Positions 1-64,000 are shown, counted from the first letter of the stretch. The stretch is 64,000 nucleotides of DNA from Candidatus Poribacteria bacterium (GCA_965242965.1 OZ251518.1:4256001-4320000); one strand, 5' to 3'. The notes: a model not told the origin generated them from the letters alone. Made by a program: numbers and translations.

Positions 1-521
1 TGAAATTGGCTCGCCGTTGCCCACGCATCGTTGCGGAGGTGATGCGTAATCAGTGCCTCCTCTAAGCTGCGTTGAATGTCCTGCTGCCGATATTGTTCTA
101 TCCGAACATCGGCTGACTGGACTTCGGTTAATTGCACTCGTGTTTTGGAGGGGAACGGGTTGCCAACGAAAACGGCGATGGCAATGAACGCGGTGACGAG
201 AGAACCCACCGCGGCGGTTCGATGCCCGTGCCAGATTTGCGTGAGTATCGCGCCCCAGGAACGGAAGAACGAACGCGACGGCGGCGCGGCGGCAAGCCGT
301 TTGTAGACGTTCATCTCAACATCCTGTAATGCGCGTTCGGGTAGTGGCATCTCTAACAGTGCTTCGTCTGTCAGACTCAGCACCGTTTTGAGCGTCTTAA
401 CCTCTTCGGTGCAATCGGCGCACTCCTTGAGATGTCGCTCAAAGGTAACGGCTTCCGCTTCGGGCAGCAGCTCGTAAGCGTAGTCAATGGCCTGTGCTTC
501 AAATTCTTTACATTTTGGCAT
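1..521 (-). CDS. Zinc-binding anti-sigma factor (zf-HC2/ZAS), runs off the window start
   Basis: Not in the ORF track. Manual translation from ATG at 521 (RBS AGGAGG upstream) gives MPKCKEFEAQAIDYAYELLPEAEAVTFERHLKECADCTEEV with the HxxxCxxC ZAS motif; lies directly downstream of an ECF sigma gene. Confidence 0.85.
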   Translation of the reverse strand, partial: MPKCKEFEAQAIDYAYELLPEAEAVTFERHLKECADCTEEVKTLKTVLSLTDEALLEMPLPERALQDVEMNVYKRLAAAPPSRSFFRSWGAILTQIWHGHRTAAVGSLVTAFIAIAVFVGNPFPSKTRVQLTEVQSADVRIEQYRQQDIQRSLEEALITHHLRNDAWATASQF

Positions 522-595
522 CAAACATCCTCCTTAAAAAACCGACATTTTTCCGGTAGGCGCGGTTGAAACCGCTACTACGGCGTGTGCTATTA

Positions 596-1177
596 TTATA
601 TGTCCCTATTTTCCCACAACGGACGCAATATCTCCTGCAACCGTTTCACGGCGCGGTGGAGGTGAATCTTAACGGTGCCTTCGGCAATGCCGAGGGTTTC
701 CGCTGCCTCTTTAATCGAGCGGCCCTCGTAACGGCAGAGCATGAACACTGCCTTCTGCTGCGGCGAGAGTTCCTCTAGTGCCTCGCGAATGATGCGCCCG
801 CGCTCTTTATCCTCCACCGTCTTAACAGGGTTGCTCGCCAAATCCTTGGCAACGAGTCTTGATTCCGGAATCTCGTCATCGTCCCATGGTTGGATAGGAT
901 TGCGCGCTTTCGCGCGGTGATGGTCGATCGCGAGATTCGCCGCGATTTTGTAAAGCCACGTTGAAAACTTCGCCTTCGGCTGCCATGTGTCAAGAGCCCG
1001 ATACACCTTGACAAAGACATCGATGGTGAGGTCTTCCGCGTCTTCATAATTCCCAACGGAACGCTGCAGATACGCGAAAATTTTGGATTTGTAGCGTCTC
1101 ATCAGCTCATCAAAGGCATCTTGCTGTCCGGCTTGAAATTGAGCGACGAGCGTTTCATCATCAATCAATGAGTCCAT
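596..1177 (-). CDS. ECF RNA polymerase sigma-70 factor (RpoE-like)
   Basis: Region 2 (DAEDLTIDVFVKVYRAL...FSTWLYKIAANLAIDHHR) and region 4 HTH (SIKEAAETLGIAEGTVKIHLHRA). ATG 1177 preferred over TTG 1240 because the promoter at 1243-1271 puts the TSS near 1236. Confidence 0.92.
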   Translation of the reverse strand: MDSLIDDETLVAQFQAGQQDAFDELMRRYKSKIFAYLQRSVGNYEDAEDLTIDVFVKVYRALDTWQPKAKFSTWLYKIAANLAIDHHRAKARNPIQPWDDDEIPESRLVAKDLASNPVKTVEDKERGRIIREALEELSPQQKAVFMLCRYEGRSIKEAAETLGIAEGTVKIHLHRAVKRLQEILRPLWENRDI

Positions 1178-1242
1178 AACGTCTTGTAGGCGAATGAAAT
1201 AAGATGCAAGCAACATCTTTTTAAACGGATGCGTTTTCAATA

Positions 1243-1271
1243 AGTTTACAGAGTTTGCGATAAATTGTCAA
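1243..1271 (-). promoter_or_regulatory. Sigma70-type promoter for the ECF sigma gene
   Basis: Minus strand TTGACA-17 bp-TAAACT. Confidence 0.6.
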
Positions 1272-1371
1272 GAAATTTGTATGGCGTGATTTTATTTAAT
1301 CTGGAGGAGGATTTCCAAGATATGAGCAGGATTTGCAGGATTATCACGATTAGCAAGAGATGAGCAGGAGA

Positions 1372-1910
1372 CTGTAGTTCGGGAGCGCCTGCTCCCGAAC
1401 GGTGCATGGCGAGACGAACCCCTTCCTGGCCCGTAGCGCGGGGGCCTGTCCCCCGCGATCGTTCGACCTACGCGAAAACCGCACGCCGACAAAGGCCATT
1501 TCTCGTGCCGATCGAGGCACGGCGAGGGACAGGCCCTCGCCCTAAGGTGAAACGGAGACGGCCTTGCAAACCGTATCGCGGGGGCCTGTCCCCCGCGATC
1601 GTTCACGTGAAAAAACGCCTCTTCAGGTCCTTTAGGACCTGCATGTCTATAGCACCGCTGGACGTGAAAGATGCTAAGGTCCTTTAGGTCCTTAATAGAC
1701 AGCACACGCAATGCCGCCGGAAAACATTAAGGTCCTAAAGGACCTTGAGGATTTGGAGATCTGCGTATACTATAGACATTAAGGTCCTAAAGGACCTAGG
1801 GAGAGAGACAAGAGCGCCTGCTCTTGATCCGTTCGGGAGCGGGCGCTCCCGAACTACAGATGTCGGCAGGTCGAGCGATCGCGGGGGACAGGCCCCCGCG
1901 CTACGGTGCA
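1372..1910. repeat. Composite REP-like palindrome cluster
   Basis: GTAG-CGCGGGGGCCTGTCCCCCGCG, GGCGAGGGACAGGCCCTCGCCCTA, GTAG-TTCGGGAGCGCCTGCTCCCGAA and several AGGTCCT(TT/AA)AGGACCT palindromes. Confidence 0.9.
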
Positions 1911-1912
1911 TC

Positions 1913-1952
1913 AAAAAAAAGCGCGGGCGGCACCCAAAGGCACCACCCGCGC
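1913..1952 (-). terminator. Rho-independent terminator of the 1562-aa gene
   Basis: Minus strand GCGCGGGTGGTGCC-TTT-GGGTGCCGCCCGCGC GC-rich hairpin followed by T8, about 25 bp after the stop at 1977. Confidence 0.75.
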
Positions 1953-1976
1953 GAGATATGAAACAATACGCGAGAA

Positions 1977-4900
1977 TTACTCCCGCTGCTTGACTTCACC
2001 GAACGTTGTCAACGAACGATTCGCCGGCGATACGGGACCCGGTAAGTAACGTGTCCGCAACACCTCCGGCCGCCCACCTAACGAAACCTCTTCGATTTGG
2101 TAGTAGTATTCAATCCCAGGTTTCGCAGAGGTATCGGTGAACGTGTAGGTTTGACGTTCGCCTGTCGTGCCGGCACCGGCGATGAGCACTGGATTCAGCA
2201 ACGTAAATCCACTCTCGCGTTTCAGGCTGCGACGCAGATTAAACCCAGCGTTGTCGACTTCCGATTCAGTTGTCCAAGTCACGACAACGGGACCGGCATC
2301 GGTGCGCGTGAGGGTGAAACTCGACAACTCCACGGGCAAGGCACCGCCTTGACGATACCCCGGTGTCCCGATATCATCGGCGTGGCCGTAGTGCAGCGAT
2401 TCCACTTTGAATTTGTTGAAATGCGCCGCTAATGCCCAATTGGACTTCAGCATCCCATCGCGCGCCACCGCGCCTTTATCATAACGGCGGACGACTGAAC
2501 TGCGCGCGCCGTCCCGACGATTCGTGGGCCACACCCACACCGGCGCATCATCGGTGCGACGATTGTCATCGATGTTGCCGACCTCGTCTATCTTCGTCCC
2601 GTTTCTGTCGGATAACTTCAGATAGAAGCCCTCGCCACTCAAGAAGGTATCCCGCGCTGTTTTGATGCGGAGATTCTTCTCGTGCAGTTTCAGGAGGTTG
2701 TAAACCCGGTCTTCAGGGAAGACATCTGCTGACGAAGCGCGGGCATTGCCTGCGACAATCAAGAGGGTCTGATTCGGCTGAATCACTTTCTCCTGCAGCG
2801 TCAAGGTGACAATAGGTCTGCCAACCAGGTCTCCCGAATTCCGATTCTGGATCTCCAACTGCCAGCGATTCAGGTTCAGTGCCTCGGTTTTGGACTTGTT
2901 GTAGAGTTCTATCCATTGCGGCAATGTCCCACCCTCAGAATCAAACATGATTTCGCTGATAGTCACCGCACCTTTCGGTGTGGCGGCTTCGGTTTTCACC
3001 GCGCCATTCGGATAGCCCGGGGTGCCCGCTGTCGCCGCTGATTTAGAGACCTTCCTATCGTAACCGATACCGGTGAACGCCGCTTCTGCCCAGGCATCTC
3101 GATGATACCCGATGATATCCGCTTTCGCGCGCTGCCAGACTTTGCCGGAGCTCAACGCATCTTCAGTGGCATCACCAGGAGCCTCAAGCACCTGCAAGGG
3201 CCAGACATGCGTATCGTAGTCACCGGTTTCATCGCGAATGAACGCATCGGTATCGCTGCCGCCGCCACCGGCGACATCAATGAACGCCTCATCCAAGCCG
3301 AGTTTCTCCTTTGCATTGCGGAGAATCAATAGGAATTTGCCATCATCGGGCAGTGAGAGGCCGTCATCCACTAACGATGCATGCGATAACCCTTTATTCT
3401 GTCCGCCTGCGAGAGGTGTTTTATCCGACGCGCTGTTTGTTATCAGCAACAAACCATTTGCCGGCACACTCACATCCGGGAAGACGATGAGGGAGGTATC
3501 TTCCTTTTTGCCATCAGCAACAACAGAGAGTTCCCAGTCTTTCAGGGAGACATCCGAACCGGTGATATTGCGGAATTCTAGCCAATCGTTGGTATCCCCG
3601 CTACCGTTACCGAGTTCGTTGAAAACGACAGGAGAAAGCGGCACAGCCGATGCAACTGCCTTTGAGACAGTGTCATCCGGTGGCAGGTAAATCACCTCCG
3701 GCGGCTTCGGCGGCAGCGGCACATCGAGCGTAACGGGGCCTAGTTCACTCCCCGATGCATCCTGCAGCGACAAGCCGCCATCACCCGTATCCGACAGCGG
3801 CGGCGCAACGACACCCGCACCTACCGCCACCCTATCGCTACCCTGAAGCGCGAGACCCGCTTCACGATCCACTAGCCGCGTCCCTGCAGGAATACCTAAA
3901 CGACTCTCCGGATGCACCGTTTGAGCCGCCGGATCCAACGCTTGCAAAATAGCCACATCCGACGCTTGCAAGACATAAACGAACGGCACAATCGTGGAAC
4001 CCGAACGCTCCTCGCCTTGCTGCCAAATGGCATCCCGCGCATTCTCGGCAACCTGTTCGCCGAGATATATTCGCACATACGGCGGATTCTCGCCTTCATA
4101 CGTCAGACCGGTTGTTGCAAACGGTAACTCAACGGTGAGCTTATCGCCGGCGTTATACACGTCCGTTTCGGGAGCAACAATCTCCGGTGCCCCCACTTCC
4201 AACTCCTGCAGCGTCGTGTCTACCTGCACCGTGACAGCCGCCGATGCCACATTGCCGAGCGGGTCAAGGTGGGCAAACACCGTATCTTCCGGCACCTGGA
4301 ACGTCAGCGCGCCTTTAAAGCCGAGCGGGGGCACCACCCTCACCGGATACTGCAACCACCGATCCGCCGCCTCGGGACGGCTCACCGTCACCGTGCTATC
4401 CCCAACACCTGCCGACAGCGCAGTTTGCAACGTCGAGAGAAGCTCTTCGTCTGTCAAATCATGAAACGCAGGGCTTTTCCCATGCTCGACTGCACTGTAG
4501 TCCTCCTGGAACCGCAATGTCAACGTAAACGGGCCGGTTTGTGTCCCCGATGGCACGACTATCTCTGTCATCGCGGCGACAGGCATCACTACCGCCGGAT
4601 AGTCAACAGTGCCATCATACGTAGGCGGAAAGTAGTGAGGTAACTTCGTCTCCTCATGTAGCTCATAAAAACCATCCGAGACAGCATAGTGCCGGACGCG
4701 ACCATTTGCATTGGTGCTGTCCGCCTCGATATCAACTATTGGGAAGTAGTCAATAAGCCCATCGCTGTTTCTGTCAAGGTCTATATTTCTGATACCGTGG
4801 AAAGGCCCCGGGCCGCGTTTGTATCGACCTGCGTAGTTGATGGTGGTGCGACTTTGGGAGATGAGACGATTCGCCTCATCAGCCGTAAAAGTCCTCCTGT

Positions 4901-6665
4901 GGCTCCGATATTGCGTCCTCTTGAGAGTTACCCCATCACCCTGGGCGTACGTGTACTTAATCTGATCAGTACCAGATACGTTGACATCAGCCTGGGTTAC
5001 TACCGGATCGTCGTCGACAGCTGTGCTGCTGCCTTCTGGGAAGATGGCGTAGGGTCCGCCCGTTATAAACGCAGACACGTCGTGAAAGATACGCAATCGC
5101 TGACCGGCGGTATAGTTATTAGAATTAAATGACACGGCGAATCCAAATTCCGGATCGTGATCGGCGAGTGTGCTCGCACGCAGGGTTGTGATTTCTTGGT
5201 AGGTGAGACCGTGGGGGTAATTCACGGTATCGAAATCAGCACCGTGGTAATGCGGCTGCCCTTTGTTACGGTGTGGGACATTGAACGGGCTCACGGTAGT
5301 GCCATCCCCGGCCAACCACCCGTGCAACAAGTCATTCAATTCAAGATGGTCCTCTGTCACCGTAAATTGGTAGACGATGGTATGGTAACCATCCTTTCCC
5401 GTATGCCCCCAGTCCCTATGGCTGGCCGCGAAGTCTGTCACGGTCCAGTTTACCAGCCCACTCCCTATGTGGCGTTCCAGTGGGTAATTGGGATTCAGGA
5501 TCCCGACATGCTCAATGCCCACGGCTGCAACTATCGACCCGCCGGCGATTTCATCGATTCGACCTAGAGGCTTATCGGCAGTGGGACCGACACCGGTAAG
5601 GCCGTAATTGCGCGCCCAGACATCGCCTCGATCGGGCCCCTTTTGACCTTCCTTGAACCATAATGGCAAATCATTTTGCCTCCAATCGACGCTACGGGCT
5701 TCGTGATGAAATTCTTCCGGATCCTTCGTATTCGGAACCACGAATTCCGTTACCGCTGTATAGTAACGAAGTTTGACGTTGATGGCAATGGCGACGATAT
5801 CCCCGGGGACCACCGTATCATTTTGCCCGGGCATGACACGCCCACTGTTGCCGGGTTTGCTCTTATCTTCTATCAGTTCGCCGCTCGTCGGATCGATATC
5901 AACCCAGAAGTGGGTGTCATCCACGTCATCCAGGGCAACGTTTTTATCAAGGATCTGCTTATAGTCCTTCCATAAGGACGGGAAAACCCGCGCGCGCCGG
6001 TTTGGAAAACCGGGCGGCACAATAACACGACTCGTGAGGGTCAAGGGAAGGGCAAAGCCTGATTCAAAGTTGTCACCTTCGACCCAAAGGTCCTCGCCAT
6101 CCTCGTCATCGGTATTTATCAGCGGCGTGGTTTTCGGATTTTTATAGACCCGTATCCACTCAATCTCAAAATGCTTCGGATGGATAGCGGTCGTATTGCC
6201 ACCAAAGAAGGCATCAATATTAAACCCATGGCTGTGGCCGTGGGCCGCAGCCGCCACCGAAGTAAACGATGTCGCTGGCAACGAATGGGCTATCAACCGC
6301 TTGCCGACATCCGTATTAGTGATGTGATCCAATCCATCAGAATCGGCATCCTGTTGCGTGAAGTTGTCGTGGCTCTCTCCCGGCGGTGCAAGCACCGTCA
6401 GCAGCCCGAATGTGAGCAGCAGGCAGCCTATCAAAACGGGATGGATGCGCGCGGCGGACCGCGGGTGTCCCCCGTCCTTCTGCGCCTTCCTGCTAAGAAC
6501 TGCAGGATTTAACGGTTTGTGAAGGGGGGGGTCAATTGGATGGAACGCGTCACCGGATAGCGCAAGCGCGCGGAATCTTTGCAGCGGGTGCTGCAATAAC
6601 GCGGTGACGGCAGGTTTCAGGCGGGCGGCAATGCCCGCGAAAATGAAAGAGAATAGGATTCTCAT
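1977..6665 (-). CDS. Giant secreted/surface protein (1562 aa): unknown N-terminal region, two lamin-tail-like (LTD) domains, LPVELSSF module and C-terminal tag
   Basis: LTD-like motifs VVFNELGNG..NDWLEFRN and VTISEIMFD..PQWIELYN; GTPG repeats; LPVELSSF..WTTESEVDNAGFNLRR; RBS AAGGAG; C-terminal half paralogous to 24333..27773. Confidence 0.85.
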   Translation of the reverse strand: MRILFSFIFAGIAARLKPAVTALLQHPLQRFRALALSGDAFHPIDPPLHKPLNPAVLSRKAQKDGGHPRSAARIHPVLIGCLLLTFGLLTVLAPPGESHDNFTQQDADSDGLDHITNTDVGKRLIAHSLPATSFTSVAAAAHGHSHGFNIDAFFGGNTTAIHPKHFEIEWIRVYKNPKTTPLINTDDEDGEDLWVEGDNFESGFALPLTLTSRVIVPPGFPNRRARVFPSLWKDYKQILDKNVALDDVDDTHFWVDIDPTSGELIEDKSKPGNSGRVMPGQNDTVVPGDIVAIAINVKLRYYTAVTEFVVPNTKDPEEFHHEARSVDWRQNDLPLWFKEGQKGPDRGDVWARNYGLTGVGPTADKPLGRIDEIAGGSIVAAVGIEHVGILNPNYPLERHIGSGLVNWTVTDFAASHRDWGHTGKDGYHTIVYQFTVTEDHLELNDLLHGWLAGDGTTVSPFNVPHRNKGQPHYHGADFDTVNYPHGLTYQEITTLRASTLADHDPEFGFAVSFNSNNYTAGQRLRIFHDVSAFITGGPYAIFPEGSSTAVDDDPVVTQADVNVSGTDQIKYTYAQGDGVTLKRTQYRSHRRTFTADEANRLISQSRTTINYAGRYKRGPGPFHGIRNIDLDRNSDGLIDYFPIVDIEADSTNANGRVRHYAVSDGFYELHEETKLPHYFPPTYDGTVDYPAVVMPVAAMTEIVVPSGTQTGPFTLTLRFQEDYSAVEHGKSPAFHDLTDEELLSTLQTALSAGVGDSTVTVSRPEAADRWLQYPVRVVPPLGFKGALTFQVPEDTVFAHLDPLGNVASAAVTVQVDTTLQELEVGAPEIVAPETDVYNAGDKLTVELPFATTGLTYEGENPPYVRIYLGEQVAENARDAIWQQGEERSGSTIVPFVYVLQASDVAILQALDPAAQTVHPESRLGIPAGTRLVDREAGLALQGSDRVAVGAGVVAPPLSDTGDGGLSLQDASGSELGPVTLDVPLPPKPPEVIYLPPDDTVSKAVASAVPLSPVVFNELGNGSGDTNDWLEFRNITGSDVSLKDWELSVVADGKKEDTSLIVFPDVSVPANGLLLITNSASDKTPLAGGQNKGLSHASLVDDGLSLPDDGKFLLILRNAKEKLGLDEAFIDVAGGGGSDTDAFIRDETGDYDTHVWPLQVLEAPGDATEDALSSGKVWQRAKADIIGYHRDAWAEAAFTGIGYDRKVSKSAATAGTPGYPNGAVKTEAATPKGAVTISEIMFDSEGGTLPQWIELYNKSKTEALNLNRWQLEIQNRNSGDLVGRPIVTLTLQEKVIQPNQTLLIVAGNARASSADVFPEDRVYNLLKLHEKNLRIKTARDTFLSGEGFYLKLSDRNGTKIDEVGNIDDNRRTDDAPVWVWPTNRRDGARSSVVRRYDKGAVARDGMLKSNWALAAHFNKFKVESLHYGHADDIGTPGYRQGGALPVELSSFTLTRTDAGPVVVTWTTESEVDNAGFNLRRSLKRESGFTLLNPVLIAGAGTTGERQTYTFTDTSAKPGIEYYYQIEEVSLGGRPEVLRTRYLPGPVSPANRSLTTFGEVKQRE

Positions 6666-6722
6666 TAGTTTTTTCTCCTTTAAATTGATGCGAAAAATGA
6701 TTGAAAATTAAACACTGTATTA

Positions 6723-6751
6723 ATTATACCATTTTTTTACGTTTTTGTCAA
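6723..6751 (-). promoter_or_regulatory. Consensus sigma70 promoter for the 1562-aa gene
   Basis: Minus strand TTGACA-17 bp-TATAAT with extended -10 TG. Confidence 0.8.
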
Positions 6752-6819
6752 ATTAAAAAATATGAGCGGGATTTTGAGCAGGATTTTCAAGATTTTTCAA
6801 GATTTCACAGGATTAGGGC

Positions 6820-7165
6820 TCTGGCTACGTTGAAACGGAAACGGCCTTGACAACCGTAGCGCGGGGGCCTGTCCCCCGCGATCGTCCGACCTACGCGAAA
6901 AACGCACGCAGACAAACGCCGTTTCCCAGATCGAGGCATGGCGAGGGACAGGCCCTCGCCCTACGGTAAGCGGGGCGTTTTTTTTCACCGTAGCGCGGGG
7001 GCCTGTCCCCCGCGATCGTTCGATCCGCGCGAAAACCGCACGCAGACCAACGCCGTTTCCCTTCCGACCGAGGCATGGCGAGGGACAGGCCCTCGCCCTA
7101 CGGTAAACGGCACGCTTTTTTACCGCAATCGTTCGACCCGCGCGAAAAACGCACGCAAACCAAAG
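6820..7165. repeat. REP/REPIN-like cluster (inverted A/B hairpin pairs, duplicated)
   Basis: Two CCGTAGCGCGGGGGCCTGTCCCCCGCG...GGCGAGGGACAGGCCCTCGCCCTACGG units. Confidence 0.9.
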
Positions 7166-7177
7166 CACAAAAATTTC

Positions 7178-7206
7178 TTGATTTGCAAACCGCTTTCGTT
7201 TACAAT
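7178..7206 (+). promoter_or_regulatory. Sigma70-type promoter for the DUF3500 gene
   Basis: TTGATT-17 bp-TACAAT. Confidence 0.55.
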
Positions 7207-7236
7207 AGAAAACACTATCAAAGGAGATATTTCATC

Positions 7237-8268
7237 ATGGCACAGACACATACGCATACAACGCCAGCATCGCTAATGATCCCAGCATCGGAGACAGCGG
7301 CGCAGATGGCACAAGCAGCAACGCAGTTTTTGGATACGCTGACTCCGCCTCTCCGCCAACAGGCAGCTCTTCCGTTTGATGGAAACGAACGGTTCCGGTG
7401 GCACTATATTCCGGTCGAGATGTGGGATAGGAAAGGAGTCTCGCTCAAGGAATTGAACCCGCAACAGCAAGGAGCCGCCTTCGCGCTCATGGAGAGCGGG
7501 CTCAGCGCGGGGGGGTATCAGAAAGCACGCGCGATTATCAATCTGGAGACGACGCTTGGGGAAATTGAACGGGCAGCCGGACAGGCGAGACTCGCCCGCG
7601 ACCCGGCATCCTACTTTTTCACCGTATTCGGTGACCCGGGCGGCAACGGTGCATGGGGATGGCGCGCCGAAGGACACCACGTTTCCCTCAACTTCACCGT
7701 CGTCAATCGCGAACTGATTTCGCCGAACCCGTTCTTCTTCGGCTCTAATCCGGCCGAGGTCCCGTCTGGCGACAAGAAGGGATTGCGGGTGCTCGCGGCG
7801 GAAGAAGACATCGCACGAGAACTGCTCTGCACGCTCACTACTGAACAGAAGGGACAGGGCATCATCAACGCGGATGCACCATCCGATATTTTGACGCGCG
7901 ATGTGCCGAAAGTGGAGTTTGACGCAGTGGAGGGATTGCCCGCCGAATCCATGGAAACGCATCAGCGCGAGATTTTGATGAAGTTGGTGCATGAATACGT
8001 AGACAGGCTTCCTGACGAGGTTGCTGCGATTGAGCATCGCAAACTGCGCGAGGGAAGCGTCAACGATATTCATTTCGCGTGGGCAGGCGGCGAGGCGCGC
8101 GGGATGCCGCACTATTACCGCCTCCACGGGCCGTTCTTCTTTGTGGAATACGATAACACGCAGAACAATGCGAACCACATCCACTCGGTCTGGCGGCACA
8201 TCGCCGATGATTTCGGGGTAGATTTGCTGCGGTTGCATTATGACAAGGCGGCGCATCATACGCATTAG
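7237..8268 (+). CDS. DUF3500 domain protein
   Basis: Motifs WHYIP, YFFTVFGDP, WGWRAEGHHVSLNFT, HFAWAG, HYYRLHGP, NHIHSVWR..DFG. RBS AAGGAG before ATG 7237; the upstream extension in the ORF track is REP-derived. Confidence 0.85.
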   Translation: MAQTHTHTTPASLMIPASETAAQMAQAATQFLDTLTPPLRQQAALPFDGNERFRWHYIPVEMWDRKGVSLKELNPQQQGAAFALMESGLSAGGYQKARAIINLETTLGEIERAAGQARLARDPASYFFTVFGDPGGNGAWGWRAEGHHVSLNFTVVNRELISPNPFFFGSNPAEVPSGDKKGLRVLAAEEDIARELLCTLTTEQKGQGIINADAPSDILTRDVPKVEFDAVEGLPAESMETHQREILMKLVHEYVDRLPDEVAAIEHRKLREGSVNDIHFAWAGGEARGMPHYYRLHGPFFFVEYDNTQNNANHIHSVWRHIADDFGVDLLRLHYDKAAHHTH

Positions 8269-8339
8269 GTTCTCAATTGGCGGGTTATTTTCGCGCGGCC
8301 AAAGGCGAACCCCGCCTTGACCCGTAACGATCGCCCGCG

Positions 8340-8636
8340 TACCCGATGGTTTACGGTAATCGTCACGCTTTTTTTCACCGTAGCGCGGGGGCCTGTCCCC
8401 CGCGAGCGTTCGGTGGACCGCAGCGTGGCGAGGGACAGGCCCTCGCCCTACGGTAATCGGCACGTTTTTTCACCGTAGCGCGGGGGCCTGTCCCCCGCGA
8501 GCGCCCGCGGGCCCAGTGACCGTAGTTCGGGAGCGCCTGCTCCCGAACGGCGCATGGCGGAGAACCCTTGGCCCGTAACGCGGGGGCCTGTCCCCCGCGA
8601 TCGTTGCATGGCGAGGGACAGCTCGCCCTACGGCGA
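8340..8636. repeat. REP-like cluster between convergent genes
   Basis: Several A/B hairpins plus a GTAG-TTCGGGAG hairpin. Confidence 0.9.
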
Positions 8637-8650
8637 AGGAATCAATACTT

Positions 8651-9481
8651 CTATCGCGCGGATTTCAGGAATCCCCACGTCGTCGTCAACTTATCCGCAG
8701 GTTCAACGGGAAGCACCTCATCGGTAAGTGTGACGAGCCCCGTATGCTCCGAATTTTTTCCAAAGACGATCGAGTGCATGTACCACCCGCTCCATCCCTT
8801 CTGGCCTTCTTGCCCGGCACCTTTATCTCCATCGTTGACGCAGATGCCGAGGCCGAATTCATCCCCCGCGCTGAATTTTTTGCCCTTTACCTGCAACTCT
8901 TCAGCACTAAAGCGGAGTTCGTAGTAGGTTTTCTTCACCGCTTCGTCTCGGATGACGACGATGTCATCGTCAGGGACAAGACCTGCGCCGCCAGGGTTTT
9001 CGTTCAATGCGCCCGGGAGGATATTCTCAGCCTTATCGTCTAGACCGATATTGTATAGCCACATCGGGATGCCGGGATTCCGTTTGCCGCTCATTTCAAA
9101 GGCGAGTTGCGCGCCATCGCCGTTCCATGCGGCATCAGCGGCATGCTCATGTTCATCATCGGTAACGATGAGGGCAATGTAAACAGCGTCTTTATCCCAA
9201 ACTATCATAAAGCACGTCTCGTGGTCTTCGGCACCTTCCCACTTTCCGCCCTGGTGTGTCTCAAAGACATTGCCTTGGTATTCCACACCACAGAACGGGT
9301 TTCCATCGGTACCGGTGACAGCTTCTAATATGCCTTCCCATTCGCCCAGATCACCGTCAATTTCTACCTCTACGCCGGTGAGTGCGTTATAGGCATCGTG
9401 CGTTTTGCTCCGCCACTGTGCATTGGCGGCAGTGGCGATAATCATGAGCAGTGTCATGATAAACATCATTAACTTTTTCAT
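8651..9481 (-). CDS. Secreted CBM9/DOMON-like sugar-binding protein with C-terminal tag
   Basis: Signal peptide (ANA/Q), IDGDLGEW, WDKDAVYIALIVTDD, WNGDGAQLAF, YELRF, GICVNDGD; ends VEPADKLTTTWGFLKSAR. Confidence 0.75.
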   Translation of the reverse strand: MKKLMMFIMTLLMIIATAANAQWRSKTHDAYNALTGVEVEIDGDLGEWEGILEAVTGTDGNPFCGVEYQGNVFETHQGGKWEGAEDHETCFMIVWDKDAVYIALIVTDDEHEHAADAAWNGDGAQLAFEMSGKRNPGIPMWLYNIGLDDKAENILPGALNENPGGAGLVPDDDIVVIRDEAVKKTYYELRFSAEELQVKGKKFSAGDEFGLGICVNDGDKGAGQEGQKGWSGWYMHSIVFGKNSEHTGLVTLTDEVLPVEPADKLTTTWGFLKSAR

Positions 9482-9569
9482 CTTTTTTCTCCTTTGATTT
9501 TGGTTTGTTCGGTTTCAGATTCTGCCTTTGGCGCGTCGTGCGGGGATGAGGCGAACCCTGCTTGGCCCG

Positions 9570-9960
9570 TTTTTTCACCGTAGCGCGGGGGCCTGTCCCC
9601 CGCGATCGCCCGCGGGCCCAGTGACCGTAGTTCGGGATCGCCTGATCCCGAACGGCGCATAGCGAAGAACCCCTTCTTGGCCCGTAGCGCGGGGGCCTGT
9701 CCCCCGCGAGCGTTGATCTACGCGAAAAACGCACGCCAGCCAAGGCCATTCCCTGGTCCGATCGAGGCATGGCGAGGGAAACCCTCTCGTATGCGCGTGT
9801 GGCATCCGAGGGCCCTCGCTCTACGGTAATCGGCACGTTTTTCCCCCGAGATCGTTCGCGTGCCCGATAGCATGGCGAGGGACAGGCCCTCGCCCTACGG
9901 GGCCGGGGAGCGTTCTTAGTACCGTAGCGCGGGGGCCTGTCCCCCGCGATCTCCAGCGGG
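9570..9960. repeat. Composite REP-like cluster
   Basis: Several A/B hairpins and GTAG-TTCGGGATCGCCTGATCCCGAA. Confidence 0.9.
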
Positions 9961-9969
9961 CCAGAATTG

Positions 9970-11511
9970 CTACCGATTATCAGGAATTTGCGTAGGAACA
10001 GCATCTCCCAAACAGAAAATATACCGGCCGCTTGAACCAATGTAAAGTTTCCCATTGGCAATAGCAGGCGATGAATAAAATTGGATCCCGCGCCCAACAC
10101 CACGAACATACCGGACATCAAACTCCCACAGCACCTCGCCGGTTTCAAAGGCGAGCGCATAGACATGCCCAGTGTTGCTTCCGACATAGACTGCGTCCGG
10201 TGTGACAGCCGGTGAGGAAACAATCGGGCCTCCAAGGAAAGTTTTCCAGATGAGTTCCCCATCGGCTGCAGCGAGAGTATAAACGTGTCCATCGCGGGAA
10301 CCGAAAGTCACCTTTCCATCGCGGTTCGCTATAGCCGTGTGGACAGCATCTTTTGCCTCGTATTCCCACACTATCTCGCCAGTCTCGGCGTGAAGCGCGA
10401 CGGCTTTACCTCTGGCGAGCGGCGCGCTTTCAGAGAAATTCCCCGTTCCTGTCCCAAAGAATACGAGGTTTTCATGGACACTCGGACTCCCCCAGACAGG
10501 ATACGCCATCTGTTTCGTCCAGATTTCTTTGCCTGTCTGTGCCGCAACGGCATACACGCGGTAGTCGCCATAGCCGGTGCCGAAGTAAACTTTCCCGGCG
10601 TGGACAACAGGCGCGATGTCGGCGTGGACATCAGGATAGTGCCAAATCTCCTGGCCCTCCAGCGCATCGATACAATACACGCCATCTCCACCGGCGGTAA
10701 AGTAGAGTTTGCCTTCGCTGATGAAAGGGGTTGACTCAACGTGACTCGTTGTCTTAAAACGCCAGATTAGCTCGCCACTTTTAGCATCAAGGCAGGTGAG
10801 GTGGCATCCGCTATCCTGATGAAATCCCTCGCCGATGTAGACACGGCCGCCGGCAACGGCAGGCGAAGAGAAAATCGGGATTTCGGAGGCGTGCCGCCAA
10901 AGCACTTCACCGGTATCCGCATCAAGGCAGTATGTCGCACCGCCGATGGAGAAAATCGAACCTTGCGATGCACCGATATAGAGCCGATTGCCCACAACCG
11001 CCGGCGACGACGAAAAGTCAACTGCCACCGAACCAGGGGCATTGCAAACCCACGCGACGTTTCCGCTGGTCGGACCGGGGAGTTCATCGGCGTGGCCGGT
11101 GCGGGTTGCGCCATTGCGGAAAGTTATCCAAGGCCGCATTGCCGCCGTGCTAAGCTGCGGCGTGTGTGAACGCGCAGTCGGTGCAGGCTGCAGGGACATC
11201 GTCACGAGTTGATACGTTCCCCACGCGAGGCTGAGGAGGATAACCAGACTCAACACCGATGTGAGGACTTTGTGCGCCGCTGCGAAATCGCGCAACCGGT
11301 AGAGGAGCATTTTCAGTGTATCCCGCGCGAACACGAGTGCCGTTATCAACGCGATGCCGACAAACGCCAGTATCTGTGGTATCAGACCGAGGAGTGCCGA
11401 CAGCGGTCCGAGCAGTTGCGGAATTACTGCCTCCGCCGGCTTCGCGAAGCGCGTCAAGGCGAGGAGGCACATTAGTGACAAGACGAAGATGATTTTTCTC
11501 ATTTTTCTCAT
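9970..11511 (-). CDS. PQQ-like (BamB-type) beta-propeller repeat protein with N-terminal membrane segments
   Basis: Repeated SSPAV..G.VY.G..DG..YCLDA.TGE..W blades; signal peptide plus two hydrophobic segments. Confidence 0.85.
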   Translation of the reverse strand: MRKMRKIIFVLSLMCLLALTRFAKPAEAVIPQLLGPLSALLGLIPQILAFVGIALITALVFARDTLKMLLYRLRDFAAAHKVLTSVLSLVILLSLAWGTYQLVTMSLQPAPTARSHTPQLSTAAMRPWITFRNGATRTGHADELPGPTSGNVAWVCNAPGSVAVDFSSSPAVVGNRLYIGASQGSIFSIGGATYCLDADTGEVLWRHASEIPIFSSPAVAGGRVYIGEGFHQDSGCHLTCLDAKSGELIWRFKTTSHVESTPFISEGKLYFTAGGDGVYCIDALEGQEIWHYPDVHADIAPVVHAGKVYFGTGYGDYRVYAVAAQTGKEIWTKQMAYPVWGSPSVHENLVFFGTGTGNFSESAPLARGKAVALHAETGEIVWEYEAKDAVHTAIANRDGKVTFGSRDGHVYTLAAADGELIWKTFLGGPIVSSPAVTPDAVYVGSNTGHVYALAFETGEVLWEFDVRYVRGVGRGIQFYSSPAIANGKLYIGSSGRYIFCLGDAVPTQIPDNR

Positions 11512-11543
11512 TTTTTTTCGTGTTGCGTTACCCCACGCTTATT

Positions 11544-11839
11544 GAGGGTGTTCCATAAATCGCTCAATGTCGCGGTGACAGGCCCCGCGCTGCGGTGAAA
11601 AAAACGCCGCCCCTTCACGTAGGGCTTGGGCCCTCGCCTGCCACACGCGCAGGCGAGCGGGTTCCCCTCGCCATGCGTTTGGCTGTCAGCCCGCCTCACA
11701 CCTGTAGTTCAGGATCGCCTGATCCTGAACCGTTCGGGAGCAGGCGCTCCCGAACTACAGAAGTGGGCCCGATGCCTGCCGGTATTCGCCCGCCCTCCAA
11801 GGCGGGATAGATACCGAAACGGAGTTATGAAACACCCTC
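11544..11839. mobile_element. Putative MITE-like composite element with terminal inverted repeats and internal REP hairpins
   Basis: Left end GAGGGTGTTCCATAA, right end TTATGAAACACCCTC (14/15 inverted match). No transposase and no clear target-site duplication. Confidence 0.55.
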
Positions 11840-11841
11840 GC

Positions 11842-12993
11842 CTATTGGGCATCCGCCAGAAAATCAAGGGCGAAATGCAACAGGTTCTCTAGCATCGCCC
11901 GATTCCGAGAAACGTTTGACTCCCTGCCGTTGTGAAGGCTCGTGATGAGATACATGCCTTTTCCATGCCTCAGCGTCGCCACCACGATTTCCTTTCCGTT
12001 CTCGGTTGTTGCAAGCACCTTGTATTTTTTGTTCCACCCGTTCCAGCCATCGTCTATTGCGACTTTACCAGACCGGATGCGGTTCGGTTTCTTGAAGAGT
12101 TGTCCGGCTGCCGCTGTCGGTGTGAAATCGCGCCGCGAGGGACTTTCTACACCGCGGAGCGGCTCTGGTAACCATCCTGTCTCACAGGGCCGATTTTTAT
12201 CGCTATCCTGTCCGGAAACGATGACAACGCCGCCGTTTTTGACGAAGTCTCTGATGCGCTTTTCTTGGCGGGCATGGAGATGGTATTTATCTGCTGAGAG
12301 GGCGCGGAAGCCAAGCCACAGGATATTCGCGCCGCTGAGCCCGGGCAAACTCCTGTCCCCGGTGGCATCGTAGGCGACATGCAGTTCGCTCGCGATGCGA
12401 GAAATCGCTTGGTGTTCAATACGAGACGTGTCCGCCCTGAGTAAGAGGAGACGCGTCGCGCCCGGGTCGGAAATGCTTTCTTCCGGAGACTCGCGCAACA
12501 TCGTCCGCAATTCTTCCTGAAACTTCGGCGTTGAGGTTCGTTTGGAAGACTTGCTGTCGTTCAGATATTTTTCGATGTGCGTTAAGCCCCACCATACCTT
12601 GCTTTTATCCCTCCGGTCTTGTCCTTTGACTTGGAACCAGGTGCCGTTTGCATGCACCAAACTATCAAGGCGCGCGCCCTCTTTCGCGTAAAAGACAAGC
12701 ACAGGTGTATCGCGCTTCAATAACGCCAGCACCTTTCGCGGATAGTTCGCTTGCCCAACGTCAAGCCGAATCTGAATTGTCTCAAATTCGCTCTGGCCCT
12801 TCAGGTTTTCTTTCACCTTGACTTTCACGGTTAGCCGTTTGGTGTTCACTTCTGTCACGGTGCCGGTGACGATGTTGGAACATTCTTCAACGATTTGTTC
12901 GACGGTATAACGTCGTTTGATGTAGCCTTCCGCTTGCCATACGGCGGCAATAGCGAAAAGGCAAATGAGACAAAAGATTTTTCGTTTTTTCAT
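11842..12993 (-). CDS. Secreted hypothetical protein with a C-terminal class I glutamine amidotransferase-like fold
   Basis: Signal peptide MKKRKIFCLICLFAIAAVWQAEG; C-terminal part IRDFVKNGGVVIV..GKGMYLITSL..MLENLL. Confidence 0.6.
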   Translation of the reverse strand: MKKRKIFCLICLFAIAAVWQAEGYIKRRYTVEQIVEECSNIVTGTVTEVNTKRLTVKVKVKENLKGQSEFETIQIRLDVGQANYPRKVLALLKRDTPVLVFYAKEGARLDSLVHANGTWFQVKGQDRRDKSKVWWGLTHIEKYLNDSKSSKRTSTPKFQEELRTMLRESPEESISDPGATRLLLLRADTSRIEHQAISRIASELHVAYDATGDRSLPGLSGANILWLGFRALSADKYHLHARQEKRIRDFVKNGGVVIVSGQDSDKNRPCETGWLPEPLRGVESPSRRDFTPTAAAGQLFKKPNRIRSGKVAIDDGWNGWNKKYKVLATTENGKEIVVATLRHGKGMYLITSLHNGRESNVSRNRAMLENLLHFALDFLADAQ

Positions 12994-13008
12994 GATGGGT
13001 AACCTCAC

Positions 13009-13225
13009 GGTGTTTCATAAATCGTTCAACGTCGCGGTGAAAAAACGCCTCCCTTTACGTAGGGCGAGGGCCCTCGCATGCCACATCTCTGTAGGGCAGG
13101 AGCACCTGCTCCTGACCCGTTCGGGTGCAGGCGCACCCGAACTACAGAGGTGGGCCGGATGCCTTCCCGTAGGCGAGACCTCCGGGTCTCGATTCCGTAT
13201 CGGGACAAGGATGTCCCTCCTACCG
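13009..13225. repeat. REP-like cluster
   Basis: GGTGTTTCATAAATCG end motif; GTAG-GGCAGGAGCACCTGCTCCTG and GAGACC-TCCG-GGTCTC hairpins. Confidence 0.85.
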
Positions 13226-13237
13226 TGGACGCTGCAA

Positions 13238-13552
13238 TTACTGCACCTTAACGGCGGTGCCGCTCGCACTCACCATCAACATGCTGTCCCCGATGACTTC
13301 GTAATCGATGTCAACGCCGACAACAGCGTTTGCGCCGCGCTGCTGCGCAAGTTGTTGCATTTCATTGAGCGCAGTTTCACGTCCATCAGCCAATTTGCTC
13401 TCGTAAGTGCCAGAACGGCCGCCGACTAAATCGGTAATCCCGGCGATGAAATCGCGAAAGACATTCGCGCCCATAATGGCCTCCCCGGTAACAATGCCGA
13501 GGTATTCCGTAATCTGTCGTCCTTCAACGTTATGTGTAGTCGTCGTAATCAT
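13238..13552 (-). CDS. ybjQ: YbjQ/UPF0145 family putative heavy-metal-binding protein
   Basis: [61 protein letters not shown]; RBS AAGGAG. Confidence 0.9.
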
Positions 13553-13568
13553 GCAAATCTCCTTACTG

Positions 13569-14663
13569 TTATTGCGCTTTGCCGCGCGCCGCGATATCCC
13601 ACACGGATTCGACAATGCCATCGCGGATACCGTAATACCTATCGTGAAGGTTCACCGTGGTGCAGCAATGCGTCGGTAAAATTTCAAGTTTATCCCCGGG
13701 TGTGAGGGATACGCTTGCATCAGCGTTCAGCTTCCCGTGTTCTTCGGACAATCCAGCCATCTCCAACCCCTCAATGCCGAGGGGTTGCGGAATGCCGAAC
13801 TCTTTTGCCAGCACCTTCATGCCAGTGTCAACGATAACCCGTTCTGGCATAGGACGACTGACGACGGTTGCCAAGACAGTCAACGCGCACGCAAAATGCT
13901 CACCGACCCCTTCAACGTTACCGTAAGTGGCATCCATGAAGATGTAAGAACCGGCTTGCACTTCTGTCATTTCTGGAACACTCCCGGTGATGCTAAAAGT
14001 GCCGGTGCCGCCGCCGCTCATAATTGAGACAGGGACACCGTGCTTTTCGAGGTGGTGCTTCGTATCTACCAATAACTGGACAGACTGACGCGCCGCAGCC
14101 TTGCGTTCGGCGTAGTTCGGCTTGGCGACGGTGTGTCCTTCGTAACCCATCAACCCCTCAAATTGCAGGTTGGAGGAACGCAGCACGTGACGCGCCAATT
14201 CCAACGCAGGCTGCCCCGGTTCAACGCCGCAGCGGTTCATCCCGGTGTTCACCTCTATTAAGATTCGGACGGTTACGCCTTTCGCTGCCGCCGCATCTGA
14301 AATGTCCGTGACGTTTTGCGCGTTATCAACGGCCACCATAATCTCAGACTGCTTGGCGAGATTGACGAGGCGCGCTATCTTCTGCCTACCGAGGATCTGA
14401 TTGGCCACCAGCACGTCTCGGATACCCGCGTGGATTACGGCTTCTGCTTCGCCGAGTTTCGCGCAGGTAATCCCGATGGCACCGGCGGCAATCTGTTTAT
14501 GCGCGAGCATCGGCGTTTTATGCGTTTTGAGGTGCGGCCGGAGCCCCGCGTTCACCGTAGTGAAATAATCCGCCATCGTCTGGATATTGGACTCCATCTT
14601 ATCCAAATCAATCAGCAGCGCGGGCGTATCCAATTCGGTTTTGTGCATCCCTATCAGCGACAT
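13569..14663 (-). CDS. DSD1/D-threonine aldolase family PLP enzyme (fold type III)
   Basis: [19 protein letters not shown] (PLP lysine), [44 protein letters not shown]. Confidence 0.9.
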
Positions 14664-14674
14664 CAGGGCACCTC

Positions 14675-15628
14675 CTAAAGTTGCTTGACAGGATTTGACA
14701 GCGTGCCGAACCCATCAATCTCGATTTCAACCACATCGCCCGCGGCGAGCGGCAAATCGTTCGGAACGATGATGCCGGTGCCTGTGGAGACGACAGTGCC
14801 GAAGGGGATGGGGTTATCCCGCATCAGAAACTCGGTGAGTTGCTCAAACTTCCAATTAATCTGGGAGGTATTCACTTCTCCGGCGTAGACAACGTCTTCG
14901 CCGCGAAGAACGGTGCAACGCATGTCCAAATCGTAAGGATTGTCAACTTCCGAAGTTGTGACGAACATCGGCCCCAAGGCGCAACAGCCGTAAAAGATTT
15001 TCGACTGCGGCAGATAGAGCGGGTTATCGCGTTCAATATCCCACGCGGACACGTCATTGCAGAGCGTGTAGCCGAGTATCTCGCCATCGCTGTCTAAAAC
15101 ATAGGCGAGTTCGGGTTCCGTCGCTGTGAGCGTTGAATCGCTCCGGATGCCGATGAAACCGTTCGGGCCGACGCACCGTGCCGGTGTCGCCTTGAAAAAT
15201 ATCTCGGGCCGAGCAGCGTGATAGACGCGGCTGTAGATATCTTGTTCGCTGTCGTCATCGCGCATGTCCGCGCTCCGTTTGTAGGTAACGCCGCAGCCCC
15301 ACACTTCCGGCGCGTCAATCGGTGCCAAGAGATGCGGGACGTTTTCATCGGGCGCGACATCTAAATCGTGAAAGGTGAGTCCTTCGTTATTCGCTGTGCC
15401 GCGTTCGTCCTCCCCAGGTGGCGGCATCAGTATCGGCGCGGGAGATGATACCTGCTCTTGGATATCCGCGAGCAACACGCCGAGGCTTATCCCCTCCTGA
15501 TAGGCGAGCTCCAACGCTTCTAGCACGCCGGGCGATTCCTCACTGGTGACATCAATCACGTCGGCATCGCGCGTGACAATCCCTACCCGTTTGCCCACCT
15601 GCGGTAGGTGAAATTGAATCAGTTTCAT
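14675..15628 (-). CDS. Fumarylacetoacetate hydrolase family protein, resembling 2-keto-3-deoxy sugar-acid dehydratases
   Basis: EVWGCGVTYKRS, YSRVYHAARPEIFFKAT, EPELA, GYTLCNDVSAWDIERDNPLYLPQSK, TGTGIIVP. Confidence 0.85.
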   Translation of the reverse strand: MKLIQFHLPQVGKRVGIVTRDADVIDVTSEESPGVLEALELAYQEGISLGVLLADIQEQVSSPAPILMPPPGEDERGTANNEGLTFHDLDVAPDENVPHLLAPIDAPEVWGCGVTYKRSADMRDDDSEQDIYSRVYHAARPEIFFKATPARCVGPNGFIGIRSDSTLTATEPELAYVLDSDGEILGYTLCNDVSAWDIERDNPLYLPQSKIFYGCCALGPMFVTTSEVDNPYDLDMRCTVLRGEDVVYAGEVNTSQINWKFEQLTEFLMRDNPIPFGTVVSTGTGIIVPNDLPLAAGDVVEIEIDGFGTLSNPVKQL

Positions 15629-16254
15629 CGTTCTCCCTCACGGCCTGCCGGGACTAAGTCAGCTTCCTCAAGAAACGCGAGCACGGCACGTGCGCATTCT
15701 TCAAGCGACAAGTCCGCGGTGTTGAGCGTCACTTCCGGTTCAAGCGGTGGTTCGTAGGGCGCGCTGATGCCGGTAAATTCTTTGATTTCGCCGGCGCGGG
15801 CCTTCTTGTATAATCCCTTCGGGTCGCGTTCTTCGCAGACATCCAGCGGACACGCCACAAAAACCTCGGCGAATCTGTCGTCCGGTAGAAGGGCGCGCGC
15901 CTGAGCCCGGTCAGCGCGGTAAGGCGAAATGAACGCTGTCATGACGATGGTGCCGGCATCGACAAACAATTTCGCCACTTCGCCGATGCGGCGGATGTTC
16001 TCCTCCCGGTCCGCCGGGGAAAAACCCAAGTTCTTGTTCAGTCCGTGGCGGACATTGTCGCCATCGAGGACATAAGTGTGGTGCTGCCGTTGGTGCAAGA
16101 GTTGCGCTACGGCGTTCGCCAGCGTCGATTTTCCAGAACCGGAAAGCCCGGTAAACCAAATTACACAGCCTTTCTGGTTCAGCAATTGTTCTCTATCTTG
16201 TGCAGTGACAGTCGTTTGATGCCACGTAATGTCGGTTGCTTTCTGTTGTGCCAA
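15625..16254 (-). CDS. cysC: Adenylyl-sulfate (APS) kinase
   Basis: WFTGLSGSGKSTLA, LDGDNVRHGLN..LGFS..DREENIRR, RDPKGLYKKARAGEIKEFTGISAPYE. TTG start at 16254 after GAGGA. Confidence 0.95.
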   Translation of the reverse strand: MAQQKATDITWHQTTVTAQDREQLLNQKGCVIWFTGLSGSGKSTLANAVAQLLHQRQHHTYVLDGDNVRHGLNKNLGFSPADREENIRRIGEVAKLFVDAGTIVMTAFISPYRADRAQARALLPDDRFAEVFVACPLDVCEERDPKGLYKKARAGEIKEFTGISAPYEPPLEPEVTLNTADLSLEECARAVLAFLEEADLVPAGREGER

Positions 16255-16319
16255 TCGATTTTCCTCACATTCAAAATTTTGAGGCGTTGAGAGGTGCCTC
16301 AATAAAGTCTACGTTATCT

Positions 16320-16348
16320 ATTATATACGATGCATTTTATGATGTCAA
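16320..16348 (-). promoter_or_regulatory. Consensus sigma70 promoter of the cysC operon
   Basis: Minus strand TTGACA-17 bp-TATAAT. Confidence 0.75.
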
Positions 16349-16380
16349 GTCTTTTTTTAGGAAAAACAGCGGCATTTAGT

Positions 16381-16940
16381 TGAGGATATTTCATATTTCG
16401 ATTTCTTCCCGGTAGGAGAGCCCTCCTGGTCTCGATGTTCCCGTAGCGCGGGGGCCTGTCCCCCGCGAGCGTTGGATTACGCGTGCACGCACGCAGGCGA
16501 GGGACAGGCCCTCGCCCTACGGTGAGGGGGCGTTTTTTATCGTAGCGCGGGGGCCTGTCCCCCGCGAGCTCCATCGTCACGATGTGTGTTTCCCCCTCTG
16601 TAGTTTGTGATCGCCTGATCACAAACGGGTCAGGATCAGGCGATCCTGAACTACAGAGCCTGGCGCGCGAACGATGGCGAGGGACAGGCCCTCGCCCTAC
16701 GGTGAGGGGGCGTTTTTTTCGTAGCGCGGGGGCCTGTCCCCCGCGAGCTCCATCGTCACGATGTGTGTTTCCCGATCTGTAGTTTGTGATCGCCTGATCA
16801 CAAACGGGTCAGGATCAGGCGATCCTGAACTACAGAGCCTGGCGCGCGAACGATGGCGAGGGACAGGCCTTCGCCCTACGATGAAGGGGGGTTTCTGCCG
16901 CCCTATTACATCGAGACCAGGAGGTCTCTCCTACCGGAAG
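16381..16940. repeat. Composite REP cluster containing a ~180-bp near-perfect tandem duplication
   Basis: About 16496-16675 repeats at about 16676-16855 with few differences. Confidence 0.9.
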
Positions 16941-17082
16941 ATGTCGAGACGCGGGAGGGCGCGCCTACATGAAAAAAATTATTGCTTGCAAATTTTTGGT
17001 GCATGGTTTAAGATATAAATCCGTGGAAGAAGAGGTGCGCGACGCGCATCTTACCTACAATTGTTCTAAAGGAGCAAACATC

Positions 17083-18105
17083 ATGAGGGACGGAAAACTG
17101 AAAGTTGCAGCAGTCGGATGCGGTGGCATCGGCTATCGGCATCAGCTGGGTTACCTCCAACATCCGGGCGCGGAATTGGTGGCAGTATGCGATATCGATG
17201 CCGCGAAGGCGAGAGCCCGCGCCGAAGAACTCGGAGTACCGAAGTGGTACCCGTCGATTCAAGAGATGCTGGCGCACGAAGAATGCGACTTAGTGGACGT
17301 TGTCACGGCAGATCATCTCCATTTTGAACCAGTGATGGAGTGCCTTGAAGCGGGGAAACACGTCATCTCCGAGAAACCACTCGCGCTTCGGATTGAAGAA
17401 GCGGAGAAAATGGTTAAGAAGGCGGAAGAAGTCGGCGTGCATCTTGCGATTGACTACAATCGCCGATTCGCACCCGGCTATGTCCAAGCGAGAAAGTGGT
17501 TCGATGCCGGTGAGATTGGGCAAACCTATTATTTGGATATGAAGTTGGCGCAGGGCGGTCCCGCCTCTACGTGGAAGGGGGAATACTACCTGCTTTACGA
17601 ACTAGAGACGCACGCCATCGATCTACTGCGATGGTTCGGCGGCGAAGTTGTCGCGGTTTGTGCGGAAATGGCGAAACCGAGGCAGCACGAAGCACGCGAC
17701 GGTGAAGACGCTTGCTATACGAGCATGGCCATCTCCTTCCGCTATGAAAATGAGATAGTCGCGACGTTGCTGGCGAGTTGGGATAGCGATTTCATTCATC
17801 CCATTGAACGGCTGGAAATCTGCGGTTCCACAGGCGAGATAGTCGTTGACAACGTCCTCACCCGTGCTACCTTAATGCGGCGCGAGAATCAGGTAGTCGA
17901 AGAATACCGGCCCTCCATTTTTCGGGACGAACAACTCGCGTTTAATGGGACGTTCGCGCTGCGAGTAGCCGCCTTAGTGGACGATTTGCTTACCAACCGG
18001 CCGCCTGAGCCGAGCGGCAGAGACGGGTTACAGGCACTGCGGATTACGGAAGCCATCGTCGAATCGTGGCAGGAGAAACGGGAAATCAAGGTTCGCATCG
18101 ATTAA
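17083..18105 (+). CDS. Gfo/Idh/MocA family NAD(P)-dependent oxidoreductase
   Basis: VGCGGIG Rossmann motif, LEAGKHVISEKPLA, YNRRF, HAIDLLRWFGG. RBS AAGGAG; promoter-like TTGCAA-17-TAAGAT at 16986-17014. Confidence 0.92.
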   Translation: MRDGKLKVAAVGCGGIGYRHQLGYLQHPGAELVAVCDIDAAKARARAEELGVPKWYPSIQEMLAHEECDLVDVVTADHLHFEPVMECLEAGKHVISEKPLALRIEEAEKMVKKAEEVGVHLAIDYNRRFAPGYVQARKWFDAGEIGQTYYLDMKLAQGGPASTWKGEYYLLYELETHAIDLLRWFGGEVVAVCAEMAKPRQHEARDGEDACYTSMAISFRYENEIVATLLASWDSDFIHPIERLEICGSTGEIVVDNVLTRATLMRRENQVVEEYRPSIFRDEQLAFNGTFALRVAALVDDLLTNRPPEPSGRDGLQALRITEAIVESWQEKREIKVRID

Positions 18106-18122
18106 ACGGAGGCGTGAAACAC

Positions 18123-18737
18123 ATGAAGAAACTTTTTTTGATTTTTGCATTAACGTTCTGGGTGCTCAGCTGCGGGCCGCCGCCGCAAACCGGAAAGTTC
18201 TATGTCCCAGAAGTCGCGACGACAAGTAAGACGCGCGCCGGACAGGAACCGGCGAGTCTCCCCGCATCTGGACTAGTAGACTTGCGGAAGATGCCTTATG
18301 TCCGCAATGTTTTCAAAACGCCGCTGCGCCCCGGCAATGGTGGCCTTGACGATATTTTCGCGACACTGCGCAGCCAAGTGGATAACATCGCGATTATCTC
18401 CAACGGTTCGTTGGATGTCCTGAAGGCATTTATCGCCGAGGGGTGGGCACCCATTGTGCTACTCCGAAGTCAACGGAGTCAGGAGGTGTTGTCCGTTGTC
18501 CGCTACAACGACAGCGCAAGCGAATTATACCTCCAAAATCCGAACAACCTTTCTGAGCGTCGGATGAGTTACGAAGATTTTGGGAAGGCTTGGGCGGCCT
18601 CGCGTTCAAAGTGTCTCTTGATTACCGCGCAGAACCTTTCGGAGGCGAAAATCCAAGAGGTTTTGGGGGGCTATCTTCCGGCGGCATCATTCGGTTCGCT
18701 CAACGTGAGAAGCAAGCGGCATGCGTATCGGAAATAA
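18123..18737 (+). CDS. Putative lipoprotein, weak peptidase C39-like fold
   Basis: Lipobox WVLS-C; LKAFIAEGWAPIVLL..VVRYND..LYLQNP..MSYEDFGKAW resembles C39-like domains but no catalytic Cys/His is evident. Confidence 0.55.
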   Translation: MKKLFLIFALTFWVLSCGPPPQTGKFYVPEVATTSKTRAGQEPASLPASGLVDLRKMPYVRNVFKTPLRPGNGGLDDIFATLRSQVDNIAIISNGSLDVLKAFIAEGWAPIVLLRSQRSQEVLSVVRYNDSASELYLQNPNNLSERRMSYEDFGKAWAASRSKCLLITAQNLSEAKIQEVLGGYLPAASFGSLNVRSKRHAYRK

Positions 18738-18740
18738 GCG

Positions 18741-19295
18741 TGAGGGGTTTCATAAATCCGTTTCGGTATTTATCCCCCGAATACCGAGCCCTCTTGGTAG
18801 GAGGGACATCCTTGTCCCGATACGGAAATCGAGACCAGGAGGTCTCTCCTACGGGTGTTTGTCGAGACCGGGAGGTCTCTCCTACGGGGAAGGCATTAAT
18901 ATGAGGGTGTTTCATAAATCGCTCAACGTCGCGGTGAAAGTCCCCGCGCTACGGTGAAAAAAACGCCGCCCTTCACGTAGGGCGAGGGCCTGTCCCTCGC
19001 CATGCTGCGGTCTACTAGAAACTCGCGGGGGACAGGCCCCCGCGCTACGGTAAAAAACGGTCCCCTTCACCGTAGAGCTAGGGCCCTCGGATGCCACACG
19101 CGCATGCGAACGGGTTTCCCTCGCCATGCGTTTGGCTGTCGACCGCATCACCTTTGTAGGTCAGGATCGCCTGATCCTGACCCGTTCGGGATCAAGCGAT
19201 CCCGAACTACAGAGGTGGGCCCGATGCATTCCAGTAGGAGAGACATCGAGACCAGGAGGTCTCTCCTACCAAGAAGGCATTGATATATGAAACTT
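18741..19295. repeat. Composite REP/MITE-like cluster
   Basis: Two TGAGGG(T)GTTTCATAAATC end motifs (about 18741 and 18902) plus multiple GTAG hairpin classes. Confidence 0.85.
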
Positions 19296-19315
19296 GCGAA
19301 TAAGGAGGTTTAACT

Positions 19316-20116
19316 ATGGCAAAGGAAACGACGCAATGTGATGGCATCCCAACTCATCCGTTTCCGCCCATGCGCCCCGCTGTCACAATTGTCGAGAGTT
19401 CCAAAAAAATCGTCGCGGTTGATTGTCCGGAACTCCAATGGTGGTTCGCTGTCCCTCGGCTCGGCGAACGTTATGTTTGGGCGACTTATGATGCCGAAAC
19501 GTTGCGACTCGCCGCCGTAACGGAATTGATTTCTACCACGCCTGCAACGATTCAGGACATTGCCTGTGTAGAAATCCGCGTGAAGGAATGGACGCATAAC
19601 GACTGGCCGGCATGCCCGGAATGGTTTTATGCTGTGCTAGACGAAGAATACACACGTTGGCTGTCCATCGCCTGGATGGAAGAGGGAAAAAAGGTTTCCT
19701 ATTCCCTCGGCGACGATGGGTTTGAAGGGCAGTGGGGTGAACTGACGCAACGGCGTATCGTTGACGATGGACGGTACCAACTTCAACCTGACGGTGCCTA
19801 TAGGCTTACTGACAAGCAGGGACTCGGCGCGGGGACTTATGACGTGACGATAGGTGAGAGAACCTTCACGTGTCTCCGCGTCTTGGATGTTGATATTTCT
19901 GAACCGCACGGGGGAGAACTTGCAGAAGTTTTCATTGAAAGCGGCGGCCGCACCGTTTTTTTTAGACGCTACGATGGACAACATCTCCGTGGACACGATT
20001 TGGTGAAGAAGTTTCCTAACAATCGCCGCATTGTGATTAACGATGTCACGTATGTCCACGCCGACTGCACTGGCTGGGCCCATGATACCGTTCCGGAGAT
20101 GGCACTTCGTCCATAA
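19316..20116 (+). CDS. Hypothetical protein
   Basis: RBS TAAGGAGG, 266 aa, globular composition; see findings. Confidence 0.75.
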   Translation: MAKETTQCDGIPTHPFPPMRPAVTIVESSKKIVAVDCPELQWWFAVPRLGERYVWATYDAETLRLAAVTELISTTPATIQDIACVEIRVKEWTHNDWPACPEWFYAVLDEEYTRWLSIAWMEEGKKVSYSLGDDGFEGQWGELTQRRIVDDGRYQLQPDGAYRLTDKQGLGAGTYDVTIGERTFTCLRVLDVDISEPHGGELAEVFIESGGRTVFFRRYDGQHLRGHDLVKKFPNNRRIVINDVTYVHADCTGWAHDTVPEMALRP

Positions 20117-20148
20117 AATGTTTGAACGATAAGGAGAACTATCTGTCC

Positions 20149-22362
20149 ATGATGACTTACCCGTATTACTTATCCGGATGGCGGGTGCTCAGAAAATGCT
20201 TTTTGCTGTCGTGTCTGTGGTTCGTATGTTCTCCCACTAATGGGGTAGATGCCCAGACTGCACCGCCAGAGCACCGCATTTCACCCCACCGAATCTCCGA
20301 GAGTATCAAGATTGATGGGAATCTTGACGAACCCGCTTGGCAAAATGCGGAACCGATAACGCAACTGTTGCAAATCCAGCCGAACCAAGGGGAGCCGATG
20401 ACAGAAGCGTCAGAAATACGGCTGCTTTACGATGAGAAGCATCTCTACTTCGGCTTCATCTTTTTTGATTCAGAGATGGATAAAATCGTTGCAAACGAGA
20501 TGCGCCGAGATGCCAGCGGTTTGCGTTCCAATGACTACGGTTTTTTGATTTTGGATACCTACAATGACAGGCGCAACGCTGTCTTCTTCCGTCTCACACC
20601 TCTCGGCGGCATGGAGGACACAGCGGTGTCAAATAGTGGCGATAGCCTCAACGGGAATTGGGATATCGTGTGGACGTATCGTGCCAAAATCAATGCGGAT
20701 AATTGGACAGGGGAGCTCGCTATACCGTTCAGTCAACTCCGTTTTGCGCGTAGCGATGTGATGACGTGGGGGATAAACTTCGGGCGTGATATCGCGCGGA
20801 AGCGGGAGATTGGCGCGTGGAATCCCGCGCCGAAGACTTACGGCCCCCTCGGAAAATACCGCACCGCCTATTTTGGTAGCCTTGAGGGATTAGAGGGCAT
20901 CTCGCCATCAGCGCACACGGAAGTGCTGTCTTATGTGTTGCCGGGGGCGAGTCACGTCAGGACAGAAACGCGAACCGATAGCGTGTTTGAGGCAGGGTTG
21001 GACCTCAAATACGCTATCACCTCAAATCTCACCGCGGATCTGACACTCAACACCGACTTCGCTCAAGTGGAGGCAGACGAGGAGCAGGTGAATCTCACCC
21101 GTTTCAGCCTCTTTTTCCCGGAGCAACGTCCCTTCTTTCTTGAAGGGGCTAGCCTCTTTGATGTCGGTGTGCCGCGTCCCAGTTTCCGTCGGCCGCCGCC
21201 TTTGCTACTTTTTTACAGCCGCCGGATTGGGCTTGCACAGGGCCGCGCTATTCCGATTATCGCCGGTGGCAAAATAGCCGGGAAAGCAGGGCCTTACGGC
21301 ATCGGGATACTGAACGTCTTCACCAACGAATTCCGGGAGGATGAGATTGATGAACCGCGCACGAATTACTCTGTCGTGCGCGTCACCCGCGACCTCTTCA
21401 GCGGTTCCACGGTGGGTGGTATCCTCATCAACAAGCAGGACGCGGATGCCTACAATCGCGCGGCGGTTCTCGATTTTGCCTATCGTCCGACGAGAAGTTT
21501 GGATATCCGTGGGCTGTGGGCTCGCACGTTTGAAGAAGAGGTCACAGCGCGGAACAACGCCTTCTATTTCGGTGGCGATTGGCAAAATAACCTCTTTCAG
21601 TTGGCTGGTTCCTATACGGACATCGGTGAGGATTTTAATCCGGCAGTTGGGTATGTTCGCCGCGGTGGCATTCGCCATATCCGCGGTGACATGCGTTACA
21701 CGCCGTGGCCCCGCAAGTTCGGGATTCGCAATATTGAGACGGGACCCGAGGTGGACTTTATTCTCAATCAAGAGAATGAGTTGGAAACCTTGGATGTTGT
21801 GTTGGATACCTCGTTTGAATTGGAAACTGGAGATAGCATTGGGTTTGACGTTCGGCATACGCGGGAGCATCTGGCGCAAGATTTTCACATCCAAGATGTC
21901 ATCATCCCCAGCGGCGACTACGATTTTACGACGGTTCAAGCATCGCTGCGCGCGAGCAGCAGTCGGAACATTTTCGGGGAACTGCGCGTCGAAGTCGGGC
22001 AATTTTTTGATGGCACTCGGCGCGGTTTTGCTATTGATGCAACGATGAAACCAACCGCGCGGCTGAGCATTCAACCGCTGTTGGAGTTTAACCGCATCAC
22101 GCTGCCTGCATCGGCGTTCAACGCCAGCATTTTCGGCGGACGGATCAGTTATTCCTTTTCGACAACCCTTTTCACCAAGTTGTTCGCGCAATGGAGTAGT
22201 GACAGGGAAGTGATGTCTACCAACATTTTATTCAACTACATCTACCGTCCTGGCAGCGATTTCTACCTCGTTTTCAACCAGAATTACGATACAGGCGAGG
22301 GAAGTTTAGCGTTATTGGACTGGACCATCGTTGGGAAGGTGACGTATTGGTGGAATCCTTAA
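20149..22362 (+). CDS. CBM9-like domain plus DUF5916 outer-membrane barrel-like protein
   Basis: IKIDGNLDEPAW, LDTYNDRRNA, WTGELAIPFSQLRF, TLNTDFAQVEADEEQVNLTRFSLFFPEQRPFFLEG, FYSRRIGL; beta-strand C-terminus KVTYWWNP. Start could be 20122 or 20149. Confidence 0.85.
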   Translation: MMTYPYYLSGWRVLRKCFLLSCLWFVCSPTNGVDAQTAPPEHRISPHRISESIKIDGNLDEPAWQNAEPITQLLQIQPNQGEPMTEASEIRLLYDEKHLYFGFIFFDSEMDKIVANEMRRDASGLRSNDYGFLILDTYNDRRNAVFFRLTPLGGMEDTAVSNSGDSLNGNWDIVWTYRAKINADNWTGELAIPFSQLRFARSDVMTWGINFGRDIARKREIGAWNPAPKTYGPLGKYRTAYFGSLEGLEGISPSAHTEVLSYVLPGASHVRTETRTDSVFEAGLDLKYAITSNLTADLTLNTDFAQVEADEEQVNLTRFSLFFPEQRPFFLEGASLFDVGVPRPSFRRPPPLLLFYSRRIGLAQGRAIPIIAGGKIAGKAGPYGIGILNVFTNEFREDEIDEPRTNYSVVRVTRDLFSGSTVGGILINKQDADAYNRAAVLDFAYRPTRSLDIRGLWARTFEEEVTARNNAFYFGGDWQNNLFQLAGSYTDIGEDFNPAVGYVRRGGIRHIRGDMRYTPWPRKFGIRNIETGPEVDFILNQENELETLDVVLDTSFELETGDSIGFDVRHTREHLAQDFHIQDVIIPSGDYDFTTVQASLRASSSRNIFGELRVEVGQFFDGTRRGFAIDATMKPTARLSIQPLLEFNRITLPASAFNASIFGGRISYSFSTTLFTKLFAQWSSDREVMSTNILFNYIYRPGSDFYLVFNQNYDTGEGSLALLDWTIVGKVTYWWNP

Positions 22363-22509
22363 TGGCGGGGGCCAGCCCCTCGCGGGTGTCTCAGGTACCG
22401 TAGCGCGGGGGCCTGTCCCCCGCGATCTTCCGATAGACCGCGGCATGGCGAGGGACAGGCCCTCGTCCTACGTGAAGGGGCGGCGTTTTTTTATTCCATC
22501 ATTTTCTCC

Positions 22510-22538
22510 TTGACAAATTTATTTGGATAATGTATCCT
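22510..22538 (+). promoter_or_regulatory. Sigma70-type promoter for the Rpn-like gene
   Basis: TTGACA-17 bp-TATCCT. Confidence 0.6.
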
Positions 22539-22603
22539 ATTAATAGCAGCCGTCCCAAACGCGAGCGGCATGTATTTAATCCATTTTTTCAACAGGAGGG
22601 TTT

Positions 22604-23512
22604 ATGGTATCTTTTGACAGTGCCTCGAAACGCGTCATGCAACTGCATCCACGCGATTTCGTGGCCTTCGCCTTCAACCTACGAGGCATTCGCCCCGATG
22701 AGTTCTCCGACGTAGAACTCATCACGCCGGAACTTCCCGCCGTGGATATGCGCCAAGCGGATGTGCTCATCAAAGTGAACCTGCGCGGGACAGATGTGTT
22801 GGTGCATTTCGAGATTCAGACGACAGATAGTTTCGATCCGCCGATGGCCCTGCGAATGGCGGGGTATATCATCCGGTTGATAGAGAAATATCGGATGGAT
22901 GTGTATTCGCATGTGATTTATCTGCGGCCGGATGCCGGTGTGCAGGATGTGGGTTTCTTTGCTCAGGAGATTGTCGGGCATCAGGTGTTGATAGAATACG
23001 AAGTTATCCGCTTGGCCGATTTGGAAGGGCAGGCGATTCTGGATGCGCAGCTGCCCGGTTTGTTGCCGTTCACGCCGTTGATGCGGCCGGCGGCAGATGT
23101 CTCTGCTGATGCTTGGCTTCAGCGATGCATTGAAGCCGTTGATAGTCTGTCTGTGCCGCACAAGTTGGACCTGTTAGGTAGTTTGGCGGCGTTGGCCAGC
23201 GCGATTTATGACATTGCGACGATTTCCGAGATGATAAGGAGGACAACGATGGAAGCGATACCGATTGTCGAATACTGGGGCGCGCAAGCCGCAAACGAAC
23301 GCTCGCGGGAACATATCCTGGAGTTGCTGGAAGCGCGGTTGGATCCGGATGTTGCGGTTGCGTTCAAGCCGGCGTTGGAATCGATTGAAAACGCGCAACT
23401 GCTGGCTGAGTTAGTGCGTGCGGCGGCCCTGGCCGATTCCGTGGCCGACTTCCAAAAGGTTTTGGATGCCACCAGCGATGGCGCAGGGAACGGTGCGGCC
23501 GGGCAAAGTTAA
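22604..23512 (+). CDS. Rpn family recombination-promoting nuclease / putative transposase (PD-(D/E)XK)
   Basis: FDSASK, RQADVLIKV..LVHFEIQT..MALRMAGY, HVIYLRP, YEVIRL, GLLPFTPLM; RBS AGGAGG; flanked by REP clusters. Confidence 0.8.
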   Translation: MVSFDSASKRVMQLHPRDFVAFAFNLRGIRPDEFSDVELITPELPAVDMRQADVLIKVNLRGTDVLVHFEIQTTDSFDPPMALRMAGYIIRLIEKYRMDVYSHVIYLRPDAGVQDVGFFAQEIVGHQVLIEYEVIRLADLEGQAILDAQLPGLLPFTPLMRPAADVSADAWLQRCIEAVDSLSVPHKLDLLGSLAALASAIYDIATISEMIRRTTMEAIPIVEYWGAQAANERSREHILELLEARLDPDVAVAFKPALESIENAQLLAELVRAAALADSVADFQKVLDATSDGAGNGAAGQS

Positions 23513-23537
23513 GCCGCCGCACCCGCACGCGCCTCGA

Positions 23538-23770
23538 TGACCGTAGCGCGGGGGTTTGTCCCCCGCGATCTTCCGATAGACCGCAGCATGGCGAGGGACA
23601 GGCCCTCGCCCTACGATGATAAAAAAGGTCTATTACACCGTAGCGCGGTGGCCTGTCCCCCGCGATCTCTCACGCGCGCGATACCCCCGGCGAGGGAAAC
23701 CCGCTCGCATGCGCGTGTGGCATGCGAGGGCCCAAGCCCTACGTGAAGGGCCGGCGTTTTTTCACCGATA
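23538..23770. repeat. REP-like cluster
   Basis: A/B hairpin pair nearly identical to those at 22397-22490 and 27784-27860. Confidence 0.85.
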
Positions 23771-23778
23771 AAAAATCC

Positions 23779-23866
23779 TTGACAAAAACGCCAAAATAAA
23801 TTAACATTAAAAATATCCTGCGACATGTGATTTTAATTTGACATTCCGCAGAAAATGTGGTATACT
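23779..23866 (+). promoter_or_regulatory. Tandem sigma70 promoters for the 24333 gene
   Basis: TTGACA-17-TAACAT (23779-23807) and TTGACA-17-TATACT with extended -10 TG (23838-23866). Confidence 0.75.
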
Positions 23867-24134
23867 ATTAACGTCTAAAGTATCTGGTGCAAGAATCTGT
23901 CAACTCGACCCGGTTGAGGCTAGAAATATGAACATTCTAACGTGTGCTCCCGACAATTCCATAACCGCGGCCCCGCCGCCGCGCCAATTGCACGCGCCGC
24001 ATCCGTGCAGGGGGAGTCTTGCATCGAGACCGCGATGGCGCGCCGATGATGCTGATGCACCAGAGATAAGGATTACCCCCCCCCTACACAAACGTTAACG
24101 ATTACGTATCTCTGCACGCGCAGACAAACCGAAC

Positions 24135-24252
24135 ACCCTCTTGGACAACGCTCCCGCAAAAGAGCCCCCAAGGGGCTATTTGTGTTGCACCGCATACCCT
24201 CTTGGACAACGCTCCTGCAAAGGAGCCTCCAAGGGGCTTTTCGCGTTGCACC
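24135..24252 (+). repeat. Two 57-bp direct repeats (61-bp period) with predicted nested stems in the 5' leader
   Basis: ACCCTCTTGGACAACGCTCCyGCAAArGAGCCyCCAAGGGGCTwTTyGyGTTGCACC at 24135-24191 and 24196-24252. Confidence 0.85.
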
Positions 24253-24332
24253 AAAATGATGATGACAGCGCGGTTGCAAACCGCGCCGCCAGGGGCTGCG
24301 TCAGCTCCCGAAGTCAAAAGGAGAAATGTTTC

Positions 24333-27300
24333 ATGAAATTATTGTTACACCTCGGCAGACCGCCCTGCCTTGCGATTCACGTGTTAGTGCTACTCGCGTG
24401 CTTTGCCTGCTGGGTGCCAAGCGCGGAAGCCCAGCAGCCCAACGTCGCGCCGACTATCAATCCTCCAACACCACAACCGACAGTGGATGAAAATACTTGG
24501 GGTATCATTGAGAGTTTGGTATCCTTGGTAACCGATCCTGATGACTCAATTGTACGTTTTGATGTCAGTGGGACGGATAGTGAGTTCTTTGATACTGACC
24601 CCGTTGATGATTGGACGTTGCACACAGCCGATGGCATCATCCTAGATTTCGAGAGGCCCGCAGACAAGCAGGTACCGGGAGCTACAGGGGAAGATGCCGG
24701 TGTTGCAGGAAATAACAAATACGTCTTGACCCTCACGGTGACAACCGGCACAGGGAATCGGGCACGCACTGCAAGCATAACGTTGACGGTTACAGTTGTG
24801 GATGATGACGATGATGAGCCGCCGTGGCGGCCCCAAAATCTGAAGGTGTCGGGTCCATGGAAGACCCCCCATCTACTGGTTGTAAAATGGGTGCCCGGGC
24901 CTCGCCCCTATCGCGATGGGACTACCCCTCCTCCGATACTGAGCCACGATGTTTGGTACAAGGAAGCGGGGAGTCCCACTTGGATACCCATGAATGTTGA
25001 AACCGGCACCGACACGACAGCCATGATTACCGAGTTGAGCGCGGGGGGCAGCTATGATGTCCAGGTGCGTGCTATAAACGAAGAGGGCAAAAGTGGGTGG
25101 ATACAAACAGATCGAAATGAGCCTGCGATGACTGCCAACAACGCCGCTCCGACGTTCACAACCAGTCGGACGACGTTCACCGTTAACGAAAACACCACGC
25201 TAGTAACGACTCTTGAGGCTACCGATGAGGATGTGGCTCCCACCGATCCGGATGAGGCGGATGCTGTCACTGAACCCCTCGCCGATACTGTCACTTACAC
25301 CCTCGGTGACACGGCAGATAAGGGGGCATTTGAGATTGATGAAGATACCAACGAACTGCGTTTCAAAGCCGTGCCGGACTTTGAGAATCCGGCAGATCTG
25401 GCGTTTGAAGATGCGACAGGTTCGGGCCGGGACAGTCCCGCGGGGGACAACGTGTATATCGTGGCTGTCACGGCGACGAGTGGTGAGGGTGCGCGGCTGT
25501 TGGCAGAAACGCAGTGGCTGACCATCACCGTCGCCGATGTGAAGGAACCGCTAGTTGAACGGTTTGCGTTGGTGCCGCCGCCTGCTGGGATATGGATCCC
25601 GGGGAGTGAGATCCGCTTCGAGGTCGCGTTTGACGATGATGGTGTTGACATTCCGGCGAACTTGGCGCGAGAAAATCGTCCGTTTCTCACGTTCTATTTA
25701 GGCGAGAGGACTGCGGCGAATAGTCGGCGCGCCTATTGGCAAGAACGGCGCGATGGGAATTCCACTATCGTGACGTTCGCTTACGAAGTGCAGGCGGACG
25801 ATTTCGCGACGGCTATCACGGTGGACGAAGAACGGGGCATCACGGTGCCGCCGGGGGTGACGATTCGGAATGGTGCGGGTGCTGCTGCGGCGACAACACC
25901 AGTTCGTGACGCGGAGGAACCGGGGGCATCGGCGGGGCAGTCTCGTCTCAATTTCCCAGAGTCGCAGCCCGCACGTCAGACAGGCGGGGGTGCGCAGCCG
26001 GCACCGTCGCCGACGCTGACGCAAGATATCTTCGTCGGCGTGCCCCTACTTATTCCGGAGACAGTTGACGAGAAGTTCACGGCATCAACGGTGCCACGCA
26101 CGCCGCTCATCTTCAACGAATTCGGCAATGGCGCAGATGCCACCAACGACTGGTTAGAACTCCGCAACGTCACCGGTGCTGCGGTATCGTTAAAAGACTG
26201 GGAGCTCAGCGTCGTGCAGAACGGCGAGAAGCAAGATGTTTCGCTCATCGTGTTTTCGGATGTGAGTGTGCCGGCAAATGGGCTGCTGTTGCTTACCCAC
26301 AGCAAACCGGCCGATACCCGGCTCGCCGCCGGTGATGACATTGCTAGCGATGGGAAGAACGGCGGATTAGCGCATCTGACTCTCGTGCATTCAGGGCTCG
26401 CGTTGCCGGATGACGGAAAGTTCCTATTGATTCTCCGCAATGCGAAGGACAAACTCGGTAAGAATGAGGCGTTCGTCGATGTCGCCGGTGGCGGCGGCAG
26501 CGTCACGGATGCATTCATTCGCGAGCAGGAAGGCAAATATGATACATACGTCTGGCCGTTGCAAGTGCTGCAGGCACCCGGTGAGGACACGGCAGCGGCA
26601 CTCGGTTCTGGCACAGTCTGGCAACGCGCCAAGGCGGACATTGTCGGTTACCACAAGGATGCATGGACGGAAGCGGCGTTCACAGGTTTAGGGTATGACA
26701 GGCAGGTGACACCGTCGGCGGCGTTCGGTGGCACGCCGGGGTATCCGAATGGCGCGGCGAAAGCGACAGTCGCAACTCCGAAAGGCAGTGTCACTATCAG
26801 CGAAATCATGGTTGATTCTGCCGGGGGCACGCTGCCGCAATGGATAGAGTTGTATAATAAGTCCAAAACCGAGGTATTGAATCTCAACCGTTGGAAGTTG
26901 GAGATTCAGAACGTGGCTACGGAAGAACTCATCGGCCGCCCGATTGTCACATTGACGCTAGGTGAAAAACTGCTTCAGCCGAATCAGACAGTGCTGATAG
27001 TCGCGGGGGAGGCGCGTGCTTCGTCACGTGCGCATCTGCCGGCGGACCGGATTTACAACCTGTTCGAGTTGCACCAGAAGAATCTCCGCGTGAAAACGCC
27101 GCGCGATACGTTCCTCAGTGCGGAAGGGTTCTATCTGAAACTCACCGATAGGGAAGGTGAGTTGGTAGACGAGGTAGGCAACACCGATGGAGATCGGCGT
27201 TCCGACGATGCGCCGGCGTGGGCATTGCCGCTGAGTGACGTTGAAGGTTCGCGGAGTTCGATAGTGCGGCGTTATGACAACGACGTTGCGCGGAATGGAA

Positions 27301-27773
27301 AGAAGCGCGCCAGTTGGGTCCTCGCCTCGCGCATCCGGGCGATTGATGGCGAACTCTACTACGGACATGCGAAGGACTTAGGCACGCCGGGCTGGCGCGC
27401 CGGTGGTGCATTGCCGGTGGAGTTATCCCGTTTCGCTGTGTCTCGCAACGATGCAGATGCGGTTGTCTTGACATGGGCAACCGAGTCGGAAGTTGATAAC
27501 GCCGGCTTCAATCTGCGTCGCAGTGAACGCCGCGATAGTGGTTTCACGCTCGTCAATTCTGCGTTGATTACGGGTGCCGGCACGACGGGTGAGCGTCAAA
27601 CTTATACGTTCACGGATACGTCGGCGAAGCCGGGAGTTGAGTATTATTATCAGTTGGAGGAGGTTTCGTTTGCGGGGAAGCCGCAGCTGTTATCGATGCG
27701 TTTCTTGCGCGGTCCCGTTTCTGCTGTGAATCGGCAGTTGCGGACGTTTGGGGAGGTGAAACGGCAAGAATAG
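24333..27773 (+). CDS. Giant secreted/surface protein: cadherin-like, FN3, cadherin-like, two LTD domains, LPVELSRF module and C-terminal tag
   Basis: Signal peptide (AEA/Q); cadherin motifs VDENT..DPD..LDFERP and VNENT..ATDED..PDFENP; FN3 (WYK..ITELSAGGSYDVQVRAINEEGKSGW); RBS AAGGAG before ATG 24333. Confidence 0.88.
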   Translation: MKLLLHLGRPPCLAIHVLVLLACFACWVPSAEAQQPNVAPTINPPTPQPTVDENTWGIIESLVSLVTDPDDSIVRFDVSGTDSEFFDTDPVDDWTLHTADGIILDFERPADKQVPGATGEDAGVAGNNKYVLTLTVTTGTGNRARTASITLTVTVVDDDDDEPPWRPQNLKVSGPWKTPHLLVVKWVPGPRPYRDGTTPPPILSHDVWYKEAGSPTWIPMNVETGTDTTAMITELSAGGSYDVQVRAINEEGKSGWIQTDRNEPAMTANNAAPTFTTSRTTFTVNENTTLVTTLEATDEDVAPTDPDEADAVTEPLADTVTYTLGDTADKGAFEIDEDTNELRFKAVPDFENPADLAFEDATGSGRDSPAGDNVYIVAVTATSGEGARLLAETQWLTITVADVKEPLVERFALVPPPAGIWIPGSEIRFEVAFDDDGVDIPANLARENRPFLTFYLGERTAANSRRAYWQERRDGNSTIVTFAYEVQADDFATAITVDEERGITVPPGVTIRNGAGAAAATTPVRDAEEPGASAGQSRLNFPESQPARQTGGGAQPAPSPTLTQDIFVGVPLLIPETVDEKFTASTVPRTPLIFNEFGNGADATNDWLELRNVTGAAVSLKDWELSVVQNGEKQDVSLIVFSDVSVPANGLLLLTHSKPADTRLAAGDDIASDGKNGGLAHLTLVHSGLALPDDGKFLLILRNAKDKLGKNEAFVDVAGGGGSVTDAFIREQEGKYDTYVWPLQVLQAPGEDTAAALGSGTVWQRAKADIVGYHKDAWTEAAFTGLGYDRQVTPSAAFGGTPGYPNGAAKATVATPKGSVTISEIMVDSAGGTLPQWIELYNKSKTEVLNLNRWKLEIQNVATEELIGRPIVTLTLGEKLLQPNQTVLIVAGEARASSRAHLPADRIYNLFELHQKNLRVKTPRDTFLSAEGFYLKLTDREGELVDEVGNTDGDRRSDDAPAWALPLSDVEGSRSSIVRRYDNDVARNGKKRASWVLASRIRAIDGELYYGHAKDLGTPGWRAGGALPVELSRFAVSRNDADAVVLTWATESEVDNAGFNLRRSERRDSGFTLVNSALITGAGTTGERQTYTFTDTSAKPGVEYYYQLEEVSFAGKPQLLSMRFLRGPVSAVNRQLRTFGEVKRQE

Positions 27774-27783
27774 CCGTTCTCAT

Positions 27784-28068
27784 TACCGTAGCGCGGGGGC
27801 CTGTCCCCCGCGATCTTCCGGTAGACCGCGGCATGGCGAGGGACAGGCCCTCGCCCTACGGAGCAGAAGATGTCCCATTACCGTAGCGCGGGGGCCTGTC
27901 CCCCGCGATCATTGGGGCGCGCGGACGATGGCGAGGGACAGGCCCTCGCCCTACGGTAATCAAGACCGGCTCGTCTTGGTAGGAGGGACATCCTTGTCCC
28001 GATAGGTGCATCGAGACCGGGAGGTCTCTCCTACCCGAAGAAGTCGAGACCAGAGGTCTCGCCTACGT
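27784..28068. repeat. REP-like cluster between convergent genes
   Basis: Two A/B pairs plus GGGACA-TCCT-TGTCCC and GAGACC-GGGA-GGTCTC hairpins. Confidence 0.9.
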
Positions 28069-29739
28069 AGGCATCCACGTCCGCGGCGCGATGCCTTCAA
28101 CATGCGTTTTGACATCAACAACCGCCGGTTTTCCTGAAGCGAAAGCCGAATCTAAAGCACCCGCAAGTTCACTCGGTTTGTTGACGGTCACCCCGAAACA
28201 ACCCATAGACTCAGCCATTTTGGCGAAGTCGGCATCCGGGAAAAGCCAGAGCTCATCGGAACCAGCGGTGCGCCCGCCATAAACGGACTCAACGCCGCCT
28301 TGTTCCTGATTCAATGAGTGGTTATTGTTCACGACGATAACGGCGTTAATCCCACATTTCATCGCAGTGTCCAATTCGGTCAGATGATACCAGATGCCGC
28401 CATCGCCGGTGAAGCAAAGCACCGGGCGTTCGGGTGCCGCGCACTTCGCGCCGAATGCCGCCGGAAGCCCCCACCCAAGCGAACCGGAACAACGGATAAA
28501 AATCTGCTCCGGATGTTTCAGATCTATCATTGTCCCAGTCCATATACCGGAATGTCCGGTGTCCGAGACGAGTATCGCGTCTGAAGGGAGATAAGTTGTC
28601 AACTCGCGACAGAGACGTTCCGGGAGCATCGGCAGCCGTTCTGAATTCACTTTTTCACTGACGCTTTCTCTCCAATTCGCCACCAATTCCTGCACGCGAG
28701 AGCCCCAGGCGGTGCGCTGTTGCGCGGTTTCGGCGGCATCAATCATGCGGCGCAGCGTATTTCTGACATCGCCTTGCATCCCCAACCGAATCGGGTAATT
28801 CCGTCCCAGTTCGTCTGGATTGATGTCAAGTTGGATAATAGGGGTGCCTTGTGGCGGAATGTTGTAGCCGTTGGTAACTTGTCCGCCTGTATGGCTGCCG
28901 ATGAAGAAAACCAGGTCTGCCTCACAAACGGCTTGGTTGGCACAGGCGCGCGAGTATGAGCCGGGAACCCCGACTGCAAGCGGATGGTCTGACGGAAACA
29001 TCGCCTTCGCATTCAAAGAGGTTGCGACAGGAATAGAGAGTTTTTCTGCGAGAGTTATCAATTCGGCGCGCGCGTCGGAAGTGGTTACGCCGCCGCCAGC
29101 CACGATAATAGGACGTTCGGCCTCGGCGAGCAGCTTGAGAGCCGCCGCTATTTTTTCTCCCTCTGCTTCAGGACGGAATGGCGGCAACTGCGCAAACCCC
29201 TCTTCAACGACAACCTCCAATTCACCTTCCCTGTCGATGACAGCAGAGCCGGCAATTCCTTCCAGATCGAGATGAACGGGGCCCGGGGTGCCGGATGTGG
29301 CCACCCGAAATGCCTGCCGCAAATAGAAGGGGAGTTGTTCCGGCGTGGCGACAAACGCGCTGTATTTCGTTACTGCAGAGAATGGATTACCGTGGTCTAC
29401 TTCTTGATACGCGTGTCGTTGCTGGTTGCGTTGGTTCTCTCGTCCCGTTAGCGCGATGACTGGGGAGCAGGCGAGATACGCGTCTTGCAGTCCGGCGGCA
29501 AGGTTCAGCGCGCCGACAGACTGAGCCATACAAAGGCTAGGCGCGCGTTTCACGCGGGCGTAAGCGTCCGCCATATAGGCGGCAGCCTTTTCACCGTGCG
29601 TCTGCACGCGTTTTATCCCCAAATTTTCCATTTCCATCAAGGCTCTGGGGCCAATATAGGGCATAAAGAAGACGTGCGTGATTCCGTAGCCGTGGACAGT
29701 CTCGGCGATAAATCGGGCACCTGTCATGTTCGGCATCAT
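28063..29739 (-). CDS. Thiamine diphosphate-dependent enzyme (acetolactate synthase large subunit-like)
   Basis: HGEKAAAYMADAYAR, PGPVHLDL, GSLGWGLPAAFGAK, ThDP motif GDGG..NN; substrate unknown. Confidence 0.9.
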   Translation of the reverse strand: MMPNMTGARFIAETVHGYGITHVFFMPYIGPRALMEMENLGIKRVQTHGEKAAAYMADAYARVKRAPSLCMAQSVGALNLAAGLQDAYLACSPVIALTGRENQRNQQRHAYQEVDHGNPFSAVTKYSAFVATPEQLPFYLRQAFRVATSGTPGPVHLDLEGIAGSAVIDREGELEVVVEEGFAQLPPFRPEAEGEKIAAALKLLAEAERPIIVAGGGVTTSDARAELITLAEKLSIPVATSLNAKAMFPSDHPLAVGVPGSYSRACANQAVCEADLVFFIGSHTGGQVTNGYNIPPQGTPIIQLDINPDELGRNYPIRLGMQGDVRNTLRRMIDAAETAQQRTAWGSRVQELVANWRESVSEKVNSERLPMLPERLCRELTTYLPSDAILVSDTGHSGIWTGTMIDLKHPEQIFIRCSGSLGWGLPAAFGAKCAAPERPVLCFTGDGGIWYHLTELDTAMKCGINAVIVVNNNHSLNQEQGGVESVYGGRTAGSDELWLFPDADFAKMAESMGCFGVTVNKPSELAGALDSAFASGKPAVVDVKTHVEGIAPRTWMPT

Positions 29740-29871
29740 GTTCCCTCCAAGTATGAATCGTGTAAACACTTTAGCAGAAGTCCTGAATTTTCGCAAATCG
29801 CGACTTAAAATGTTTGAATAGAAAAAATTGTTGTAATTAAGTATCAAATTGTGGTATCATTTTAATTAAAA

Positions 29872-30373
29872 TGAGGGTGTTTCATATTTCGATGCCTCTG
29901 GGGTAGGCGAGACCTCCCTCCGTCCGTAGCGCGGGGGCCTGTCCCCCGCGATCGTTGGGATGCGCGGACGCTGGCGAGGGACAGGCCCTCGCCCTACGGT
30001 GAAAGTGGGCTTTTCTCCGTCCGTAGCGCGGGGGCCTGTCCCCCGCGATTGTTGGGATGCGCGTGCATGAACGATGGCGAGGGACAGGCCCTCGCTACGG
30101 TGCGGGGGTGGCGTTTTTTATCGTAGCGCGGGGGCCTGTCCCCCGCGATCGTTAGATTGCGCGTGCACGCACGATGGCGAGAAAACCCGAGACGTTTTTT
30201 CCGTAGCGGGAACGATGGCGAGGGACAGGCCCTCGCCCTACGATGAAGGGGGGGCTTTCTGCCGCCGCTGCTCCGGTCGGCGCGCCACCCTATTGCATCG
30301 AGACCAGGAGGTCTCTCCTACTAGGAAAACGGAAGCGTTCGGGGTGTCACGAAACCATTTTTTACAACAACGA
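29872..30373. repeat. Composite REP/MITE-like cluster
   Basis: Starts TGAGGGTGTTTCATA; several A/B hairpins; its 3' block is shared with about 44730-44872. Confidence 0.85.
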
Positions 30374-30408
30374 GTTCTGCTAATATGTTTCAAAGAGGAA
30401 ATCAAGTT

Positions 30409-31971
30409 ATGAAGATATGGCGCGTAGGAATGTTAATATGTCTCGCCTGTCTCGTCGCGATGTCGGCGGCGGCGGAGGTGAGTTACCACGGACAGATTGT
30501 CCCGATTCTTAAGCGGAGTTGCCAAGGGTGCCACCACCCAGGCGATGCGAATGGCGATTTTATTGTGACGACATACGCCGAGCTCACGCGCGGCGGCATG
30601 GCAGGCGCGGCAATCATACCGGGGCAGCCAGATGAGAGTCTCCTCATCAAACTCATCTCTGGCGATGAGCCCGCGATGCCGCAGAATCAAGAGCCGCTGT
30701 CCGCTGAAGAAGTGGCATTTTTCCGGCAATGGATTCTGGAAGGCGCGCGCGACGATACGCCCACGGAAGTTGACGATTTAGGCGAGGGAAATTATCCTGT
30801 CTACACAGTGCCGCCTGTCGTTTCCGCGCTGGCGTATTCACCCGATGGCGGAACATTGGCAGTGTCCGGTGTCCGCGAGGTGCTGTTGTATGACACAACA
30901 CATTTTGAACTGAAGGCGCGGTTAGTCGGTAAGGCGCGCCGCATTCAGTCGCTCACGTATGCTGTCGATGGGAAACTCTTGGGCGTTGCAGGCGGCTCCC
31001 CTGCGCAATTCGGCGAAGTGCAATTGTGGGATACGGAGACAAATACCCTCGTCAAGGCGATACGTGCGAGTTATGATACCGTATATGGGCTTTCGTTTTC
31101 ACCAGATGCGAGTCGCATCGCATTCGGGTGTTCGGACCAGACAGTGCGCGTGCTCTCTGTTGCAGATGAGAAAGAACTGGTTAAATTTGATAACCACGGC
31201 GACTGGGTTTTCGGTACCATTTTCTCCACAGACGGCACGCATTTCGTGAGTTGCGGCCGCGACACCGCACTCAAACTCGTTGAAGTAGACACCGGCTCTT
31301 TCGTTGACGACATCAACTCCAGCAATAAGGGATACGGCGAGATAAATACCCTCGCGCGGCACCCCTCGGCGGACGAAGTATTGAGCGGCGGCGAGGACAG
31401 AATTCCGAGACGTTACAAAATCTTCCGCGAAATCCGACGCGACGTTGGGAACACTGACTTTAACCTCATCAAGGCGTATGAGGCGCAATCCGGTTCAATT
31501 GAGGCTGTCGCGTTTTCTGCCGATGGGAGTCTGTTTGCCGCGGGTAATGCCGGCGGTGAAGTGCGCGTCTATAACGTAGAAGATGGCACGCGCGTCGCAT
31601 CAATACGCGGCGATACTGTCGGCGTTTTCGCTGTCGCTTTTCATCCGGAAGGCACGCAACTCGCCGTGGGCGGTTTTGATGGAAAGGTTCGTGTCTTCGC
31701 TCCGAGTTCAGGAAAATTAATCACGGCGTTTATGTCTGTGCCGATAGAGGCTTCTGCCAGCGAAGATGTCGCCTTAACCGTCAGCGGCATGACGTGAGGG
31801 GCGTGTGTAACGAAAGTGCAGGATGCACTGACAAACCTCCAAGACGTTATCAGCGTCAAAGTTTCGCTGCCAGACCGGGCTGTCATTAAGGTTCGGAAAA
31901 ATGCTGTCTCTGCCGCGGATTTGGCGGATGTCATCAAGGCGACAGGATTTAGCGCAACCGCTAGTCAATGA
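30409..31971 (+). CDS. Exported planctomycete-type cytochrome c + WD40 propeller + C-terminal HMA domain; probable selenoprotein (Sec at TGA 31795-31797)
   Basis: Signal peptide, CQGCH heme motif with distal MP, WD40 blades; in-frame VSGMT-TGA-GACVTKVQDALTNLQDVISVKVSL..VSAADLADVIKATGFSA to TGA 31969-31971. The ORF track stops at 31797. Confidence 0.85.
31815..31829 (+). promoter_or_regulatory. Putative bacterial SECIS hairpin
   Basis: AGTGCA-GGA-TGCACT, loop G 23 nt after the UGA; resembles the upper stem-loop of the E. coli fdhF SECIS (UUGCAGGUCUGCAC). Confidence 0.7.
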
Positions 31972-32678
31972 GGTATGAGAGAATGAACACTGACATTCAC
32001 CGCCTTGCGGAGGAAGGAATACCCCTGCCTGACAATGTCACCATGACGTTGGAGGAGTTCCTTGAAAACGATGTAGAGGGGTATGAATACGCTGAGGGGA
32101 AATTGGTGCCGAAGCATCCACTCCCTCCCCACTTTGAGCACGAAGGCGTTCCGCCTAAACAGATCAAAATGACGTTGGAGGAGTTCCTTGAAAACGATGT
32201 AGAAGGATACGAATACGTCAAAGGAGAATTAGTGCCGATGCCCGGTACATCTAGGGAACACGGAGAAATTAGCGTCAATGTCATTCGGCATTTGGATGCA
32301 CATGTTTATCAGCATCAATTGGGACGCTTGTATACAGCGGATACGACGTTCCAAGTCGGGGAACGCGTTATGAAGCCGGATGTCGCATTTGTCGCCACGG
32401 AACGCTTGACCGGAGACAAAAAGAAAGGGTTACCGATTCCGCCGGACTTGGCGGTAGAGGTGATTTCGCCATCAGATGTGCTATCTCGCATCGTTGAAAA
32501 GGCGTTCAGCTACTTGGCCGCTGGCACCCGAGTCGTCTGGGTTATCGAACCTACCGCGAAAACGGTAACGGTATACCGTTCGGAGACGGACATCACCTTG
32601 CTCCAGCGCGACGATACGCTCACCTGCGAAGATGTCGTTGAAGGATTCTCTTGCCCGGTGGCGCAACTTTTTGAATAA
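31968..32678 (+). CDS. Uma2 (DUF820) family PD-(D/E)XK endonuclease-like protein with duplicated N-terminal motif
   Basis: YEYVKGELVPMP..HGEI, KPDVAFV, PDLAVEVISPSD, YLAAGTRVVWVIEP. Start is 31968 (ATGA overlap with the readthrough stop) or 31983. Confidence 0.9.
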   Translation: MRYERMNTDIHRLAEEGIPLPDNVTMTLEEFLENDVEGYEYAEGKLVPKHPLPPHFEHEGVPPKQIKMTLEEFLENDVEGYEYVKGELVPMPGTSREHGEISVNVIRHLDAHVYQHQLGRLYTADTTFQVGERVMKPDVAFVATERLTGDKKKGLPIPPDLAVEVISPSDVLSRIVEKAFSYLAAGTRVVWVIEPTAKTVTVYRSETDITLLQRDDTLTCEDVVEGFSCPVAQLFE

Positions 32679-32681
32679 CTT

Positions 32682-34154
32682 ATGACTACTAACACGCCAA
32701 ACATCCTCTGGCTCTGCACAGACCAGCAACGTTACGATACCATCGGCGCGCTCGGTAATCCGCACGTCGCAACGCCGAACATCGATAGCCTCGTCGCGGA
32801 AGGTGTCGCCTTTACGCACGCCTACTGCCAGAGCCCGATATGCACGCCGAGTCGCGCCAGTTTCCTCACCGGGATGTACCCGAGTGCTGTTCACGCGAAC
32901 GGCAACGGGAACGATTTCTTTCCCGATACCTATCCGCTCGTCACGCGCACGCTTGCAGATGCAGGATACGATTGCGGACTCATCGGCAAACTTCATCTCG
33001 CAAGCGCGCACCGGCGGGTTGAACCGAGAGTGAACGACGGCTACCGCTATTGGCAGTATAGCCACGCGCCACGCGATGACTGGGATGTCGGACACGATTA
33101 TGCGGATTGGGTGCGCTCCAAGGGTTATGTCCTCGGCGAACTGACGCAGGATGCGAGAGGCGTGCCTGCCGAGCTGCATCAGACAACGTGGTGCGCCGAA
33201 AAGACAATTGAGTTCATCCGCGAAGAACGTGACTGCCCATGGCTAGCGAGTGTCAATATCTATGATCCGCACCCGCCGTTCAACCCGCCGCAGACGCATC
33301 GCGAACGGTTTGAGCCGGGGCAAATGCCGCCACCACTCTTCCGTGATAGCGATTTAGAGCAGCATCGGCGATTGCAGAAAGTTGACTTCCAGTCGAAGGG
33401 CAGAACACCCGATAACTTGGACATACGGAGTCCTATCTTGCCGCACGCGCCGCTTTCTCGCGCAGGAACGCGACGCGACGATGGGGCAAATCCAGAACCG
33501 CGCCGAGACGCACAAACCCTCAAAGCCGCCTATTACGCGATGATCCAACTCATTGACGAACAGGTAGGACGGATGCTGGAGGTGCTAGAAGAGACGGGAC
33601 AGCGCGACAACACCCTCATCATTTTCACCAGCGACCACGGTGAAACCCTCGGGGACCACGGGCTTATCCAAAAAGGATGCCGCTTTTATGAGGGACTCGT
33701 GCGGGTGCCGCTTATCTTCTCGTGGCCAGGGAAAATCGCCAGCGGCCTGAAAAGCGACGCGCTCGTTGAACTTACCGACAAAGCACCCACGTTGTTGGAA
33801 GCGGCGGGATTACCCGTGCCAGGCTGGATGCAAGGCAGAACGCTCATACCTATCCTCACCGGCACCGCGGATGCAAGCCATCACCGTAATTTCGTTCGAT
33901 GCGAATACTACGATGCGGTTAATTTACCAGACCACTCTTTCGCAACGATGTATCGGGATGAGCGTTACAAGTTAGTAGTGTATCACGGACACGAAGAGGG
34001 GGAACTCTACGATTTGGCGGCGGACCCGGGTGAGTTTGATAACCTCTGGCATACCCCGGAGAATCAGGCTCTTAAGTTGGAGTTGTTGAAGCGCAGTTTT
34101 GATGCCTCCATGTTCGCCATGGATAGGGGACCACGGCGAGTGGGGCCGATGTAA
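32682..34154 (+). CDS. Formylglycine-dependent sulfatase (S1 family)
   Basis: PNILWLCTDQQR, CTPSRASFLTG (CxPxR), GKLH, DPHPPF, TSDHGE, ELYDL..DPGE. Confidence 0.95.
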   Translation: MTTNTPNILWLCTDQQRYDTIGALGNPHVATPNIDSLVAEGVAFTHAYCQSPICTPSRASFLTGMYPSAVHANGNGNDFFPDTYPLVTRTLADAGYDCGLIGKLHLASAHRRVEPRVNDGYRYWQYSHAPRDDWDVGHDYADWVRSKGYVLGELTQDARGVPAELHQTTWCAEKTIEFIREERDCPWLASVNIYDPHPPFNPPQTHRERFEPGQMPPPLFRDSDLEQHRRLQKVDFQSKGRTPDNLDIRSPILPHAPLSRAGTRRDDGANPEPRRDAQTLKAAYYAMIQLIDEQVGRMLEVLEETGQRDNTLIIFTSDHGETLGDHGLIQKGCRFYEGLVRVPLIFSWPGKIASGLKSDALVELTDKAPTLLEAAGLPVPGWMQGRTLIPILTGTADASHHRNFVRCEYYDAVNLPDHSFATMYRDERYKLVVYHGHEEGELYDLAADPGEFDNLWHTPENQALKLELLKRSFDASMFAMDRGPRRVGPM

Positions 34155-34166
34155 ATCGAAACAACA

Positions 34167-34943
34167 ATGATGCTTAAACCCAACACTATCCATTGCGGCG
34201 ACGCGTTTGAGCTCCTTGAATCGGTGGAAGATGCATCGGTAGATGTGATTGTCTGCGATGGTCCTTACGGTGTAACGCACCATGCGTGGGACAAAATCGC
34301 CTCAATTCAGGAGTTTAACCTCACGCTGATTGAACGTTTCACACCGAAGTTGAAAGAGGGCGGCGCACTCTATCTCTTCGGGAAACCGGACTGCGTTGAC
34401 TTCATTGACTATCGGCAGTTCTTAACGCTGCGCGCGAAGATCGTCTGGTATCAACCCAGTCGGCTGGCGCAAGGCAGGATTAACTACACGAATAACTACG
34501 ACATCATCTGCTATTTCATCAAAGGCAAACGCCCGCGGTGCTATAACCTTGATGAGATTCGGGTGGAGCAACTTGTAGAATTAGCACATCGGCACCGGTG
34601 CGAACGGGTGCCTTCTGTCGCAGATGGCACGTTTGGGAAAACCAAATTCAATGCGAAGGGGAAGAATCCGGGCGATGTCTGGGGCGATATTAAGCAGTTG
34701 ACTTACAAATCAAAGGAGCTCGTCAGCAGAGAGATGCTCAACACGATTCAGAAGCCTGAGAAGTTGATTGAGCGGCTGGTGTTAGCGAGTTCATCACCGG
34801 GCGATTTGGTGTTGGATCCGTTTGCTGGCGTAGGCACGTGTCCTGTCGTCTGCAAGCGGCACCTTCGGAATTTCATCGCTTTTGAGATTGAACCCGATTT
34901 CGTGAAAATAGGGCGAGCCCGGCTTAGCAGCATCCGCTGCTAA
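34167..34943 (+). CDS. N4-C/N6-A DNA methyltransferase (beta class), orphan
   Basis: Motif IV variant VCDGPY, TIQKPEKLIERLV, motif I VLDPFAGVGT. Confidence 0.88.
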   Translation: MMLKPNTIHCGDAFELLESVEDASVDVIVCDGPYGVTHHAWDKIASIQEFNLTLIERFTPKLKEGGALYLFGKPDCVDFIDYRQFLTLRAKIVWYQPSRLAQGRINYTNNYDIICYFIKGKRPRCYNLDEIRVEQLVELAHRHRCERVPSVADGTFGKTKFNAKGKNPGDVWGDIKQLTYKSKELVSREMLNTIQKPEKLIERLVLASSSPGDLVLDPFAGVGTCPVVCKRHLRNFIAFEIEPDFVKIGRARLSSIRC

Positions 34944-35320
34944 CCGTAGGCGAGGGCCCTCGGATGCCACACGCGCATCCGAGCGGGTTCCCCTCGTCAG
35001 CGTTGGGTATCGCTAGAGATCGCGGGGGACAGGCCCCCGCGCTACGGTAACGGGACGGTTTTTGAGCCGAAGAACGGCCCCTCCTCACCGTAGGGCGAGC
35101 GATCGCGGGGGACAGGCCCCCGCGCTACGGTAACGGGACGGTTTCTGAGCCGAAGAACGGCCCCTCCTCACCGTAGGGCGAGGGCCTGTCCCTCGCCATG
35201 CTGCGGGCTACCGAACGATCGCGGGGGACAGGCCCCCGCGCTACGATAAAAAAATCCCTTTCACCGTAGGGCGAGGGCCCTCGCATGCCACACGCGCATC
35301 CGAGCGGGTTTCCCTCGCCA
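34944..35320. repeat. REP cluster with an 83-bp tandem duplication
   Basis: About 35018-35099 repeats at about 35101-35182. Confidence 0.9.
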
Positions 35321-35378
35321 ACTTTAGACGCGACAAAAAAGGCAAATTTGCCTCTTGGACTGCATTGGAGAAGAAAAA

Positions 35379-36203
35379 ATGCAACGAAAATTTATTTTTT
35401 GTTTGACTTTTTTGCTGCTTTTTGGTATTATTAATGCCAACGATGCAGCAGTAGAAGTCGGCTTTATTTATCTTGGCGAGAAAGGACCGTTTACGTCGCC
35501 TGCGTTGGAATTTGCCGAAAAGGCATTCCAAACCACGCAGCTGGCGAAGAATGACCTGAAGAGCAACACGTTTAAACAGTACGGAGTCGTCTGGTGGCAC
35601 GAAGGCGACAGCGACCCGGGTGAATTGTCCAACGCGGAAATCGATGCGTTCGTGGACTATGCCGAAAGCGGCGGTGCTCTCCTCTTAACGGGATGGGCAA
35701 TTCGTTACGCTACGCCGATGGGACTCGAAAAAGCGGAAGCGCGCGCATTCGGGCCCGTTGCAGAAGATGGAGTTAACGTCGGCATTACCGTACTGAAAGA
35801 GACGGTCGAACTTGGATTAGTAGAGGGCCTTGAGAACCTTGATGGGAAGGCACCGCAGATCGACGATAGAATTCAGGTTAATTCCACCGGCTTTCCGAAA
35901 AGCGGCGACTACTACGACAAAATTTGGAAGGATTTCATTACCCTCGCCAACGCTTGGGGTCCGCCCGCGAATGACTGGGGCGACAGGATTGCCGCCTTCG
36001 GCTACTGGGAAGCCGGCGATGGGAAAGTGTTCAATATGAACTGGCGGCTCCCGAACTATCATAAGAACAACAAGGATATCGAACAACTGGAACGACTTAC
36101 CGAGAACGTTATCAATTGGTTAGCAAGTGAATCTGAATTCGCTGACGTATCCCCCGGCGGCAAGTTGCCGATAGTCTGGGGGAATTTGAAAGACCGGAAG
36201 TAG
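35379..36203 (+). CDS. Secreted GATase-fold-like hypothetical protein with C-terminal tag
   Basis: Signal peptide; YGVVWWHEGD, FVDYAESGGALLLTG, GDGKVF; ends VSPGGKLPIVWGNLKDRK. Confidence 0.65.
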   Translation: MQRKFIFCLTFLLLFGIINANDAAVEVGFIYLGEKGPFTSPALEFAEKAFQTTQLAKNDLKSNTFKQYGVVWWHEGDSDPGELSNAEIDAFVDYAESGGALLLTGWAIRYATPMGLEKAEARAFGPVAEDGVNVGITVLKETVELGLVEGLENLDGKAPQIDDRIQVNSTGFPKSGDYYDKIWKDFITLANAWGPPANDWGDRIAAFGYWEAGDGKVFNMNWRLPNYHKNNKDIEQLERLTENVINWLASESEFADVSPGGKLPIVWGNLKDRK

Positions 36204-36279
36204 GGAGACAGGGACATGTTTTCAAAAAAACGGAGCAAGCGCGCCGGGCATGTCCCGACTCACCTATTTGGAGGATACC

Positions 36280-38751
36280 ATGAAACCTAGGTTTAAGTTT
36301 GTCGCGACACTCCTCATCGCCTTCGCCTGCTGTTTGGCGTTCCAACTGACGAGTTGGAGTGAAATGGAGGCGGCGAGTGTCAAAATCCCGAAAATTACAG
36401 CGTTGAAGGTGCATCCGAAGTCGCTGACGCTGGAGCATGCACGCGATGGCCGCCGCGTGCTCGTGTCAGGCAGAACAACGGATGGACGTTGGGTCGATGT
36501 GACGCATTGGGCAGTTCTCACGCCTTCTTCCGCGGGAGTGCAGGTGCAGGAAGATGGCTCTATCTATCCGATGGCCGTCGGCACGACGAACATCGCCGTT
36601 ACCCTCAAAAACCTCAGCACCGATTTACCGGTGAACGTCAAGAGCATGGAGTCACCGCCGGTGAGTTTCGTGCGGGATGTCATGCCGCTGCTGAGTCATG
36701 TCGGCTGCAACAACGGCACGTGTCACGGCGCAGCGAAGGGCAAAAACGGGTTCAAACTCTCTCTGCGCGGCTATGACCCGGATTTTGACTACGAACTCCT
36801 CATTGAGGACATCTCTGGACGGCGTTTCAATCGCGCGTTCCCGGAACAAAGCCTCATGCTGCTCAAGCCGACATCCGAAGTGCCGCACAAAGGCGGACAA
36901 GTGATTGTCCCCAATTCGCGCGACTACGAACTGATTCGGCAGTGGATAACGGAAGGCGTTGTCTCTGATGTGAAAACCACACAGCGTGTTGAACGGTTAG
37001 AGGTGCTGCCGACTTCCGCCGAGTTGTCCATGCCCGGCGCGAAGCAGCAGCTTATCGCCATCGCGCACTATCCCGATGGGACGACGCGCGATGTCACCCG
37101 CGAGGCGAAGTTCACCAGCAGCGTCAATGAAGTCGCGAAAGTGACAGATGCTGGCGTTGTCACCGCTGAACGGCGCGGCGAAACCGCCATCTTGACAAGG
37201 TATGAAGGCGCGTATAGCACCAACGGCATCATCGTCATGGGAGACAGAAGCGGCTATCAGTGGGTGAAAACGCCGGAACACAACTACATCGATACGCACG
37301 TGCATAACAAACTCAAGCGGATGAAGATTCTGCCCTCGGTCCTCTGCACCGATGAAGAGTTTGTGCGGCGTATCTATCTCGATCTGACAGGGCTGCCGCC
37401 GACACCGGCGCAGGTTCGGCATTTCTTATCAGACAAAACCGCTTCAAAGGCGAAGCGCGAGCAGTTAATCGATACACTCGTGGAAACGCCGGAGTTTGTC
37501 GATCATTGGACGCATAAATGGGCAGATCTGTTGCAGTCAAACCGGAAGTTCCTCGGCGAGCGCGGGGTGTGGCTTTTCCAGCAGTGGATTCACGAATCCA
37601 TCGCGCAGAATCGTCCTTATGATGAGTTCGTTCGTGAACTGATTACGGCGAACGGAAGTGTATACAGCAACCCTGCCGCCAGTTATTTCCGGGTATCACG
37701 TGAATATACGGATGCAGTGGAGAACACGACGCAACTCTTTTTAGGTGTGCGGTTCTCGTGTAATAAATGCCATGACCATCCGTTTGAGAAATGGACGCAG
37801 AACCAGTATTATGAATTCGGCGCGTTCTTTGCAGATGTCAAAGTCAAGCCGGGGCAGCTGCCCGGTGATGAGGTAGTCTACGCCAGTTATACCGAAACGC
37901 CGGTGAAACATCCCCGAACGTTGGCGGTGATTGAACCGTCTGTGCCGTTCGGCGAAGTGGATGCAGACGCGGATAACAAACGGGAGGCTTTAGCCGAGTG
38001 GCTCACTGCCACGGATAATCCTATGTTCGCGCGCGCTGGCGTAAATCGGCTGTGGAGTTATTTCATGGGACGCGGCATAATTGAGCCTGTCGACGACATC
38101 CGCACCAGTAACCCGCCGACGAACCCGGAACTGCTTGATGCGTTAACGAAGGATTTTGTGGAGAGCGGCTTCGATCTGAAGCATATCATGCGGACAATCG
38201 CGCGCTCCCGAACCTATCAACAGAGTATCAAGACGAACAAGTGGAACGAAGCGGATAAAATCAATTTCTCCCACGCTGTCGCGCGGCGTTTGACAGCCGA
38301 GCAGCTGCTCGATGCCATTGGCGTGGCGACAGGGAGCCGGCCGCGATTTGAAGCGGTGCCGAAAGACTTCAGAGCCGTTCAATTGCCCGATAGCAAGGTG
38401 AAAGACGACGGCTTCTTGAAACTCTTTGGCCGTCCTGAGCGCGAGACTTCATGTGAATGTGAACGCACCACCGAGGTCAGCCTCGCGCACGCAATGAACC
38501 TGATTAACGGGCCGACAGTCGCGGACGCGCTCATCGACCCGGGCGGACGCATCGCGAAACTATTGAAGGCAGAAAGTGACAACAAAACCGTCGTTGAGGA
38601 ATTGTATCTCGCGACGCTTTCTCGGTTACCACAGGAGAACGAATACGCCGTAGCGGTTGAACATCTCGCGAACGCCGAATCGAAAGAAGAAGGCGCGCAA
38701 GATTTGTTGTGGGCACTGATTAACAGTCCCGCGTTTCTATTCAATCGTTAA
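36280..38751 (+). CDS. DUF1549/DUF1553 (PSCyt2/PSD1) protein with Ig-like domains
   Basis: SFVRDVMPLL..GCNNGTCHG, NYIDTHV, DEEFVRRIYLDLTG, CNKCHDHPFEKW, NRLWSYFMGRG..PVDD, RRLTAEQLLD, FGRPERETSCECER, DLLWALINSPAFLFNR. Confidence 0.92.
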   Translation: MKPRFKFVATLLIAFACCLAFQLTSWSEMEAASVKIPKITALKVHPKSLTLEHARDGRRVLVSGRTTDGRWVDVTHWAVLTPSSAGVQVQEDGSIYPMAVGTTNIAVTLKNLSTDLPVNVKSMESPPVSFVRDVMPLLSHVGCNNGTCHGAAKGKNGFKLSLRGYDPDFDYELLIEDISGRRFNRAFPEQSLMLLKPTSEVPHKGGQVIVPNSRDYELIRQWITEGVVSDVKTTQRVERLEVLPTSAELSMPGAKQQLIAIAHYPDGTTRDVTREAKFTSSVNEVAKVTDAGVVTAERRGETAILTRYEGAYSTNGIIVMGDRSGYQWVKTPEHNYIDTHVHNKLKRMKILPSVLCTDEEFVRRIYLDLTGLPPTPAQVRHFLSDKTASKAKREQLIDTLVETPEFVDHWTHKWADLLQSNRKFLGERGVWLFQQWIHESIAQNRPYDEFVRELITANGSVYSNPAASYFRVSREYTDAVENTTQLFLGVRFSCNKCHDHPFEKWTQNQYYEFGAFFADVKVKPGQLPGDEVVYASYTETPVKHPRTLAVIEPSVPFGEVDADADNKREALAEWLTATDNPMFARAGVNRLWSYFMGRGIIEPVDDIRTSNPPTNPELLDALTKDFVESGFDLKHIMRTIARSRTYQQSIKTNKWNEADKINFSHAVARRLTAEQLLDAIGVATGSRPRFEAVPKDFRAVQLPDSKVKDDGFLKLFGRPERETSCECERTTEVSLAHAMNLINGPTVADALIDPGGRIAKLLKAESDNKTVVEELYLATLSRLPQENEYAVAVEHLANAESKEEGAQDLLWALINSPAFLFNR

Positions 38752-38838
38752 CGTCGCGGTAGGAGAATTCAACCTGTAAGGGCGGATGTAGAAATCCTCC
38801 CTTACAACCGCTCCTATCATCACGGAGGCAACAACATC

Positions 38839-40284
38839 ATGTTATCGTTATCACAGATTCCCGGAAGACTGTGTGACGGATTTTCACGTCGCGAATTTCT
38901 ACGCGTCGGTGGTGCGGCGATGCTCGGCATCAGCCTACCGCAAGTCCTGTCACTCCAAGCGCAAGCGAATACGGCAGTCGATCCTTCCAAGCCGCTCAAC
39001 GGTTGGGGGAAAGCCAACGCTGTGATCCTCCTCTTTTTGCAAGGTGGCCCTAGCCATCTTGATATTTGGGATCCGAAGCCGAATGCGCCCTCGAACATCC
39101 GAGGCGAATTCAATCCGATTCCGACGAATGTGGACGGCATTCAATTGTCCGAGACGATGCCGCGTTTGGCACAGCAGATGGACAAGGCGTGCCTCATCCG
39201 CTCGGTAAGTTACACGCCGGCGGGGCTTTTCAACCACACGGCGGCGATGTATCAGATGGTGACAGGCGAAACGCCAGATAAAGTCGCGCCATCGGGACAG
39301 CTGGATCCGCCTTCACCGGCAGACCATCCGAATGCGGCGGCGCACATCGCGAACTTCCGTCCGCCGGATGAACCGATGCTGGCCGCAGTGCAACTTCCGC
39401 GTCCGATGCAGGAGAGCAATATCATCGGCAAGGGTGGAAACGCGGGGTTCCTCGGTAGAGCCTACGATCCCTATTTCCTCTTCCAAGATCCGAATGAGGA
39501 TATTAACTTGGACGATTTAACGTTGCGTCCAGAGGTGCCGCCGGTGCGGTTGAAGCGGCGGAAAACCTTGCTGGAGACGATTAACGCCGGCATGCCGGAA
39601 ATCGACAAGGTTGCGGATTCTTATGCCTTGAACGAGTATTATGAGAAGGCTTACAATCTCATCTTGTCGCAGCGGGCGCGGAATGCGTTTGACTTGTCGC
39701 AGGAACCCGATGAGATGCGCGATAAGTATGGACGGCATACGTTTGGACAAAGTGCGCTCCTCGCGCGGCGGTTAGTGGAGGCAGGCACTCGCTTCGTGCA
39801 GGTGAACTGGCCCTCTGTCGCTAACGGCGATCCGAACACGACGGCATGGGATACGCACGCGACGAACTTCGGTCCGCTGAAAAATCTGCACTGTCCGAAG
39901 TTGGATAGCGCAGTCTCCTCGCTGCTGGAGGACCTGCATCAGCGCGGCATGTTAGACGAGACGCTGGTCTTGGCTATAGGCGAGTTCGGACGTTCCCCGC
40001 GGATGGGTGTCAGCACCTCTGGAAATAGCAACGCGCCCGATGGCCGCGATCATTGGCCGTATTGCTACACCGGGCTGATTGCAGGCGCGGGTGTGAAAGG
40101 CGGACAGGTTTACGGGAAGTCCGATGCAACCGGCTCAACACCGCTTGAGAATCCGGTGAATCCGCGCGACATCCTCGCCACTGTCTACCATACCCTCGGC
40201 ATCGATCCGCACACCATTGTGTTCAATCACTTGGAGCAACCGCGCGAATTGGTGAAAGGCGAACCGATTGCGGGGATTTTCTAA
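38839..40284 (+). CDS. DUF1501 domain protein with Tat-like SRREFL motif
   Basis: FLQGGPSHLDIWDPKP, GQSALLARRLVEAG, WDTH, GEFGRSP, GRDHWP. Confidence 0.93.
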   Translation: MLSLSQIPGRLCDGFSRREFLRVGGAAMLGISLPQVLSLQAQANTAVDPSKPLNGWGKANAVILLFLQGGPSHLDIWDPKPNAPSNIRGEFNPIPTNVDGIQLSETMPRLAQQMDKACLIRSVSYTPAGLFNHTAAMYQMVTGETPDKVAPSGQLDPPSPADHPNAAAHIANFRPPDEPMLAAVQLPRPMQESNIIGKGGNAGFLGRAYDPYFLFQDPNEDINLDDLTLRPEVPPVRLKRRKTLLETINAGMPEIDKVADSYALNEYYEKAYNLILSQRARNAFDLSQEPDEMRDKYGRHTFGQSALLARRLVEAGTRFVQVNWPSVANGDPNTTAWDTHATNFGPLKNLHCPKLDSAVSSLLEDLHQRGMLDETLVLAIGEFGRSPRMGVSTSGNSNAPDGRDHWPYCYTGLIAGAGVKGGQVYGKSDATGSTPLENPVNPRDILATVYHTLGIDPHTIVFNHLEQPRELVKGEPIAGIF

Positions 40285-40299
40285 GGTTTCGCTTCATTC

Positions 40300-40650
40300 T
40301 GCATGGCGAGGGAAACTTGTCCCTCGCCATGCTCATCCGCATCGGTAGGAGAGACCTCCTGGTCTCGATGCATGCACTATCGGGACAGGGATGTCCCGCC
40401 TACCGGAAGAGGCACTATCGGGACAGGGGCTGCCGATAAGGTTTCGGTTCAACCCGTAGGGTGAGGGCATGTCCTTCACCATGCTTCGCTGCATCAGTAG
40501 GAGAGACCTCCTGGTCTCGATTTCTTCCGCTGCAGAGAAGCATGCCATATCGGGACAGGGATGTCCCGCCTATCGGAAGAGGCGTATCGGGACAGGGATG
40601 TCCCGCCTACCGGAAGAGGCGTATCGGGACACGGATGTCCCGCCTACGGG
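40300..40650. repeat. REP cluster including 37-bp tandem repeats
   Basis: TATCGGGACAGGGATGTCCCGCCTAyCGGAAGAGGCG at 40548, 40585 and 40622 (partial), plus a copy at 40378. Confidence 0.9.
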
Positions 40651-40679
40651 AATTATCTGATTATTTTCGGAGAAGCTCT

Positions 40680-40940
40680 ATGAAGAAGTTCGTGTTGAAC
40701 ATCCTTCTTGGGACTATTGGAGGTATCTGCGGCTCCATCATCTATCCATTTATCAAACATTGGGACCCGCTCATACTTGGGGGCTCAGTGTCGTGTGTTG
40801 TGGTGCTATGTATGGGGCTGTCGATCAAATTTGATGAGGACGAAACGCCACGCGAGTCCTTCGCAGCGTTTAAGGCGCGCAAGATGCGAGAGAAAGAGTT
40901 GAAGAAGCGTCACCAACAAAAGGAAAACGAAAATGCATGA
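40680..40940 (+). CDS. Small two-TM membrane protein
   Basis: Two hydrophobic helices and a basic tail; GGAG RBS; overlaps the next start by 8 nt. Confidence 0.55.
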   Translation: MKKFVLNILLGTIGGICGSIIYPFIKHWDPLILGGSVSCVVVLCMGLSIKFDEDETPRESFAAFKARKMREKELKKRHQQKENENA

Positions 40941-43395
40941 ACTAACAAAACGTTGCGCTATCCTACTTTTCATCAGTCTTTTTATTCTCGGTGTCGCGCA
41001 GGCGCAGGTGCAGCCGGAACTCACCGCAGTCTTCCCACAAGGTGGACAACAAGGGACTACCGTTGCGGTGACTCTCAAAGGCAAAAACATCGGCACGGCA
41101 ACGGCATTGTGGTTCAGCGGCAGCGGCATCACAGCCGAGATTAAAGCGAGAACTGCTGAAGCCGCTGTCTTCTTTGATGGCGCGGGTGTCACCGGGCATA
41201 TCCCAAACGATGCGCGGCTGACTGCACACCTGACACTTTCTCCCGATGCGCCGCTAGGCATCCAGCAAGTCCGCCTCGTTACACCCTACGGCGTTTCCAA
41301 CGCGCAAAGTTTTGTCGTCGGGGAACTGCAGGAAATGATTGAAGCGGAAACGGCTGCCGAGGCAGAGGCATCTCATTGGCTCGAATTGCCCATCACTGTC
41401 AATGGCGACATCAACTCAATTGACGATGAAGATACGTTTACGTTTAACCTGAGAAAGGGTGCTCGGCTGATCTGTGACGTGACAGCGCAGCGCATAGGTT
41501 CGCTGCTGGATTCCTACCTCGTTTTGAAAAATGCCGACGGCACAGAGGTTGCCAACAGCGGGATGGGGAGGGGGTTTGACTCGCTGTTGGATTACACAGC
41601 GATGGCGGCGGGAAAATATAGCCTTCACATCCGGGACATCCGTTACAAAGGCGGAGAAGGCTACGGCTATCGGGTGCGCATCGGTGAATTGCCGTATCTG
41701 GAGACAATCTTTCCGCTTGGGGGACGGCGCAGTTCGGAGAATACGATTGCTGTCAGCGGCGCGAACCTTGAAACAGTCACGTCTATTCAGCTCTCCATCG
41801 GTGCTGAAACACCGACAGACAAGCAGTCGCTGCGGGTGAGAACTTCCAGCGGCTTGGCGACGAATGCACACCCGTTTGCCATTGGAAAATTAGCGGAAAT
41901 GGCCGAGACTGAACCTAACAACATGCGCGAAAACGCGAACGCCGTGCCGGTGCCGATAACGCTCAACGGAAAAATAGGCAAGGCGGAAGATGTAGATATG
42001 TTCTCGTTCAAGGTTGAAGCGGCACAACGCCTCGTTTTTGAGATAGAGGCACTCACGCTCGCGTCAAAACTTGATGCTTTGCTCACGCTCTACGGTGCCG
42101 AAGATAGGGTGGATGACGCTGAAAAGATGGGGAACTGGGACGAGGAAAAAGATACCCAGGTCTTGATGGTAAACGACGATGCCATCGGTGCTGATGCCCG
42201 CATTGAATGGCTGTTTGAAGAGGCTGGCACTTACGCTGTTTCTGTCCGAGAACTCAACAATCGGGGCGGCGAAGCGTATCCTTACCGCCTCAGTATCCGG
42301 CCGTTAGAACCTGACTGCGAGCTCAATGTTATCGTGCTTGACAATCGGAACCGCGTGGCAGCGTTTGATAACCCACGCGTTAGCCGGGGCAGTAGCATCA
42401 CGATGCAAGTTGATGTAACCCGGCTTGATGGGTTTGACGGCCCGATTCGCCTAACCTGTCCTGCATTGCCAAAAACGTTTGACTTGAGCCACACCGTCAT
42501 TGAACCTGGTCAAAACCGGGCACTACTCACGGTGACTGCGCCGTGGGATGCACCGCTGGGGCTCATGCCTATCTCTATAGTCGGAGTTTGTGCAGTTGGC
42601 AGTAAACAGATAGAACGCACCGCTACCCCGGACCCGATTCTATTGACGGTGATGGAGGCACCACAGTTCACGCTGACGCTGGCTGAGATAGGCTTGAGCG
42701 TTGTCCATAACAAATCCGTGAATCTTCACGTAACCGCGAACCGCTGGGGTGGCTTTGTCGGCCCGATTGCGTTGTCGGTAGTCGGATTGCCGAACCGTGT
42801 TACCGCCGCACCTGTCACGATTGCGGAAGGCGAAACCGAAGCGACACTTTTGATTAAAGCCGGGAGTTTTGAGCGGCGAGAGCAGTTCTCTGTCGTTCCA
42901 ACGCCGGGGACAAACTATATTTCGGTGACAGGCACTGCGACTATCAACAGCGTGCCGGTGAAGCAATCCACGCCAGCCATTCCGTTGACTATCGTGGAGG
43001 CACCTTTTATCGTGACGGTGGAGCCGTTGCGTTTTAGCATCGTTTTTCCCAGAACCGATGAAGGTGACGCTATTGCTGCCATTGCCGCCAAGGAGGAAAC
43101 TGGCGAGTCTGCGAGCGAAACTGGGGAAACAAAAGAGGCGATGTTGACGTTGGCGGTAGTGCGGCAAGGCGGTTTTACGGATGCGGTGACGCTTACGCCG
43201 ATGGATTTACCGGCAGGCATCACCACTTCTGTCGCGACGATTCCGGCGAACGAAACCGAGGTGGAGGTGCCGTTGCAGGCATTGGCTTCACTGAAACCGG
43301 ACACCTACACCTTCACCTTCCGCGGCACCGCGACGATTAATGGCAAGCCGTTTGTGCAGGATAGTCCGCTGTTGAGTGTTAAGATTATTCATTAG
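40933..43395 (+). CDS. Secreted PPC (pre-peptidase C-terminal)/Ig-domain protein typical of DUF1549-DUF1501 clusters
   Basis: VFPQGGQQGTTV, PITVNG.I....DED.F.F, RIGSLLDSYL, ETEPNN, YRVRIGELP; no catalytic peptidase domain seen. Confidence 0.82.
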   Translation: MHELTKRCAILLFISLFILGVAQAQVQPELTAVFPQGGQQGTTVAVTLKGKNIGTATALWFSGSGITAEIKARTAEAAVFFDGAGVTGHIPNDARLTAHLTLSPDAPLGIQQVRLVTPYGVSNAQSFVVGELQEMIEAETAAEAEASHWLELPITVNGDINSIDDEDTFTFNLRKGARLICDVTAQRIGSLLDSYLVLKNADGTEVANSGMGRGFDSLLDYTAMAAGKYSLHIRDIRYKGGEGYGYRVRIGELPYLETIFPLGGRRSSENTIAVSGANLETVTSIQLSIGAETPTDKQSLRVRTSSGLATNAHPFAIGKLAEMAETEPNNMRENANAVPVPITLNGKIGKAEDVDMFSFKVEAAQRLVFEIEALTLASKLDALLTLYGAEDRVDDAEKMGNWDEEKDTQVLMVNDDAIGADARIEWLFEEAGTYAVSVRELNNRGGEAYPYRLSIRPLEPDCELNVIVLDNRNRVAAFDNPRVSRGSSITMQVDVTRLDGFDGPIRLTCPALPKTFDLSHTVIEPGQNRALLTVTAPWDAPLGLMPISIVGVCAVGSKQIERTATPDPILLTVMEAPQFTLTLAEIGLSVVHNKSVNLHVTANRWGGFVGPIALSVVGLPNRVTAAPVTIAEGETEATLLIKAGSFERREQFSVVPTPGTNYISVTGTATINSVPVKQSTPAIPLTIVEAPFIVTVEPLRFSIVFPRTDEGDAIAAIAAKEETGESASETGETKEAMLTLAVVRQGGFTDAVTLTPMDLPAGITTSVATIPANETEVEVPLQALASLKPDTYTFTFRGTATINGKPFVQDSPLLSVKIIH

Positions 43396-43514
43396 GGGAG
43401 TTTGTATCGTAGGGCGAGGGCCTGTCCCTCGCCTTGCCGTGAATCTGAAACGGTGCGATTTATGGACGTTTGCCCGTAGTCCTGTGTTTCGGGTTGGAAA
43501 TGGAGGAAAATTTG

Positions 43515-44345
43515 ATGGACGAAAAAATTTTGCCTGAACTCCTTGTGAATAAAGAAGAAGCCGAGGTGAAAATACACGCGAGAATCGTGGAAGGGAAACA
43601 ACTCCTAGATCAGCCGATTCAAAGCGAAGATGGATTGAAGGAGGCTAAGAGAAAAGGCAGAAGATGGTCAAAATACAACGAAGACCTTCTGTTAAGGCTA
43701 TTTTCTGATACGTCAATACTGCGTTACAGACCTTTTCCTAGGCCTTTGTCTGTGCCTATGTTTGCCGTTATTTCACGTAATGAGCCGATTAATTCTACTT
43801 TTCCACGGGACTTGGACAAGTACCGGGAAGATATGGGCAATAGCGTTGACAGCCTGGAGGGGATTTGTGAGCGGCTTGAGTTGTTACCGGGTTTGTTGGA
43901 TGTGCATCCACACATATCTGGTGCTAGTAGAACAAAGGTTTTTATCGGACACGGACATTCGCCTGCCTGGCGCGAACTCAAAGATTTTATACATGAGCGG
44001 CTACAGCTGCCATACGAGGAGTTTAATCGTGTCACTCCAGCTGGCTTAGTTACCCCTAATCGCCTCACCGAAATGTTAGATCAGGCGTGCATGGCATTCT
44101 TGGTGATGACAGCTGAGGACGAACAAACCGATGGAACGCTGCATGCCCGTGAAAACGTAATTCATGAGGCTGGTTTATTTCAAGGTAGGTTGGGTTTTAA
44201 AAAGGCAATTATCTTGATTGAAGAAGGCTGTGAAGAATTTAGTAACATCCACGGCCTCGGTCAAATTCCGTTTTCAAAGGGCAAAATCAGGGCAACATTT
44301 GAGGAAGTTCGCCAAGTTCTGGAACGGGAAGGAATCATTAAGTGA
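43515..44345 (+). CDS. Nucleotide-binding TIR-like domain protein (Cap12/Pycsar-type TIR) with unknown N-terminal domain
   Basis: KVFIGHGHS..W..LKDFI, AFLVMTAEDE, ARENVIHEAGLFQGRLG, FSNIHGL; RBS GGAGG. Confidence 0.85.
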   Translation: MDEKILPELLVNKEEAEVKIHARIVEGKQLLDQPIQSEDGLKEAKRKGRRWSKYNEDLLLRLFSDTSILRYRPFPRPLSVPMFAVISRNEPINSTFPRDLDKYREDMGNSVDSLEGICERLELLPGLLDVHPHISGASRTKVFIGHGHSPAWRELKDFIHERLQLPYEEFNRVTPAGLVTPNRLTEMLDQACMAFLVMTAEDEQTDGTLHARENVIHEAGLFQGRLGFKKAIILIEEGCEEFSNIHGLGQIPFSKGKIRATFEEVRQVLEREGIIK

Positions 44346-44872
44346 GGGTTTTTCATAACTCGCTCAACGTCGTGGGGACAGGCCCCGCGACGTTGCCGGT
44401 AGGAGAGACCTCCCGGTCTCGATGTTTCCCGTAGCGCGGGGGCCTGTCCCCCGCGAGCTCCATCGTCAAGCAGTGGCGTTTTAGGTCCTTTAGGACCTAA
44501 GAGACGTTTTTTATCGTAGTGCGGGGGCCTGTCCCCCGCGAGCGTTGGAGTGCGCGAGCGATGGCGAGGGACAGGCCCCCGCACTACGGTGAGAGGGGTG
44601 GCGTTTTTGTAGTTTGTGATCGCCTGATCACAAACAGGTCAGGAGCAGGTGCTCCTGCCCTACAGGGCCTGGCGCGCGAACGCTGGCGAGGGAACCCGCT
44701 CGGATGCGCGTGTGGAAACCTGCAAGGGCACTCGCCCTACGATGAAGGGAGGCTTTCTGCCACCGCTGCCCCGATAGGCGCGCCGCCCTATTGCATCAAG
44801 ACCAGGAGGTCTCTCCTACTGGGGGAAACGAAATCGTTCGGGGTGTCACGAAACCATTTTGACAACAACGAT
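44343..44872. repeat. Composite REP/MITE-like cluster
   Basis: Starts TGAGGGTTTTTCATAA; contains many hairpin classes. Confidence 0.85.
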
Positions 44873-44887
44873 TGCAGAAAATTTCCC

Positions 44888-44916
44888 TTGCCAAATCCAA
44901 GAGATAATGCTAAAAT
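44888..44916 (+). promoter_or_regulatory. Sigma70-type promoter for the Mod gene
   Basis: TTGCCA-17 bp-TAAAAT with extended -10 TG. Confidence 0.6.
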
Positions 44917-44950
44917 TACCGCAATGCCACCATTTTCATAAGGAGTTCGC

Positions 44951-46639
44951 ATGCCCACACTCGATTTCAGAGGCAAACAATTTATCTACTCCCATCACCT
45001 CACCGTGCCGTTTCGCACGCTGGAAGTAGATACCACCAAATCCCTTCAAAACGCACATTTTGAAGGGGGGGTAAATCATCCTTCGTTGGATGAGAACCTC
45101 ATCATTCACGGCGATAATCTGCACGCGCTCAAGGCACTCCTCCCGAAATATGCGGGGAAGATTAAGTGTGTCTACATCGATCCGCCGTATAACACCGGCA
45201 ACGAAGGCTGGGTTTACAATGACAACGTCAACAGCCCACTGATGCAACGGTGGTTGGCGGGCAACTCGCCGATTGATGTTGAGGATTTAGAACGTCACGA
45301 CAAGTGGCTGTGCATGATGTGGCCGCGCTTGCATCTCTTGCGTGAGCTCCTCGCCGACGATGGCATGATTTTCATCTCTATTGATGACAATGAGGTGCAC
45401 CATCTCCGGGCCATCATGGATGAGATTTTTGGTGAAGCGCAGTTTGCTGCTGAATTCTTTTGGATGCGGACTGCTTCACCTGCGAATCTCTCTCGAATAG
45501 TCCGCAGGAAAATGGAGCCGCTGATCTGCTATCAGAAATCGGCGGATACGAGACTGCGCCTTTTTGCGGGATTTACGGATGGCGGTGATATGCCGTTGCT
45601 GAACGAAGCAAATACCGTCTCGACGCTTGAATTCCCCAAGGAAGCCTTTAGTATCGTGAATCTCACGGATGGCATCTATCAGCCCGGCACCTACGCACGA
45701 ATTCGGCTTGTTAAAGCCGTTGAAGTCAAAAACGGAAAGTTTCTGGCGAATCCTGTGATAGAGGGCAGGTTTAAATGGGTGCAAGAAACCCTCACACGCG
45801 AAGCTGAAATCGGGACAAAGTTCCTGATAAAGAGCGCGAAGTTTGCTGTGCGTTATGAACGCGAACACAGCGAAAGAGTGAAAACACCGGCAAACCTCAT
45901 CACGCAAAAAGAGTGTCAGGTTGGGACAAATAACGACGCAACCAAAGAACTCTCAGCGATACTAGGCAGAGGTACATTTGAATATCCCAAGCCAACGACT
46001 TTAATCAAATACCTGATTAATATGGTTTGTGACGAAAACGACATCATCCTTGATTCCTTCGCTGGCAGCGGCACTACGGCGCATGCCGTCCTCGCGCTTA
46101 ACAGAGAAGATGGCGGGAACCGCAAGTTCATCCTCATTGAGTGCGAAGATTATGCAGATAGCATCACCGCCGAACGCGTGCGGCGCGTCAGCAACGGTGT
46201 AGATATCGCTAGAGACGAAGCATTGCGGCGCGGCCTCGGCGGTGCTTTCGCCTATTGTGAACTCGGCGAACCCATTGACGAGGAAGGCATGCTCTCCGGC
46301 GAGACGCTGCCTTCCTACGAAACCTTGGCAAACTACATCGCTTACGTTGCGACAGGCAGCGCGCTTGACGTTGTTACCTTGCGAGAGGATTGCTTTTTCG
46401 GGGAGACTGAGGCGATTCGCTTTTATCTCATCTATGAACCGAACCTTGAATTTTTGGAGAGCGATGCCGCCGCGCTGGATGGCAAGCGCGCCGAACGGAT
46501 TGCGGCGCGCTGCAAAACAGCAGGGAAAAAGGCGTTCGTCTATGCGGCACACAAGTTCATCAGTCAGAAGGACTTGACACCGATGGGCATCACGTTCTGT
46601 CAACTTCCCTATGGCATCCATCAAATTGCGGACGCGTAA
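44951..46639 (+). CDS. mod: Type III restriction-modification Mod subunit (m6A methyltransferase), no adjacent Res
   Basis: NLIIHGDNLHALKAL, YIDPPYNTG, RHDKWLCMMWPRL, FISIDDNE, central TRD, FEYPKP, ILDSFAGSGTT. Confidence 0.9.
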   Translation: MPTLDFRGKQFIYSHHLTVPFRTLEVDTTKSLQNAHFEGGVNHPSLDENLIIHGDNLHALKALLPKYAGKIKCVYIDPPYNTGNEGWVYNDNVNSPLMQRWLAGNSPIDVEDLERHDKWLCMMWPRLHLLRELLADDGMIFISIDDNEVHHLRAIMDEIFGEAQFAAEFFWMRTASPANLSRIVRRKMEPLICYQKSADTRLRLFAGFTDGGDMPLLNEANTVSTLEFPKEAFSIVNLTDGIYQPGTYARIRLVKAVEVKNGKFLANPVIEGRFKWVQETLTREAEIGTKFLIKSAKFAVRYEREHSERVKTPANLITQKECQVGTNNDATKELSAILGRGTFEYPKPTTLIKYLINMVCDENDIILDSFAGSGTTAHAVLALNREDGGNRKFILIECEDYADSITAERVRRVSNGVDIARDEALRRGLGGAFAYCELGEPIDEEGMLSGETLPSYETLANYIAYVATGSALDVVTLREDCFFGETEAIRFYLIYEPNLEFLESDAAALDGKRAERIAARCKTAGKKAFVYAAHKFISQKDLTPMGITFCQLPYGIHQIADA

Positions 46640-46690
46640 ACCGAGATTTTGCGGAATTTTGGGGGCTATTGAAAAAAATATAAAAAATAG

Positions 46691-46719
46691 TTGACAAACG
46701 GCAAAAAATATGGTATAAT
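46691..46719 (+). promoter_or_regulatory. Consensus sigma70 promoter of the respiratory supercluster
   Basis: TTGACA-17 bp-TATAAT with extended -10 TG; a second ATGACA-17-TATACT lies at 46801-46829. Confidence 0.85.
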
Positions 46720-46882
46720 AATTAGCGTTGCAAGGTGGATAGATTTTTACGCGCGCTTTGCATCTTTTCATCAAACCAGAGCGAAAGTTGCAATTTTTTG
46801 ATGACATTAATTTGGGATTCGGCTATACTATCAGGAGTATCCTCATATTTTAACTTTTTCGCGTGGCAGTGCGTTTTTTCGC

Positions 46883-47404
46883 GTGCAATCGCGACGATTG
46901 GGGGCAAAAGCAGAAGTGGTATCACGACGTAAATTTTTCAAGTTTCTCGGTTGGGGAAATTTCACGGCGGCACTGGGGCTGGCTTTCGGGCCGGGGTTGG
47001 TTCGGTATCTGTATCCCCGCGTGCTGTTTGAACCGTCCTCCGTTTTCAAGGCTGGTTTCCCCGCGGAATATCCACCGGGTAGCGTGAGCGAGAAGTTCAA
47101 GAAAGAGCCGTTCGGTGTCTGGATTGTCCGCAAGGAAGACGGCGAATTCTACGCGCTGCTGACGATTTGCACGCACTTGGGCTGCACACCGCGCTGGCTC
47201 GGTTCAGAGAACAAATTCAAATGTCCGTGTCACGGTAGCGGGTTTGACCGGGACGGCATTAACTACGAAGGGCCCGCGCCGCGGCCGCTGGAACGCGTCA
47301 AAATCACGCTGGCGGAAGATGGGCAGCTGGAAATCGACAAATCTGTGAAGTTTTTGGGCGAAAAGGGGCAGTGGGGCGACCCGGGCTCCTTCCTGAAAGT
47401 CTAG
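46883..47404 (+). CDS. Rieske [2Fe-2S] subunit of a Rieske/cytochrome b complex
   Basis: Tat motif SRRKFF, CTHLGC and CPCHGS boxes, GPAPRPL; start uncertain. Confidence 0.93.
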   Translation: MQSRRLGAKAEVVSRRKFFKFLGWGNFTAALGLAFGPGLVRYLYPRVLFEPSSVFKAGFPAEYPPGSVSEKFKKEPFGVWIVRKEDGEFYALLTICTHLGCTPRWLGSENKFKCPCHGSGFDRDGINYEGPAPRPLERVKITLAEDGQLEIDKSVKFLGEKGQWGDPGSFLKV

Positions 47405-47482
47405 CGTGAGGGCGGCTGGCGTGAATGCCGCTCCCGCAGAAAGGAGACGAACCGTGTCTGGCCTCGGTCGGACGGAAGAAGC

Positions 47483-48253
47483 ATGAACGAAGAACGTAAA
47501 GGACTAAAAGAAAAGATTACGAAATCCGATATTTGGCGTTCGATATTTCGCCACGGATACGAAAATACCGGGCGACGCTACACGTTACAGGTGCTCCAGA
47601 ACGTCTGGCTGCATCTGCACCCGCCTCGGGTCTCGCGGCACGCGCTGAACTTCCGCTTTACGTGGTGCATGGGAGGAATTACCTTCCTCATGTTCCTCGT
47701 GACAGCCGTTACCGGTGTGCTGTTGATGTTCTACTACCGCCCGACGGCCGAATACGCCTTCCGCGATGTGCAGTATCTTGAATTTGACATTCCGTTCGGG
47801 ATGCTCCTGCGCAACATGCACCGCTGGGCAGCACACGGGATGGTTATCTCCGTGATGCTCCACATGTTCAGGGTGTTCCTCACCGGTTCCTACAAGAAAC
47901 CGCGAGAGTTCAATTGGGCAGTCGGAGTCATTTTGCTGCTCGTCACATTTTTCCTGAGTTTCACCGGCTACCTGCTGCCCTGGGACCAGCTCGCCTTTTG
48001 GGCAGTGACGGTAGGCACCAACATGGCGCGCGCAACGCCGGGGCTAGGACATGAGGGGCCGTTCGCACCAGAGATGGTGACACAAGCCAACGATGTCCGA
48101 TTCGCGCTGCTAGCCGGCACAATTGTCGGCCCGTCTACGCTGTTAAGGTTCTATATTTTGCACTGCGTCGCCGTGCCGCTGTTGGCGAGTGTTCTGATGG
48201 CATTGCACTTCTGGCGGGTGCGCAAAGATGGAGGTATCTCTGGTCCCCTGTAG
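47483..48253 (+). CDS. petB: Cytochrome b6-like N-terminal subunit (split cytochrome b)
   Basis: WCMGGITF (heme cn cysteine position), RNMHRWAAH, MLHMFRV, FTGYLLPWDQ, RFYILH..LH, C-terminal GISGPL. Confidence 0.92.
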   Translation: MNEERKGLKEKITKSDIWRSIFRHGYENTGRRYTLQVLQNVWLHLHPPRVSRHALNFRFTWCMGGITFLMFLVTAVTGVLLMFYYRPTAEYAFRDVQYLEFDIPFGMLLRNMHRWAAHGMVISVMLHMFRVFLTGSYKKPREFNWAVGVILLLVTFFLSFTGYLLPWDQLAFWAVTVGTNMARATPGLGHEGPFAPEMVTQANDVRFALLAGTIVGPSTLLRFYILHCVAVPLLASVLMALHFWRVRKDGGISGPL

Positions 48254-48303
48254 GCCGCGAGCCTACCGGGCTGCCGGGGTAAGAATCCCCATAAGGAGAG
48301 AAT

Positions 48304-49170
48304 ATGGAGCATTTTATAGTCCTTGTGACGAAACCGGATAATGTCCCTATCGTGGCCATGCTCTTCCTGGTCCCGTATTTTATGTGGCTTTCCTATAAGC
48401 AGGCACGCCAGACTGACAAGCTCGGAGTGCCATCGGATGCCGCATTAAACGACAAGGTTTACGTCTGGCCCTATCTGTGCCGGAACGAGTTTATCTGCGC
48501 GATTATCGTGATGCTGGTGCTCGGCATCTGGTCTGTCACGATTGACGCACCGCTTGAGGAACCGAGCGATCCGACGAAAACGCCGAACCCCTCCAAAGCA
48601 CCGTGGTATTTCCTCGCGCTGCAGGAAATGCTGGTATACTTTGATCCGTGGATAGCCGGTGTCGTCTTGCCGGGGTTGATTATCGCGGGACTCATCGCTA
48701 TTCCCTACATTGACATCAATCCGAAGGGGAAAGGGTACTACACGCTGAAGGAGCGTCCGTTCGCGCTAGCAGTGTTCTGTTTCGGATTCATCATTCTCTG
48801 GATTGTCCTGATGATAGTCGGAACGTTCTTGAGGGGCCCCGGCTGGAACCTTTTCGCGCCTTGGGAGAAATGGGATCCGCACCTCGTTGTGCCGTTGACG
48901 AACGTGAACTTGTCCTATCTCTTCGGCATTCGCGACGCGGCAACAGCGAACGTCTTTGGGTTTGTTGTCGTCGCCGGCTATTTCGCGCTGGGCCCGATTT
49001 TCTATTTTTGGAAGCGTGGGACGAGTCGTTTCTTGCAGGAACTGGGGCTCGTCCGATACGTCATCGTCTCCTTTCTGTTCTTGAGCATGCTGGCACTGCC
49101 AATCAAGATGGCACTGCGCTGGGGCTTGAATATCAAATACGTCTGGGTATCACCGTGGTTCAACATCTGA
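48304..49170 (+). CDS. Cytochrome b subunit IV-like protein with extra TM helices
   Basis: VWP..E, APLEEPSDP..TPNPSKAPWYF (PEWY-equivalent), IPYID. Confidence 0.88.
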   Translation: MEHFIVLVTKPDNVPIVAMLFLVPYFMWLSYKQARQTDKLGVPSDAALNDKVYVWPYLCRNEFICAIIVMLVLGIWSVTIDAPLEEPSDPTKTPNPSKAPWYFLALQEMLVYFDPWIAGVVLPGLIIAGLIAIPYIDINPKGKGYYTLKERPFALAVFCFGFIILWIVLMIVGTFLRGPGWNLFAPWEKWDPHLVVPLTNVNLSYLFGIRDAATANVFGFVVVAGYFALGPIFYFWKRGTSRFLQELGLVRYVIVSFLFLSMLALPIKMALRWGLNIKYVWVSPWFNI

Positions 49171-49273
49171 ACCCACGGTTGCGAGGCGGAGTGTCGGATT
49201 GCAAGGCGCGCCTTGTGCCGGCAACCGCCGAATAGACGAGCCGAGACGAAACATTTGGAGGTTTAAAAATTTC

Positions 49274-52200
49274 GTGAGGAACAAAAAAGAGAGCCCTGCT
49301 GAAAGCAAATCGTATGCTGCTTTGTTCTTTATACTGTCAGGCCTATTAGGGCTGGTAACCTTATGGGGGTTCTGGAGCGAGATGATCACCCGCCGCCCCT
49401 GGAAGCAGATCCAGCAGCAGTTCTATCAATACGAATACGACAAAACGCGTGCAGAATGGGAACAGGCCAAATTGGCACTGCCGGAACTTCCCCCGCGCCA
49501 AGAATCTGACCCGAGCCGGATGCGCAGTTTGAAGAATAACGTGGTGAGCGCGCAAGTCTCGCTAGACGAAGCACTGCAAGAACGGAAGTTTGAGCAGAGC
49601 AAATCCGACGCGGTGAACTACAAATATCAGCATAGCCTCCACGAGGCAAAAGCACACGGCGCAGGCGAACGCGACGCAACCGTTCAGAAATGGCAGACGA
49701 AATTGGCGGAGATGGAATCCCGAATTGAAGGCGAACTTACCGAGGCTGTATTAGTTGCAGAAGCGAACTTCGCCGATGCAAACAAGGCGTTGGCGCAGTT
49801 CTATCAGACTCACGGGGATTGGGAAACCGCGCTCAGCACCTACCTGATTGCACAGAAATATAGTCCGGCCGACGCGGATGTCGCCACCGGAATTGCCGCT
49901 GTGCAGATGGAACTGGATAAGTTGCAAGCCGCCAAGGCACAACGGGAAAATGTCGCTCGTGTTGAGGAAAAATTGGATTCACTGAGCGGCATCAAGCGCA
50001 CCTTCCTCGGCAGCCTTTTGGAAAACCCGTTCCACGAAACTCGAACTATTACGCAGTATTATCTTGAAGAGTTCGACTACACCGCCGACAGATGCGCAAC
50101 CTGCCACTTCTCCGCAGACAGAGCCGGCTACGATAAGTCCGCGCAGGAAACGTTTGAGGTAGAAGGCGATGGCGAAAACAGGGTAACCTATCAACTCAAG
50201 CACGCGAACGTCAAGGTTGGTAGCGAAAGTGTTATCATTGACGGATTTGATGCCGAGCCGGAGGAGTATACGTTAGCATCAAACGGCATCATTACCTTCG
50301 ACGATGTGGATATCTTCGGGGAAATAGAAATTGCCTACGAGACAGGCTATCGGCCCGTGCTGCAGACACATCCGCATCGCGATGTTCTCCTCGCAAAGCA
50401 TCCGGTTGACAGGTTCGGATGCACACCGTGCCACGGCGGACAGGGACAGGCACTCACGGCGAAAGCAGCGCATGCCCTCACACACGCCGAATATTGGCTC
50501 ACGCCGGTACTCGGAATGGACGAACACACCGGTAGAACCTCCGAAGAGACGCAGGGCTACATGGAGTCTAACTGTCGCCGCTGCCACGATGGCGTAATGA
50601 TGTTAGATTACACGAATCCGCACACGGACGAGCGACAGGACTACGCGCCCCATCTCACAAAAGGTCTGGCACTTTTTGAAGACTTGGGATGTCACGGATG
50701 CCATGCAGTAGAGGGGTATAGCGCGCTTGATAACATCGACAAAGTCGGGCCGTCGCTTGCCAAAGTGGGAAGCAAGGTGCAGGATACCGCGTGGCTTGAA
50801 AGTTGGATTAAGAAGCCGGAAGCGTATCTCCCCAACACCACGATGCCTAACTTCTTCCCGGCGGATGGCATGAGCCAGGTAGTCTACCTTAAAAACGGCG
50901 GAAAACGCACCGGTGTCGTCACCAAAAATGCTAACGGCATTGTTGTGAAGACAGACGATGGTTCGGAGTATCTCTATCGTGATAGTGATGTCGTTCGCAT
51001 CGTTGATGAGGTGAAATCCATCGCCGCCTACTTTGCGCAAATGCGGGACGACACGCTTGATGCATCAGCACCGGCGGTGAGCGAATCCCAACGCGCAATT
51101 GCAGCAGGCGAAGAGACGGTGAAGACGGTGGGATGTCTCTCCTGTCACGCCGTTGGAGAGCTCGGTAGCGATTTCGCGCCCGCGCTGGATAGCGTCGGCA
51201 CAAAGGTTACGGCGAGTTATCTCCGGCAGTGGATTCGCGACCCGAGAAGTTACGATGCGGATACGTCAATGCCGAGTTTGCGCCTGAGCGATACCGAACT
51301 TGACAATGTTGTTGCCTACCTGATGAGTCTGCAGAAGGCAATGCCTCACGCAGTTTCGGATTCAGTCGGTGAAGTTGACGTAGCCGAAGGCGAGGCACTC
51401 GTCAGGAGCTACGGGTGCTTCGGATGCCACGTCATCCCCGGTTTTGAGAACGAGTCAAAAGTCGGCGCAGACCTGGGTGAATTTGGCGGCAAGACAGTCG
51501 AAGAATTTGACTTCGGCGATACCGTCGACGTTGAACATAGTTGGACAGGTTGGACGCTCGGCAAAGTCACTGCCCCGCGCCGTTACCAAACACGCCGGAT
51601 TGCCTCGCGCATGCCTGTCTTCCAGATAGACGACGAGGACGCGAAGGCACTCGCCGTGCTACTGAAGAGTTTCCAATCGGCACAGTATCCTCTGAGCTAC
51701 ATTCATAATCGCACTGATAAGCTGAACCAGATCGATGCTGGACGGCGGTTGGCGAAAAAATACAACTGCACCGGATGCCACGAGATTGAAGGCGAGGGGG
51801 GCAGTTATGTTGATGTCGTCATCGCGCACGAAGGCTTGGATGCCATTAATGCGAAGCAGTTCGCACCGCCGACATTGCAAGCGGAAGGCGCGAAAGTCTA
51901 CCCGGAGTGGTTGTTTGACTTCCTCAAGCAGCCCACCGATATCCGTTATGGACTCAAAGTGCGGATGCCGACGTTTGGGCTCTCCGATGACGAGGCGACA
52001 ACCCTCGTCAAATACTTCTCTGCGTTGGACGACGAACCGTTCCCATACGAGACGCTTGAGGTGCCAGCCGTAACGCGCGCCGAATTGCGCATCGGCAAGC
52101 AGATTTTTGACGCACTGCAGTGTATCTCCTGTCACCCATCGCAAGGCGAAGACATTCCGGCAGGCAGTGACAAGGCAGGGCGGCCAGATCTGGCACTGGC

Positions 52201-52393
52201 GAAAGAGCGACTCAAAGCGGATTGGCTCATTGATTGGCTGAAGGAACCGCAGACGTTCCAGCCCGGCACGGCGATGCCGCAAGCGTGGCCCCTCGTCGGG
52301 GGACAACATATACCAGTGGACGGATACGCCGATGATGACGCAGAGAAACAGATTCGGCTCGTGCGGGATTACTTGATTTCCTTGGGACGCTAG
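49274..52393 (+). CDS. Membrane-anchored octaheme cytochrome c
   Basis: Eight CxxCH motifs: CATCH, CTPCH, CRRCH, CHGCH, CLSCH, CFGCH, CTGCH, CISCH; N-terminal TM then helical/coiled-coil region; GTG start after GGAGG. Confidence 0.9.
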   Translation: MRNKKESPAESKSYAALFFILSGLLGLVTLWGFWSEMITRRPWKQIQQQFYQYEYDKTRAEWEQAKLALPELPPRQESDPSRMRSLKNNVVSAQVSLDEALQERKFEQSKSDAVNYKYQHSLHEAKAHGAGERDATVQKWQTKLAEMESRIEGELTEAVLVAEANFADANKALAQFYQTHGDWETALSTYLIAQKYSPADADVATGIAAVQMELDKLQAAKAQRENVARVEEKLDSLSGIKRTFLGSLLENPFHETRTITQYYLEEFDYTADRCATCHFSADRAGYDKSAQETFEVEGDGENRVTYQLKHANVKVGSESVIIDGFDAEPEEYTLASNGIITFDDVDIFGEIEIAYETGYRPVLQTHPHRDVLLAKHPVDRFGCTPCHGGQGQALTAKAAHALTHAEYWLTPVLGMDEHTGRTSEETQGYMESNCRRCHDGVMMLDYTNPHTDERQDYAPHLTKGLALFEDLGCHGCHAVEGYSALDNIDKVGPSLAKVGSKVQDTAWLESWIKKPEAYLPNTTMPNFFPADGMSQVVYLKNGGKRTGVVTKNANGIVVKTDDGSEYLYRDSDVVRIVDEVKSIAAYFAQMRDDTLDASAPAVSESQRAIAAGEETVKTVGCLSCHAVGELGSDFAPALDSVGTKVTASYLRQWIRDPRSYDADTSMPSLRLSDTELDNVVAYLMSLQKAMPHAVSDSVGEVDVAEGEALVRSYGCFGCHVIPGFENESKVGADLGEFGGKTVEEFDFGDTVDVEHSWTGWTLGKVTAPRRYQTRRIASRMPVFQIDDEDAKALAVLLKSFQSAQYPLSYIHNRTDKLNQIDAGRRLAKKYNCTGCHEIEGEGGSYVDVVIAHEGLDAINAKQFAPPTLQAEGAKVYPEWLFDFLKQPTDIRYGLKVRMPTFGLSDDEATTLVKYFSALDDEPFPYETLEVPAVTRAELRIGKQIFDALQCISCHPSQGEDIPAGSDKAGRPDLALAKERLKADWLIDWLKEPQTFQPGTAMPQAWPLVGGQHIPVDGYADDDAEKQIRLVRDYLISLGR

Positions 52394-52397
52394 TGCC

Positions 52398-52754
52398 ATG
52401 AAACACCTTGCCGTTGTTATCGTCATGATTTTCGTGTGGCTCAACGGACTCATCTGGTTGGGCAAACAAGTAGACCCGAGCGCGAGGTATCAGTCGCAGG
52501 TGGAATACAAATACGCGCGATACTGCGCGGGGTGTCACGGTAACAACGGCGAGGGCAACGGCAGAATCGGCCGGTTTAAAAGGTTGGATCCGGCCGATTT
52601 GACAGATAACACCTTGTGGCAGATGCACAGCGACGAACAATTGCTTGACAGCATCAACGCCGGCAAGAACGATATGCCAGCGTTCCACTATTACCTTAAC
52701 GATGAGGAGCAGCGGGCGATTCTCGGCTATATTAAGGAGATGTTTCGCCCGTAA
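52398..52754 (+). CDS. Monoheme class I cytochrome c
   Basis: CAGCH, distal MPAF, N-terminal hydrophobic anchor. Confidence 0.9.
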   Translation: MKHLAVVIVMIFVWLNGLIWLGKQVDPSARYQSQVEYKYARYCAGCHGNNGEGNGRIGRFKRLDPADLTDNTLWQMHSDEQLLDSINAGKNDMPAFHYYLNDEEQRAILGYIKEMFRP

Positions 52755-52807
52755 ATCCGATTTTTCGAGAATTACCGACACTTTTTCGCGATTGTGGTGT
52801 TAAATTC

Positions 52808-52836
52808 TTGATTTTTCGCCGCTGTCGTGGTAAAAT
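52808..52836 (+). promoter_or_regulatory. Internal sigma70-type promoter
   Basis: TTGATT-17 bp-TAAAAT with extended -10 TG. Confidence 0.55.
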
Positions 52837-52925
52837 ATGAATGCGCGGGTGGATAAATGACATCCGCTCACAATAACGCCTCGCAGAGGCACAATGACAA
52901 CACAATGACAAGAGGAGAAATTACC

Positions 52926-53678
52926 GTGAAAATCCTAATAGCACTGCTTGTCTTGGGCATGGTTGCAAGCACCGCGTTTGCTGGCAACATCACCGGCACT
53001 GTCATGTATGACGGCGATGCACCAGAGCGGCCAATGCTGACAGCCACGAAGGACCAGCACTGCATCGATGCAGTCAAAGGCACCAAATCGGAGGCACTCG
53101 TTGTCTCAAAAGGCAAGGGAATTAAGAACGTTGTGATTTACGCGCGCGTGCGCGGTGCCAAAGCAACCGTTCCAGAGAAAAATCCTGTGATGGACCAGAA
53201 GGGGTGCAGTTATTACCCGCATGTGCTCGCCGTTGTTGCCGGTTCTACCGTGGATCTGACTTCCAGCGATCCGGTTGCACACAACGTCCACTCCCACGCG
53301 AAAAAGAACAAAGCAATAAACTTTCAGATTCCGCAGCCCGGGAAAGTCATCCCGCACAAAATCGAGAAGGCGGAGCAGATCAAGTTCACGTGTGATATCC
53401 ACTCGTGGATGACAGGCTACATCGTCGCCGTTGACAGCAACTTTTTCGCCGTGACAGGCGATAAAGACGACAAGGGTAAATGGCTGAGCTCGGACGCGTA
53501 TGAGGCATCGTCCGATAAGGGCAGCTATAATATCGCCGATGTGCCGGCCGGTAAAGTCCGGGTGGTTGCTTGGCACGAAGAGCTCGGTTCCGCGAACAAG
53601 ACCGTTGAGGTGCCTGCGAGCGGCGATATTAACGTCAACTTTACGAGTGCTGATTTTAAAAAGCGCGCGAAAAAATAG
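52926..53678 (+). CDS. Periplasmic cupredoxin-like (type 1 Cu) protein with carboxypeptidase-regulatory-like domain
   Basis: Signal peptide; DQKGC.Y.PHV, HNVH, CDIHSWM; GTG after AGGAG. Confidence 0.82.
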   Translation: MKILIALLVLGMVASTAFAGNITGTVMYDGDAPERPMLTATKDQHCIDAVKGTKSEALVVSKGKGIKNVVIYARVRGAKATVPEKNPVMDQKGCSYYPHVLAVVAGSTVDLTSSDPVAHNVHSHAKKNKAINFQIPQPGKVIPHKIEKAEQIKFTCDIHSWMTGYIVAVDSNFFAVTGDKDDKGKWLSSDAYEASSDKGSYNIADVPAGKVRVVAWHEELGSANKTVEVPASGDINVNFTSADFKKRAKK

Positions 53679-53862
53679 TGTTGTCGTTTACGATACGACA
53701 ACGACATGGCACGGCGAGGGATACGTTTTCCCTCGCCCATCGCCTGTAGGCATTTTTGTCTTGTCCTAGCTTGGCGAGGGACAGGCCCTCGCCCTACGGT
53801 TATAGGGATAGGCCCTCGCCCTACGGTTATGACGAAGGTTCATTTGGTCGAAGGAGAACACG

Positions 53863-55788
53863 TTGAGACAGCATCATCAACCCTGGTTGGATATCCGCAG
53901 TGTAGTATGCCGTTTTAAAAAGCCGCTGCTCCTGCTAGTCCCGTTAATCCTGCTCATCCTGCTGCAGACGCTCGCGCCAGCCGTTGCACAGGACATGAGC
54001 GAGGCGGAATATCGTCCCTTCCCGAAAATTGGCAGTCGGAACGCCGCGTGGATTGCCGCACAACTCCACCTATTGTTCGGCTCCTTCATCCTCGGTGTCC
54101 CGATGTTCGCCGTTATCATTGAGTTCATCGGCTGGAAGACGAAAGACGCGCGCTATGACAGGATGGCGCAAGAGTTCATCAAACTCTGTATGGGCGCGTT
54201 TTCAACGACAGCACTGCTCGGCGGTGTCCTCGTTTTCATCTTGATATGGTGCTATCCAAAGGTGATGAGCAAACTCAGCGGGATATTCGGACCGACGATG
54301 ATTTTTTACGTCGTCCTATTCTTCGGTGAAACGTTTACGCTCTACCTCTACTCCTACGGATGGGACAAGATGCAGGGACGACATAAAGGCTGGCACCTGT
54401 TCCTCGGTGTCCTGTTGAACGTGTTCGGAACGGCGATTATGTTTGTTTCAAACTCGTGGCTCACCTATCAGACGAGTCCTGGCACACAATACCGCAAATT
54501 GTCTGACACGACGCGGCAATCGTGGCTGGAAAGCAAACTGGCGCAGAACCCAGGCATGACGCAAACCGAGGCGATGGAAGGGATAACGGATGCAACCGTG
54601 ATTCCGCTCCACAACGAAACAACCGGCGAGTTTCTGGCTACCGTCTGGGAAGCTGTCAATAATTTCACGTGGATGCCTGTCAACATTCACCGCCTCATCG
54701 GGAATATCGCCTTCGGCGGTTCGATTGTGGCGGCTTATGCGGCATTTCGCTTCCTCGTTGCGAAAACCAAAGAGGATAAAGCACACTACGACTGGATGGG
54801 GTATACCGGGAACTTCATCGCGCTGTGTGGACTCATCCCGCTGCCCTTCGCCGGCTACTGGCTAGGCCGCGAGATTTACATGTTCAACAACACGATGGGC
54901 ATTAACATGATGGGCAGTCTCTTCTCATGGCTGTTTATCATTCAGGCCGTGATGATCGGCGTGCTGTTCATCGGCGCGAACTATTACCTCTGGTCTGGGA
55001 TGGGCCGCATTGATGGCGCGCAGATATACGCGCGTTACCGGCCCTACATGATTGCCATCATCGTTATCTGTGTGGCTATCTGGATGACACCGCGCACGCT
55101 CTCCAAAATCTCCACTTCAAGCGAATTGAGCGCGATGGGCGGCGCGAACCACCCGCACCTCGGCCTGTTCGGTTTGATGACAGCGAAAAATACAGCGGTA
55201 AACATCATCATCCTGACGACGTTCTTGAGTTTCCTCTTTTACAGGCGTTCCGGCAAATCACCGACGGCGAGTTGGAAAAAGGTGGGCAACATCGCGATAT
55301 CCTCTATATTTTTCTTCTCGGCTGTCTCCATCATCGTTATCGGCATCGTTGGGTTTACCGTGCCGACAGACCTGCGTGTGAACGTGCTAACCCCCTATCA
55401 GGTGCTAATTGCACTCGTTGTGATGGTAGCCGTGACGATAATCGACATTTTCATGTATCGGAAGGCGACGATGTCCGGCACTATCAAATGGGGTGAAATG
55501 AGCGACCGGTCGCAGTATGTCCTCATTCTCTTGGCAATTACTTTTACGTCGCTGATGGGTTTGATGGGTTATGCGCGCTCCGGACTTCGGGAGGCGTGGC
55601 ACATTTTCGGTGTCATGCAGGATACATCGCCGGATGCCTTCACGCCGCTTCTCAGTGAGGCAGTGAACATTGTCGCTATCATCATGGTAATCTTCTTCGC
55701 GCTTGTCGGGTTCATCTTCTGGCTCGGCTTGTGGGGCGAAAAGAAGAAGCAGCAAACAGCTGCTGTGGAAGGGGAAGGAGAGCATTAA
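53863..55788 (+). CDS. Cytochrome bd-like oxidase subunit I (CydA-like), extended; no cydB in the window
   Basis: QLHLLF (His19-like), FFGETF (Glu107-like), NSWL, NIHRLIG (His186-like), ARSGLREAW in place of GRQPW; about 13-14 hydrophobic segments. Confidence 0.82.
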   Translation: MRQHHQPWLDIRSVVCRFKKPLLLLVPLILLILLQTLAPAVAQDMSEAEYRPFPKIGSRNAAWIAAQLHLLFGSFILGVPMFAVIIEFIGWKTKDARYDRMAQEFIKLCMGAFSTTALLGGVLVFILIWCYPKVMSKLSGIFGPTMIFYVVLFFGETFTLYLYSYGWDKMQGRHKGWHLFLGVLLNVFGTAIMFVSNSWLTYQTSPGTQYRKLSDTTRQSWLESKLAQNPGMTQTEAMEGITDATVIPLHNETTGEFLATVWEAVNNFTWMPVNIHRLIGNIAFGGSIVAAYAAFRFLVAKTKEDKAHYDWMGYTGNFIALCGLIPLPFAGYWLGREIYMFNNTMGINMMGSLFSWLFIIQAVMIGVLFIGANYYLWSGMGRIDGAQIYARYRPYMIAIIVICVAIWMTPRTLSKISTSSELSAMGGANHPHLGLFGLMTAKNTAVNIIILTTFLSFLFYRRSGKSPTASWKKVGNIAISSIFFFSAVSIIVIGIVGFTVPTDLRVNVLTPYQVLIALVVMVAVTIIDIFMYRKATMSGTIKWGEMSDRSQYVLILLAITFTSLMGLMGYARSGLREAWHIFGVMQDTSPDAFTPLLSEAVNIVAIIMVIFFALVGFIFWLGLWGEKKKQQTAAVEGEGEH

Positions 55789-57308
55789 TGTCCAACACCG
55801 TGGTAAAAATTGCGAGTTTAGTTTTAATGGTGGTGAGTTTCATCGCCTATATCGCCGGGGCATCGGCGTTCCCGATTGCCTCAGAGAACCTGCTACCCTG
55901 GTCGGTCTGGTTCATCATCTCGGTAGTGGTGAACATCGTCGTGTGGGGTAGCATCATGAAGCTGCTGACGTTCTCACTCGCCGTGATATGGTTCTACGCG
56001 TTTGTGGCGGGGCTCGTGCCGGAATCGTCGACGGCAACAGGGCCGGTAACGGCACTTCCATGGGAGGACCCGGACGCGGTGGCTGAAATAGGCGCGGCGA
56101 TTTTTAGCGGGAAAGGACAGTGCAGCGCGTGTCACACCGTCGATCCCTCGGCTCCGAAGGGCCGATGTCCCGATCTGACGGATATCGGCATGAACGCCGC
56201 GAACCGCCAACCCGGCGTGGATGCGAAAACGTATCTGATCGAATCCTTGTATGAACCGGCAAACTATCTGGTGCCCGGCTACGGCAAGATTATGCCGGAG
56301 GTGTGGAAGGCACCGATTGCACTGTCTCAATTAGAAATTGAAGCAGTTATCGCCTATTTGCAGAGTCAAGGTGGTGAAATCGATCCGACTCCGTATGAGG
56401 AACCGATTAATAGAGCGGATGCGGGGACGGTCGCGGCCGCACTGCCGCCGCTGCTAACTGGTGACCCGGGGCTTGGCAAGAAAGTGTTTGTCTCGGCGGC
56501 GTGTATTTCGTGCCACGCAGTCACAGGCATCGAAAGTCCTGCTGCTAGCGAGGAGAATCAAGACTTTGAAGTCGTCACCGCACCGGATTTATCCGAAATT
56601 GCCGCCTTCAACGACATGCGGTATCTTGAGGAGTCTATCCTGAAACCGGGCGCGCAGATTGTGAGCGGCTACGGCGCAGTCACTGTTAAAACAGACGGCG
56701 CGACTTTGCAGGGAACGCTCGTCTCGCAGGACACGGAGCAGATTGTCGTCCGCACCAAAAAGGCCAGCGGGGAAGAGGAAGAACACACCATCCTGCTGAC
56801 TGCATTGGATGAGGAACCCATCCAAGAACTCGCGAACTTGCAAGCGAACGGCTATTTTACCTTAACGCTAACGCCTACGGACGCAGATGCACCAGTAAGC
56901 GGCGAAATTGTCGCGGAGACTGAGGATACCGTGACGCTCAAAGTAGGCGACAGCAATCAAACGAATCAAACGTTTTCTAAAACGGATGTCAAAAGCCTGA
57001 TGACAATTGTTGACTTTGATGGAAACGAGATTGTCGGTTCGTTAGTCTCCGGCTCTCTAGACGATGACGAAATCGTTTTGAACGTTGACGGTAGCGATGA
57101 GGTAATTGATACGTTTGATATTGAGGAAGCTACCTTTACGCGCGCGTTTGGCAAGAAGCTGCTCGTCACGTCGCCGATGCCTGAGAACTTCCCGCTGCTG
57201 TTATCGGTGTCAGATATGAGCAATCTGCTAGCGTTCTTAAGCACACTCACAGGCGAAACGGCAGCGGCGGCAGCAACCCCTGCGGATGCTGAAGCTGCAG
57301 GGGAATAA
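55788..57308 (+). CDS. Membrane-anchored diheme cytochrome c
   Basis: CSACH and CISCH, YLIESLYEP/YLEESILKP, distal MP motifs; start overlaps the upstream stop (TAATG). Confidence 0.88.
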   Translation: MSNTVVKIASLVLMVVSFIAYIAGASAFPIASENLLPWSVWFIISVVVNIVVWGSIMKLLTFSLAVIWFYAFVAGLVPESSTATGPVTALPWEDPDAVAEIGAAIFSGKGQCSACHTVDPSAPKGRCPDLTDIGMNAANRQPGVDAKTYLIESLYEPANYLVPGYGKIMPEVWKAPIALSQLEIEAVIAYLQSQGGEIDPTPYEEPINRADAGTVAAALPPLLTGDPGLGKKVFVSAACISCHAVTGIESPAASEENQDFEVVTAPDLSEIAAFNDMRYLEESILKPGAQIVSGYGAVTVKTDGATLQGTLVSQDTEQIVVRTKKASGEEEEHTILLTALDEEPIQELANLQANGYFTLTLTPTDADAPVSGEIVAETEDTVTLKVGDSNQTNQTFSKTDVKSLMTIVDFDGNEIVGSLVSGSLDDDEIVLNVDGSDEVIDTFDIEEATFTRAFGKKLLVTSPMPENFPLLLSVSDMSNLLAFLSTLTGETAAAAATPADAEAAGE

Positions 57309-57317
57309 GGGGGTAAC

Positions 57318-58094
57318 ATGAAGAGGCTCTCACTGTTCACAAAATGTCTCATCATCTTCGTTGGCAGCTGGGTGTTCCTGCGGTTCATCATCGGTAACGT
57401 CATTTCGGTGCCGATACCGGGCAGCGTGGTTGCGATGTATATGGGACTGATTCTCATCGCCATCTTGGTGCATATCTCCGTTGAGGATTCACGGTTTCGG
57501 GAGTTCCTGCGTCCTCTTAATGAGACGCTTGCTGACGACAATAAGCGGATGCGCCGCCGGGTTATCGCCGTGTTGATACCGCTGGTTTTGCTGGCGTATA
57601 CGTACTCGATTTTCGCGCAGCGGACGAACCCGCCAGGAAATCCGCGCGACGCGCACCCATCGCCGCCGCTTGAGCTTACCTACAAAGACGAGGTGATCGG
57701 GAAGATGCAGGAGGTAGAAAATCCGTTCCGGCACTACGAGAAGGATGACCCGGGGGCGTTCAAAGCGCATGTAGAAAACGGCAGCCGAGTCTACTATCAA
57801 AACTGCTTTTACTGCCACGGCGATGATCTTGACGGACAGGGGCATTTCGCACCGCACCTGCAACCGCTACCCGCGAATTTCCAAGACCCGGGCATCATCC
57901 CGAACTTCCAAGAGTCGTTCCTCTTTTGGCGGATTAGCAAGGGCGGGCCGGGGCTGCCAGCGGCTGGAACGCCGTGGGATTCCGCAATGCCTGTTTGGGA
58001 AGACATGCTGACAAAAGACGAAATTTGGGACGTAATCCTATTTTTGTCTGATTATACCGGCTATCAGCCGCGAACGTTTGGGGAAGGACACTAA
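57318..58094 (+). CDS. Membrane-bound monoheme cytochrome c
   Basis: Three TM segments, CFYCH, FWRISKGGPGLP..PWDSAMP.W. Confidence 0.88.
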   Translation: MKRLSLFTKCLIIFVGSWVFLRFIIGNVISVPIPGSVVAMYMGLILIAILVHISVEDSRFREFLRPLNETLADDNKRMRRRVIAVLIPLVLLAYTYSIFAQRTNPPGNPRDAHPSPPLELTYKDEVIGKMQEVENPFRHYEKDDPGAFKAHVENGSRVYYQNCFYCHGDDLDGQGHFAPHLQPLPANFQDPGIIPNFQESFLFWRISKGGPGLPAAGTPWDSAMPVWEDMLTKDEIWDVILFLSDYTGYQPRTFGEGH

Positions 58095-58097
58095 AAG

Positions 58098-59807
58098 ATG
58101 ATACGCCGATATCAAAACACGATTTTCCTGACACTGCTGCTCGCGCTGGCATCAGTCTTTTCGGTGGCAGACGCACAGAACGCACCGGAAGCCTCTGAAG
58201 AAGGCAAACGGGTTTATGAGAAGAGCTGCGCGCACTGCCACGGCACTGAAGGACGCGGGGACGGTTCCGCCGCCGAAAATCTGCTCCCGAGACCGCGGGA
58301 TTTCACCCGCGGTCTGTATAAAATCCGCTCAACTGAAACCGGACAGCTCCCCACTGACCAGGATTTGTTTGACATTATCACGGAGGGAATGCCTGGTTCC
58401 TCAATGCCGGGATGGGAGACTGCGCTGAGTGCTAACGAACGGTGGGAGGTCACCGCCTATATCAAAACCTTTTACGAGGGGTTCAAAGAGAATACAGCAC
58501 CGCGCCAAATCGATCTTTCCAGCAAAATCGCCTACTCTGAACAGAGCGTTGAGACAGGCAAAGCACTCTATACTGAACTCGGTTGTGTTGAATGCCACGG
58601 CGATGTTGGTCGCGGCGATGGCACCTCCGCGCCAACCCTCACCGACGAATGGGGTTTCCAAACCTGGCCCGCGAATTTGGCGCAAGGTTGGACTTTCAGA
58701 GGCGGCGGCGAGACAGAGGACATCTTCAAACGGTTCATCGGCGGCATTGCCGGCTCACCGATGCCTGCCTTTGAGGGGGATAGCTTCCTGCACTTCGGGT
58801 TGACTTCGGAGGAATCCAAACGCCTTACCGAATTGGAAAACAGGGACGAAATGACAGAGGCTGAGGACGAGGAATCCGCGGCGTTCTACGAGAAAATGGA
58901 GGTCGCGATTGACATTGCACTCAGAATCACCGAAGGCGACACCTTGAACGCGGCAGACCGGCAGACCTTTGATAATGCGATGAAAGTGGTGTATGAGAAG
59001 AGTTGGCATCTGGCGAACTACGTCAAATCTCTCTCACCCGAAAAGCGTCCTGCACCGGCGATCGGCAACAACGTGCTGCGAGCGCAGTATGTCAATGGCG
59101 AATTGCCCGCGCTAGGCGATGCGGCATGGGAAACGCTGAAATCCAGTTATTTCCCGCTTGTCGGACAGGTAATTCTTGAACCAAGGCAGTTCAACCCGAC
59201 GATTGACTCGGTTAACGTCAAATCGTTCTACAACGATACCGAGGTGGTGTTCCTCTTCACGTGGGATGACAGAACGCACACCACGGCGTTAGAGGATGAA
59301 GAAACAGGCAAGGTGCTTGAGGATGCATTGACAATCCAATTTCCTGTCAAGGTGCCTCAAGGGCCGACCGCGCCGAAACCGTATTTCCTCTGGGGCGGCA
59401 GGCTGCCAGTCTATCTTTGGCACTGGAAGGCTTCTGCGCCTGAGCAGATAACGGAACTAACTGCCAAAGGCATTAATAACGCCGAAGTGCAGGCGGCGCA
59501 AAGCGACATCCAAGCACAAGGGACATACACAACCGGGCAATACAACTTGTGGGTGAAACGTGCGTTGAAAACGGACGACAAGAAAGACTTGCAGATTGAA
59601 CCGGGTGTGTTTGTGCCTATCGCCTTCTCGGCGTGGGATGGCGCGAATGGCGATGTAGAGGCAAAACGGGTCATCTCTAGCTGGTATACGTTCGTTCTAG
59701 AACCTGTCCCGTCTTCGAGACGGTTTATCTATCCACCATTGGTGGCACTTCTCTCTGTCGGCGCGCTCTTCGGTTTACGGGGGTTCGTGCGGCGGAGAAA
59801 TTCGTAA
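58098..59807 (+). CDS. Diheme cytochrome c fused to an EbdC/NxrC-like (DMSO reductase type II gamma-like) domain with C-terminal TM
   Basis: CAHCH and CVECH, PRPRDFT; C-terminal VKSFYNDTEVVFLFTWDD, DALTIQFP, WHWKA, KRAL, PIAFSAWDG..SSW. Confidence 0.82.
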   Translation: MIRRYQNTIFLTLLLALASVFSVADAQNAPEASEEGKRVYEKSCAHCHGTEGRGDGSAAENLLPRPRDFTRGLYKIRSTETGQLPTDQDLFDIITEGMPGSSMPGWETALSANERWEVTAYIKTFYEGFKENTAPRQIDLSSKIAYSEQSVETGKALYTELGCVECHGDVGRGDGTSAPTLTDEWGFQTWPANLAQGWTFRGGGETEDIFKRFIGGIAGSPMPAFEGDSFLHFGLTSEESKRLTELENRDEMTEAEDEESAAFYEKMEVAIDIALRITEGDTLNAADRQTFDNAMKVVYEKSWHLANYVKSLSPEKRPAPAIGNNVLRAQYVNGELPALGDAAWETLKSSYFPLVGQVILEPRQFNPTIDSVNVKSFYNDTEVVFLFTWDDRTHTTALEDEETGKVLEDALTIQFPVKVPQGPTAPKPYFLWGGRLPVYLWHWKASAPEQITELTAKGINNAEVQAAQSDIQAQGTYTTGQYNLWVKRALKTDDKKDLQIEPGVFVPIAFSAWDGANGDVEAKRVISSWYTFVLEPVPSSRRFIYPPLVALLSVGALFGLRGFVRRRNS

Positions 59808-59889
59808 ATAGCAACGGGGAAGTGTGAATTTCCCCGACTAATCCGAGGCGCGCGGTTTGAAACCGCGCCTAAAAGAGAGGATACTCAAA

Positions 59890-60678
59890 ATGAAAACCTA
59901 CATGTTGGCATGCCTCGCGCTGCTTCTAGCGTGTTGCTGCTGCATTCCTGCTAGTGCAGACCATCACGCGGCGGGTGAGATGGAGATGCTCCAGTTCCCC
60001 GAATCCTACAAAGCGATGGCGGTGAGCAACGGCGGAACGATTAGCGGCACCGTGACGTTTGACGGCGACGTGCCAGAAATGAAAGTGCTCGAAATCACCA
60101 AAGACCAGGCGGTTTGCGACTTGACTGAGAAGCATGATGAATCGCTTGTCATTGGTGAAGGCAACGCTTTAAAAAATACGATTGTCTACCTGATAGACAT
60201 TTCCCAAGGCAAAGCTGTCGATAAAAAGGCGAAACCCGCGATCGACCAGAAGGGATGTAAATTCACCCCTCACGTCCAGATTGTTCCAGTCGGCGTGCGC
60301 CTGACGATGCTGAATAGCGACAAAGTCAATCACAACGTGCATATTTTCAGCAGCGTCAACAAACCGGTGAACAAACAGCAGACGAAGAACCGGAAGAAGA
60401 TGCCGCTCGCTGGTGTCAAGAAGGCGGAAGGGCCGGTCCAGATGAAATGCGATATCCACGGTTGGATGTCTGCATGGCTCGCCTATGTGCCGCATCCCTA
60501 CTTCGCTGTGACAGATGAGATGGGCAAATTCACGCTGGAAGATGTCCCTCCCGGCACGTATCAACTTGGGTATTGGCATGAAGCGTGTGGCACGAACAGC
60601 AAAAAGCCGGCTACCGTTACGGTAGAGGCAGGCGGCACTGTCACGCAGGACTTCACGTTATCCATGAAAAAGATGTAA
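59890..60678 (+). CDS. Second periplasmic cupredoxin-like protein, paralog of 52926..53678
   Basis: DQKGCKFTPHV, HNVH, CDIHGWM, HPYFAVTD, WHE. Confidence 0.82.
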   Translation: MKTYMLACLALLLACCCCIPASADHHAAGEMEMLQFPESYKAMAVSNGGTISGTVTFDGDVPEMKVLEITKDQAVCDLTEKHDESLVIGEGNALKNTIVYLIDISQGKAVDKKAKPAIDQKGCKFTPHVQIVPVGVRLTMLNSDKVNHNVHIFSSVNKPVNKQQTKNRKKMPLAGVKKAEGPVQMKCDIHGWMSAWLAYVPHPYFAVTDEMGKFTLEDVPPGTYQLGYWHEACGTNSKKPATVTVEAGGTVTQDFTLSMKKM

Positions 60679-60775
60679 GTTGTCGGTAGGCGCGCGTTTT
60701 CATCTTGCACATTTCGCGCATTTGGAAACCGCGCCTACCCGGGCCGTTATGAGTCGGTGATAGCGGTAGTTGGCG

Positions 60776-61693
60776 ATGACTCTCAACCTCAAGGTAGAAA
60801 ATCTGTCGCATACGTATGGCACACGGCGCGCGCTGGAGAGTGTGAGCTTTACCGTGGCAAGCGGCGAGGTTTTCTGCCTCCTCGGCCCAAACGGCAGCGG
60901 GAAAACAACGCTGTTTAGAATTTTGTCCACGCTGCTGCGGCCAACATCCGGTCGCGTGCTTATCCTCGGACATGAATTAGCAACCGAGGCCAAGGCAATT
61001 CGGGAACTGCTAGGCGTTGTTTTCCAGCATCCGGGGTTAGATGCGAAACTGACGGTGCGCGAGAATTTGCGGCATCAGGGACATCTCTACGGACTTGCCG
61101 GCAAGCCGCTGCGCAATCGCATCGCTGAACTTCTGGAACGCTTCGGCGTAGCAGATAGGATAGACGAACGCGTGGAGGTATTGTCCGGCGGTTTACAACG
61201 GCGGGTTGAGATTGCGAAGGCGATTTTGCATTCCCCGCGCGTTTTGCTCCTTGACGAACCGAGCAGCGGGTTAGACGTGAGCGCGCGACTGCAACTACGC
61301 GACGTTCTGAAGACGCTCGCGGAGACAGAAAACATTCTCGTGCTGTTGACAACGCATCTCTTGGATGAGGCGGAGGCATGCACCCGAATCGGTATTCTTG
61401 ATGTAGGAGAACTCGTTGCCCTCGGCGACCCGGAAGAATTGAAGACGCTGATCGGCGGCGATGTTGTTTACATAGATAGCACAAGCCGGGAAACCCTCTA
61501 TCCCGAAATCGTCCAACGGTTTGGGGTTTCGCCGGTGCTTACCGATAGTCACCTGCGCGTTGAATGTGAACGGGGACACGAGTTTGCCAAAGACGTGGTG
61601 ACCGCGTTTCCTGACGAGATTCAGGCGGTGCGGTTTGGGAAACCGACGCTTGAAGATGTCTTCATCAAATTGACAGGAAATCGGTTTGAGTAG
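60776..61693 (+). CDS. ABC-2 type exporter ATP-binding protein
   Basis: GPNGSGKT, LSGG, LLLDEP, TTH, C-terminal PTLEDVF. Confidence 0.93.
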   Translation: MTLNLKVENLSHTYGTRRALESVSFTVASGEVFCLLGPNGSGKTTLFRILSTLLRPTSGRVLILGHELATEAKAIRELLGVVFQHPGLDAKLTVRENLRHQGHLYGLAGKPLRNRIAELLERFGVADRIDERVEVLSGGLQRRVEIAKAILHSPRVLLLDEPSSGLDVSARLQLRDVLKTLAETENILVLLTTHLLDEAEACTRIGILDVGELVALGDPEELKTLIGGDVVYIDSTSRETLYPEIVQRFGVSPVLTDSHLRVECERGHEFAKDVVTAFPDEIQAVRFGKPTLEDVFIKLTGNRFE

Positions 61694-61705
61694 AGGAACA
61701 ACGCT

Positions 61706-62500
61706 GTGCCGACGAGTTTGCTACCGGTACTGACAATATGGTGGCGTGAAATCGTGCGATTTTACCGTCAGCGAAGCCGACTTTTCAGTGCCATCGCGCA
61801 GCCGTTGGTATTTTGGCTCCTCATCGGAAGTGGGCTGAGTGCCTCGTTTCAACCAGCGGGTGCTTCGGAGACAGACTACCTTGCATACTTTTATCCCGGC
61901 ATCGTCGTTTTAGTCGTGCTTTTTACGGCGATTTTCGCAACAATATCTGTTGTGAACGACAGACGCGAGGGGTTCTTGCAAGGCGTGCTCGTTTCACCGG
62001 TGCCGCGATGGCGCATTGTCCTCGGACAGGCGTTAGGCGGCACAACGCTGGCACTCTTGCAAGGGATACTGCTCCTGGCACTAGCACCCTTCGCCGGGGT
62101 CCGACTCGGCGTTGCATCGGTGATTTTGACTATCGGCGTGCTGGCACTCTTAGCGTTCGGTTTGACAAACCTTGGACTGCTGATGGCATGGCGAATGGAC
62201 TCAACGCAGGGGTTTCATGCGATTATGAACCTACTGCTGATTCCGATTTGGCTGCTGTCGGGTGCATTCTTCCCGAGTGCCGGGGCACCCGGGTGGCTGG
62301 CATGGACGATGCGCCTGAACCCGTTAACTTATGGGCTCGCCGCACTCCGAAAGTGTCTCTATTTTGATACCGCAAGCGCAGTCGGTGCCGGCCCTTCGTG
62401 GACGCTTTCTGTGCTGATTACATCGCTATTTTGTATTTTGACATACGTGGGCGCGACCTTTACAGCTGCCTCGCAAGCAGGCAAAGGCGCGGCAAAATGA
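61706..62500 (+). CDS. ABC-2 type exporter permease
   Basis: Six TM segments, DRREGFLQGVLVSPV, LSGAFFP, LNPLTY. Confidence 0.92.
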   Translation: MPTSLLPVLTIWWREIVRFYRQRSRLFSAIAQPLVFWLLIGSGLSASFQPAGASETDYLAYFYPGIVVLVVLFTAIFATISVVNDRREGFLQGVLVSPVPRWRIVLGQALGGTTLALLQGILLLALAPFAGVRLGVASVILTIGVLALLAFGLTNLGLLMAWRMDSTQGFHAIMNLLLIPIWLLSGAFFPSAGAPGWLAWTMRLNPLTYGLAALRKCLYFDTASAVGAGPSWTLSVLITSLFCILTYVGATFTAASQAGKGAAK

Positions 62501-62559
62501 GGATGACTGGCGGTTTCCTTACAGTCGTCTTCACAATTGAAATCGAAAAGGAGGACCGA

Positions 62560-63225
62560 ATGCTTCAATGGCTTCCAGAGAACGTATCAACGTTCGGGCA
62601 AGGTGTTGATAGCCTCTTCCACGGCATTTATTATTTGACACTTGTTGTCTTCATCCTTGTGATGGCAACGCTGATTGTCTTCCTGATTAAATATCGGCAT
62701 CGGGAAGGACATAAGGCTACCTACATCGAGGGGAGCACAACGCTTGAAATCGTCTGGACAGCGGCGACAACGGTGATTGTCTTTGGGCTCGCGATGCTCA
62801 GTTATCCGCAATGGAACAAGATTAAATCGCCGCACGAATTCCCCGATAATCCAGAAATCCTCGTCCAAGTCAACGGGAAGCAGTTCAACTGGGATATGAC
62901 GTATCCCGGTCCGGACAATGAACTGGGTACCGACGATGACCTGGAATTAGAAAACGAATTGCATGTGCCGGTTAACGCGGTGGTGCATATCCGCTTAACC
63001 GCCGAGGATGTCATCCACAGTTTTTTTGTCCCGCAGTTGCGGCTGAAACAAGACGCGCTGCCGAACCGGTTCATCGATGTCTGGTTTGAGGCTACGAAGG
63101 CTGGCCGGTATGAAATTCCGTGTGCAGAACTGTGCGGCTTCGGGCACTCTGGGATGCTCGGGTATCTCAACGTGCATTCACGGGCAGACTACGAGGCCTG
63201 GGTAAAAGAACGGTGGCCTCAGTAG
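62560..63225 (+). CDS. coxB: Cytochrome c oxidase subunit II (CuA)
   Basis: LEIVWT, GKQFNW, DVIHSFFVP, KQDALP, CAELCGFGHSGM; RBS AAGGAGG. Confidence 0.95.
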   Translation: MLQWLPENVSTFGQGVDSLFHGIYYLTLVVFILVMATLIVFLIKYRHREGHKATYIEGSTTLEIVWTAATTVIVFGLAMLSYPQWNKIKSPHEFPDNPEILVQVNGKQFNWDMTYPGPDNELGTDDDLELENELHVPVNAVVHIRLTAEDVIHSFFVPQLRLKQDALPNRFIDVWFEATKAGRYEIPCAELCGFGHSGMLGYLNVHSRADYEAWVKERWPQ

Positions 63226-63270
63226 GTTCTGTAGCCGCGACCGGCCGGTCGCGAAGGGAGAAACATAACG

Positions 63271-64000
63271 ATGCACGATAACGAACATGCGTCACATCAT
63301 CACGAAGAAAGTTTTATTAGCAAATACCTCTTCTCGCTGGACCACAAGACTATCGGCAAGCAGTTCCTCATCTACGGACTGATAATGTTCTTCGTCGGCG
63401 GGGGGCTCGCGCTGCTCTTTCGATGGCAGCTCGCTTATCCCGAAAGACCGGTGCCTATCATCGGTGCCTCCGAAAAATACATGGAAGAAGGCGAAGTCGT
63501 CACCGGGGCCGACAGAATGTGGGAGCGGATTTACGACTCTGACGAGGAAGAATGGCTTGAGGTAACCATGCCGAACGGTGTCATCGAACCGGCATTTTAC
63601 AACATGCTGTTTACGATGCATGCCACTATCATGGTATTCTTCGTCGTCGTGCCGATTTTAGTCGGCGCGTTCGGCAATTTCCTCATCCCGCTTATGATTG
63701 GCACGCGGGACATGGCGTTTCCTATACTCAACATGCTATCCTTCTGGCTCGCCGTGCTAGCAGCCATTGTCATGGCAATCGGGTTTTTTGTTCCCGGGGG
63801 CCATGCAGCAGCGGGATGGACAGGCTACGCGCCGCTCTCGTCGGACCCGCAGTGGACAGGCGTTGACTGGGGGCAAAACCTCTGGGCAATCAGTTTACTG
63901 ATTCAGGGATTCTCATCGCTCGTCGGTTCAATTAACTACATCACGACAATTATCAACATGCGTGCGCCGGGCATGACGTTGTTCCGGATGCCGCTCGTCA
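63271..64000 (+). CDS. coxA: Cytochrome c oxidase subunit I (A family), runs off the window end
   Basis: Not in the ORF track. Manual translation: FSLDHKTIGKQF, YNMLFTMHATIMVFF, FGNFLIPLMIGTRDMAFP, GWTGYAPLS, NYITTIINMRAPGM. Confidence 0.93.
   Translation, partial: MHDNEHASHHHEESFISKYLFSLDHKTIGKQFLIYGLIMFFVGGGLALLFRWQLAYPERPVPIIGASEKYMEEGEVVTGADRMWERIYDSDEEEWLEVTMPNGVIEPAFYNMLFTMHATIMVFFVVVPILVGAFGNFLIPLMIGTRDMAFPILNMLSFWLAVLAAIVMAIGFFVPGGHAAAGWTGYAPLSSDPQWTGVDWGQNLWAISLLIQGFSSLVGSINYITTIINMRAPGMTLFRMPLV

Follow-up and report, generated by a model that had tools for sequence, protein, structure and literature searches.

The window, here meaning the whole 64,000-nucleotide stretch of DNA that was analysed (G000:C1:4256001-4320000 of the host genome), very probably contains, at positions 30409-31971 of the plus strand, a single gene encoding an exported 520-residue selenoprotein, in which a UGA is recoded and a selenium/sulfur pair is proposed to hold a soft metal. 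There is little doubt that the TGA at 31795-31797 stands for selenocysteine, within a metal-binding domain at the C-terminus. Judged from its sequence and that of its relatives, the gene is genuine, conserved and systematically misannotated as to its selenoprotein nature, and the incorporation of selenium is predicted. The combination of signal peptide, heme c, WD40 propeller and Sec-containing HMA domain would constitute a new selenoprotein family.

Reading frame and conservation across the TGA

The open reading frame begun at ATG 30409 (an alternative ATG start lies at 30385 in the ORF listing) is halted by the in-frame TGA at 31795-31797. When this TGA is read as U, the frame stays open for 57 further codons, GACVTKVQ...ATASQ, up to a second TGA at 31969-31971, so that the translation bears out the extension that had been proposed in an earlier note on this DNA. 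The features of the gene, all on the plus strand, are as follows.

30394..30399, +, RBS-like AGAGGA, 9 nt before ATG 30409, inferred from reading the sequence
30409..31971, +, full selenoprotein CDS, 520 residues plus the terminal TGA, with predicted Sec as residue 463
30409..30474, +, predicted Sec-type signal peptide, residues 1-22, MKIWRVGMLICLACLVAMSAAA/EV, assigned by inspection
30520..30681, +, PSCyt1 c-type cytochrome domain, residues 38-91 (PF07635, 40.5 bits against a cut-off of 22)
30520-30534, +, CQGCH heme-binding motif of the CxxCH type, predicted heme attachment
30817..31743, +, seven-bladed WD40 beta-propeller, about residues 137-445 (PF00400, 96.8 bits; AlphaFold2 pLDDT ~90)
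31759..31962, +, HMA domain, residues 451-518, straddling the TGA (PF00403, 456-514; fold present in the AlphaFold2 model)
31795..31797, +, UGA, the putative selenocysteine codon of U463, first ligand of GMT-U-GA-C (TGA in 115 of 133 orthologues)
31804..31806, +, TGT for Cys466, second ligand of UxxC (Cys in 28 of 28 Sec orthologues, TGT in 22 and TGC in 6)
31815..31829, +, candidate SECIS core hairpin AGUGCA-GGA-UGCACU, stem 17 nt and loop 23 nt after the UGA
31969..31971, +, true stop (TGA) of the full-length protein; orthologues terminate at the same place

An assembly error, which would have appeared as TGC or TGT in the reads, is excluded as the origin of the TGA. Logan contigs from four runs of four studies, covering 31500-31980, keep the TGA, agree with the window at every letter of 31795-31797 and 31815-31829 and are free of indels; they differ from the window at 25 other listed positions, and one run may represent the source sample.

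A scan of 176 genomes of the phylum (E up to 1e-80, with extra loci read afterwards) places an orthologue in 133, comprising 115 with the TGA, nine without an internal stop and nine without the HMA domain. The TGA and the frame beyond it, being conserved in 115 genomes, exceed chance, and since the genomes are kin, these counts do not represent independent events. In the window's own family (f1), the TGA is present in 110 of 110 orthologues among the 112 genomes searched, which makes the gene near-universal (110 of 112 genomes) in one sponge-associated bacterial family; close homologues are labelled Candidatus Poribacteria. Outside f1, Sec forms occur in G064 of family f3, with two tandem U-HMA domains, and in G027, G030, G036 and G088 of family f4. 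In the nine stop-free orthologues, the match is continuous to residues 517-519; a Cys codon is verified in G032 (TGC) and G066 (TGT), and no stop interrupts the frame in a further seven genomes, all of genus g11. The nine HMA-less orthologues are found in G063, in three genomes of genus g12 and in five of family f8, and in the HMA-less G051 and G052 the TGA is a real stop followed by unrelated sequence. Such a distribution of Sec, Cys and absent forms among related sequences is the classic signature of a selenoprotein family, and it amounts to a natural experiment: with Sec, Cys and domain-less versions of one protein inside a single family, the contribution of selenium to an HMA metal site becomes directly testable.

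The HMA-less PSCyt1 and WD40 orthologues and paralogues of the same phylum share the signal peptide, the CxxCH domain and the propeller with the window protein at 50-63% identity, but they end 5-15 residues past the last blade and contain no Sec. These forms show that the core protein would work without its HMA domain. Among 41 related genomes, all 25 members of f1 give a full-length match with exactly one TGA, and the orthologues align with the CDS 30409-31971 over its whole length with one internal TGA. Of 31 loci read through, 28 contain TGA at GMT-U-xxC, one (G032) contains TGC, and two have no domain; the HMA codons after the TGA number 56 in 22 of the Sec loci, 57 in five and 58 in one. 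The full-length stop is TAG in 15 of these 28 orthologues, TAA in eight and TGA in five, and no conservation is seen past 31969-31971 in the orthologue loci compared. The overlap of this stop with the next ATG, noted earlier as ATGA, is present at 31968-31971; by eye, the next gene could equally well start at an in-frame ATG at 31983 that has GAGG before it.

Selection on the extension was measured over the 54 codons after the TGA in 28 Sec orthologues, for which 276 of 378 pairs are usable (0.1 < dS < 3). The medians are 0.19 for dN, 1.40 for dS and 0.13 for dN/dS; the maximum dN/dS is 0.51, all 276 usable pairs lie below 1, and exclusion of the hairpin codons leaves a median of 0.12 (186 usable pairs). 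Furthermore, no frameshift or extra stop is found after the TGA in any of the 28. The loss of purifying selection and the frameshifts by which the earlier note would have given up its reading are thus not seen, and the comparison of relatives that it had proposed at this codon yields TGA, or TGC/TGT, with a conserved downstream frame under purifying selection.

These values bear on the reading in which the TGA is a genuine stop, followed by an HMA-like frame that is either decaying as a relic or belongs to a small ORF of its own (GTG 31816, 51 aa). Gene callers do end the protein at the TGA, and so do the best 120 of 1652 public entries, as follows from their lengths of 439-494 aa and their query coverage of 84-89%. 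A relic is difficult to reconcile with a dN/dS of 0.13 and an intact frame in 28 of 28 orthologues, with Cys-codon orthologues that run on continuously, or with an HMA domain that needs the residues upstream of the TGA to be complete, and a genuine stop is consequently regarded as barely plausible. For a recoded TGA, the public record appears instead as a truncation, as had been anticipated for standard annotation: the best 120 of the 1652 matches, named 'hypothetical protein [Candidatus Poribacteria bacterium]' or 'WD40 repeat protein', fall 57-58 residues short and thereby lose the whole metal-binding domain.

The hairpin after the UGA and the selenium machinery of the organism

The arms of the hairpin, AGTGCA at 31815-31820 and TGCACT at 31824-31829 with GGA between them, match the hairpin described earlier, whose loop starts 23 nt past the UGA, and a hairpin resembling a SECIS is conserved at this place. 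In bacterial SECIS elements, 16-37 nt separate the UGA from the loop. With the 28 Sec sequences, RNAalifold keeps a single helix, AGUGCA-GGN-UGCACU, and the hairpin codons are frozen at synonymous sites, Val GTG, Gln CAG and Ala GCA each being used in 28 of 28; among the other invariant Val codons of the same stretch, two use four synonymous codons each and the third uses two. The sequence GTGCAGGNTGCAC has four copies in the 5.7 Mb genome, three of which sit 18 nt after HMA TGAs. PMC1088965 describes a bacterial SECIS as placed immediately 3' of the UGA and as carrying a small, guanosine-containing apical loop, and the 6-bp stem, the GGN loop and the 17-nt distance fit that description.

A second selenoprotein gene of the host genome contains the same element. 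This poly-HMA gene (G000:C1:1192425-1193645, minus strand) encodes an exported protein of five HMA domains, of which domains 1 and 2 contain GMT-U-GxC followed, at the same distance as in the window gene, by the same hairpin AGUGCA-GGN-UGCACU, and domains 3-5 contain GMTCEAC with the hairpin absent. The poly-HMA protein and the window protein are thus alike in being exported and in combining Sec-HMA with this hairpin, but the former has no cytochrome or propeller. A pool of 33 Sec-HMA sites was assembled from the 28 orthologues, two sites each in G064 and the poly-HMA gene, and one in G088. All 33 combine a GGN loop with a stem of 5 bp or more, compared with none of five Cys-HMA sites. Six pairs are formed at 31 of the 33, the two G064 sites having A-C at the loop-closing pair, and U-G replaces U-A at one site. 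Such a lineage-specific signature (UGA, 17 nt, AGUGCA-GGN-UGCACU) could guide the re-annotation of further Sec-HMA genes in these genomes.

The significance of the hairpin lies in its invariance at the nucleotide level and its co-occurrence with the TGA among the sequences compared. A search of 31700-32000 against Rfam (E up to 10) gives no match, and the single-sequence fold, with z = -1.38, is not significantly more stable than shuffles. Genome-wide, a loose GG-loop hairpin follows in-frame TGA at 139 of 9721 stops (1.43%), TAA at 98 of 7447 (1.32%) and TAG at 100 of 6738 (1.48%); because it is equally frequent after all three, the presence of a hairpin alone proves nothing. The stem provides no compensatory covariation across the 33 Sec-HMA sites, the only changes being one U-A to U-G and two A-U to A-C; compensatory changes are uncountable as the stem is essentially invariant. 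The Cys-form orthologue G066 keeps a 6-bp stem without the GG loop, because the K-V-Q-x-A-L peptide constrains the bases, and part of the pairing potential is thus forced.

The loose GG-loop scan was also tried as a selenoprotein detector and set aside as useless, since TGA is not enriched. The same scan did recover an fdhA-like gene and two Prx-like selenoprotein genes.

All four genes of the selenium machinery, for which a search of the genome had been suggested, are found in that genome, and each exceeds its curated cut-off. The tRNA-Sec gene (selC), at 78.1 bits, clears a cut-off of 47 and is typed by ARAGORN as SeC(tca); selB (331 bits) directly adjoins it, and selA scores 577 bits. The selD gene (358 bits) has an in-frame TGA of its own, at KCAG-U-ASKL. 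A further selenoprotein gene encodes an fdhA-like molybdopterin oxidoreductase (...NCSRA-U-HAP...), and UxxC is present in the products of two more, both Prx-like members of AhpC/TSA. Like selD, these three genes have hairpins of 6-7 bp with GG-initial loops 11-14 nt after the UGA.

The insertion of Cys at Sec codons occurs in some systems, and the TGA of the window might likewise be read as Trp, Cys or Gly, through a variant code or near-cognate read-through. This reading is given next to no chance, as TGA serves as the terminal stop of the window gene, of five of the 28 orthologues and of the HMA-less forms in G051 and G052, and as the genome has the whole Sec machinery along with a conserved SECIS.

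Domain architecture and comparison with known HMA proteins

The N-terminus is hydrophobic in all orthologues inspected. A lipoprotein signal was considered and rejected by eye, the orthologues having no conserved lipobox Cys. In the PSCyt1 domain, C38, Q39, G40, C41, H42, M90 and P91 do not vary among the 25 orthologues aligned, and Met90 is probably the axial heme ligand. Many propeller families of Pfam match residues 137-450, within which the strongly conserved motifs are FDNH.DWV.GT (260-270), DD.N.SNKG (300-308), RRDVGNTDFNLI (343-354) and GGFDG (421-425).

An AlphaFold2 model was built with an alignment from 25 of the 31 orthologous loci (mean pLDDT 81.3, pTM 0.75). The propeller and the HMA domain (pLDDT ~91) are modelled confidently and the heme domain poorly, as is expected without the heme. 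Against the PDB, Foldseek of the whole model returns only generic seven-bladed WD40 propellers and no enzyme-like match; the top match is the seven-bladed propeller 7bie_A (TM 0.92, normalised to the target), and the TM of the model propeller with 7bie_A and 5yzv is 0.88-0.92. The HMA domain adopts the beta-alpha-beta-beta-alpha-beta fold, with strands at 451-459, 480-486, 490-496 and 515-518 and helices at 464-475 and 502-511. The beta-1 strand (VALTVSGMT) lies upstream of the TGA and the remaining HMA downstream; as the TGA occupies the first Cys position of GMT-C-xx-C, the stop splits the domain, and the metal site becomes U463-x-x-C466 in place of CxxC. The earlier proposal that VALTVSGMT and the extension form one complete HMA domain agrees with PF00403, which matches residues 456-514 at 40.1 bits against a cut-off of 24.8. 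A separate HMA ORF starting at GTG 31816 was rejected, since it would miss beta-1 and the first ligand. The protein thus belongs, by sequence and model, to the HMA (PF00403) and PSCyt1 (PF07635, CxxCH) families and contains a closed WD40 propeller, and Pfam and the structure model are both in line with the predicted periplasmic heme c/propeller/UxxC architecture that had been put forward.

Sec in HMA domains is already known. In the tables of the selenoprotein catalogues, Sec at the first Cys of the HMA CxxC is recorded for a cation-transporting P-type ATPase (PMC2398784, PMC13188914), and the tables of the 2026 review list both the Sec ATPase and a 'Metal-binding protein NF041115, UxxU', a putative mercuric reductase-like protein with two Sec (PMC13188914). 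The Sec-HMA proteins catalogued there are listed as metal-binding or transport proteins (PMC13188914). These catalogue tables and NCBIfam NF041115 substantiate the earlier statement that Sec-containing HMA/MerP-like proteins exist. In the case of the Sec P-type ATPase, known from table entries, Sec likewise replaces the first HMA CxxC Cys through UGA and a downstream SECIS, but the window protein contains no P-type ATPase domain, its HMA domain being placed C-terminally on an exported heme c/WD40 protein. The best 25 of 41 Pfam matches include no ATPase family, and there is no room for an ATPase core, because the 520 residues are filled by the signal peptide, PSCyt1, WD40 and HMA; the match to the CopA model PRK10671 spans the HMA part only (33 bits against 1316).

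NF041115 (UxxU_metal_bind) is the best NCBIfam match for residues 451-517, and both are small Sec HMA-type modules. The match of 43.7 bits falls far below the 95-bit cut-off, so that the window protein lies outside this family; its motif is UxxC rather than UxxU, and NF041115 is a stand-alone protein of 74 positions, whereas the window HMA is one domain of 520 aa. MerP is a periplasmic Hg(II)-binding protein and CopZ a Cu(I) chaperone. Both have the same fold and a GMTCxxC-type site, with E-values of 1e-4 to 1e-6 against solved MerP and CopZ, and MerP is exported to the periplasm, as is predicted for the window protein; unlike the window protein, they are Cys-only and single-domain. The scores lie outside the MerP family (TIGR02052, 25.1 against 92.55) and the CopZ families (NF033794 and NF033795, 40.1 and 39.9 against 95 and 91). 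The nearest solved sequences to the HMA domain are metal-binding domains of Cu(I) P-type ATPases, followed by CopZ and MerP, and U463 aligns with the first Cys of GMTCxSC in the metal-binding domains of ATP7B and CopA.

No description of a cytochrome c/WD40/Sec-HMA protein is found in the selenoprotein catalogues, their supplements apart, or in the full-text literature as far as it is available, in agreement with the earlier note, which knew of none for this fusion; the words 'WD40' and 'HMA' are absent from the text of the 2026 review (PMC13188914). Relative to what these sources hold, the cytochrome c/WD40/Sec-HMA architecture is a new variation on the Sec-in-HMA theme.

Proposed function and genomic neighbourhood

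In the proposed mechanism, the UGA at 31795-31797 would be decoded as selenocysteine by the SelB and tRNA-Sec of the organism, with the hairpin at 31815-29, inside the coding sequence of HMA helix 1 (K-V-Q-D-A-L), acting as the SECIS signal. The product would consist of a signal peptide, a mono-heme c domain (PSCyt1), the seven-bladed WD40 propeller and an HMA domain with U463-x-x-C466. As maturation of c-type cytochromes takes place outside the cytoplasm, and as the N-terminus resembles a Sec signal peptide, the protein is presumably periplasmic. Soft ions such as Cu(I) and Hg(II) are bound by HMA CxxC sites, and a selenolate should hold them tighter and exchange them faster. The selenolate/thiolate pair would accordingly bind a soft metal ion in the periplasm, and heme c and the propeller would provide redox coupling and/or a docking platform, an assignment for which the chances are put slightly short of evenly balanced. 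Judging by the nearest sequences, Cu(I) would be the likeliest ion, and Hg(II) or Ag(I) is possible. More speculatively, the heme could deliver electrons to the bound metal or to an Se-S redox couple, and the conserved propeller motifs could form a docking or catalytic face.

Alternatively, UxxC could be, instead of a metal site, a redox-active selenenylsulfide in the manner of thioredoxin-fold selenoproteins, its electron partner being either heme c or a propeller-bound substrate. Most bacterial UxxC selenoproteins in the catalogue tables are thiol oxidoreductases, a heme c is present in the same chain, and the other UxxC selenoproteins of the host genome are Prx-like. The fold and motif are, however, those of HMA (GMT-x-xx-C, beta-alpha-beta-beta-alpha-beta) rather than thioredoxin, the nearest sequences are Cu(I)-binding domains, and the Sec-HMA proteins of the catalogue tables are listed under metal binding or transport; on this evidence a purely redox role is considered unlikely.

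Termination at the UGA would yield a 462-residue protein resembling the natural HMA-less orthologues, and by this resemblance the selenium supply may set the ratio of the short and long forms. A stronger version, in which the 462-aa HMA-less form and the 520-aa full form are a dual output by design with selenium supply as the switch, draws on the nine orthologues that are naturally HMA-less and end just past the propeller, from which the short form would be viable as a protein. The truncated product would nevertheless bear an orphan beta-1 strand (VALTVSGMT), and the strict conservation of the extension shows the long form to be the selected product, so that dual output by design appears decidedly unlikely. 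The most far-reaching reading, a periplasmic cytochrome-driven metal reductase/chaperone, in which heme c would pass electrons singly to the metal held by the Se/S pair, the propeller would serve for docking and the UGA would act as a selenium-sensing switch between isoforms with and without HMA, is a long shot. Cu(II) could for example be reduced to Cu(I), or Hg(II) towards Hg(0), and such an enzyme, if real, would represent a flavin-independent route unlike MerA or the known cupric reductases.

In the genomic neighbourhood, for which 24 of the 60 listed flanking ORFs were scanned with Pfam, none of four loci from other families has any Pfam match among the neighbours, and no metal-handling genes occur among the scanned neighbours in f1, with no mer or cop genes adjacent. 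The f1 neighbours encode a sulfatase, YceI or shikimate dehydrogenase, and the sulfatase follows on the same strand in seven of eight f1 loci; this conserved arrangement is read as synteny by descent rather than as a functional clue.

Additional selenoprotein genes of the genome

Outside the window, the same genome (G000) carries a gene for an exported protein of 406 aa with five HMA domains in tandem, the poly-HMA protein, which is a second predicted hidden selenoprotein of this genome. HMA domains 1 and 2 possess the GMT-U-GxC motif with a SECIS hairpin identical to that of the window's own gene, and domains 3–5 carry Cys at the metal site. The matching genes in four related genomes (G002, G004, G007, and G010) contain one to three in-frame TGAs. 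In the fdhA-like gene, both Prx-like genes, and selD (4/4), GG-loop hairpins are situated 11–14 nt past the UGA.

Selenoprotein genes of G000 (C, contig; L, locus read out)
L060:926-2146 = G000:C1:1192425-1193645, minus strand, poly-HMA selenoprotein
L061, G000:C1:5501190-5504036, fdhA-like molybdopterin oxidoreductase, selenoprotein
L062, G000:C1:1196316-1197119, exported AhpC/TSA Prx-like selenoprotein, UxxC
L063, G000:C1:1012925-1013725, exported AhpC/TSA Prx-like selenoprotein, UxxC
L064, G000:C1:58700-59900, selD, Sec-containing

Variants in relatives and a conserved propeller loop

In the orthologue of the main gene from G064 (L070, G064:C1:396000-398700), a member of another family of the phylum (f3), the C-terminus consists of two HMA domains in tandem, each with a separate TGA and hairpin (AGUGC-AGGUC-GCACU); such a protein would contain two selenocysteines. 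The related genome G001 has a partial second copy (L021:3499-4068 = G001:C53:7076-7654) approximately 440 nt downstream of its orthologue, spanning residues 327–519, TGA included, with an identity of 93–95%.

Within the propeller, one segment is invariant or nearly so in 25/25 aligned orthologues, HMA-less ones among them, and is a candidate functional site. The AF2 model leaves the loop that contains it unplaced, with pLDDT <50 at residues 345–349.

Window 31435-31470, + strand, RRDVGNTDFNLI, residues 343–354 of the main protein

Flanking sequences of the main gene

The ORF immediately upstream, which has no Pfam match, is probably noncoding. At 30409-30412 (ATGA), its stop codon TGA and the start codon ATG of the main gene overlap, and a palindromic repeat lies inside the ORF. 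The palindromic element, GAGACC[A/G]GGAGGTCTC, in most cases bordered by ATC and TCCTAC, looks REP-like or terminator-like and occurs in 668 copies in the 5.7 Mb genome, including six in the window, one of them 109 nt upstream of the main gene's ATG.

Window 30074-30412, + strand, 112-aa ORF
Window 30300-30315, palindromic element; further copies at 16913, 18831, 18864, 19248, and 28013
Window 31968-32678, + strand, Uma2-family putative endonuclease gene
Window 32682-34154, sulfatase gene

Downstream, the Uma2-family gene separates the main gene from the sulfatase gene in the window and in G002. It looks like an insertion, because in 6/8 loci examined from the window's own family (f1), the first gene downstream of the orthologue is that for the sulfatase. 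For the start of the Uma2-family gene, ATG 31983 is equally plausible as the ATGA-overlapping 31968.
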